A stretch of 63,048 nucleotides of DNA, filler included, from Octopus bimaculoides (Eukaryota): the NCBI RefSeq assembly GCF_001194135.2. It is 6 parts of 6 records of this genome, joined end to end, with 100 filler letters (N's around TTAATTAATTAA, not from the genome) between each part and the next. Parts side by side here need not be neighbours in the genome. Positions count along the whole stretch, not along the records: positions 36,841 to 49,008 come from NC_068996.1; 5 more parts are not named here. One strand, written 5' to 3'. Below, piece by piece: positions 1 through 63,048 of the stretch. Position 1 is the stretch's first letter, and every line of letters starts with the position of its first letter. The notes under the pieces are model-generated. The model worked only from the letters and a program-made list of their open reading frames with translations, was not told where the DNA came from and searched no databases. The position numbers and the translations under genes are program-made.

Positions 1-20
1 TATATATATATATATCTGTA

Positions 21-430
21 TTGGCACAGGTGGGGCTAAGTGTGAAGAAGCTGGCTTTCCAACCTCACTGTTGCGGGTTCAGTCCCACTGCATCGCACCT
101 GGGGCAAGTGTCTCTTACTATAGACCGAGCCTACCAAAGCCTTGTGAGTGGATTCAATTCACGGAAACCGAATGAAGCCCGTCGTATACATACATGTGTG
201 TGTGTATCTATGTGTGTATGTCTTTCTGTTCTTCCCCATCCATCACCGCTTACAACTGGTTTTGCAGTATTTAAGTTCCGTAAGATATCGGTTCATCAAA
301 AGACACCGCTTGAATAAGTACTAGTCATAAGAAATATATCCTGTAAACCATTTGTTCGACTGAAACCCTTCAAGGAAGCGTTTCGGCATGGCCGCCGAGA
401 AATGACTGAAACAAGTAAAAGAAGAAACCA
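21..430 (+). mobile_element. tRNA-headed SINE, family 1 (CORE-like), near full length
   Basis: Head with GGGTTCAGTCCC B-box-like motif, then CACCTGGGGCAAGTGTCT (resembles the CORE motif CCTTGGGCAAGT), internal (TG/TA) microsatellite, 3' end CTGAAACAAGTAAAAG. More than 10 related copies in the window. Confidence 0.8.
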
Positions 431-477
431 ACAAAACAATGTGTGTGTGTGTATGTGTCTGAATATTCTTTTCTACA

Positions 478-677
478 CCAGGCACAAGGCCCTAAATTTT
501 GGGCGGCGGGAAGTCGATAAATCGATTCCACTAAGCTACTCGTACTTAATTTATCGACCCCGAAAGGATGAAAGGCAAAATCGACTTCAGCGGAATTTGA
601 ACACAGAACGTAAATGCAGACGAAATACGCTAAGCATTTCGTCCAGCGTCCTAACGTTTCTGCCAGCTCGCCGCCTT
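478..677 (-). mobile_element. tRNA-headed SINE, family 2 (Meta-domain-like)
   Basis: Minus strand reads AAGGCGGCGAGCTGGCAGAAACGTTAG...GTTCAAATTCCGCTGAAGTCGATTTTGCCTTTCATCCTTTCGGGGTCGATAAA. About 10 copies in the window. The Meta-domain assignment is from memory. Confidence 0.75.
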
Positions 678-819
678 ATGTATCTATGAAAATTACGCAC
701 ACACTCACACAGACATGCGCACTCGCACACGTGTGTGTGTGTGTGTGTGTGTGTTTTGTTGAGAGTGTATTTGCGTGCGTGCCTTTGGTGTATCGTACTT
801 CAACCTGTCTCTGTGCACA

Positions 820-1880
820 TTTCTCCAAATGTTTAATTGTTTATTTCAATATCTTACATCTTTTATTATTAATGTGGTTTATTGAAAACATATTTCTTTC
901 CGTTTACTCTCTCAATCCACGACTTTCCCGGCGTCTGTTGAAATATGATTCAGTTATTTACAGAATTTGTGCATCATTTACCAATATAAACATCAGGGAG
1001 AAGAATGTGTAGAGAGGGACATAAAAAGGAGACGAATATGAAGAAAACAAATTCGAAGAATTTGGAGAAGCAGGAGAAGAAGAAGAAAAAGAAAGAAGAA
1101 AAGAAGGGAAGGAGAAGAAGCATTTTGGTTAAGGTTTACTTGACAATAAAAGATCATATTTGATAATGCATTGGTGCAGAGATTAGCATGCATCCACTCT
1201 ACTAAATTTTCGTTAGATTCCAATCTTTTATGTAGACGAAATAAATTTCTCTCTGATCAAGAAGGCTTACTGCATATCGTTCGGTTTAAGGCATTTTGTT
1301 GAAATGGATTGCAGAAGGTGATGAAGAAGTAATTAGTTTTTAAAATGTGATATTGCTATGAAACACATCGTTAGTTTTGAGGTGAAACCCCCAGATCGCC
1401 GATGTATAATCTATCAAAGCCATAGCTGTTTGCTGTAGGAAGGCGAAACACCGGATTATTCGCTGTCATTAATCACAGAAACACTCTGCCAGAGTCTAAG
1501 CAACAATTGCTGCCTATAGAGCGAGTTTCGATTGACGATTGGAAGGACCAAAAGAAGCCGGTATCAATAGGTGAGAAGGGAAATGGTGTAAGACATATGC
1601 CATATGGCTCTAATACGAAATAACCTTGTGCAATGTATTTGAAGATAGATAGTGCGCGGATTTAAGAAGGTGCAGATGCGGTAATGGCTCACAGTATGAT
1701 ACATGAGCTTGATATAAAGATGTGTTATAGTAACAGACGTACGTGGGAGAGATTTACAGCTTACGTCATTGATAAGACAAACGGTGGGGAAACGTTAACG
1801 ATGCAAATAAAATGACAAGCGAGATAAGCGATGAAGAGAGGTATCGGGGAAAAAGGGGACAAGAACAGAGGAAAATTATA
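820..1880 (-). mobile_element. Decayed 5' part of a Penelope-like element
   Basis: Purine-rich plus strand. Interrupted minus-strand translation (KLAL*AAIVA*TLAECF...RIIRCFAFLQQT...SVNN*IIFQQTPG) loosely resembles the PLE N-terminal region and the LSKGLNFxPTP motif. Many stops. Confidence 0.35.
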
Positions 1881-1909
1881 ACACAGCGTTACATTGTTTT
1901 ACATACATA

Positions 1910-1975
<66 letters not shown>

Positions 1976-1979
<4 letters not shown>

Positions 1980-2160
1980 CATTTATAAGTGTCTGTGCAG
2001 ACGTAAATGTGTGAAAACGACTTTGCTTCCCAACCAAAGGATTCCGGATTCAGCTCTACTGTGTGGCACCTTGGTCAAGTGTCTCGTACTATACGCTCGG
2101 GTCGACCAAACCTTTTGAGTGGATTTGGTAGGGGGAAACAGAAAGAAGCACGTCGTTTAT
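1976..2160 (+). mobile_element. SINE family 1, diverged
   Basis: GTGTGGCACCTTGGTCAAGTGTCT...GAGTGGATTTGGTAG matches the family 1 copies. Confidence 0.75.
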
Positions 2161-2243
2161 ATTTACATCAATATCTTTGGTTTTTGGTCCGTGTGTTTCT
2201 CCCCAGCATCTCTTGAGAAACTGTAGTAGCGTGTTTGTACCAG

Positions 2244-2289
2244 GACACCTGATGAAGGCTGGAGAGTAAATCAGCCGAAACGTTGTGGT
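2244..2289 (+). ncRNA. Minimal type I hammerhead ribozyme motif, family A (older copy)
   Basis: GACAC-CTGATGA-A-GGCTG(gagagtaaat)CAGCC-GAAA-CGTT-GTGGT. Core intact, stem II 5 bp, one mismatch in stem I. The flank to 2340 is homologous to 45552-45650. Confidence 0.75.
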
Positions 2290-3691
2290 AACAACGAACA
2301 AGATGAGGACACATATCCGTCCAATGTAAATAATACGCATGTCGTTAATATGTATTATGTTTTATATGTGTATTAAGATGTATATACTTATATGCATTCG
2401 TGCCAGCGACCAGATATAAATGTATTTTTTACGTATATATGTCTTCACTTACACTTTCTACTATGTACGTATGTTCGATCGTTTTTCTCTTATAGTATCT
2501 TTATTATTATTAATCTTACTCTTTCTACTTTTTGCCTCTCTCTTTCTAGCAACTACTCATCCACTTTCACACCCAGCACCTGTAATATTTGAGTAATCTT
2601 CCAATCCATAAAATACGTTATAAAAGGCATTTTAACGTTGAATTAACCTCTCTCATCCCCTCCCCTTATATATCCTACATCATTTATATTTCTATCTTAT
2701 CCCACTTTTTTTCTTCTTTCACTTCTATTTCTTACTTTTTTCTTCTACGCATATGTTTATCGTGTCTTTCGTTTTCTTTTATCTGTAGCGTTATTTATTA
2801 TCTAATTTCTCATCTCTAGTTCTTATTGTAATTTCAAGTTTTGTATATATCATCTTCAATCTTATTATTCCTTTTAATTATTTGCACTTCCTATTTCCGG
2901 ATATATTTTTATTCCTTTTACGCACAGATTGTTATTTATTTATTTATTATTGTTTCTTCGAATGTTAACGTTTACCCCCATCAGGCATCCAACCAACACC
3001 GTTATTTCTTTCAAATCAGACACTCAGTCAAATTCAATTGCCCATTCATTGAAATGAACTGCTCACATTGTATTATAGTATTCAATATGCACCTATACAA
3101 TTTGGTCACGTGAAACTCCGAGTAACAAAATTAAGTCCAGTTGGAATATGTCTGAGATGAATTTGAACTGGAAAGTTTTTTTTTTTTATGTGGTTTGTCG
3201 GGGTTTAAGACAATACCGTGCTATACACATTAATCATCTGGAATGATGGGTGGAATTCGATCTCGTTTTTTCTCTCCAGTACGAGATACAAAGAGAGGCA
3301 ACTCTGCTAGGACTAAGAAGCAAGTCTTCCTTTATAGTACATCAGTAAATATCAGCCAGCAACTACATGCCGAGGCCGTACAAAATGCAGAGTAGATGCT
3401 CGAGGCAGTGAAAGAAAGTATACGAACGAAAGTGAAGTTAAAATATGTTCCAGAGTTATTTGCTTAAAAAAGAATCTTGCATGAGATTAGATCTGTATTA
3501 GATCTGTATCAGATCCGTCTCTCTTGACCTGATGGACTCGTGTGCCGTCTTCTAAACTATATATCAAGGGAAGTAACTCCACAGGATAAACCGCTCAGAA
3601 ATGTCTTTACAGGTTCAGATGACATACACAAACACATGCAAACAAACATGTGCAGACACACATGCAAACATCCATCCGTCCATACATACAT

Positions 3692-3729
3692 CCTGTCTGT
3701 CGAAGAGCGTAGGCTCGAAACGTAATGGA
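3692..3729 (+). ncRNA. Hammerhead-like motif, family B (core variant CUGUCGA), in a pseudo-LTR-like repeat (~3690-3830)
   Basis: CTGTCGA-A-GAGC(gtag)GCTC-GAAA-CGTA. Weak stem I. Homologous inverted copy at 10906-11070. Confidence 0.55.
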
Positions 3730-5315
3730 CTTTTTCATTTTTCCCGAGCATTAAACTAATACACTTGCTTGTTGTTCCTACACTTTCTCTCAGTCTTTTG
3801 TGTACTGTAAATTTGAACTACACACACACCCACATAACGCAAAACCAAATATGAATGCTCGAAAGACAAATCCAAACATGAAATACAATGGAGATTCGCA
3901 TCTAATATTCTCAGACGTTCAAGGAACAGTTTAAAAGCTATAGGGTTAAAGTATGAATCTTGAAACATATTCCTTACTCACGTAACACCCACCAAAGTAT
4001 AATATACGCAGTGTAGTTTCTAGAAAAACGCTAACCTGGTCTATGATAAATCGCTTCCTAAGTATTTTATAAGATCAAACGTAATATCGATATTAATTGA
4101 TATCTTTGATATAATTTCATTATAAAAAGAAAGTCCATCCTTGATAGAATTTCTTCTGATTCTCTCATTCCGTAATAACCGGTTCCCGGTTGGTTAAAGG
4201 ATATCCTGACATAATACTGACAAAAGATAATTGGAAGGCACAAATAGCTTGATGCATAAAAAGCATCCGGCAATTGTGAGGACATTGTTAACTCAAGTCT
4301 TGTTATTGCTAGAATAGCTTATACATATTTATAAATAAATAGGTAAATACGGAATGGCATGTGCCCACTCTTTAACTCTGTAGCCACACCAAGGACATCT
4401 CGAGTGATGTGTCACGGTATATAAATGAATTATTGTCTCCAGAGGTTGATTCAACATTAGATAAAGATGAACATTGCAACATCTTTGCACCAATATTAAA
4501 CCACGTAATAGACATACACAAGCGCCTATTTATATAGTTGCTATAAATATATTAACTTGTCCATAATTTGTTTTTATTAAATAATTACATATAATTTGTA
4601 GTTGTTTAATACTTTTCGAGTTACTTCTGTTTAAAAACATTGAAGAGAAATGTCGTAATTGCTTCTCTTATGAATTAGTGCAATACCCAACATGGTGATT
4701 GTGCGAGAGGTTTAAGATATTACTGTGATTGCTCTTATTGTAATAAATCCTTAGCGGTGACGGAGTACTTTTAGCTTACGCAACTAAATCGTTATAGTAT
4801 ATGTATGCATGCGCGTGCGGGTGCGGGAATGTATATATGTGTGTGTGTAAGGATCAAGTATATATGCTTGTGCCTATTTGCGTGTGTGTGTATTTATATA
4901 ACAATATTCTTACTACTACTATACTAATGCAATGGTTACTATAACAACATGCAAAGAACCACTTAGAGAATTAAGCAAAGCACAATCCTGCTATAGTGCA
5001 GTTCTTTAATCTTTTTGCACATGTGAAATGTCGTGTCTCCATTCTCTAGAATGGAATTCAAGAAACATTCATGGATCGAATAATTAAAATCTGTGTATGG
5101 CATCAAGAATAGCAAAATGGTTTCCATCGCAGCCGCTCCGTCATTGCGCTGCCTCCGAAGTTGTACTCAAAGATTTGGAATTAGAATTACATGGACGCTC
5201 TTCAACACAACTACTGTGTGCGTATAATACATAAATGAGTAACTGAGGATATATCTGTCTCTGTGTGTGCGTGTGCGTGTGTGCGTGCGTGCGTGCGTGT
5301 GTGTGTGTGTGTGTG

Positions 5316-5358
<43 letters not shown>

Positions 5359-5379
5359 TTCACTTTATTTCATTTTATT

Positions 5380-5980
5380 GCTCCAGCCCACTCAGTTGGC
5401 AAAAATGTGTAGTACCAGTAATTCACAGGAGCAGCCTTGTCATATTNNNNNNNNNNNNNNNNNNNNNNNNNNNNNNNNNNNNNNNNNNNNNNNNNNNNNN
5501 NNNNNNNNNNNNNNNNNNNNNNNNNNNNNNNNNNNNNNNNNNNNNNNNNNNNNNNNNNNNNNNNNNNNNNNNNNNNNNNNNNNNNNNNNNNNNNNNNNNN
5601 NNNNNNNNNNNNNNNNNNNNNNNNNNNNNNNNNNNNNNNNNNNNNNNNNNNNNNNNNNNNNNNNNNNNNNNNNNNNNNNNNNNNNNNNNNNNNNNNNNNN
5701 NNNNNNNNNNNNNNNNNNNNNNNNNNNNNNNNNNNNNNNNNNNNNNNNNNNNNNNNNNNNNNNNNNNNNNNNNNNNNNNNNNNNNNNNNNNNNNNNNNNN
5801 CAGCATCGCTTGACAACTGATGCTGGTATGTTTTCGTCCTTGTAACTTAGCAGTTCAGCAAAGGATCGATAGAATACATACTAGGCTTACAAAGACTAAG
5901 TCCTGGAGGTCGATTTTTTTCGACTAAAGACGGTGTTCCAATATGGCCACAAATTCCCGAAACAAGTGAAAGAATAAAAG
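5380..5980 (+). mobile_element. SINE family 1 spanning an assembly gap
   Basis: Degenerate head before the gap (5447-5800); tail CAGCATCGCTTGACAACTGATGCTGG...CCCGAAACAAGTGAAAG after it. Confidence 0.6.
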
Positions 5981-7374
5981 AAAAAGATATATATATTGTT
6001 ATAATAAGGATATTTGAACCTGTTATAAGAATACTAATCCAACATACACTTGTTTAATATATTATATCTTGAAGAGATAATTCTTCAATGAATATATTAT
6101 ATGAAATATTGTAAAATATCAAACATTACTATCGAGAGAGATCTAAACAGAGAGATCTAATAGATACAAATTAATTTATTGTTTAAGCAACGAATTCACC
6201 AACAAGTGTTTCATATCACTAGGTTAAAATTACAAAATACATATAAATATATAATTTTGCATTTTAAAATACCTTGTATGGAAAATCATCAGGATGCACA
6301 AAAGACAATAAGGATTACATTAGGATATGTATATATATTAAATCTGTGTGTGTGAAAAATTAAGTATGCTATTATCACGTATGTTTTAGGTGGAATGGAA
6401 AAATCCAACGGATGTTAATGTATATTCACCCATTTTTATCTTCCTGAATGACGTGTTTTTGAACTTATAAATTAGAAGATAAAAGTACTCAATACTTGAA
6501 GTTGAATATCATATTAGATCAGAAGTCTGAACAATTTTAGCATTCCAAATTTCTTGCTAGTAGCCTATTTGCATCTAGTGTCGTATCGATCCATACAACT
6601 CGAAATAGAATCCATATTATGTAATTTAAATCAGGGACTACGGTGTGTTTAACTCGAACCAGACTGGGCGGCTACGCTCTGATATAATGAAAAACCTAAA
6701 CTAAATCGTTGAATGTGTCATATATAATTCTTGGACATCAGGGAAATGTGTCCTGATTATTGCATGTGATACACAGTAAAGTGCAATGCAAAACGAATAA
6801 ATTCCAACAGATGACACTTGCTTTATTTTACCAACGTCGTTACTGAGTCAAACGTTTTCTAACAAACCTTGATCGAAATAGAATCTCTGAAGTTAGACCA
6901 ATCTTCATTTTGTTTTGTATTATAGTATTCCATTTTTTATTTGAGAACAAACCCAACCGAATGACTAAGGGGACAAGAAGGGGGAAGCGAACCCCTCCTT
7001 TTTTTTTCGAATGTCATAAATGCAGAGACGAAATAATTCACTATCAACTGAAGCTGCATTCATTAGATTATTTAGTTCGTAAAAGCTGGTAAAAGTAATG
7101 GAAATCTTGTTGGTTTTATTCTCTCAAAATATCCTGAAATCTATGAAATCAACAGGAATTCCATCTCATCACATTTTATTCCTCTATTTAAAGCAATGGA
7201 GAATAAACGGAGATGGCTTCTACGTTTACGTGGAAGTGTGTATGTAATGGTGAGAGACAGCACTTTTTTTTCAAAACCTTAACGAAGTAATTGTTAGGAA
7301 GCCCATAAGCAAAAGCGAACTTCCGCATTTTCTCTTTTCCGCAATCTCTCTTTCTTTCTCTTGCACACAAACTA

Positions 7375-7480
<106 letters not shown>

Positions 7481-8689
7481 AATATACCTTATATACCCCT
7501 GAATCTCTTTCGTTCGTTAATTCTCTCCAATACCTCCCTCTCTCTTTCTCTCGCTCGATTCCCTCAACCTCTACTAAATCTAATTCTAAATATATTGATT
7601 GGTAGATAACACATATATCGTTTAAATATCTTTGTCAAAACAATACTTTGTTCTATCCAGGTTTCCCCATTCCATTATATGAGAAGAAAGCAATTCACGT
7701 AATATTCTATTAAATATAAAGAATATGCAATTTGTGGTGAACAGTGGGGGAGAAATATGGCGTGCAATATACTCTGATTGTAGGAGAAGTAATATGATAA
7801 ATTGGTAGATATATTGTGAACGAAAATTACATTCCTTGCAACCTGTTTACCGTTGGAAGTTGAAATATTAATAAATTATCTCCCCTCCCAGACCCCTCTC
7901 CGGCGAAACCATATTGTTTCATTGTATTATGCATACGTTTAACAAATTGCAACGTTCAGACATACAGAACTGGCGATGAAATAATATGTAATATCTACCG
8001 TTTACGAAGTTAAGTGATGTTGATTACATTTTTACCATTCTGTTATCAATGAGGTTTCGTTACTTTTATGAGTACTACATGATATTTTTGTTTTGCTTTT
8101 TTACGGCCGCCCTTTTTTATTATTTATGTTAGTTTTGCTGTTTTATTTATTTCCATTTTTAACAATAGCGTGATTGCTTGAAAAGCATTTATCGTGCCTC
8201 CTAGATTACCAAACAGTAACGAGCTAATGTATATTCAGTAAAAGAAGGTAAGTGCTGTTGAATTAGAGGGAAGCTTCAAGGAATTTGACTCAGCAGTGAC
8301 CTGTTAATGTCACTGTTATTTTACTTATTTATTTAGTTATGTTTGTCTGTGTGTTGGGAGCGGTTCCTGCTAGATCAGCTATTTACGTCGATAGTAATTC
8401 TGCAAAGGGTGCACACGCAGTAAATAACCTTCCGCATGATTTGCTCTCTGATATACCTATCTCCTTTTCAGATGACGAAGTTAATGTTTCGGGGGGTGTT
8501 TGAAGGCACAAAAGAGAGAAAAAAATGTAAACCAAGAAATACCGAGGATGTTTCTTTGAGATCCTTCAAAGTGCAAAAAAAATGTAAAGAAAAAAAATAG
8601 ATGTCTAATTTCAATGAAGCCACATGTAACATCTTAAGTGGTGAAAGGATACTCTGCAATAAAATTTCATGGAGGTGAACTGTGAGAAT

Positions 8690-8830
8690 TGTTAAACAAA
8701 CTAAACAAAAGGCGTAGCGACATTTCTTACAAGTTTACGCTGTGAATTTATGTTCCGCCGACGTCGACTTTCATCATTTCAGCTTCGATAAAATAATACC
8801 AGTTGAGCATAGAGCTCGATAAAATCGATT
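8690..8830 (+). mobile_element. SINE family 2, diverged
   Basis: TTCCGCCGACGTCGACTTTCATCATTTCAGCTTCGATAAAATAATACCAGTTGAGCA. Confidence 0.55.
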
Positions 8831-9768
8831 AGTTTCCCACCAGAAACTACAGTAGAAAGGAAACTGATATCTAACATCTGACTAAAACACGAGATGATCA
8901 TAGCTACACTCAAATCTCACCATATGCCTAACAGAACAACGTGCTGCCCAATCCTGAATTCGACCAGTTCTCAAATTATCTTGTTCCCAACGCAGTAAGT
9001 ATTCGGCAACAAAGCTTGAAAAACGGTAATATAGCTTTATTGAACACAATGTTCATAACAGAAATGATCACTGAATATAGGGCAGAACGTTCCGATATCT
9101 TACACATTGGTTGTTGGTGGTTCAACATTGAAGAGAAACACGGGAATATTTGATCGTAAATATAGAAGTCAGCCATTAATTCTTGGTCGAGTTATTACTT
9201 TTATGTCTTGATGTTTTATAATTAAAGTGTCGTCTGATAAATGTCAGCATTCATTCTCTGTTTTATTTTCCTATTGATTTGTTACTTTTCATTTCCATAC
9301 ATTACTTCTCCGCTTAATTATTACAATTCTAATTTTATTACTTATTATCAAAAACAGATTCCAAATAAATTTCTCATTCAGCAATAGACCTCTTCAAATG
9401 GTGATGTATCTTATGAAGAGACGATTTCGAACAACGAAGACTCCCATAACACCCGTCTCATCACACCTACTATACAGTTTAGATATTAAAATAGAAGTTG
9501 TGTCGTTCATATAAATGATACATTGTCTTCAGGTGAAAGGTTAAATTGCTTTTATTGTGATTCTTTACATATATTTTCTTAATTTATGTATTTCAATAAT
9601 TTCTCTCAATATTATCACTTCCTGGCAACTGGTCAACTGTAGTGAATATATTTGTATAACAGTGTATTTGAATCAACAAAAATAAAGAACTTTTATGAAG
9701 TGATGAGGTCAATTGGTGTGTTACTTTGGGTGAATAACATAACTAGTGACCTAAAACAGTCTTCCCTG

Positions 9769-9882
<114 letters not shown>

Positions 9883-10869
9883 GAGAGAGAGATATTGTGT
9901 ATTTGTTTTACAGATTTCTATATTGAAATAAGAATTTTCAACGTGACTCAGAACATCCAAAATATTTTGCAGTGAGGGTAGCAAATAACGTGTCTGGAGT
10001 TCTGCGAACTTCTTAAGCAGAGGCTCTTTGTGAAGTTCCGTGAGACAAATAATTTAATGTAGCTATATAATGAACGGTAGAGATAGTTTCTGACAGCTGT
10101 TTCTAGAAAATCTCAACTATTGGAACATCTAAGTATGCTGTGATCGGAGAGAATCGTTAGATTGTAGGCCATAGCGAGTGACAACGGATGCTAGCAGTTC
10201 CAAATTTTGAAAAATACTGAGAGGAAGAAGAATGTAGTACACCTTTGGTTACAGAAAGATATGCAGAAAGATATTTGTACTAGATATATACTAGTTGGTA
10301 TAACGAGGGGTACTCTCGCCCAGAGATGTTTGGCGGTGTTTGCGTAAAGACAGATAAATAAGGGAAAATTAAGCAGACGTCAGACCTACGAGCTAGGTTG
10401 CAGTGGGAGGCGGGGGTGGAGGTGATAAAGCGGTTGTAAAGATAATAGATGCCCAATATATTAAGTAGTCGATTTTACTAGAGGGGACGGGAGAATCGGG
10501 GCTGACTCGGAGTTGATGAAGTTTTCTTCCACTATTACGTATGTTTGACCTATCTCTCTAAGGTGACGGTATACTCAACATATACAATCTTCGCTCTACA
10601 CGGTGTTCCAATAATTGGGATACCAATGAAACAGCTTTCAGAGACTGTCCCTACATTTTATTTTACAGTTAAATTAAATGCCATTGTGAAGTCTTGCTAA
10701 TTTGTTTGCCTTTCGACTTTAAACTCTACCCACAGTCTAAAAAGGAAACCATTTCTAGCCGGTATGATAAAGCATTCGCAATCTCACAACTTGAACTGCA
10801 GTTCACACCGTTTTTCACCTATTTGGGCATTCAGAGCACATACCTAGTTTGAGCTACTCTGGTGAAATC

Positions 10870-10905
<36 letters not shown>

Positions 10906-10908
<3 letters not shown>

Positions 10909-11070
10909 GACAATTTACGAAGAAAAACAACAGACGAAGACAGGTGGTGTAAACAACAAATGGATGTATTAGTTTAACGCTCGGGAATAGAGAAAGTCTT
11001 TGACGTTTCGAGCCTACACACTTCGACTGAAAGGAACACAGAAAGAAGTGAGAAAAACAAGGAGAAAAAA
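10906..11070 (-). mobile_element. Pseudo-LTR-like repeat carrying a degenerate family B hammerhead motif (10998-11033)
   Basis: Minus strand CTTT-CAGTCGA-A-GTGT(gtag)GCTC-GAAA-CGTC-AAAG. Downstream sequence aligns with 3725-3800. Confidence 0.55.
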
Positions 11071-11105
11071 AAATATATGTATGTGTGTGTGTGTATGTAT
11101 GTATG

Positions 11106-11147
<42 letters not shown>

Positions 11148-11245
11148 ATTTGGTGAGAGCTATGTTGCCAGTTTAGCCAATGAAAACACGTACTATTTAT
11201 TTGACGTTCACTTGCTCGACCTTTATTTTATATTAATTGTATTTC

Positions 11246-11289
11246 GACCTGAGTACTTTCGTCACACTTCTGTGACCTCATCAATGGTC
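11246..11289 (-). ncRNA. Hammerhead motif, family C (degenerate)
   Basis: Minus strand GACCA-TTGATGA-G-GTCACA(gaag)TGTGAC-GAAA-GTACTC-AGGTC. Perfect 6-bp stem II, 4-bp stem I, palindromic GAGTACTC-like stem III, C3 substituted. Confidence 0.6.
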
Positions 11290-12662
11290 CAGTGCTTTCT
11301 TCTTTATTTTTTATATCTCTCCTTACTAACAATCTGCCGTTCTGTATTCCTCTTGCATATATCTTTATTTACACGTTAGTATACCGCTGCCTGTGTCTAT
11401 GCTTAGTGTTAATTTGGGAATGTGTATGGTACCTGCATTATCAGTACCCACTCTTTATTCACGTTCGTGTACTTTCCTTTCATTTATTTCATTCATTTGT
11501 TTTACTTTGTAAATATATATTTCTTGAATTACATTTATTTATCTGTGTATTGTATTAGGTTCATATTAGTATCAATTCTATATATATATATATATATATA
11601 TATCGATTCGGATGAATACGGTACTTAGGTTGAGGCACCAGAATTTAGTACACTATTATCGATACAATTTTAAAATAAGGTGATTAAAATCAAAATAAGC
11701 AACAAGGATATCCAGAGGTAATGCAGTACGATGGCTTCAAGCAACTCCATTTAATTGAACATTGCAACCATTTCATCAATTTGAATGCAGTGCAATCCTC
11801 AGCTGCACAAAGACAGAATTTAATCAAATTAAAACAGATGGACTTTTTTCAGTTTACCGTTATTCGATACGGAAAAATGCCACAGCTTTCTTCACCAACA
11901 AGCAACTATTCATTCCGAAACTTGTATTTATAAGTATTAAACAAAATCAGGTAACAAAGCCAAGATTGTGAGGAGTTTTCAGAACATTTATAAGGAAAAC
12001 TCCTCATACCCTTGAATCATATCTGTTTTTGTCTTATATATATGCATGCTAATACTATAATACTACATGGCCCACAAACTCCTCACTCGTTTCACGATCG
12101 AAACAAGACTTTAACTATGGTCTGTCCTTAGCATTATTTAGCATTACCTGCCACTCTTTGGGTTTTCTAGATAACAATAACTTTATATATATACATATAT
12201 ATATATATATTTAAGGATTAAATATTCAAACGAATATTCATATAGATTTTTTTATTGCTCTTACCACGAGCGGCAATTATAAATAATTGATAATAATAAC
12301 AGTAAATATATAGGGGGTAGCCAGCAAAAATTGTATTAAATAGCTAGAGAATAAAATTTATAACAGAGACACCACGAAGTGGTTTCGTTGAGGGTTTAGC
12401 TCCTCTTTCTAGCAAGTAGCCCTCTATTTTAATTAATTATATATATATATACACACACAAATAAACACACAAACACACATATGAGAGTAAATGAAATTCA
12501 ATGTAGACGTTTAAGTTTAAGCCGTAATATACAATCCACTATCAGCAGGTGTAATCACAGTAACATTTTCAAGAGGTGATATTCTAAGCCCGAACTCGAA
12601 AATAACCAATAGGATCCACTGGCGACTGGGATGCATAGTTATAAATTGAATTTGGTCCTTAC

Positions 12663-12693
12663 ATATCTTCGATATCCAGCCAGAACTTGAAAT
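12663..12693 (-). CDS. Candidate small exon (xFKFWLDIEDx)
   Basis: ctttccag|ATTTCAAG...GAAGATAT|gtaagg. The peptide is reminiscent of the RGS-domain FWxxxE motif but too short to assign. Confidence 0.2.
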
Positions 12694-12814
12694 CTGGAAA
12701 GTTGTTTTATTCTAGTGTGAGAACTATGAGATCGTACCTAGCCATGTCTGGTTTCCTACATGTTGATGTGCCTTGATTCTTAAGAATTTCCATAACTATA
12801 TATATATATTTATA

Positions 12815-12852
<38 letters not shown>

Positions 12853-13697
12853 TATTATTTCTTCTATATGCACGCGTACATACATACTTATATGTGTGTG
12901 CGTGTGATGAAATTACAACATGTGCACTATACCTTCCTTTTGCCTTTGCAATATGCAAATGTAATGTCACGTAGTGCTCGTTGATGTGCGGCAGGTTATT
13001 AGATTATTCAAATATTTGCGCAGTTATACATTTAAATATACAGAACACAATTTATATTCTTAGACACTAAATTTATTTCTTATAAGATATATTCTGTTCA
13101 ATGCCTCCGAATATAGGCTATTTTCTCCAGTATATATTAAAACAGTAAACAACCTACCACACACACAAATGCATCTGTGTCTCAGCATATTAGAATATTA
13201 TACTGGATATCAGCTGTCAGTTAAAACGCACGTCAAATTTTCATCGAACGTTTTCATGTATATACTTGTGTGTGTGTATCCACGCGCACGTGTGTGTATA
13301 TATATGCATATGAACGCGTTTACGTATGTGAAAGTGAATGATATTTTGTGGGCAGGAAGTATGAAATTGATATGAGTGAACGGTAAAATGGGGATCAGCT
13401 GGTAGAGCAGTTGTTCTTGTCTCCGCTTTCTTTGTCGTCTTATTTCCTGCAAAAATCACTAGACAATGGATTTGCCCACAAGCTCTCTAACCTCGATTTA
13501 CAACCCGAAACTACAAGCGACACCACTACTAGCAGTGCCATGATTGTTAGCGTTGCTCTTATTAATTTCGTACCCATTTGGATTTGGAAGACGTGACCAC
13601 GTGTGTCTTTGGTCGTTTATTTATGTGCATTTTATAATTTTTTGGTATTATCACATACCATATTCTGCCACCACAAGTTTGTTGATAATATGCATTT

Positions 13698-13735
<38 letters not shown>

Positions 13736-14135
13736 TTGCGTTTTTGACACCAGTCATTGTATTTAATTGCGGTGCACTGAAGAGGCGCTTTTCTTTAGGT
13801 ATTATGTAATACTTATTCTCTCCAACGCCACTGTGAATGCTACATCATTTACACAATGTGATGTATATACCACCAGCATTTCCTAAGTGACTTTAACACC
13901 TGGTTCAGAATTCAGGCAAGGCTGGGGTCAGGTGTCATACGCTCCCTACACAATTCAGGCTCACCACAAAATTTCTTATCATCAGAGGCCCTGTTCTATT
14001 TAAAATTATCCCATCACCTATAAAAAAAAAACCTGCACAGATTTTCTCAAGGTTACCAGATGTATCAGATAATGCATCTGTTTTTTTTTTAATATGCTGT
14101 CCCAATATCAAAAAGGCTTATCTTACACTGCTTAT

Positions 14136-14520
14136 CTTAGAAGCAAAATGATTGTGTTAAATCTCTTAGATCCTCTGGAAGATCGCATCGAAAAATCAAA
14201 TGAGAGAAAAGGAAAGAAATATGCTGAGATGGTGGAGCTATGCCAAAAGAGTGTGTGACAAGCAAGTTGTGATCCCATATTAGTTGGATGGAGAGGGGTC
14301 GCCGACCAATCTCTCGGCAGAGGCAGCAAAATACTTTCCGTGACTGGGGCCAGTAGTTCGATGGCTATTATGTTTGAAGATTGAAGATGGTTGTGGGTTA
14401 GCAGTTGCAGCCCTGGGAAGGGACAACGCTTCCAGGTAGGTATACAACTAGGTAGACACGAGCTGGGGCTCGATCAACAATGCCTGGGCCAATCTAATTG
14501 AAGGTTTCTCATTTGAAAGA
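14136..14520 (+). mobile_element. 3' fragment of a HERO/R2-like REL-endonuclease non-LTR retrotransposon
   Basis: LRSKMIVLNLLDPLEDRIEKSNERKGKKYAEMVELCQKSV*QASCDPILVGWRGVADQSLGRGSKILSVTGAS matches the remembered HERO C-terminus (ELTVPWEDRxEEANERKxxKYxxLV...PIEVGCRG). An RWLW remnant and a 3' UTR-like segment follow. Confidence 0.75.
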
Positions 14521-15404
14521 CCTAAAATACAAAGTGAAGTTTAGAAATACCGCTAACGTCTTGTCTCGGTGAATTACGATATGAGTTATTGTTAACTGAG
14601 CTGTTCATCAATTCGAGATTGTTAAAATAATAATAAAAAAAATAATACAAAAATGAAATCTTGTATTAGAGTGGATATAATCAGCAAATAACTATTCCAC
14701 GGTGTGTGTGGCCTTGTGCCAATGTCAGAAATCATTAAATTAGCGTTAAATCTTATATATGAATACAAAACTTTATGAAATGAGGACTACGCTGAAATTA
14801 AATATATGAGAAGAGAAAAATATCAACAAAGAAACGTTGAATATAATGTTATCAATGTATAAACAAAAAGCGAACAATGCCTTCGATATATAAATAGAAA
14901 AATATAATATTAGCGACTCATAAACAAACATAAACAAAAAGTCCAATGTCTTGCATATATAAGTACACAATTACAATGTTATCAATATATAAACAAATAT
15001 TTATGATCATATATCCTTACCTCCTACCCCATCACCGAATTATTTAAATATTCATCATAACCTCGCTTTGTCTCATAATTAATTATCGATTTATATATTG
15101 AATTTTTAAAATGCCATTATCTAGAATGATTTTTAAATGTCTGGAAATGCGTGTGCGTTCAACTTAATAGTTATTGCTGAGACTCCAGACTTGCAGCACA
15201 ATTACCAAGTCCTTTCTGAGAGTAAAACCGAGCACAAAAATTCGAAACGAGGCACATAATTCTCTTGCCTACAATGACTACCAGATTTGCTTCTTGGTAG
15301 CGGCTTTACATTCTCGCATTGCTATTGAAATATATATTTGCGGCATGAAGTCATTTTGTCGCACATCTGAAGCTGCATCTCTTACTCTCTCCTTCCCCAC
15401 TGCA

Positions 15405-15448
<44 letters not shown>

Positions 15449-16019
15449 CATACATACACAGACACACAGAGTGGTGGACTGGGTCTAAAAATAGTGGTTG
15501 CCAGAAAACAAAGGGGGCCCGCCCGCAATTATACTGCTATCATTTAATTTTTTTTTGTTAAAACCATCTAGAAACACAATCAGGCAGAAATAATTAATGC
15601 ACTCTTCNNNNNNNNNNNNNNNNNNNNNNNNNNNNNNNNNNNNNNNNNNNNNNNNNNNNNNNNNNNNNNNNNNNNNNNNNNNNNNNNNNNNNNNNNNNNN
15701 NNNNNNNNNNNNNNNNNNNNNNNNNNNNNNNNNNNNNNNNNNNNNNNNNNNNNNNNNNNNNNNNNNNNNNNNNNNNNNNNNNNNNNNNNNNNNNNNNNNN
15801 NNNNNNNNNNNNNNNNNNNNNNNNNNNNNNNNNNNNNNNNNNNNNNNNNNNNNNNNNNNNNNNNNNNNNNNNNNNNNNNNNNNNNNNNNNNNNNNNNNNN
15901 NNNNNNNNNNNNNNNNNNNNNNNNNNNNNNNNNNNNNNNNNNNNNNNNNNNNNNNNNNNNNNNNNNNNNNNNNNNNNNNNNNNNNNNNNNNNNNNNNNNN
16001 NNNNNNNNNNNNNNNNNNN

Positions 16020-17030
16020 TGGGGAGATGCTCAGATGACGGGGAGGCTTGGAAAAGTTTAACTGGTTCACAGCGCGCTGGCAGGCGCCCGCAAAAAGATC
16101 GACTGATTGGAACTGGCAAGAAGTTGGCGTGCACGGGGATGGTCGGTGGCCCAGGTCGGTGAAGCAGTCCTCCTCATTACATGTAGGTGGAGTGTCGCGG
16201 AAAAGCACACACAAACAAACACGGCGCACAAAGCTGTGGATATCGGCACGAGTCAGAAATTCGTTGCTGGATGGAGTGAGGGGATGAAGAGTAGACTCTT
16301 ATCAAGGATGGGAACGCTCTGCCTCAGAGAGGGGAAGATCTGGAGGAATGGTAACAACATACTGAAGTGGAGAAGGGGCGGATAGGATAGAAGTAGGAGG
16401 GGTGGATGGAATAGAAGTAAGAGGGGTGGTGAAGATGGTGGAAGGCTGGGAGAGAGGGGATGGGGTAGTGTGAGAATGATTCGAGAGACTGTGGATTGAT
16501 TGAGGGTGGGTGAGTTATCAGGGACTGTGAGGGTTAGTGGAGGAGTTGGGGCTGTGGCATCGTGTGTGATGGAATGGAGGAGTTAGTAGAGCTTACGTTG
16601 ACTGGTGTGAGCGAGAAATAGATGAAAGAGATGATTTAAATGAATTATGTAACGTAACGTAGTGTGTGCATGGGAGGGTTACTCAGAGGAGAAGAAGGAA
16701 AAAGCAAGAGGGAGAAGACGGTCGATGGTGTGTATTTTGGAGAGATTAGAGCGAATGGTGGCACGCATAAGGCGGTAGGTTGTATTACGAAGTATGGGTA
16801 GGATGGTTGTAGCAGAGTGGAGAGTGGGGTGGAAATGGAGGCGGAAAACTTTAGGGATGATGCGGAGATGCAAGCAGCGACTGAGAAACGAAATGTGACC
16901 ACAGAAATGAGTTTTTTGGAAAATTAGTAGGGAAAGGTCAATAGAAGGCTGAACGCAGGGAAAAGGAAATGTGTGCAAAGGTGGAGTTTTAGATGGTGGT
17001 TGATGTAGAGGAGGAAGGGTTTGTAATCGG
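16020..17030 (-). mobile_element. Penelope-like element, 5' part of the ORF (upstream of the RT domain), truncated at a gap
   Basis: VVTIPPDLPLSEAERS...NEFLTRADIHSFVRRVCL...PTSCQFQSVDLFAGACQRAVNQLNFSKPPRHLSISP, typical of the PLE region just before the RT. Frameshifts present. Confidence 0.75.
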
Positions 17031-17887
17031 GCATGATTGTACAACGAGAAGGCCGGACATGTACATGCACCTAGACATGCATATATATCAAAATAATGTC
17101 GAAAGGTGTCAGACAACCGAAGTAAAAAAAAATTTAAAAATGGATAAACGTATTTCATCAGTGACCATTTCATTCCGGGTTTACCATTACGGCGCTCAAA
17201 ATAATTAGGCATCGTTTGTCTGAAAACCTTGAGTTTTTATGAGAAATAATACGAAAGTAAATGTGATGAAAGAAAGCACAGGCAATCACGAGAGATCTTC
17301 TGACATAAAATACAGATAAAATGAGGGAACCGAAAATACCAAATATTTAGAGAGGATAAACAAATGTTTTGTTTGTCTGAAGAGAGAGAAAGAGAGAGAG
17401 GGAATGGGATAGAGAGAGTGAGGGAATAGTGGCGAGGTGTGAACAGAGCAACGCTTGTGAAAGAAAGGGGTGAAAATAGGAGTGGTGGACATCAAGTTGA
17501 GTGGGTGGCCTGCAATGGAAAGACAGAGAGCTAGGTAGCAAGATGGAGATAGAGAGAATGCTAGTGAGAGAGGGAGTGGAAAGAAAATCGGGCAAGAGTA
17601 TTATAGTCGAGAGAGGAAGCGCGAGTGAGAGAGAGAGGTAGAAAGAGAAAGGCAAAATGGAAGAGAATGAGAAAGAAAGTGGTGCAAGTGGAAAGGAGAG
17701 CAAGAAAAGTTACAGCGGCAGAAAATACGATTGAATATATGAATGTATTCACAAGAAATTTAAATTAATGGTTAAAGGATATACGATTACAGAAACGTCA
17801 AAAAACAAATCAAATTTGTTGTCGCTTAATTACATCCTGTTCACTAGTATTTAATTCCACCTTCATACATTTCTCGTATATGTATTT

Positions 17888-18271
17888 CTTGTTGGCACTC
17901 CGTCGCTTACGACGTCGTGGGTCTCAGTTGATCCGATCAACGGAACATCCTACTCGTGAATTTAACGTGCAAGTGACTGAGCACTCCACAGACACGTGTA
18001 CCCTTAACGTAGTTCTCGGGGATATTCAGTGTGACACAGTGTGACAAGGCTGGCCCTTTGAATTACAGGCACAACAGAAACAGGAATTGAGAGTGAGAGG
18101 AAGTTGTGGTGAAAGAGTACAGCAGGGTTCGCCACCATCCCCTACCGGAGCCTCGTGGTGCTTTAGGTGTTTTCGCTCAATAAACACTCACAACGCCTGG
18201 TCTGGGAATCGAAACCGCGATCCTATGACCGCGCGTCCGCTGCCCTAACCACTGGGCCATTGCGCCTCCAC
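17888..18271 (-). mobile_element. tRNA-headed SINE, family 3, near full length
   Basis: Minus strand GTGGAGGCGCAATGGCCCAGTGGTTAGGG...GGTTTCGATTCCCAG (A and B boxes). Second copy at 53477-53730. Confidence 0.8.
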
Positions 18272-18379
18272 CGTATATGTATATATAGCCCATTAATTAA
18301 CAGGATGTGTTCCGTCAAATTTGAGACATGTATTTTGTTATGTCCCGTTCAAATACGGGGATTTTGTTGACTGAGATGT

Positions 18380-19455
18380 ATCCTCCGCCCGAAGAAATCG
18401 TGTCAGCTGCTGAGAGTAGTACAGCGTCTGCTGTGGCCAAAAGTGCCCATACTGGAATGGCAGTCATGCATTCATCGACTGTACTTGGAGGCGCTCTATT
18501 TCGGCCCTACTGGTTTTTTTCTTCTGTCAAATGCTCTTTTCTCTGGTGGCAAATTCCTGTTTTTCTTCCCATCGCGTCGTCCCCTTTCGCAGCATTTGTC
18601 TCTAGTGTGGGCGATCATTTGCGTCTTCCCCTCATCTCAGACTGTCCAGATCAAGCGAATTCATATTTCTCTGGCAGAAGTCATGAAACGAAGTGAATGT
18701 CGTACTCGTGCTTTAGCACCGGTGGCCAGTTCCTGACACTGGAGGTCATTTGGAATATTCCCGTTCAGCATGCGATGTACATAAACGAGCCAGCGTAAGC
18801 TGGATGAGTATGCTGGGTATCTTAGTACGGTTGAGGAATTCGGTGATGGAGATGTGGTCGGTTCACTTGATATCAAAGATGCGTCTCTGATTACGAAGGT
18901 GAAAGACGCTGAGGCGGCTCACCTGTCTAGAGAAGAGTCTCCACCTCTCACAGCCATAAATTAGCGTACAAAAGGCACACGCCTCGTAGACAGGAATCTT
19001 GGTGTTTGCGGACAGTTTTCTGTTTTCCAAACCCTCTTTGCGAGTCTGGCAAATGTGGAGGATGCTTGTCCAATTCTCTTGTTGATATCAACGTCCAGCG
19101 GGATGTCATCAGCGATGGTAGAGCCGAAGTAGGTGAATTTATGGACTACTTCCAGCTTGTAGTTGTTAATGGCGATGCTAGCTGGATGCTTGGAAACATG
19201 TCCCAGTACTTTGGTCTCGTTCAGACTGATAGCCAGGCTGAGGTCCTGAAAGGCCTTTTAGAGTTTGTCCACGGGATGCTGCATTTACTCATCAGAGTGT
19301 GTTGTCAGTGCTGCGTGGTCTGCGAACAGCATTTCACTGATGAGTGCCTTGCACATCCAAGATTTTGCTATCCACGACACCGGATGAACCGAAGTCGGAG
19401 CACAAGGTAGAGATGATGGCAACCACCTATAGAAACCGAATGGACAAACGACCGA
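18380..19455 (-). mobile_element. RTE-clade LINE, 3' part of the RT ORF, decayed
   Basis: CKALISEMLFADHAALTTHSDE; FGLTISLNETKVLG; LEVVHKFTYFGSTIADDIPLDVDINKRIGQASSTFARLAKRVW; C-terminal DCHSSMGTFGHSRRC. Confidence 0.9.
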
Positions 19456-19785
19456 GGTAAAAAAGGGCATGCACGAAAAATCAGTACAACAAGAATGATA
19501 TGTAGAACAAAATCACAATCTCAATGCAGTGGTCTCCAACATGAATGCACCGTTGCTGCATATCTGAAACAAATAATATACATATATATATAACATTTAT
19601 TAATGAGGGTAGAAATTGATATTAATCAATTAAAACCAGTGGTCTAGCATATTAAAAAAACAACCGAACATTAAAATTACATTACATACAAAAATAAGAG
19701 GAGTGTGTGGACTCACTCCTCTTATTTTTGTATGTTGTGTATGTATATATATATATATATATACATAAAGTTACATATATATATG

Positions 19786-19827
<42 letters not shown>

Positions 19828-19845
19828 AAGTTACATATATATATG

Positions 19846-19883
<38 letters not shown>

Positions 19884-21121
19884 AGTGTATAAATAATTAT
19901 ATGTTTGTGTGTGTGTGTATGTATATCTAAGTATATGTATATATGCATACATACATGCATACATACACACACACACATATATATATACTAGTGGAGAGAT
20001 GAAGAGTGATAGTTGAGAATGATAAGTTCAGCAAATATTACGTCCACAAAAGAAGGTATTCTGAGATAATGATCGGAATAAATAATGAAGGAAATTCACC
20101 GAAGATGCCAAAACTTAGGGTGAAGTAAGAGAGAAGGGGAAGAAAGATACTGTATAATGGTGAACAGGCTGCGTCTGAAGCTGGAAGTAGTTGGTTAAGA
20201 AACAATTAGAAGTGACTCAATTAAAATGAATTCCACAAGCAGCACGGTGTGAATTCCGTTGAAATATTGATTTGAGCTCAAACTTTGTGCTGATGTAACA
20301 GAACAATATTGATACTTCATTTAAATACGTCTGGATAATAGGAATGTGGAGGAGAAGAAATACAACGTATTTGCAATTCACACTATACAATTATCTAGAG
20401 TGTTCGTTGTATTGATAAAGGTAATTCATACCTACCAGTGTAATAATAAATGTGCTTTGCATACACAGATATTGCAATTTCAAATGGAAATTGTCCACAG
20501 AATTCATGTAAGTAAAGTAGAATCTAGTTTTTATTTAACTTTAGCTACTTTATTTATTTTATTTTTGGTGTCGTCTGGGATATGCAGATTGTTATCTTAA
20601 GCAATAATTAAAAATCGCTACCGCAAGGGGGAATGGAATAGAAAAAAGAGAGTAATAATTTGAGTGCAGGAATCAAAACAAGATTGATAATTGAATTTCA
20701 GATGTAACAAATTTCTTAATAAAATGAAGACCATCATAATCTATAAGTATTTGAATATGCTTTGTAAACTTGCTATTGATTGTAAGTTGTTTCTCTTTCA
20801 TGACATCAAATCAGTCAATATTGAGTATCGATTAACTCCTATATGGTACTTATTACTTAAGAGAGCAGAAAACCTAACCTGTATTAGATCTATATCAATA
20901 GTTAAACTACGTGTGCGTCTGGCAGTCCAACTTAATTGCTTTACAAATGTGGCTCTCTCAATAAATTGGCATCTGTATATGTACCTAATTTGAAGAGATA
21001 ACCATCTTGCTAAGACAGAATTTTCAAATATTATCTGAATAGCTGAACATCAAATACACTTTTTTGCTAAATTTTCAGTGCTTCTGCTAGAATTTGTGAA
21101 TGTTAGTAATACTCTTCATAC

Positions 21122-21190
21122 TTTGTTGCCATTCTTTCCCTCACTTGACCTCTTTTCGTCTTTATCGACGTCTTCTTTGGCATTCAATTT
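21122..21190 (-). CDS. Candidate exon KLNAKEDVDKDEKRSSEGKNGNK
   Basis: ttctttctgtagttttag|AAATTG...AACAAA|gtatga. 69 nt, open in phase 0. No homology recognised. Confidence 0.25.
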
Positions 21191-22435
21191 CTAAAACTAC
21201 AGAAAGAAACAAAAATTTCTAAAATAAAGCAAACTTGTTTAAGTGTCCTGTAGAATATCTCGGCGTTAATCTATCATACAATGCCGCTAGTTTAATATTT
21301 TGGCATATCATTTTAAAAAATCACAGCTATCTTGACATTTGTGTCTGTGATAAGAAATCTAAAATATAAATTCACTTCTTTGTGATATCCATAAATCACA
21401 TTAATATTTCACATCAATATTTCACTCCACCAACTTGGAAACGTGCCAATATCTTCTTTATAGCATCGGCTAAGAGATACACTATAGATGTTATTTACAC
21501 AAACCACTCCACTTCACTATCTAATATTTCCATGGTTATAGAAATATATAATGAACAGACGCATCCTCCAGCGCAGTGATAACTTACTCCTCTCGCTTAC
21601 ACTAACCTATCCCCCCTCTCACTCCCCTTAGTAACCAGTAGTAGGTCACTAGTTGATCTGATGGAGAAATCTTCGTTCTCATCCATCATCTAAAACTGGG
21701 TCGATTCTCTAGACAATTTCGGTGAAAGTAGAGCAATCCAATATGATTTAAGCAAAGACAATATAGAATTGTGGCGCCGGCATATCCTATAAAATGATCC
21801 TAGAGACAGTGATGTCGTGGATCTCATTAAATGTCTGCAGAAATTCGAATGTATGTATTTCATTATAAATTCACTCAAGAATTCTATTCATGTACCATGT
21901 TGGAATAATCGTTGCTCTGACTACTAAAGCTCTGAAATATTATTATCTCATTCAATATCTCAATACTTTATATAAAGACGCGTTGTAATAGTCACTGATT
22001 AAATCTTATTTAGCATTTTCATCTTTTGGACTGACAAGGTGCGATAGAACCCCAAATCTTTTAAGAAAAGTGAATTATATCTTGAGCCTGGGGATGCTTA
22101 AAAGGATCCTGCTAACTATATATTGGTGTTAAGCCGATTCACGGATTACTAGTGAAATGAGAAAAGCCTGTCCGACAGGCTTCCGCACAATTTCCGCCAA
22201 CCAACTTTTATCTGGATAAAATGAATCGAAATATTGTAGGCTATGATATAAATCTGTTTCTCAGTCTCCTATGCGTAGAATATTAAGAGGTACGTAACCA
22301 CGTATGTCTCAATCAACAATCCCGTTTGAACACATTTCTTTTGTATGACCATCATAAATATTTACATCATTAATAGATATATCAAGCAAGGATCTCCTCG
22401 TGCTCATTCTCATTTCCCTCAATATTATCAAATGA

Positions 22436-22610
22436 TTCGAGGCGGTTGCGTAACAGAATCGTTAGTGCGCAGGGCAAAATGCTTAGCGGTATTTCGTTAG
22501 TCTTTACGTCCTGAGTTCAAATTCAGCTCAGATCGAGTTTGTCCCCTACCCCCTTTCAGGGTCAATAGAATGAATACCATTTGAAAGTGGGGGTCGATGG
22601 AATCGACTTA
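22436..22610 (+). mobile_element. SINE family 2
   Basis: GGCGGTTGCGTAACAGAATCGTTAG...GAGTTCAAATTC...GGGGTCGATGGAATCGACT. Confidence 0.7.
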
Positions 22611-23144
22611 CTCTGTTACATAGATGCTAAATATAGAAAGATGATTCCAAAATATAGGATTCTAGATGCGGTAAAGGACGCCGTGTAACATCGGGTTAGT
22701 GGCGGAGGTGTGTTTGTAAGTTTGTCACTGGATGGCCTTTTATTTTAGTATAGCCTAGGATGCACTTTTCACATGTAGCATCTAAACTGGCTCAAGTGGG
22801 GAAGCTATGTTGCTTTGTAATACATATTTGAGGATTGGAACAGCTTTTAGTAGTTGAAGTTTTTCTTCCCCAAGATAATGCTTCATCTTATGAGTGTAGT
22901 TTCTTTGTTTTGATATGAATACTATATAAATACGAAGGACTATCTACAATCGATATCTCGATAATAATGGCGTGATTAAAATCAACAGCCAGGTCAATCT
23001 GGGTCTGCCATGAAAATGGAGGCCTATATTTGTCCATCGACAAATTCAAGATCGTGATTGTGGAGCGAATGAGAGCTGAGAGGTTCTACGTGTCTTGCAG
23101 ATCGTACATTAATTGCAATATTCTGAATACTGAAGAACGGAAAA

Positions 23145-23277
23145 GAGTCAGCAACTTCGAGTGCAGGTATTTGCCTCTTATGCTGAGAGTCACTAACTTC
23201 GGGTGCAGGTGCGTCTCCCTTATACTGAGAGTCAGTAGCTTCGGGTGCAGGTGTTTGCCGCTTATGCTGAGAGTCAC
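23145..23277. repeat. 42-bp minisatellite, 3.2 copies
   Basis: Unit GAGTCAGCAACTTCGAGTGCAGGTATTTGCCTCTTATGCTGA with diverged repeats. In frame on both strands. Confidence 0.9.
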
Positions 23278-23689
23278 TTTTAAAGTTAAAAATTGGCCTT
23301 AAAGCTTTGATAATAATGACCTGCGTTAAAAGGTGCCAAGTCACCAGATGGTGGTATTAAAATGGGGGACGGTAAACATCTTCCACACAGTAGGGTTATA
23401 ACGGGATTTGATGCTGTTGAAAGAGACAACAATATTAAGGTCATTCTAAAGACTAAACTGGAGTTAGTTGTACATGGTAAAAGTGCAAATCTGAGGTGAA
23501 CTCATTTGGTTTCATGGAATGCTCACTAATGTATGGACTCATGTTCTCTTTCTCATTTTAATTTACAAAAAAAAAAAAAAAACATCTGACCGGTCAACCA
23601 CTTGGTACGAAGGTTGTGAAAGAAAATATCTCATTTTAACCGTCATCCTTTAAGCCTCAAGTGCTTGCAAGCTTTTATGCTCTCAGATA

Positions 23690-24175
23690 TTCTGATCATT
23701 TGTAGCGTATGCATTAAGGATTTACGTTCTCACCCAAGGTAATAAGTTCATACTTTGCCCGAGACGGTTTGTTATGTATCGTTCGGCGCCGATAATAATT
23801 GGTATGGAGTTGAAAGTATGTGTGTACTGGATATCCAAGCTCTTTATCAATGGTCCGTGTATGTCCTCTTTCTATTGTATTATTCTAACCCCATTGGTGT
23901 CCAATGAGCAGCTGATTTCTACAACAGAACATATCCTTTCCTTGTGTTCCCACGCAACATATCTGTCCTGTTGTATTTTAATACTGTGGCTGTTTTAATT
24001 TTGAAGTTCCACCAATATTCCTTTGGCCCGTGAGTCTCAATACGGTTAACTTCATTTGTAGGTCTTTCCTTTTTCATTATCATTTTCCAGACTGTTCTAG
24101 ACACCGTATCATGCTTCATGGGAAGATAATATCTGGAAGACATGCTCTCACAGTTGACAATAATATGATGGAGGT
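23690..24175 (-). mobile_element. R4/Dong-like LINE, zinc-knuckle to REL endonuclease fragment
   Basis: HHIIVNCESMSSRYYLPMKHDTVSRTVWK...EYWWNFKIKTATVLKYNRTD...EISCSLDTN...KEDIHGPLI...IPIIIGA (degenerate RHD, NRPD, ExxxP, K and PxxIG motifs). Confidence 0.75.
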
Positions 24176-25714
24176 CTTCAGTATACACGTATGTATGTAT
24201 GTGTGTGTGCATATATGCATCATTGCATGCATGTATAGATAGATAAATAGATAGGTAAGTAGATAGATAGATAGATAAGCAAATATTTTTGCGACAAGTA
24301 AAACTTGAGACATAATAAAGATGATTGTGTCAAACACTCTCAGCATAGAGAGGACAATATTTGGAGATGTTTATTCGGGTGTTAATATTATTTCGTAATA
24401 GTGACTTCAAATGTTGACACAATGCCAGCAATTTTCAGAAGATGGTAAGTCGAGAAATGAGAACGTAAAGACTAGCGAAATAACGCTTAAGCAAAGCATT
24501 TTGCCCTGCGCAGTAACGTTCGGTCACATCGTCGTCTTAAATTACCTGAACATATTGTGGGAAATGAGAATTAGCATAATGGGATCATTGCTCGATATAT
24601 CTAGGAATGACAAATATTTTTTTATGTTCAAACAAAAGAAAAATAAACAGACTGAATTGTAGATTGAGACACATATGTTTACGTGCCTATTAATGTTTCC
24701 AACGTAATGCGAGTGTAGAATGTTCCCCAAAAGAAACAGCAAAATACGATGTTACTGAGTGGCAAATCTTTAAGATTTTGTACAGTGAGGTGCTCTGTGT
24801 AGGTATAGCGTACGAATAACAAGAGGACGCTACAATCAAGTGCAGTAGAATTCTCAATTTGAAGTGGCTTTTGAGTTTTCGCTCTGTATCAGCGTATGTA
24901 TATCATGGTCATAACGAAATTCGAGATTCGTGGAGTTTAAAAGAAATTTTGTGAGAGTATTAGTGGATGGAAGGATATTTCAGATATTTTGGAGGAGAGA
25001 AAAAGTCGTTTAGAAACAACCCCGATATCAGATTGCTAATCCGATTTCCGGGATCCATTAGGTTGAAAGCAAAATCAACTTTGATGAGATTTAACAGACA
25101 ACATAAGACAAGAAGCTATTCACGCGCTCTACAAACTCGACCAATCCATCGACATCAGATATGTTCTTCTTATACTAATATAATAGTACTGCAGCCAAAT
25201 ATTTACTTTGACGCAATGCACACTTATACACACCCATTTATGATAACTTACAGAAAAGTACACAGATCGTTAAAATACAGAAATAAATCCATTTAGAATG
25301 ATTAAAAATATCTCTGGCTTCTGATTTATGACTTCTTAATTTCATTTCAATAATTTTATACTTCATGATATCTTCCAAACAACGATGCCTTCTCAAAATA
25401 ATGGCAAATGGTTTCTTTTTTAGAATATTTATTGCTAATCATTTACCGTTATTGATTTTGGTTTTAATTTTCTGAAAGTTCATATCTAATTATCATTAAA
25501 TACTGCCAGTTAACTGCAGCAAAATTCTTCTTTCATACAGAATATATGACATCATGCTGACTTTAATGAAAAACGGAGGTATAATTCACGTCATGGATGA
25601 ACACGCACATATATAAACACGTGCGCATATGTGTGTGTCTGTGTGTACAGAGGGAGATAGAGAACTATAAGCGACATTTTGTCTGTAAAATATATATAAT
25701 ATATATATATACTC

Positions 25715-26127
25715 TTTACTACTTACTCTTTTGTTTCAGTCATTTGACTGTGGCCAAGCTGGAGCACCGCCGTTAGTCGTGCAAATCGACCGCAGGACCT
25801 ATTCTTTGTAAGCATAGTACTTATTCTATCCTTCTCTTTTTGCCGAACCGCTAGTTTACGGGGACGTAAACACACCAGCATCGGTTATCAGGCAATGTTG
25901 GGGGGACAAACACAAACATATGCACACACAGATACATATATATACATACATATATACATATATACGACGGGCTTCTTTCAGTTTCCGTCTACCAAATCCA
26001 CTCACAAGGCTTTGGTCGACCCGAGGCTATAGTAGAAGACACTTACCCAAAGTGCCACGCAGTGGGACTGAACCCGGTATCATGTGGTTCGTAAGCAAGT
26101 TACTTACCACACAGCCACTACTACGCC
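25715..26127 (-). mobile_element. SINE family 1, full length
   Basis: Reverse complement of the 52095-52540 copy, including the internal (TA/CA) microsatellite. Confidence 0.85.
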
Positions 26128-26769
26128 TATGTAAATATATAGTATAATTTTAAGATCTGAAGCTTTTTTTAATCTGGAAGTTGACTATTGCAGTGTATAT
26201 GTATCGAAGCACGAATATTCGAAAACACGTTGAGAATTTGACTCTTTGGAAATTAGACAATAAGTTATCAATAATCATATTTTGATTATTATATGAAAAA
26301 TGCTCGACATTCTCAACTATAAATATTACAAAATTGTGGATTAAAATTTGCTACTGTACATATTTGAAAAATGGTAAAAGGTTTTAAGATATGGTACTTC
26401 TGTAATGTAGAATATGCACTTTGCAATCCAATTACAGCTTAGACATATTTCTATATATAGCGATAGCGGTGTGTGTGAAATTGGCCAGTAAATATCTCAT
26501 AATGACAACTGTCAGTGGCTGGTGTATAATGTTATAATACAGGGAATTTGAGATAGTAACAACTGGAGGTATTAATGTTGGGGGTTGCATTTTTTACAAC
26601 AGATCAATTACTTTTATCGGTATTGATAATATTCCTGTGTATAGATTGTCTAGAAATATATGTATAGCACTGTTTCTCTGGTATCTGAAGGCTTATAGGT
26701 GCTGGTACACAAAGGAAGGATGCTCGATGATATAAACGTGTGTATATACATACACACGCACACACACAG

Positions 26770-26816
<47 letters not shown>

Positions 26817-26916
26817 NNNNNNNNNNNNNNNNNNNNNNNNNNNNNNNNNNNNNNNNNNNNTTAATTAATTAANNNNNNNNNNNNNNNNNNNNNNNNNNNN
26901 NNNNNNNNNNNNNNNN
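26817..26916. other. Artificial 100-bp join marker (44 N + TTAATTAATTAA + 44 N); also around 36785, 49053, 58874 and 61831
   Basis: The same 12-mer, which contains stop codons in all six frames, is centred in N runs five times. Confidence 0.9.
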
Positions 26917-26949
<33 letters not shown>

Positions 26950-40269: not shown

Positions 40270-40385
40270 AATTGGTAGGGCGTCGGTAAAATGCCTAGTC
40301 GTAATTCTAAGGCACTTTGCATTCTGAGATCAAATTCGACTGGAACCAACTTTACTTTTCATCATTTCGGTGTCGTTAAAATAAG
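40270..40385 (+). mobile_element. SINE family 2, diverged
   Basis: ATTCTGAGATCAAATTCGACTGGAACCAACTTTACTTTTCATCATTTCGGTGTCGTTAAAATAAGTA. Confidence 0.55.
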
Positions 40386-42895
40386 TAACCTTGCCCAAAC
40401 CAGTTCTTTTATGATGTCATTAGTTACGTCTATCAATAAATAATGATTTTTCTATATCTTGTAACTTTTCAAAGCAAATACATTCAAATTACATTCAATG
40501 ATATAACTACAGATTAGGGCAATCAACACACACAGTTTTTCTTTTTAGTGCTCTCTCTCAGTACTTCTCCAGTTTCCACTAATTTGCTATTATTGCAGTA
40601 CAGTATAATGGTACTAGTAGTTGCAAGTTCTGGTGTGCTCTATGTTAGAGAGAAAGACCCTGGATTTTAGACATGTCGGCTCTCAGCACTCGAAAATTTT
40701 ACTCTTATACTTGGAGCTGCAAACGGTTGTATTTAAGAAATTTTATTTCGTAGGGTCTCCTGTTTCCGTCCATGTAGCATAAACGGTTTGCTTTCCATTC
40801 TCCCTCTACAATAAAATGCTGCTCCAATAGAGTTCCTTCTTTCTTTTGAAGGTCATGATGATTTTTGCAATTAGTTTATTCTCACGCCCACGCCGACTAC
40901 ATGTTATTTTATCTCCTTTTCACACTCACTAGATACCGTATCTTGCTTAACTCATTCATTGCTATACCATTGTGGGAGCAGTTATATAGAGTACCCACTC
41001 CAGCTGGTCTCGTTTCGTCATCCGCGTTAAGCGCTAGGCTCACGTTTTATACACTCAATGATGTATTGTTCCAAGTGTTCTTTTCCAAAACCATTCAAGT
41101 CTTCACGTGTTTTCCAAGACTAAGCCAGTTTACGCACCGCTCCTTCCATTTTCTAGATGTAAAGAAGGCACTATCCTGATCTCAATATTCATGGAGCCGA
41201 TCTTTATCCAACGATGCCTGACTGGTCAAGTTAGAAAAGTAGTTAAATTTATTTTGTTATCATCACTGCCAACGTACAAATACCTGTCTTGTGAAATATT
41301 CATATTATTTTTGCAGATGTTCCTTTTAAAATTAGTAGGTTTTGAGAGACGGGAGTAGATTTTGCTATGAGCGTTTTGGAAACAATTTATTCTTCTCAGA
41401 GATATTTTTTTCAAAATTGTCTAAATGTTTAAAAAGAAAAATTCAAAATGTAATGTCAATTATCTCCCGTCTACAGACACAAACTCAAGAGAAAATCCTC
41501 ACCAGTAAAGGGCCTATACCTGGACTACACACACGCGCGCGCACGCACTTACATACACGCATGCACACATACACGCACGCGCACATACATACACACACAA
41601 ACACACATACACACAAACTCAGGTGGACACATAACCCACTCACAGAGGCAAACATAAACAAACCTCCAATTTGGAAATAATTAAATCCAATAATTTTTTC
41701 CAGAAGCAACTCACACAGAAAAGCACTTATAATAATAACAATGATGCATTTTTTTCTATTGGCTACAAGGGCCAAAGACATGGTAGAAAATATCCTCCTA
41801 CTTAGTAAAGCATACTCAGAGTAGATGTATTCAGTCTCATCAGTGTTGTCACTCACGCCCACCTTTACATAAACACGCTTCCCCCTCTACTCTCAACTTC
41901 CTCTAATGATTTCAAATTTTGGCAGAAGGCCATCAATTTCGAGGGATGGCATAAGTCGTTACTCCAGTGCTCAACAGGTGCCACTTTATCAACTCCAAAA
42001 AGATGAAAGTCTTTTAGTTTTTGTTTACTTATACATATCAGCAAATGAGCCAATTGAACAACTCTCTGTGGTTGTTTAACTTGCTAGAAATAACAGCCAA
42101 ATCTTCCTCGTACTATGCTCTTGTTATTATTAAGGAAAGGAAAAAAATAGAATTAATATTTTTGATTTTATTCGGCTCTATGAATTAAAATTTTTTTAAT
42201 GCTTTCATTCATTACTTGATACAAGAAAAAAGGAATTGGAAAAATCCTGACCAAAACAGAGAAATTGTCACATAACAAAACTATAGAAAGAAAAAGAAAA
42301 GGTTGCATTCGAAAACCAAGAGATGTTTTTTTAACTGAGGTGTAATTTTATAATTAAAACAAATTCAAAATTCAAATTTCGGAACATAAGACTTAACATG
42401 CTGTCTGGTGTATGGCCGAATTCAAATAAGTAGAAGACCTAAAATAAATGTGTGTGTGTGTATGAGTGACTGTGGTTGAGCCTTTAATAGACAGGGGTCA
42501 ATTTCAGTTCAGTCGTAGAAAGGAATTCAAGTACCTATCGGCCACTCCCTCTCACTCACTCACTCACTCACTCACTCACTCACTAACTCACTCACTCACT
42601 CACTCACTCACTCACTCACTCGCTCACTCTCTCTCTCTTTCTTTCTCACTTTCTCGCTCGATACACGTAAACTTTAACTATCTTAATTTTCCTATTAAGG
42701 TTGTTGCTTCTTCGGTGGCCCAGTAGGCATGGGTGTTGAGAAGTAGTGATACAACACATAGGTAGTGGTTTCTTCCAGAAATTACAAGCTATCTAGTTAA
42801 AAGTTTTATTTAAGCAACAGAATTTCATTCAACAGTTTCTTTCTCGTAAGCCTGACACACGTCAAAAAAAAAAAAAAAAAAAAAAAAATTGGCGT

Positions 42896-42948
<53 letters not shown>

Positions 42949-43276
42949 GGTAGCGAAAGTGCTAGAGCATAACAGACCACCCACGAATATTCAAGAAGGA
43001 AGGCGAAAAGTTAAATAGATGCAACCCTCTTAAGGCTATGTTGGTATCAGAAGGCATCAAGACGAATATAAAGGATATTAGAAGGAATCAAGAGGAATAT
43101 AAAGGATATTAGAATAGAGTTACAAAAGGCTTGCCTCTTTGTTACGGCCAGAATAATAAGAAAAGTATTAGATAGCTGAAAAGAACGAATAGCATGGTGG
43201 CGTAGGCTTCAGGTAGCAAGCCCGATGCGCATGCAAGACTCCAGGGGCTCCAACGAAACCTGTGATAAAGAGAAAG
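42949..43276 (+). mobile_element. R4/Dong-like LINE 3' end (family i)
   Basis: IRIELQKACLFVTARIIRKVLDS* followed by a 3' UTR and a TAA tail. Confidence 0.7.
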
Positions 43277-43317
43277 TAATAATAATAATAATAATAATAA
43301 TGATAATAGTAATAAAA

Positions 43318-43357
<40 letters not shown>

Positions 43358-43358
<1 letters not shown>

Positions 43359-44127
43359 CCCAGCAATGGCTGAGAAGCTCAGGACTCAAAGCAGAGACTG
43401 AAGGATTTTTAATTGCTGCACAAGACCAAAGCCTCCCCACCAGAAATTACCAAAAACACATAATGAAAAGAAATATAACAAGTAACTGTAGAATATGTGG
43501 AGATCGACAAGAAACAATAAATCATATTATCTCTGGCTGCCCAGTCCTGGCTAAGAAGGAATATATCCACAGACACGACAGAGCTGGGACCTATATACAC
43601 TGGAAGCTATGCCAACATTATGGAATAACAACAGAAAAAAGATGGTATAAACACACGCCAGAAAAGGTCACAGAAAACGAGAAAGCAACCATACTCTGGG
43701 ATATGCCAATACACACAGATAGAGAAATTAAGGCAAATNNNNNNNNNNNNNNNNNNNNNNNNNNNNNNNNNNNNNNNNNNNNNNNNNNNNNNNNNNNNNN
43801 NNNNNNNNNNNNNNNNNNNNNNNNNNNNNNNNNNNNNNNNNNNNNNNNNNNNNNNNNNNNNNNNNNNNNNNNNNNNNNNNNNNNNNNNNNNNNNNNNNNN
43901 NNTATAATAAAAAAATATTCAGACAAATACATAACAAAAATAGCAGGACTTACAAATATATATAACATACAGAAAATTGCACTACTGGGTACTGCACACA
44001 TCCTACGCAAAACACTTTCAATACAGTAAACATAAGAGCACCACAGCAAACCACAGCACATACCCAAGGTGCACAGAGCTGCGCTCGGTAGTGAAGTGAA
44101 AGCACGTTATAAAAATAAAACTACTGA
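43358..44127 (+). mobile_element. R4/Dong-like LINE 3' portion (family ii): zinc knuckle plus REL endonuclease, open apart from the gap
   Basis: SQQWLRSSGLKAETEGFLIAAQDQSLPTRNY...CRICGDRQETINHIISGCPVLAKKEYIHRHDRAG...ILWDMPIHTDREIKAN[gap]...IQKIALLGTAHILRKTL*. Stop at 44029, short UTR, TAA tail. Confidence 0.92.
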
Positions 44128-44184
44128 ATAATAATAATAATAATAATAATAGTCACAGTAATAATGATGATGTTGATGATGATA

Positions 44185-44215
<31 letters not shown>

Positions 44216-45290
44216 TGATGATGATGATGATGATGACGACAAGAACAACAGCAACAACAACAACAACAATTATAATTATTATTATAAAACAGAAGGGAGC
44301 TGCTAGAAATGACTAGAAAAGTAGATTCTGTTATCAGTGGGATAAATACTAGAATATTGGAAGCACTAACATAGTGATCTATGCAGGAGGAGTAGTAGTC
44401 ACTACTAGATTAGATATGTCACAGGGAACAATTTGATAAAAGGAAATGTGGAAAGAGAGACTACAAAATAAAGTAAAGACTTTAAGACAAGATCTGAGTA
44501 GAATAGAAGCCTGGAAAACAAACAAACAAGTTACGAAACACAAGATGCAAATCTTCCCTTGAGGAAAGACACTTAGTCAATGAGAAAGGATTTGGGACAG
44601 TAATAGAAGAGTTGAAACAGCATATCATAGCAGTAGCAGGGAAACTCTCCAGATATCAGAACAGAATAGATCAGTATCAACAGAATAGATTATATGAGGA
44701 AATGTTATAAGCAAATAAAATAGTAGACAACAAAGTACTGAAGATGAGAAATCTAATGCAGAAGAAGCTAGAAAGTTCTGGATAAACCAGTCATTCGTAA
44801 TGGAGATGCGTTATGGTTAAAAAAAGTGAAGGAAGAAGTTGTGAGTGAGAAGCAGCCAGATCCAAAACCAACTAGTGCATTGATGAGTAAAGTGTTAGGA
44901 AACATGCCGAAATGGAAGGGCCCACGAACATATTTAGTTCAAGGGTACTGGCTAAAGAAATTTAATAGTTTGCATGGGAGGCTGAAGGAACAGCATCAGG
45001 ATTGCCTTAATGGAGAAATAATAAGAGATTAGATGAGAAGAGGGGTAGCAATATACGTCATGTGAGATAAGAGCAAGTGTAATACAGCTACCAACTATAG
45101 ACCAATCATTAATCTGAGAACTCTCAACAGGGGTGCTGCAGAAAAGCATTTATGAGCACCTTGACAACCAGAAATTTACTGTCATAAGAACAAAAAGCTA
45201 GAGGAATGCATGATCTAGTATACATAGACAAAGTACATTATTTACATTATTTACATTTGACGGATATTCGTCCTCATCTTGTTTGTTGTT

Positions 45291-45336
45291 AACACAACGT
45301 TTCGGCTGATATACCCTCCAGCCTTCGTCAGGTGTC
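45291..45336 (-). ncRNA. Minimal type I hammerhead ribozyme, family A (left arm)
   Basis: Exact reverse complement of 45552-45597. Confidence 0.85.
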
Positions 45337-45434
45337 TTGGGGAAATTTCGAACCTGGGTTCTCATTCCTATCGATGTTACTATTATTATTATTATTATTA
45401 TATTATTATTATTACTATTATTAATATTATTAAT

Positions 45435-45503
45435 CAGGTCGCTGCCGTGAATCGAACTCGGAACCTTGGGGTTAGTAGCCCGCGCTCTTAACCACTACAC
45501 CAT
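45435..45503 (-). promoter_or_regulatory. tRNA-derived internal Pol III promoter (SINE head)
   Basis: Minus strand ATGGTGTAGTGGTTAAGAGCGCGGGCTACTAACCCCAAGGTTCCGAGTTCGATTCACGGCAGCGACCTG. A box TGGTGTAGTGG, B box GAGTTCGATTC, anticodon-like arm GGG-CTACTAA-CCC. Confidence 0.8.
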
Positions 45504-45551
45504 AATAGTAACATCGATAGGAATGAGAACCCAGGTTCGAAATTTCCCCAA

Positions 45552-45597
45552 GACACCTGACGAAGGCTGGAGGGTATATCAGCCGAAACGTTGTGTT
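45552..45597 (+). ncRNA. Minimal type I hammerhead ribozyme, family A (right arm)
   Basis: Stem I GACAC/GTGTT, core CTGACGA plus an extra A, stem II GGCTGG/TCAGCC, GAAA, palindromic AACGTT stem III with no loop. Predicted cleavage after GUU at 45592. Confidence 0.85.
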
Positions 45598-46857
45598 AAC
45601 AACAAACAAGATGAGGACGAATATCCGTCAAATGTAACTAATGTAAATAATGTAAATAATTCCTCATCTCTTAAATATAGAACTGTAATAGACAAAGTAG
45701 TTCTAAATGGAGTAAAAGCTAGAAAGAAAAATCTAACAATAGCGTGGATAGATTATAGGAAAGCCTATGACATGATCTCACACTCATGGATAAGTGAATG
45801 CTAGAGTATATTCAGACAACATAAGAGAATTAATTAACTGTAGCATGAAAAAATGGAAAGTAGATCTCTACTTCGGTGACACAGTCTTACGGAAAGTCAA
45901 TATCAAAAGAGAATATTTCCAGGGGCACTCGTTGTCCCCTCTAATATTTATCTTATGTTTGATCTCCCTCAGTTTAGTATTAAGGAAGGTAAAGGATATC
46001 AGGTCAGAAAAATTAACCATTTGCTCAACATGGATGATCTGAAACTTTTAGTAAAAATGAAAAAAAGATAAATTACTTAATACAGACTGTAAGACTCTTC
46101 AGCAAAGTTATAGACAAAGAATTTGGCATAGATAAGTGTGCACTATTAGTCATGAGAAGGGGATAGGTAGTCAACAGTGAAGGTATCCAATTACCAGATG
46201 GCCAGACATTAAAATCATTGAAAGAAGGAGAGAATTATAAGTATCTAGGAGTGTTAGAATCTGACAGAGTACTAACTACAGAAATGAAAACAGAAATTGA
46301 GAAGGAGTACATCAGAACGATGAGGAAGTTAATGAAGTCAAAGCTAAATGGTCCGAATATAGTGAGGGCTGTAAATACTTGGGCAAGATACCCAGCAGCT
46401 TTTGTACATTGGACAAAAACTGAATTAGCAAAGCTAGACAGAAGAACTAGGAAGGAATTCAATATGAATGGAGGACTCCGCTCAATGGCAGGAGCAGCAA
46501 GATTAGAGTTACATAGAAAAGAAGGCGGAAGAGGGTTAAATTACAGACTATGGAAAAGGCAGGTAAAATCCTCAAAGTTATAGGTGCATTGGGAACTATC
46601 CTGAAAGATCGGAATAGCAGGATAAAAGAAATAGGCATAAACTCAGTTTAGTACAGCTCCAGAAAACAGTGTTATTAGGGACAGCTAGGATACTTAGAAG
46701 GTTCTTGGCATCTAAGGTTACTTGTTGTAGCCCGATGTTAGTATATTTTTCTTTTCAAACTATCTAATCTGTTGTGTGTATATGATATTAATAATAACAA
46801 TAACAACAACAACGACGACAACGGCAAGAACAAGAACAACAACAATATTAATAATCC

Positions 46858-47060
46858 TTTCTACTATAGGCACAAGGCCTGACATTTTTGGGGAAGGAAA
46901 TAGTCGATTACATAAATCCAGTGCGTAACTGGTACTTATTTTATCGGCCCCGAATGGATGACAGGCAAAGTCGACCTCGGTGAATTTTGAACTCGGAACG
47001 TAGCGACAGACGAAATACCGCTAAGAATTTCGCCCGGCTAACGATTCTGCTAGCTTGCCA
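46858..47060 (-). mobile_element. SINE family 2
   Basis: Matches 478-677. Confidence 0.8.
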
Positions 47061-47151
47061 CATTATTAATAATAATAATAATTAATTCGTTTTATTGGCC
47101 ACAAGGGCTAATTATTATTAATATACAAATGCAAATTAATAATAATAATAA

Positions 47152-47305
47152 TCTATATATATAAAACTGAGAATGTGTGCATCACTAAAACTCGAGAACT
47201 ACCCAACCGATTTCATTCAAATTTTACACATGCCTTACTTAGGGCCCATGCTGTGTCATGAGCAGAACAATTTTCAACTTCTTGCTTAATGCGAGCCCGG
47301 AGCAA
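47152..47305 (+). mobile_element. Non-autonomous Helitron-like element, 5' part
   Basis: A|TCTATATATATAAAACTGAGAATGTGTG start and CCAACCGATTTCATTCAAATTTTACAC, typical of animal non-autonomous Helitrons. No 3' CTAG found. Confidence 0.55.
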
Positions 47306-47612
47306 TTGTATATGTATATACATGTATGTATATACATGTATGTATATACATGTGTTATCAGAATAGTAATAGTTGTAGTATTAGCAGCTGCAACATATTA
47401 TTATTAATATTATCATTATCACCATCCCCACCACTACTATTATTATTATCATTTCCATTTATTATTAAAAAGGCTTTATTAAATGTTCTTTATCTTCAGC
47501 TTTTGTCCTGTACTTGAGATAATCATAAATATGTGGTCGTACAAGGAAATAGTTGGGGGAAGAGTAACAACTTGATAAATAGATCAAATTCTACAGGTCT
47601 ATAAATATGTAG

Positions 47613-47758
47613 GCAGATAGTGAGGAGGTCAGCAATAGAAGACAAAAGAATTTTCGCATCCTTTGGTTCAGCAGAGGCCAAATGTGTTTACTACAACCGG
47701 CGACCAATGAGAGAGCTGACCTTGGCCTTGAAAAGAAGCAATTCACCCTGTTCTATTT
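47613..47758 (+). CDS. Candidate exon (two open frames), product unknown
   Basis: Strong donor TTT|gtaagt. Frames QIVRRSAIEDKRIFASFGSAEAKCVYYNRRPMRELTLALKRSNSPCSI and ADSEEVSNRRQKNF... are both open. Weak acceptor. Confidence 0.2.
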
Positions 47759-48253
47759 GTAAGTACTGGTAGAAAAACAATTATATATATATATATATAT
47801 ATATATACTGATATTCACGACGTTGAATTTTTGAACTTCTGAATTCAGTTATGTTGTTAATATAAAAGGTATGTTTACATATCTGGGTAGCGAGGGAGAA
47901 AAGAAAGATAAAAGTTTCACACAAAATTTAATATATTAGAGTTTTAAGAAATACTAAATATGGTCTTTTATATGTCCGCACATAGAAAATTGTAGTGTTC
48001 TTAGAATAAAAATGATACTTACATTTGCGAATACTCAGGGAACTTCTGTGAATACCTATATTCACAGAAGTTGTGAATTTTAAAGATTCTTTTTAAAGCT
48101 GATCCTTTGTGTATTCGAAAGCTGTAGATATGTAAGTTTCCTAACTTATTTTGAGGGAGATTTAAAATACTCACAGGAAAATGTAGATATTCCAGTCTTT
48201 GGGAGTTATTTTACCTTTGTCTCCTCCTGGGTTATATTAGTGTTTCTGTGTCT

Positions 48254-48328
<75 letters not shown>

Positions 48329-48329
<1 letters not shown>

Positions 48330-48560
48330 GTGAGAGAGCGGTTCATGCCATCAAAATGACACTGGGGTAAAATATACGAAGCCCATTATACCCATCATGA
48401 CTACCCGTCTGATAAGGGTACACCAGGCACATGCATCACAACCATATGTGCGTGACATGGTGATCTCATATCAAGATAAACAGCGCATGACCTCGTAGGT
48501 GGGGCCCAGTTAGAATTTTCTTCAGTTCGAATAGCCCATCCCGTTCAAAAGACACCTGTA
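48329..48560 (-). mobile_element. 3' end of a TAA-tailed retroelement abutting the (TAT)n array at 48258-48328
   Basis: Minus strand ends GATGGCATGAACCGCTCTCTCACT followed by (TAA)n. Probably a LINE 3' UTR; family not determined. Confidence 0.45.
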
Positions 48561-48969
48561 CAAGTGTCGTTTTAGGAATTTGAACGAAATACCCATGTTT
48601 CCAAAAAAAATTCTCTCAACACATGGCTTCAATGCTCCCCTACTACTTTTGCGCATGATCGAGAGGCACATATTGTCAGCCACCAAAGGACATGCTCAAC
48701 TGGTCAAGGTCAAACAACCGGCAAGCAAATTTGGTTTTGAGCAGAATATTTGCTGTAGCCCATCTTTTATACTAAGACAAAACAATATACATGATAACAC
48801 TTCCAGTCAGTTAAGATGAGAAGTCATGAAAGCGATTGAATAAATATGAATATTGACCTTTGAAATTTGTTTCTCTCTTTCTTAATTTTATATTCCTGAA
48901 GCTCTATTAGAGAGCTGATTATTTGTGCTGTATAAAGTGGATAACTATACTGTTTAATTATTCTTTATG

Positions 48970-49008
<39 letters not shown>

Positions 49009-49108
49009 NNNNNNNNNNNNNNNNNNNNNNNNNNNNNNNNNNNNNNNNNNNNTTAATTAATTAANNNNNNNNNNNNNNNNNNNNNNNNNNNNNNNNNNNN
49101 NNNNNNNN

Positions 49109-49180
<72 letters not shown>

Positions 49181-50768
49181 AAGATGGAGGGGAAACATAG
49201 AGAAAGACAGTGTTAATTTATTCAAAGAATGGAACGTTGCCAAATCAACAACCGTGTAAATATTGAAATAAAAATAAAAGTAAAAAAATATATTCGTCTC
49301 AGTTCTGGATTTGCCATCGTATCATTCTTTCTTTGATGAATCCTATATTTCACCTCAAATAAAAATTAATGTTTTCATTTATAAGAAAAGATGATCGTGG
49401 CCAATTGTCTTTTGAGTAATTCGTATGCGTTGGGGGATATTATTTCTGGTACTAACTTTCTCCCTTTAACAACGATAGTTCAAATGAGGCTCGAGATCAG
49501 CTTTAATTTCTTTCACTCATAAAATATTTCATTATGAAATTTCTTCGGCAAGTTTCGGACATCTTGTAAAGATCATGGGCACTGTCGTCCATCTTGTAAA
49601 GAATATGAACACAGCCGTCCATCTGGCGACTAAGTAGTAAAAGTGTTTTATAGCCGAGGGTCAACTTTAAGTTAGTTCGACAAACCCGTTTAATCTTTAC
49701 AGTGAGGCCGCTATTCGGTGAGATGTTCCAAAGCTCGTTTTTCTCTTTTCAGTTTGGAACAGTTGGTTATTTCAGAGTCAACTGTGGTACTCACAGAAAC
49801 ACTACTGTACCGCACAAACGACCAAATGCAACGTTAGTTATTGTTACAAATTACATTCATTCCTGCCGTGGCTACACCGCCTTTCGGTGATTATGTGTTG
49901 TTTCCGTCTTCAAGCCAATAGTATGTATTTTGGAAGAGATTTCTCTATATTTTTTTCTAGTTGATTGAAAGACTCGTTCAAGGTCAAATTTATTTGTTCA
50001 GTCTTTCGGACATTCACTCAAAGTCATCGTTAATAGACGACTCCTTAGTTTAATCTTCGGATATATTTCTCAACACCTCTAACTTCCCTAAGCAAAAACA
50101 AAAATTAATAGAAAAAGAGAAAGAAAAAACTCCAGGTATTTGGGAAAAGGTAAGCATGAAAAGATTTCTAGATTAAATTCCTCAACCCAGCCGCAATACA
50201 ACCATTCAATTTCAGATGAAATTTGGAATTTGAGTGTTTCTATCAAAATAACTTTTTTATAATTACTTCATATTAGTAGGATGTATTAATGATATTCTCA
50301 TTTTTGTTCGGCTTCCATAAATAATAGAGAAGTATGAACACATAAACGAAACTCCTTGATTAAAAACACTTCAGATTTAATCCCTACCCGCATTCGCTCC
50401 AGTCATGGCTCTCACCAAAAAACTGTAACTCTACTGAAAATACAAGGCTTAACGAGAGAGAAAAAGATTACAGTGACGGCCAAAATGTTTCTCAGCTCGT
50501 TTTTTTGTTATTTTTACTTATTTTTGTTTTGTTTTTTTAAGAAAAGAATAAAATAAAATGAAAAAAAAAAAACCAAAAATCAACTCGATTCACGAATGTT
50601 GGCAACGGCGTAACTTCCATCACATCGCAGTCTACAGAAGTTAAATGTTTCTCTTGTAATTCCAAAACTGGTTTCCTCATTTATGAAGATCTGTCAATCT
50701 CATTTACAAATTGAAGGAAAAACAGAAAAAACAAACACATACATACGTACATACATACATACATTCAT

Positions 50769-50847
<79 letters not shown>

Positions 50848-51896
50848 GCACACGAAACGAGAAACTAAAACTGCAGCTAGATATTTGTTAAGCCGAGTAA
50901 ATGAAAATCGCAGCTGTTTGTCTAATTGATTCGAATCGGCAGCAAAGTTAATAAATCTGTAATCTATTGTACTACGTAACCACAGTCTTAATAAAAAAAC
51001 ATAAATTAAAATTGCCTTTAAGACCGTCGGCTAATTATTTTAATTGGATCAGTTATGCCTGCTTTAATTATTCTTATTATTTTTAATGTACTTGATTAGA
51101 AGTTCCTACTTGATTACGGAACTGTAGATACAAGAGAAATATCACGAAATAAATAGCCTACCTGTTTCTGCGATTATATTCTGCCAGCCTCCACACACAG
51201 AAATAAATATTACGAAAAGAAATAGCAAAGAAATTAAAGAGGAAACCAGGCAGAGATTTATTATCAAAATTTCATCATTATGTTTTTATTACATTTTATT
51301 ACGGACGTATTACACACATTTAATGCAATTCTGTTGTTGTATCGGATCTGATTGCAGTTGTTGGAAGAAAATGTTGGACAAAAATGGCCTTCGAAAATAA
51401 ACTATTTACTTCTCACATGTGGGTGGGGGATGTCTGGGTATGTATCATTAGATATATATTCTCTCCTTCTCTAACCCCCCCCCCATCTCTCTCTCTCCCT
51501 TTCTCCCTCTCTCTTTTTCTCCCTGTCTCTCTGTTTACACATCTATGTATCTATCACTTTATCTATCTACCTCCCTACCGACCTATCTATCTATCTATCT
51601 ATCTATCTCAATATATATAGCGCACGCATACACACACGCACACATACACACACGCACACATACACATGTATTTGATAAATGATCTACAGAAGTTATGGAA
51701 TGATTCAAGAGCTTAGAGTTTCGTTAGCACTTATCAAGTCTGTTCAGAGTCAGTACACGAAACTGCGGGTCCATGAGTCACTGTGTAATTTCATCGAATG
51801 ATTGATAATAAAATATACATACATATACTCAAAATTCGAGATCTATTTTCTTGTGTGCATCACCATATATTTACACGCAACATCAATAGTTTTATT

Positions 51897-52010
51897 AAGG
51901 GGGCGAACTGGTACAAAATGCTTACCGGCATTTCGTCCGTCTTTACGTTCTGAGTTCAAATTCCACTGACGTCGACTTTGCCGTTCATCCTTTCGGGATC
52001 GATTAAATAA
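51897..52010 (+). mobile_element. SINE family 2
   Basis: GTTCTGAGTTCAAATTCCACTGACGTCGACTTTGCCGTTCATCCTTTCGGGATCGAT. Confidence 0.75.
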
Positions 52011-52094
52011 TTTCAGGTGTTTCGTGATTCACATGCTATAAACGGTCGTGACTCTTGGTGCTACCAGTAAAGCGTTCCATCGGAGAATGGATAC

Positions 52095-52260
52095 ATAGGC
52101 TCGGGATTGGCTGTGTGGTAAGTAGCTTGCTTCCCAACCACATAGTTCTGAGTTCAGTCCCACTGTGTGGCACTGTGGACAAGTGTCTTCTACTATGGCT
52201 TCCGGCCGACCAAAGCCTTGTGAGTGGATTTGGTAGACGGAAACTGAAAGAAGCCCATCG

Positions 52261-52316
<56 letters not shown>

Positions 52317-52540
52317 TGTATTTATATATATATGTGTATGTATATGTTTGAGTGTCTGTGTTTGTTCCTCCAACATCGCTTGACAACCGATGCTGGTGTG
52401 TTTATGTCCCCCGAGAGAATAAGTAATAGCCTTACAAAGAATAAGTCTTGGGGTCGATTTGTTCGACTAAAGGTGGTACTCCAGCATGGCCGCAGTCAAA
52501 TAACTGAAACGAATAAAAGAATAAAACAGAATAAAAGAAT
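52095..52540 (+). mobile_element. SINE family 1, near full length, with an expanded internal (TA)n
   Basis: TGGCTGTGTGGTAAGTAGC (A box), GAGTTCAGTCC (B box), CORE-like motif, tail AACTGAAACGAATAAAAG. Confidence 0.85.
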
Positions 52541-52799
52541 ACATACATACATACATACATACATACATACATAAATACATACATAGGTACGTACATTTAC
52601 CCTAGCGGTGGTCTTCCCTTGGGCATGTGAACTTTCTCCAGCACCCACTATACGACCTTGGAGGGCCCGTACCCTCCCCTGCTGCCGTTAGTTAGACTAC
52701 TGGAACTTCAGTTACTATGACAAGATTTAGGATGAAAACTGGAATCCTTGGTAAGTGGGATTTGAACTCAGAATGTAGGGAGCCGGATGCACCAACGAT

Positions 52800-52925
52800 T
52801 TTGCCTCTGTCGCTGAGTAACGTGAAATGTAATGTTTTGATCAACAAGACAAAGCGCCACCCGGTCTGCGAATCGAACCGAGAACTTAGCGATGGTGAGT
52901 GCAACACCCTAACTTCTAGGCCACG
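52800..52925 (-). mobile_element. SINE family 4 head, diverged
   Basis: CGAATCGAACCGAGAACTTAGCGATGGTGAGTGCAACACCCTAACTTCTAGGCCACGC. Confidence 0.6.
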
Positions 52926-53090
52926 CGTCTTCACACATGCCTCACACACACACACATACACACACACACACAAGCACACACTTACGCATGCACACATACA
53001 CACACACACACACACACGCATACACACACACGCATACACACACATACACTTATATACTGCGTATGTAAGTACAGAAATGGTAGACAGACC

Positions 53091-53170
<80 letters not shown>

Positions 53171-53476
53171 TGTTTCTTTATTAGCCACACTGGTCTGAAC
53201 ACAGAGGGGATAAGGTAAAAGCTTTGCTGTTACATCTGTTAGCATCCCTGTATATTTCTGTGGTGGGCGAAGAGTTTTTCTAAAAACATCAAAAATCACG
53301 TCTCATCTGTGTCACGTCTCAACTATGTCACGTCTCATCCCTGCCATACACAAGTATCTCAATTTGGTAAATGTTTAACATACTCTGTCCGTCTGAGGTA
53401 GAGGACCACGAATTACACCGATTTAGAAAACACCAAACACTTACATTCGTCTTAGTTGTATTATTTAACACTGTGA

Positions 53477-53850
53477 TGTGGAGGCGTAATGGCCCAGTGG
53501 TCGCGGTCATAGGATGGCAGTTTTGATTCCCAGGCCGGGCGTTGTGAGCGAAAACACCTAATGCCCCACGAAGCTCCGGCAGGCGGTGGTGGCGGGCGAA
53601 CCTTGCTGTATTCTTTCACCAGAACTTTCTCTTACTCTTTCTTCCTGTTTCTGTTGTACCTGTGTTTCAAAGGGCCAGCCTTGTCACACTGAATCTCCCC
53701 GAGAAATTCGTTCACGGTACGCGTGTCTGTGGATGAAAAGATGAAAGGCAAAGTCGACTTCGGAGGAATTTGAACTCAGAACGTAAAGACAGACGAAATG
53801 CCGCTCAGCATTTTGCCCGGCGTGCTAACGGTTCTGCCAGATCGCTGCCA
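53477..53850. mobile_element. SINE family 3 (+, 53477-53730) truncated at a family 2 copy (-, 53730-53850)
   Basis: Matches 17888-18271 and 478-677 respectively. Confidence 0.75.
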
Positions 53851-54150
53851 ACGTCATAAATAATATGACAATACACTGTTGTGTTATGACATTTTATACG
53901 ACTAAATATTTATCGTATTATTGTCGTTTATATGCCAATGTGTTATGCGATGTCCCTTGTTTAAAAAGTATAACATTTTTATTTCATATGAATTATTCCA
54001 TTCATGTATCAGACGGAAATTTTAGTAATATTAACTATACTTAATTTAGCAGTACTTTAATTAACAGTAATCAACATGAGTAATATTAATCTCTCATTTA
54101 TTACAATTAGCGAACCAAATTGCCTCTCTGGCGATTCCTTATACTTACAG

Positions 54151-54290
54151 AATGGAATAACTTCGGTCGTTGTATAGCAGACACGGTTAAAATATTTCGA
54201 TGTAAAAGTCAACAGAGGCTGGCAGTGGCGAAGTTGGCAATGGCGGAGTTTATAGACTTCAAAAGACAACTGCTAACAAAGTTGCTTTAA
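54151..54290 (+). CDS. Candidate terminal exon xWNNFGRCIADTVKIFRCKSQQRLAVAKLAMAEFIDFKRQLLTKLL*
   Basis: ttccttatacttacag| acceptor. The pattern FGxxIAxxL..R..AK resembles the C-terminal motif of MADF/BESS-type proteins. Unverified. Confidence 0.22.
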
Positions 54291-54606
54291 AGTAGGAATT
54301 GGACGAGTTTAATGAAAATTAAATTGTTTCTAATCAGTCTGATGACTTTAATTTAATGTGTGAACACCGTAATTATCAGATTCACAAATTGGTGATCGAA
54401 CAGAGATCAATAGATCAGAGAAATATACAGATTAGGAATGTATGTTTATATAAGATATAAAATGACATTGCACGTGTCTTGTTGTTGTTGCTGTTGCTGC
54501 TGCTGCTGCTGTTGTTGTTGTTTACCACTTGACGAGGTTTCACTTAGTTTTATTGTCAACGAAATTCCAGCCTGTGACCGTTCCTTATTTTCTCTGGCAC
54601 ATTCTG

Positions 54607-54642
<36 letters not shown>

Positions 54643-54744
54643 ACGCATACACAGAAACACGCACACACGCACACATACGCACGTACAAATAGACATACAC
54701 ACACACACACAAACACACTCATCTATACATACATATATATATGC

Positions 54745-54775
<31 letters not shown>

Positions 54776-56213
54776 CACACGCACACATATATATGTATAT
54801 ATGTATACGTACATACATATGTGTGTGTGCGTGTGTGTGTATTTATATACAAATATATATATAAGCATATATATATATAAGCATATATATATATAAGCAT
54901 ATATATACCTGTATACATGTATACTTGTGTGAGTGTGTGTGTGTGTGTGTGTATGTGAGATGGTGTACTAAAACTTTAAATCGCAATTTTTTTTCTCTTC
55001 TTTAAACACCAGTTAGAGACCACTGCATAATTATTCCAGAAAATGCGTTTATGGGGGCGGGGGGAACATTGAGTGACAAATAGAAGAGTAAGACAGCGGG
55101 TGATCATAGGAGGTGCTAGAAACAAAAGTTAAATTTCCCTTAAATCATACACACTTTTCGTCTGAAAATTATTTTGAAATTATAAACAGAAGCAAATTAC
55201 AGATTCTGACTGTTCATATTTTAAAACTATGATTTAAAAAATATTTGGGATAAAATCTGAAATGTTAGGATTCATGGAGGGGCGGGGTTAAGGAGAGGAT
55301 TGTAATGGTATCCATCGATTTCCAAAGTTTTGGAAAAAACCTTCAAGTCTTCACCCTTCGTTTTTAACTGCGTAATGAGAAGGATGGTGAAAGAATTCCT
55401 AAATCTTCACAGCTGGCACAAGGAAAAAAATGAAAAGAATCTTTAATAGACCAAGTGAGAGGGCAGTAGCGTCTTACATCTAATATGAAGGAGATCAGAA
55501 ATGTAAAAAGGATTCTATGCGGGTTTAATATAACTGGAGAACAACTGTATACACCTTACACATTTAATGCTTTTGCAGTTAAACTGCGAATTAACGAGAG
55601 CCGAGTTTCTTTGTTAAAAATCACCCAGCAAAAATGTTCTGAGTCAATTCATTGGTAAGATTTTGCTACTTTCCCTAACTTTATAATTTCACAAGCTTCA
55701 CATATAATCCTTTAAGTATTTAGCTCTATCTCTCTAGTTTATAACCTCAAGCCTTCATGCATATACATACGAACACACCGACACACACACGTACCTATAT
55801 ATATATATATGCGTGTGTGCGCGCATTCATCGTTCTATGTATCGCTATGTCTCTCTCTCTATGGCTGATACCACTGACACAAACGGTGTCTGTTTTTGTC
55901 CATTCACTTAAAGGTCTACCAAATATTCTTTGCTAAAATACAGACTTTAAAAGATGTGTACTAGAATCGATAGGAACGAGGAAAAAATTTCAAGGCCGTG
56001 GCAGCAATAATGCCCCAACCAAACAACTCAAAGCAACATATATANNNNNNNNNNNNNNNNNNNNNNNNNNNNNNNNNNNNNNNNNNNNNNNNNNNNNNNN
56101 NNNNNNNNNNNNNNNNNNNNNNNNNNNNNNNNNNNNNNNNNNNNNNNNNNNNNNNNNNNNNNNNNNNNNNNNNNNNNNNNNNNNNNNNNNNNNNNNNNNN
56201 NNNNNNNNNNNNN

Positions 56214-56283
<70 letters not shown>

Positions 56284-56612
56284 GCCCCTGTTTGCGTCCA
56301 CATGTTTATTTGAAAATGTTAGTATGTGTGTGATGTGTTCACATCTGATTATATGTATATTGGACTTTCTCTCTCGCTCTCGCTCTCTCTCTCACTGTAC
56401 ATGTGTGTACGTGTGACTGTGTGTGTGCGCGTGCGTGTGTCTGTGAATGTCATTTGGTTGTATATGTCCCATCCAGTAATAGAATAGGTGAACGCCCCTT
56501 ATTAAAATTAGGCCATGAATTAAGGTTGTGGTTTCACAAAAGCCACACCTCTTCCAATCTCACTCTTAGCCTCTGCTGCATCCATCCTTTCTCTTTGTCT
56601 TAACGCCATTCT

Positions 56613-56705
<93 letters not shown>

Positions 56706-57199
56706 CACACATACACACATCGCACACGCACACACAAAAACACACGCACACACACATACACACACATAAATACATATGCATACACACACAAACACGCACA
56801 AGCACACACACATACACACACACAACCGCACCCACTCATACCGCACAAACTCACATACCACACACAGACATACACACACACACACAAGCGTACCCACTCA
56901 TACCACACACACACACGCACACACATTTCACTAACAATCTCTGTCTCTTACGGTCTATTTCAAACTTCTATCGCATGGAGACACTTGCCATTTCACATTA
57001 TTCCTTCGCCCTATGGAGGTACTCAATTTGTCAAAACACCTTTAATCAATGCAACACACCTATTTGATATTTACACACTCCATGACGCTCACTATTTCTT
57101 TCGCTTCCTGTTGACCGTCACCTGGATCAGTCATCGATTGATCGACCGACAGAAAACTCGGAGTAGCGATTAAGTGAAGAATTATTTAAAATTTGTGCT

Positions 57200-57335
57200 T
57201 GTCAACCACATGGTTCTGGGTTCAGTCCCACTGCGTGGCACCTTGGGCAAGTGTCTTCTACTATAGCCTCGGGCCGACCAAAGCCTTGTGAGTGGATTTG
57301 GTAGACGGAAACTGAAAGAAGCCCGTCGTATATAT
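57200..57335 (+). mobile_element. SINE family 1, partial
   Basis: AACCACATGGTTCTGGGTTCAGTCCCACTGCGTGGCACCTTGGGCAAG...GAAGCCCGTCG. Confidence 0.85.
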
Positions 57336-57344
57336 GTATATATG

Positions 57345-57380
<36 letters not shown>

Positions 57381-57405
57381 AACAAGTAATAAGAATAAGA
57401 AAATA

Positions 57406-57892
57406 GTAGTTGAAAAATATCGTTATAGGTATAAATATACCTAAAACGATTATAGAAAAATGGAGGCGGAAAAGATGTTGCATCAAAATGAGATTTAATA
57501 CAAAATAGGATTCAATATATACGTGCGTTTCAGAGGACAATACAAATATGTAAGAAAAAATAAAGAATTTTTGGAAGGACATCAAAAAAAGTTTAATAAG
57601 ATAAAGTAAATTAAAATAAGATACAATAAGGGAGAATACAATTACTTTATTTTATGAAACATTTTTTGATGTCCTTCCAAAAATTTTTCACACCGATGAA
57701 CATGACAATGCATAAATTTAATTATAATTATTATGATTATAATTTTTTTCTTAAATATTTGTATTGTCCTCTGAAACGCGCGTATGTATTGAATCCTATT
57801 TTGTATTAACTCTAATTTTGATGCAACATCTTCTCTATTTTTCTATAATTGTTTATGGTATACTTATACTTATAGCGATATTTTTCAACTAC
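57406..57892. mobile_element. Foldback/MITE-like element with nested inverted repeats
   Basis: Outer arms ~57406-57560 and ~57742-57892; inner arms ~57563-57600 and ~57648-57688. Confidence 0.8.
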
Positions 57893-58099
57893 ACATATAT
57901 ATATATATATACATACATATATATATANNNNNNNNNNNNNNNNNNNNNNNNNNNNNNNNNNNNNNNNNNNNNNNNNNNNNNNNNNNNNNNNNNNNNNNNN
58001 NNNNNNNNNNNNNNNNNNNNNNNNNNNNNNNNNNNNNNNNNNNNNNNNNNNNNNNNNNNNNNNNNNNNNNNNNNNNNNNNNNNNNNNNNNTATATAGAT

Positions 58100-58189
<90 letters not shown>

Positions 58190-58482
58190 GTCCATATGCA
58201 TACTATACATACATACGCACCCACATACATAGGTTATTTTAGCATTTATATTTCTCTAGTGGGTATTTCAGTGTTATTTAAGATTGATCTCAATTAATCA
58301 TGTCGACTTCTGGTCATCGTAGCTGTGAATATTTTAACTGATGACTAAATACTCAGCGACCATTTCTGTGATTGTAGTCTCCTCAAGACACATATACCGG
58401 ATGTCTTATTATCAACACGTGTGTCTTGATTCATATATACACACAGAGACTCACACGCACTCATATATATTAAATCACATTT

Positions 58483-58518
<36 letters not shown>

Positions 58519-58524
58519 CACTAT

Positions 58525-58556
<32 letters not shown>

Positions 58557-58929
58557 CTATATATGGATATGTATTCGTGTACATACGTACGCATATGCAA
58601 CTGTGTAGATTGACAAATGACAAAGGAGTCTTGCCATTGTGAATGAAAATGTAAAAGGCTGTGCCACCCATAAATAATCAGCCAGTTCTATGGGAACGGC
58701 CCCCTCTTCCCAAAAACTTCTCAATCACTCTCTGTCTGTTTCTCTCTCTCTCTCTCTTTCTCTCTCCTTCTCTCTCTTTCCCTCTCTCTCTCTCTCTCTC
58801 CTTCTCTCTCTTTCTCTCTCTCTATCTCTNNNNNNNNNNNNNNNNNNNNNNNNNNNNNNNNNNNNNNNNNNNNTTAATTAATTAANNNNNNNNNNNNNNN
58901 NNNNNNNNNNNNNNNNNNNNNNNNNNNNN

Positions 58930-59330
58930 CGGCAGACGAAATACCGCTAAGCATTTCGCCTGGCGTGCTAACGTTTCTGCGAGTTCGCCGCCTTTTGAGC
59001 AAATGCATTCTACTGTAGCTTCAGACCGACCAAAGCCTTGTGGCTTTATTTGGTAGACGGAAATTGAAAGACGCCTATCATGTATACACATTGTGTGTGT
59101 GCGCGTGTGTCTCGTTGGGTCTGCGGATGCCCCCCCCCCGCCACCAATTGACAACCTGTTCTGGTGTGCTTAAGGTTCCGTAACGTACCACTTTGGCAGA
59201 AGAAAGTGATAGAATAAGTTCTAAGCTTTGTAAAAATGTACTGGGGTGGCGTCGATTCATTTCACTTAATTCTCTTCCAGACGGTGTCCCACCATGGTCG
59301 CAGTCTGATGAATGAAGCAGGTAAAAAAAT
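58930..59330. mobile_element. SINE family 2 head (-) followed by a headless diverged family 1 copy (+)
   Basis: Matches to the other copies. Confidence 0.65.
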
Positions 59331-60462
59331 AAGTAATAAAACTGGAAACACTAGGATTTGTTAAACACTCAACACACGTAAAGAGCAAAGTAAAATGTAA
59401 ATGGAAGAATCTCTTTTGCTTCCCATTCTTTCAGTTTTGCAATTCTTAGCTAATTGGTCACGCACATTACTCTAATCTTTATTGCGATGGCGATTCAATT
59501 CTGATTTGTATGAAATTTATTTTCATGGAACTACTTACTAATCGACTGTTACTACGCTTAGTATGCTCATACACACATACACCTATATAGAGACATACAC
59601 AGACAGAAACACGCAGACACACAGACACAGACACTTGCTAACAAATGAAACACATATTTACGTATATGCATTATATATATACGAATTTATACGTATGTTT
59701 GTATATATACACACACACATATATATATACCTATATACATGATATATATATATATACATAGGCACACATATATACACATATAAATACCAATATACATCAT
59801 ATGTATATAATGTTTGTGGACCTGTGTGTACGTATGTCCTTATATAAGTATATGTATTGTGAATTGATGTTTCTGTGTGTATGTGTGCGTTTCTGTGTAT
59901 GAGCATGTGGACCGTGTGATTCAGATGGTTGTTTAAAAAAATTTGATATATTTTCGATTTTTTAATTTTCTAAGAATTTGTTCCGATATGTTTTTAAGAA
60001 AATCTTCGCTATTGCACCGTGAATATTTTGTGAAATGTATAAGACGATTCAAGATTTTGCCATTCTTTCAGAATGACATCGTTGTTAAATAATGACAGAA
60101 TATTCATTTTCATCAAAATTCCAAAATATAAAGATAATACTGTTTATTCCTCTGATTACATCAACTTGTGTTGCCCATTGTAGTAGATGCAAAATCCTGG
60201 AATCCCTAAGCCCTAGCAATTCAAAGAACGACTAGAGTTTGCAAGAGTAATAATTCCAACGCACTTTTTGAAAACTGTGGTTGAAAACTGAAGTGAGTAA
60301 GTTGAATTGGTAAGGGAAGGAAGAAAACTATACGTAGATTTGGATTCTGAAAAGAACTAAACTGATCTCAGTTCTTAGTTCACTTCTGATTAAGTCTTCT
60401 ATGGTAAACATTCATTTCACATACAGAAACACACAAACACGCACGCACGTAAGTTTACTTTC

Positions 60463-60694
60463 CAGTAATTCCTCGAATATCGCGTGTGTTACGTTCCAAA
60501 ACCACAGAAATAATTCAAATCTAAAAACGTATAAATAGCTATCGGCTGCAGAAACCCGCGATATACAGAGGATTCCTCGATATAAATATACATCCATTAG
60601 CCAGAAAAATCCGCGATGTTCTGAGTGCGCAATAGGTGAACCGTGATGTACTGAGTGCGCGATATGTGAATCGTGATATGGTGAGAGATTGGTG
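60463..60694. mobile_element. Tigger/pogo-like MITE, decayed
   Basis: Left end CAGTAATTCCTCGAATATCGCG, degenerate right end CGTGATATGGTGAGAGATTGGTG|TA, internal 30-bp tandem duplication at 60611-60670. Confidence 0.5.
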
Positions 60695-61144
60695 TACGTC
60701 TATGTACGTGAAACATAGAAAGGTATATTAGTCACAGTATATACAAACTTTTCTATATTTCAGTAGCACTTCATATTTTTTTTCTTTGTTCTGCATTATG
60801 CTCTGCTATATATAAAACACTCTACATCGATGTATTCTATAATTTGATCTCAAATTTCCTAATCACAGTTATTCAATCGTAGATACAAACACACACACAC
60901 ACACGTACACACACACATACACACACACACACACACACATACACACACATACACAAAATGCGTACACATACACACACATAAGGAAAAGAATATCGCTACA
61001 AAAGTTCCTTATCACAGTGTATTTACTTTAAGTAAGATGCAAAGATTACTGTTTTAATCTGATACTACCTCTGCTACATCATGTATCATATGTGTGTGTG
61101 TGCGTGTATGTGCATGTGTGTATACATACATATACATATAAGCA

Positions 61145-61185
<41 letters not shown>

Positions 61186-61339
61186 TCATACATATACATT
61201 CATGAATTAGTGTTGCAAGATTCCCGATGTGAAACCGTGTATTGAAACCTGATATTGCTGTATATGATGATGGTGGTTTTCTTTTTTGCAAAATAAACTT
61301 TACATAGTGCTAGATTCTCTAGTATACTTTATAGCTTAC

Positions 61340-61492
61340 TTAGGGTGAATATACTCTTGATAGTGGAGCCTTTTCCCGGATGACGCACAAAGACGCGGGA
61401 ATTGGCATTCAGTAATACACTTTTGTGGTTTTCAACACAATACATTTCTACAAGAAGCTTTCTCCTGACGGACAGCGTAGTTTTGTAGATTT
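61340..61492 (-). CDS. Candidate exon xIYKTTLSVRRKLLVEMYCVENHKSVLLNANSRVFVRHPGKGSTIKSIFTL
   Basis: tactgtag|AAATC...CCTAA|gtaagc. 153 nt, phase 1-1, only one open frame. It is the best exon candidate in the short segment between two join markers. Confidence 0.3.
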
Positions 61493-61979
61493 CTACAGTA
61501 TATATAGTATATCTACCTTTTATGAAGAGATACAAAATGATAAATGTGCGTTTGTGTATATACATATGTATCTTGAAATTTAAATACTGTTTAACAATAT
61601 ATTATTAGAAATAACTTAATCGCTATTTTATATGCTACCATTTATCTAAATTATTTAAATATGATAATATTCACTTTTCGATCGGCATATCTGTAGGTCC
61701 CTCAGTCTCTCAATCATACCTCATGGCATATATATATATATATATACTCTTGATATATATATATATACTCTTGATATATATATATANNNNNNNNNNNNNN
61801 NNNNNNNNNNNNNNNNNNNNNNNNNNNNNNTTAATTAATTAANNNNNNNNNNNNNNNNNNNNNNNNNNNNNNNNNNNNNNNNNNNNAAAGCGGACGTTAA
61901 ACGATGATGATGATGATGATGATGATACATATATATCTATTTTGATATATATATATATACATACATCACATATCACAGC

Positions 61980-62765
61980 TGCATCCTCATTACACGAAAA
62001 AAGCCATTGCCAAGAAGACTTACTGAGATGATTCATGATTGTTGCCATCTGATGCCCTTATTTGACTTTTAAGCCAAGCCAAACTTTTATGCATTTTATT
62101 ACATACCAGACAACTGTGCTGGATGGCAAGAGAAACAGGTGCAACCATATGCACTCTCTTATTATGTCTTTCTAGACCTCCAACTGAGAGGCACACCCTT
62201 CCACATTTTACGCACATTCTGTTATGAATTTTAATAGCCACATCATTGTTTATCATTGGTCAATTTCTGACAATTTTGATGGCTCACCAGGCCTGCACAA
62301 CTCAAACACCCCGCCCACAAACCACACACATAAAGAGCAACACCCTCTCGCTTTCCACAAGTTCCCCCCCCTTCTAAGCTCCCTCCTAATTCTCTCATAC
62401 TTCACTCTCTTCCTCTCAAACCTTGAACAACCATCATGCACTACCTTCCTCCATCCGTCACCGTCTTGTGCCTCCCTCTCCCAATTACCAGCTGCAATTC
62501 CTGTCTGTATTAGAGCATTTTAAAGGCAATCCTTAAACCTTACTTTAGGCCCATGTGATGGTCTCCTGCCATCTTCCAGCTCACCATACAATAGCTGCTT
62601 GGGCAGTCGCTCATCACTCATCCTTACCAAATGCCCACCACCACTTCAAACGTCTTTGCAAAATCATTGACACCATACTTCTACTGCCACTCCTCTCAAG
62701 CACCTCCCTGCTGATTCTGTATGAAATTTCACCATCAAAAACCAGCAGTGCTCAAAGTACTTCCT
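61980..62765 (-). mobile_element. RTE-clade LINE 3' portion with C-terminal C2H2-type fingers
   Basis: ISREVLERSGSRSMVSMILQRRLKW; RLPKQLLYGELEDGRRP..GPKVRFKDC; CVKCGRVCLSVGGLERHNKRVH. Confidence 0.88.
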
Positions 62766-62769
62766 AAAT

Positions 62770-63048
62770 AAATAAATCTAGACGCTATTTTCTTTCCAAG
62801 GCTCATTAAAAGATGATTTATGATTATTCAAACGTGTGCAAGCTATATAATGGACCCTAGAGAGATCATGTGTAGTAATAGTGGCTTTATATACAACATT
62901 ATTCATTTTACAATTACCTTTAACCCCACAGGTGCTAGGGTTTCTACAGCTACAATTACAATTGTTACTAATATTAGATGCACTGTAGCTGTAGAATCTT
63001 TTGAGTGGAGAAATTCTGTTGAACACACCGGCCTACCCTGTCTTTGAT
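62770..63048 (-). mobile_element. Penelope-like element, GIY-YIG endonuclease fragment
   Basis: CNCSCRNPSTCGVKGNCKMNNVVYKATITT...HYIACT...RLNNHKSSF matches the PLE pattern CNCR..CPL.G.C....VVYxA...YIGxT...NHxxSF. Confidence 0.85.

What the first reader, a model, noticed from the sequence alone, without database searches (positions are those of the whole stretch)
45224..45699. tRNA-headed SINE carrying a hammerhead ribozyme and inserted with Penelope-type architecture
SEEN: a 452-bp insertion in a decayed LINE RT, bounded by a 12-bp TSD (ATAGACAAAGTA). On the minus strand it reads: tRNA-like head with A and B boxes (45503-45435), an (AAT)n-rich linker, then a ~150-bp body containing a complete minimal type I hammerhead and ending in (AATGTAAAT)n. 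A second copy of the body sits upstream of the head in inverted orientation (45502-45652, one mismatch seen, joined by short microhomology) and extends 35 nt further at its 3' end, so both flanks are 3' ends of the body. KNOWN: minimal hammerheads with palindromic stem III mark the pseudo-LTRs of Penelope-like elements, and PLE insertions often carry an inverted, 5'-truncated pseudo-LTR upstream. SINEs normally borrow LINE 3' tails. Schistosoma Sm-alpha repeats are a precedent for a tRNA-like promoter combined with a hammerhead. INFERENCE: this is a Pol III-driven non-autonomous retroposon mobilised by a PLE reverse transcriptase and GIY-YIG endonuclease instead of a LINE, with the ribozyme defining an RNA end. 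Near-identical arms and an intact TSD imply recent activity. I do not know of a description in cephalopods but cannot check that.
Basis: partly seen in the sequence, partly recalled or inferred. Interest (0 to 1): 0.92.

Follow-up and report, generated by a model that had tools for sequence, protein, structure and literature searches.

The report
Octopus SINE carrying a Penelope-type hammerhead
A young 452-bp insertion in an octopus genome is a short non-coding retroposon with a tRNA-like promoter head and a 3' module (minimal hammerhead ribozyme plus two alternative 3' ends) that looks borrowed from Penelope-like retrotransposons, suggesting a SINE that parasitises a Penelope-like element instead of a LINE.

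Summary
A 452-bp insert (45236-45687) lies between perfect 12-bp duplications inside a decayed reverse-transcriptase gene. It has a head with A and B boxes, an (AAT)n linker and a ~150-nt body. An inverted, 5'-truncated second body differs by one base in 153 and runs 35 nt further. The body carries a minimal type I hammerhead with every feature published for Penelope-like-element (PLE) ribozymes. None occurred in 2000 random 12-kb sequences. The inverted truncated partner and the 35-nt "tail" at one end only are the published PLE insertion signature.

Head and body are linked in a second octopus copy. Homologous bodies behind different A/B-box heads occur in a cuttlefish locus and in an animal contig mis-binned in a bacterial MAG. 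These show the same inverted pairs and the same two discrete 3' ends.

Three things are not shown. No autonomous PLE sharing the module was found. Rfam and default ARAGORN do not recognise the head as a tRNA. Covariation is weak.

One sub-claim fails: both copies read through the ribozyme cut site, so it defined no RNA end here.

Verdict: probably a PLE-dependent SINE family of coleoid cephalopods, a new variant of known kinds.

The parts
45224..45235 (.). Left copy of the 12-bp target-site duplication ATAGACAAAGTA
   Evidence: D3, 100% identical. reconstructs the empty site.
45236..45379 (-). Body of the full-length copy (sense on the minus strand). It ends at the proximal 3' end ...AATGTAAATAATG, with no tail.
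   Evidence: It aligns with the cuttlefish and L010 bodies.
45291..45336 (-). Minimal type I hammerhead of the full-length copy; predicted cut between 45296 and 45295
   Evidence: Descriptor scan, (CUGACGA starts at 45331).
45380..45434 (-). (AAT)n-rich linker between head and body
   Evidence: TRF 45377-45432. The last 7 nt (ATAATAG) are also present at the inner end of the inverted copy. The template of the inverted copy therefore also carried the linker.
45435..45503 (-). tRNA-like head: A box 45502->45492, B box 45459->45449. The layout corresponds to tRNA positions 8-73; the 5' acceptor strand is absent.
   Evidence: only A/B-box match in the piece; 0.016 expected. (ARAGORN finds it only at a relaxed threshold). 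(no Rfam or default ARAGORN hit).
45502..45652 (+). Inverted, 5'-truncated second copy (7 nt of linker plus the whole body), sense on the + strand
   Evidence: I1, 153 nt at 99%. (one mismatch, at 45638).
45552..45597 (+). Minimal type I hammerhead of the inverted copy. Helix I 5' strand GACAC 45552-56; CUGACGA 45557-63; bulged A 45564; helix II 45565-70 with 45579-84; GAA 45585-87; ACGU 45588-91; U17 45592; cut 45592/45593; helix I 3' strand GUGUU 45593-97.
   Evidence: Published features. Conservation across sources.
45653..45687 (+). 35-nt 3' extension ('tail') present at this end only. It contains TCCTCATCT, complementary to AGATGAGGA at 45609-45617.
   Evidence: The tail is conserved in cuttlefish copies (CCTCATCTCAGAAATATAGAC), so it is templated sequence and not flank.
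45688..45699 (.). Right copy of the target-site duplication
   Evidence: D3.
44900..46600 (+). Host: decayed LINE-type reverse-transcriptase gene interrupted by the insert. It is context, not part of the element.
   Evidence: RVT_1, E 4e-12, spanning the insertion site.

Best explanation
This is one copy of a non-autonomous retroposon (a SINE) of an octopus.

Its 5' head is a tRNA-like sequence with A and B boxes. These would recruit RNA polymerase III and give a transcript of head, (AAT)n linker and body.

Its 3' body is the kind of module found at the pLTR/ORF junction of Penelope-like elements. It has a minimal type I hammerhead. About 60 and 95 nt downstream of the ribozyme cut lie two alternative sites where reverse transcription starts.

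The proposed insertion mechanism is as follows:
1. A PLE reverse transcriptase/GIY-YIG endonuclease nicked both DNA strands 12 bp apart in an old LINE.
2. Each 3'-OH primed cDNA synthesis on a SINE RNA.
3. One cDNA started at the proximal site (no tail) and ran to the head.
4. The other started at the distal site (with the 35-nt tail) and stopped in the linker.
5. The two cDNAs were joined at a short AT microhomology.

This gives two bodies with their 3' ends outward, a tail on one side and a 12-bp duplication.

The hammerhead was not cut in either template. It is more likely kept as part of the RNA that the PLE protein recognises, or for processing multimeric or read-through RNAs, than as the maker of this element's ends.

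What is shown: the anatomy, the motif, the linkage and the conservation. What is inferred: Pol III transcription, the PLE partner, the order of events and the ribozyme's role.
For: **Single insertion event.** A perfect 12-bp duplication flanks the insert, and the host RT frame is restored on excision.

**Hammerhead.**
- The min-HHR is found only in the two arms and in none of 2000 random 12-kb sequences.
[quoted passage not shown] It also matches their description of the motifs: a short helix I and no helix III loop.
- The core is conserved in relatives while the free position N7 varies (C, U, A). The bulged nucleotide is present in all nine aligned copies (A in eight, G in one).

**PLE insertion signature.**
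- Craig et al. 2021 describe an inverted 5'-truncated copy at the 5' end and a 30-40-bp tail, often at one end only.
- Frangieh et al. 2024 show a PLE protein that nicks and extends both strands. It starts reverse transcription at two internal sites that bound the tail, and it does not need hammerhead cleavage.
- Here the extension is 35 nt and sits on one side only.
- The same arrangement recurs at cuttlefish L005 38420-38940 and 41100-41385. It also recurs at L010 3387-3692, where the outer end of the second arm is interrupted by another copy.

**Two discrete 3' ends across sources.** The proximal end lies 9-14 nt before CCTCATCT. The distal end lies after ..ATATAGAC...

**The inverted arm came from a SINE RNA.** It includes 7 nt of the linker.

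**Head-body linkage.**
- O. bimaculoides A0A0L8FR24 ends in an exonised antisense copy with body, I-run linker and head in the same order.
- In the octopus piece the only A/B-box match lies directly upstream of the hammerhead body on the same strand. The same is true of the only match in L005 and of one of two matches in L010.

**Compatibility with Pol III.** No TTTT run occurs on the sense strand inside any of three full-length copies.

**Active PLEs exist in octopus.** O. vulgaris has 30 recently active Penelope families, and 893 'unclassified SINE' families.
Against: - No autonomous PLE with this 3' module was found in any sequence I could reach. There is no RT or GIY-YIG ORF in L005, L010 or L002-L004.
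- A translation of the body found no PLE protein among 5.8 billion proteins.
- Rfam hammerhead and tRNA models and default ARAGORN score nothing, in any species.
- Covariation in helices I and II is not distinguishable from shuffles with nine sequences. Only the inner 3 bp of helix I are kept in the decapodiform copies.
- Only two octopus copies were seen, one of them only as protein.
- The ribozyme has no partner in tandem here. Min-HHRs cleave poorly in vitro, so activity is doubtful.
- The proximal end falls in a 9-mer repeat that could be read as a LINE-style microsatellite tail.
Confidence: 0.72

Rival explanations
1. It is an ordinary LINE-dependent tRNA-SINE. The body would be a LINE-derived 3' tail ending in an (AATGTAAAT)n microsatellite of the CR1 or Dong type. 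The inverted partner would come from twin priming or template switching during LINE target-primed reverse transcription. The hammerhead-like motif would be incidental.
For: - The proximal 3' end lies in a 9-mer repeat.
- (TAA)n and (AAT)n tails are common around this locus.
- CR1, Dong-R4 and RTE are the most active LINEs in O. vulgaris.
- No PLE partner was found.
Against: - The sequence beyond the 9-mer repeat (the tail) is conserved between octopus and cuttlefish. The repeat is therefore internal and not a terminal microsatellite.
- Classic twin priming inverts a more 5' part of the same RNA. Here both arms carry the 3' end.
- Inverted pairs recur at 4 of about 8 loci.
- The hammerhead has all the PLE-specific features and is conserved.
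- The two LINE fragments in the piece share nothing with the body.
Confidence: 0.12
2. It is a chance or secondary composite. An inverted pair of PLE or retrozyme fragments inserted first. A separate tRNA-SINE with an (AAT)n tail later landed at its centre.
For: - (AAT)n looks like a retroposon tail.
- Head plus linker could be a complete small SINE.
- The octopus and cuttlefish elements have different heads and connecting segments.
Against: - There is no duplication around head plus linker.
- The inverted arm itself begins with 7 nt of the linker, so its template already had linker joined to body.
- A second octopus copy has body, linker and head in the same order.
- A/B-box heads sit upstream of the body in two other sources.
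Confidence: 0.06
3. It is a DNA transposon or foldback/MITE with 150-bp terminal inverted repeats and a long duplication (for example Mutator-like), or an assembly artefact of a short-read scaffold.
For: - The arms are long and nearly perfect inverted repeats, and the flanking repeat is 12 bp.
- The scaffold has an N gap nearby.
Against: - The repeats are not terminal on one side, because of the 35-nt extra tail.
- One arm continues into a head that the other lacks.
- Single, non-inverted copies exist: L005 16040-16224 and L010 1366-1745.
- Excision restores an RT reading frame exactly, which an assembly error would not do.
Confidence: 0.04

Closest known systems
[quoted passage not shown] 2017)
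   Same: It shares the CUGANGA and GAAA boxes, an unpaired nucleotide between A9 and G10.1, and the G10.1-C11.1 pair. It also has no helix III loop, a palindromic ACGU, and a short helix I of 3-5 bp. Many such motifs are reported dispersed in non-coding DNA.
   Different: Here the motif sits behind a tRNA-like Pol III head in a roughly 270-nt non-coding unit. It is not in the repeat of an RT/EN-coding element. Helix II is 5-6 bp rather than 7-8 bp.
PLE insertion architecture (Craig et al. 2021, PMC8557442; Frangieh et al. 2024, PMC11167929)
   Same: There is an inverted 5'-truncated copy next to the 5' end and a 30-40-bp tail at one end only. Both target strands are used as primers. There are two RT start sites downstream of the hammerhead, at distances similar to those in PAc. 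Hammerhead cleavage is not needed for insertion.
   Different: The template is a short non-coding RNA with its own promoter. No tandem pseudo-LTR is present. The partner protein is unknown.
Schistosoma Sm-alpha / Sj-alpha SINE-like retroposons (Ferbeyre et al. 1998; Laha et al. 2000; reviewed in PMC6765202)
   Same: A Pol III promoter is combined with a type I hammerhead in a short non-autonomous retroposon.
   Different: Sm-alpha carries a canonical hammerhead with loop-loop contacts that is active in vitro. It occurs largely in tandem arrays. The octopus element has the PLE-type minimal variant, is dispersed, and shows PLE-type ends. There is no sequence similarity.
Metazoan non-LTR retrozymes (Cervera & de la Pena 2020, PMC7229834; Li, Clavereau & Pollet 2026 preprint, 10.64898/2026.07.22.740005)
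   Same: They are non-coding hammerhead-bearing elements proposed to be non-autonomous derivatives of PLEs, with long duplications when present.
   Different: Retrozymes are defined as tandem repeats of 150-450 bp that give circular RNAs and have no small-RNA head. This element is a monomer with a Pol III head and no tandem copy.
Conventional tRNA-derived SINEs of cephalopods (OK/OR1/OR2 of octopus, Ohshima & Okada 1994; Ceph-SINEs, Akasaki et al. 2010; Kojima 2018, PMC5786205)
   Same: It has a tRNA-like head, an unrelated body, a 3' module presumably recognised by a partner's RT, and high copy number in coleoids.
   Different: The Ceph domain is CORE plus RTE 5'UTR and is unrelated to this body. 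Those SINEs are assigned to LINE partners. I could not compare sequences with OK, OR1 or OR2 because they are not in the tools. Identity with one of them is therefore not excluded.

Membership tests
Hammerhead ribozyme, PLE-type minimal type I | Conserved catalytic boxes C3-U4-G5-A6-N7-G8-A9 and G12-A13-A14, with a cleavable H17 | tested here: met
   CUGACGA is at 45557-63, GAA at 45585-87 and U17 at 45592. The boxes are kept in most relatives while N7 varies.
Hammerhead ribozyme, PLE-type minimal type I | [quoted passage not shown] | tested here: met
   The bulged A is at 45564, and G45565 pairs with C45584. A bulged nucleotide is present in all nine aligned copies (A in eight, G in one). Pair 10.1-11.1 is GC or GU in all nine.
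Hammerhead ribozyme, PLE-type minimal type I | No helix III loop; palindromic 15.2-16.2, so that two copies can form helix III in trans | tested here: met
   The sequence is GAA-ACGU-U (45585-45592). AACGUU is a 6-nt palindrome. The same sequence occurs in intact cuttlefish and L010 copies. Decayed copies differ at CpG sites.
Hammerhead ribozyme, PLE-type minimal type I | Helices I and II supported by compensatory changes | tested here: inconclusive
   In the proposed register 75% of cells pair, against 16-45% when slid. One pair switches U-A to C-G. The covariation score is not above shuffles with nine sequences (156/500). With six sequences it looked better (10/500).
Hammerhead ribozyme, PLE-type minimal type I | Match to curated hammerhead covariance models (Rfam RF00163 and relatives) | tested here: not met
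   There is no hit at E<=10 on 521 nt, nor in the relatives. My reading, not tested: the lack of a helix III hairpin in this minimal variant may explain the miss, so the miss is weak evidence against.
Hammerhead ribozyme, PLE-type minimal type I | Self-cleavage at the predicted site | not testable with these tools
   This needs in vitro transcription of monomer and dimer. Published min-HHRs cleave weakly and only as dimers or with protein.
tRNA-derived SINE | Internal Pol III promoter: A and B boxes at tRNA spacing at the 5' end | tested here: met
   It is the only match in the piece, with 0.016 expected. Equivalent heads lie upstream of the homologous body in L005 and L010.
tRNA-derived SINE | Recognisable similarity to a tRNA (cloverleaf or sequence) | tested here: inconclusive
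   Rfam tRNA and default ARAGORN find nothing. A tRNA-Ser(ACT)-like fold appears only at a relaxed threshold that is unspecific. The arm lengths fit tRNA positions 8-73 by eye.
tRNA-derived SINE | A repeated family in which head and body travel together | tested here: met
   A second octopus copy is seen through P0001. There are at least 6 related copies in 45 kb of cuttlefish and 4 in 3.9 kb of L010. Copy number in octopus was not measured.
tRNA-derived SINE | 3' region shared with an autonomous partner retrotransposon | not testable with these tools
   No octopus genome or repeat library was searchable. No partner ORF occurs in any fetched locus.
PLE-mobilised (non-autonomous PLE-type) element | Inverted 5'-truncated copy abutting the 5' end of the main copy | tested here: met
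   45502-45687 lies against 45236-45503. The arrangement recurs at L005 38420-38940, L005 41100-41385 and L010 3387-3692.
PLE-mobilised (non-autonomous PLE-type) element | Optional 30-40-bp tail, typically at one end of the unit, reflecting two RT start sites | tested here: met
   A 35-nt extension occurs at one end only. The tail sequence is conserved in cuttlefish. There is one tailed and one tail-less arm in the octopus insert and in both cuttlefish pairs; the outer end of the second arm of the L010 pair is interrupted.
PLE-mobilised (non-autonomous PLE-type) element | Sequence identity of the 3' module with a PLE encoding RT and GIY-YIG endonuclease in the same genome | not tested
Metazoan non-LTR retrozyme | Head-to-tail tandem repeats, each with a type I hammerhead | tested here: not met
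   No tandem copy occurs in the window or at the related loci.
MITE / foldback DNA transposon | Inverted repeats that reach both termini symmetrically | tested here: not met
   The right arm is followed by 35 extra nt before the duplication and the left arm is not. Single non-inverted copies exist.

The most novel reading that the evidence does not exclude
Coleoid cephalopods carry an old, abundant superfamily of true SINEs. In these, Pol III tRNA-like heads of different origin share a conserved 3' module: the hammerhead plus the reverse-transcription-initiation unit of a Penelope-like element. This would be the first SINE-PLE partnership, parallel to SINE-LINE partnerships. It might account for part of the large 'unclassified SINE' fraction of octopus genomes. 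The conserved module would mark the minimal RNA that a PLE reverse transcriptase needs.
Probability: 0.45. Interest if true: 0.75.

Novelty: new variant of a known kind. Interest (0 to 1): 0.62.

Why it matters
- **A new kind of partnership.** SINEs are defined by borrowing the 3' end of a LINE. A SINE that borrows from a Penelope-like element would extend that rule to the third class of eukaryotic retrotransposons.
- **Origin of dispersed hammerheads.** It would show that dispersed minimal hammerheads in animal genomes are not all truncated PLEs.
- **A natural minimal substrate.** A roughly 150-nt module is conserved between octopus and cuttlefish. It offers a minimal substrate for studying how PLE proteins choose their two internal start sites, and what the ribozyme is for.
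- **Genome annotation.** Octopus genomes are about 12% SINE, mostly unclassified. Assigning a partner would improve annotation and dating of cephalopod repeats.

Tried and rejected
- **Curated RNA models.** Rfam on the 12-kb piece and on 521 nt, and ARAGORN at default, gave no tRNA and no hammerhead. The hits listed were microsatellite 'miRNAs', which I discarded.
- **Relaxed ARAGORN.** It finds the head but also 20 'tRNAs' in 45 kb, so it carries little weight.
- **Other copies in the piece.** BLASTN and nhmmer found only (AAT)n runs.
- **Six-frame translation trick.** Searching 5.8 billion proteins for copies gave one useful hit, P0001. Its DNA is not on record.
- **Octopus DNA through the host LINE's C-terminus.** This returned only short ENA contigs and three long contigs of other organisms without copies.
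- **Exact-pattern scan of metagenomes.** It found three contigs that share only the hammerhead core (L002-L004). They are not the same element and have no PLE ORF.
- **Viral contigs.** Nothing was found.
- **PLE ORFs in L005 and L010.** None were found.
- **Covariation.** It looked suggestive with six sequences but not with nine.
- **Folding energy of the body.** It is not unusual: z = -0.9 and +0.15.
- **Ceph-SINE domain.** I considered it and rejected it as unrelated.
- **Literature.** No paper in the library links hammerheads with octopus, or SINEs with a PLE partner. One search failed on syntax, and Lunse et al. 2017 is not held.
Full report
**1. What is in the sequence**

The finding is accurate at its coordinates.
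- ATAGACAAAGTA occurs at 45224-45235 and 45688-45699.
- Between the two copies lie 452 bp.
- Two arms, 45234-45386 and 45502-45654, are reverse complements over 153 nt with a single mismatch, 45250 A against 45638 C.
- Read on the minus strand the insert has four parts in order:
  - an inverted body (45687->45502);
  - a head (45503->45435);
  - an (AAT)n-rich linker (45434->45380);
  - a body (45379->45236).
- The inverted arm runs 35 nt beyond the point where the sense arm meets the duplication (45653-45687).
- Its inner end includes the last 7 nt of the linker (ATAATAG). The RNA it was copied from therefore already had linker joined to body.
- Deleting the insert and one duplication copy gives ..DLVYIDKVVLNGVKARKKNLTIAWIDYRKAYD... 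This is a continuous stretch inside a Pfam RVT_1 match (E 4e-12), in a gene that is otherwise broken by stops and frameshifts.
- This is therefore one clean insertion into a dead LINE. No other copy is present in the 12-kb piece.

**2. The hammerhead**

On the + strand the motif reads as follows:
- GACAC (45552-56);
- CUGACGA (45557-63);
- A (45564);
- GGCUGG-AGGGUAUA-UCAGCC (45565-84);
- GAA (45585-87);
- ACGU (45588-91);
- U (45592), then the predicted cut;
- GUGUU (45593-97).

A descriptor asking for the two boxes, helix II, a palindromic 15.2/16.2 pair, H17 and helix I finds only the two arms in the piece. It found nothing in 2000 random 12-kb sequences of the same dinucleotide make-up.

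The descriptor was written after seeing the motif. The stronger argument is therefore agreement with published traits. Cervera and de la Pena list features of PLE minimal hammerheads that were not in their own search pattern. [quoted passage not shown] They also describe a short helix I of 4-5 bp and absence of helix III. All are present here.

Rfam's hammerhead models give no hit even at E<=10. My reading, which I did not test, is that the missing helix III hairpin may explain this. I therefore count the miss as weak evidence against.

**3. The head**

- TGGTGTAGTGG and GAGTTCGATTC, 45 nt apart start to start, are the only A/B-box pair in the piece. About 0.016 are expected by chance.
- By eye the arm lengths fit tRNA positions 8-73, and the 5' acceptor strand is missing.
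- Rfam's tRNA model and default ARAGORN do not call it.
- ARAGORN calls a tRNA-Ser(ACT)-like fold only at a threshold that gives 20 calls in 45 kb of cuttlefish DNA.
- 'tRNA-like Pol III head' is therefore a fair description. 'tRNA-derived' is not proven.

**4. Related sequences**

*A second octopus copy.* A six-frame translation of the element found one protein, Octopus bimaculoides A0A0L8FR24.
- This is a NUP42 gene model whose last 49 residues are an antisense copy of the element.
- It reads PSSGVLGKFRTWVLIP (body, across the hammerhead 5' half), then an isoleucine run (the linker), then QVTAWNRTRNLGVSS (head).
- It is an independent, diverged copy with the same order of parts, and it places the window in an octopus.

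*Cuttlefish.* The cuttlefish orthologue of that gene gave 45 kb of Acanthosepion pharaonis DNA (L005).
- BLASTN and a profile built from the alignment found at least six relatives of the body there, at about 74% identity over about 100 nt.
- The alignment shows a conserved module: GGTTCGAAAT, the hammerhead, AAGATGAGGA, AATGTAAATAAT, CCTCATCTC, AAATATAGAC.
- The last part of that module is the octopus 'tail'. The tail is therefore templated element sequence and not flank.
- L005 38420-38745 (minus strand) is a full-length copy. It has an A/B-box head, the only such match in the 45 kb, and no tail.
- Abutting that head is an inverted 5'-truncated copy (38750-38935) that has the tail. The pair is flanked by AAGCATTTTT / AAACATTTTT.
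- L005 41100-41385 is another inverted pair, with a tail on one side only.

*A third source.* A pattern scan of prokaryotic genomes found a 32% G+C contig binned in a Rubritalea MAG (L010). It is evidently animal DNA.
- It holds a full-length copy with an A/B-box head (1366-1745, no tail).
- It also holds an inverted pair (3387-3582 with tail, 3600-3692) and a fourth copy.
- One of these carries an intact GCAC-CUGAAGA-A-GGCCGG..UCGGCC-GAAAC-GUU|GUG.

*Summary across sources.*
- The heads and connecting segments differ. The 3' module is shared.
- The 3' ends fall at two places. One lies 9-14 nt before CCTCATCT. The other lies after ATATAGAC (octopus, cuttlefish) or about 45 nt after CCTCATCT (L010).

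**5. Conservation of the ribozyme**

In nine aligned copies:
- the boxes are kept in most copies;
- the only free core position, N7, is C, U or A;
- a bulged nucleotide is present in all nine (A in eight, G in one);
- pair 10.1-11.1 is GC or GU in every copy; C to U at the CpG formed with G12 would give the GU pairs, which is my reading.

Helix II pairs 4 and 5 change U-A to C-G and G-C to G-U. In the proposed register 75% of cells pair, against 16-45% when the partner is slid.

The covariation score is not above column shuffles with nine sequences (156/500). With six sequences it had looked better (10/500). Covariation is therefore compatible with the fold but not demonstrative. Only the inner three pairs of helix I are kept outside octopus.

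**6. How it most likely works**

The anatomy matches what is published for PLEs and for no other retroelement class that I know of.
- Craig et al. describe an inverted 5'-truncated copy next to the 5' end and a 30-40-bp tail, often at one end only.
- Frangieh et al. purified an Anolis PLE protein and showed four things:
  - it nicks and extends both strands;
  - it starts reverse transcription at two internal RNA sites that bound the tail;
  - these sites lie roughly 85-90 nt downstream of the hammerhead cut;
  - hammerhead mutants insert normally.
- In the octopus element the two ends lie 60 and 95 nt downstream of the predicted cut.

I therefore infer the following sequence of events:
1. A PLE enzyme nicked the + strand after ..AAAGTA and the minus strand after ..TGTCTAT, 12 bp apart.
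2. Each 3'-OH primed cDNA synthesis on a SINE RNA.
3. One cDNA started at the proximal site and reached the head.
4. The other started at the distal site and stopped in the linker.
5. The two cDNAs were joined at an AT microhomology.

Pol III transcription of the unit is plausible. The boxes are present, and no TTTT occurs on the sense strand inside any of three full-length copies, with the first run just downstream of each. It remains untested.

The ribozyme did not make any end of this insert. Both arms run through the cut site. Its retention fits better with a role in the RNA fold bound by the PLE protein, or in processing multimers or read-through RNA.

A 9-bp stem, AGAUGAGGA (45609-17) with UCCUCAUCU (45661-69), brackets the proximal start site. 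It is invariant in octopus and 8 bp in cuttlefish. It is predicted in the minimum-energy fold but carries no covariation.

**7. Rivals**

- *LINE-dependent SINE with twin priming.* It does not explain the conserved sequence beyond the 9-mer repeat, arms that both carry the 3' end, or the recurrence of inverted pairs.
- *Nested insertion.* It is contradicted by the missing inner duplication, by the linker remnant on the inverted arm and by the second octopus copy.
- *MITE or assembly artefact.* It is contradicted by the asymmetric ends, by single copies elsewhere and by the exact restoration of the host frame.

**8. What is missing**

- I found no autonomous PLE with this module.
- Active Penelope families do exist in octopus. 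O. vulgaris has 30 recently active families. There, SINEs make up 11.6% of the genome, and 893 recently active SINE families are 'unclassified'.
- I could not compare the element with the OK, OR1 and OR2 SINEs of Ohshima and Okada.

**9. Comparison and novelty**

The parts are known:
- PLE minimal hammerheads;
- the PLE insertion signature;
- tRNA-like SINE heads;
- the schistosome Sm-alpha precedent for a Pol III promoter plus a hammerhead;

The combination was not found in the searchable literature. That combination is a dispersed SINE with its own Pol III head whose conserved 3' module is the PLE hammerhead and initiation unit, shared by octopus and decapodiform cephalopods.

I rate it a new variant of known kinds and of good interest to transposon and ribozyme specialists. 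The key partner test is still open.

Noticed in passing
L003 298-690 (minus strand); L002 1489-1522 and 1695-1750: Two JGI metagenome contigs, probably host DNA of some animal, carry CCUGACGA-A-GGCUG..CAGCC-GAAAC-GUGUAGC hammerhead-like cores. The helix II stem is identical to the octopus one. In L003 an A/B-box head with the same odd CUACUAA 'anticodon loop' (ARAGORN tRNA-Ser(ACT) at relaxed threshold) lies about 285 nt upstream on the same strand. This could be a similar head-plus-hammerhead element outside cephalopods, or coincidence.
   Followed up: partly
L010 (contig CBDHDV010000339.1, labelled MAG: Rubritalea sp.): The contig is 32% G+C. It is full of SINE copies and a roughly 120-bp satellite (about 1750-2760). 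It looks like animal (cephalopod-like) DNA mis-binned into a bacterial MAG.
   Followed up: partly
L010 3600-3700: One body copy (+ strand) stops exactly at the predicted hammerhead cut (..GAAACGTT|). It is abutted there by the tail end of another copy on the opposite strand. This is either an insertion into a pre-existing copy at that spot or a copy made from a cleaved RNA. The rest of the contig was not available.
   Followed up: no
window 45530-45545 and 45343-45358; L005 38527-38537 and 38788-38798: The 5' part of the body contains GGTTCGAAAT, a good B-box-like motif. It is conserved between octopus and cuttlefish. Its meaning is unknown; it could be the remnant of another tRNA-like unit or a PLE promoter element.
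   Followed up: no
window 45525-45687 (+); L005 38420-38600 (minus strand); L010 3387-3677 (minus strand): One sense reading frame stays open through the whole body and tail. It gives similar peptides in octopus (..FPKTPDEGWRVYQPKRCVNNKQDEDE..), cuttlefish and L010 (..PEFEKAPEEGRSSHRPKRCEYNNKDEEN..). In the Anolis PLE the equivalent region is the start of the ORF. No protein match was found.
   Followed up: partly
P0001 (O. bimaculoides A0A0L8FR24), residues 146-194: The NUP42 gene model ends in an exonised antisense copy of this SINE. The splice acceptor lies inside helix II of the hammerhead. It is likely a truncated or alternative terminal exon, or an annotation artefact.
   Followed up: partly
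window 48256-48580 (minus strand); 42864-42948; 43277-43358: Other retroposon-like sequences end in long (TAA)n/(AAT)n runs, one of them preceded by A25. Such tails seem common in this genome. The SINE's linker may be the relic of such a tail, from a fusion of a small tRNA-SINE with the PLE module.
   Followed up: no
window 43463-43738, 43739-43902, 44100-44290: A second LINE fragment (the C-terminal zf-RVT part of an ORF2) is followed by a 164-N assembly gap and a compound (AAT)n/(ATG)n/(AAC)n microsatellite. It lies just upstream of the RT fragment that hosts the insert.
   Followed up: partly
L005 41150-41354: The two arms of this cuttlefish pair meet with only 1 nt between them, forming a near-perfect foldback. 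They are 77% complementary and seem to belong to different subfamilies. One arm resembles the octopus hammerhead type and the other the cuttlefish type.
   Followed up: no
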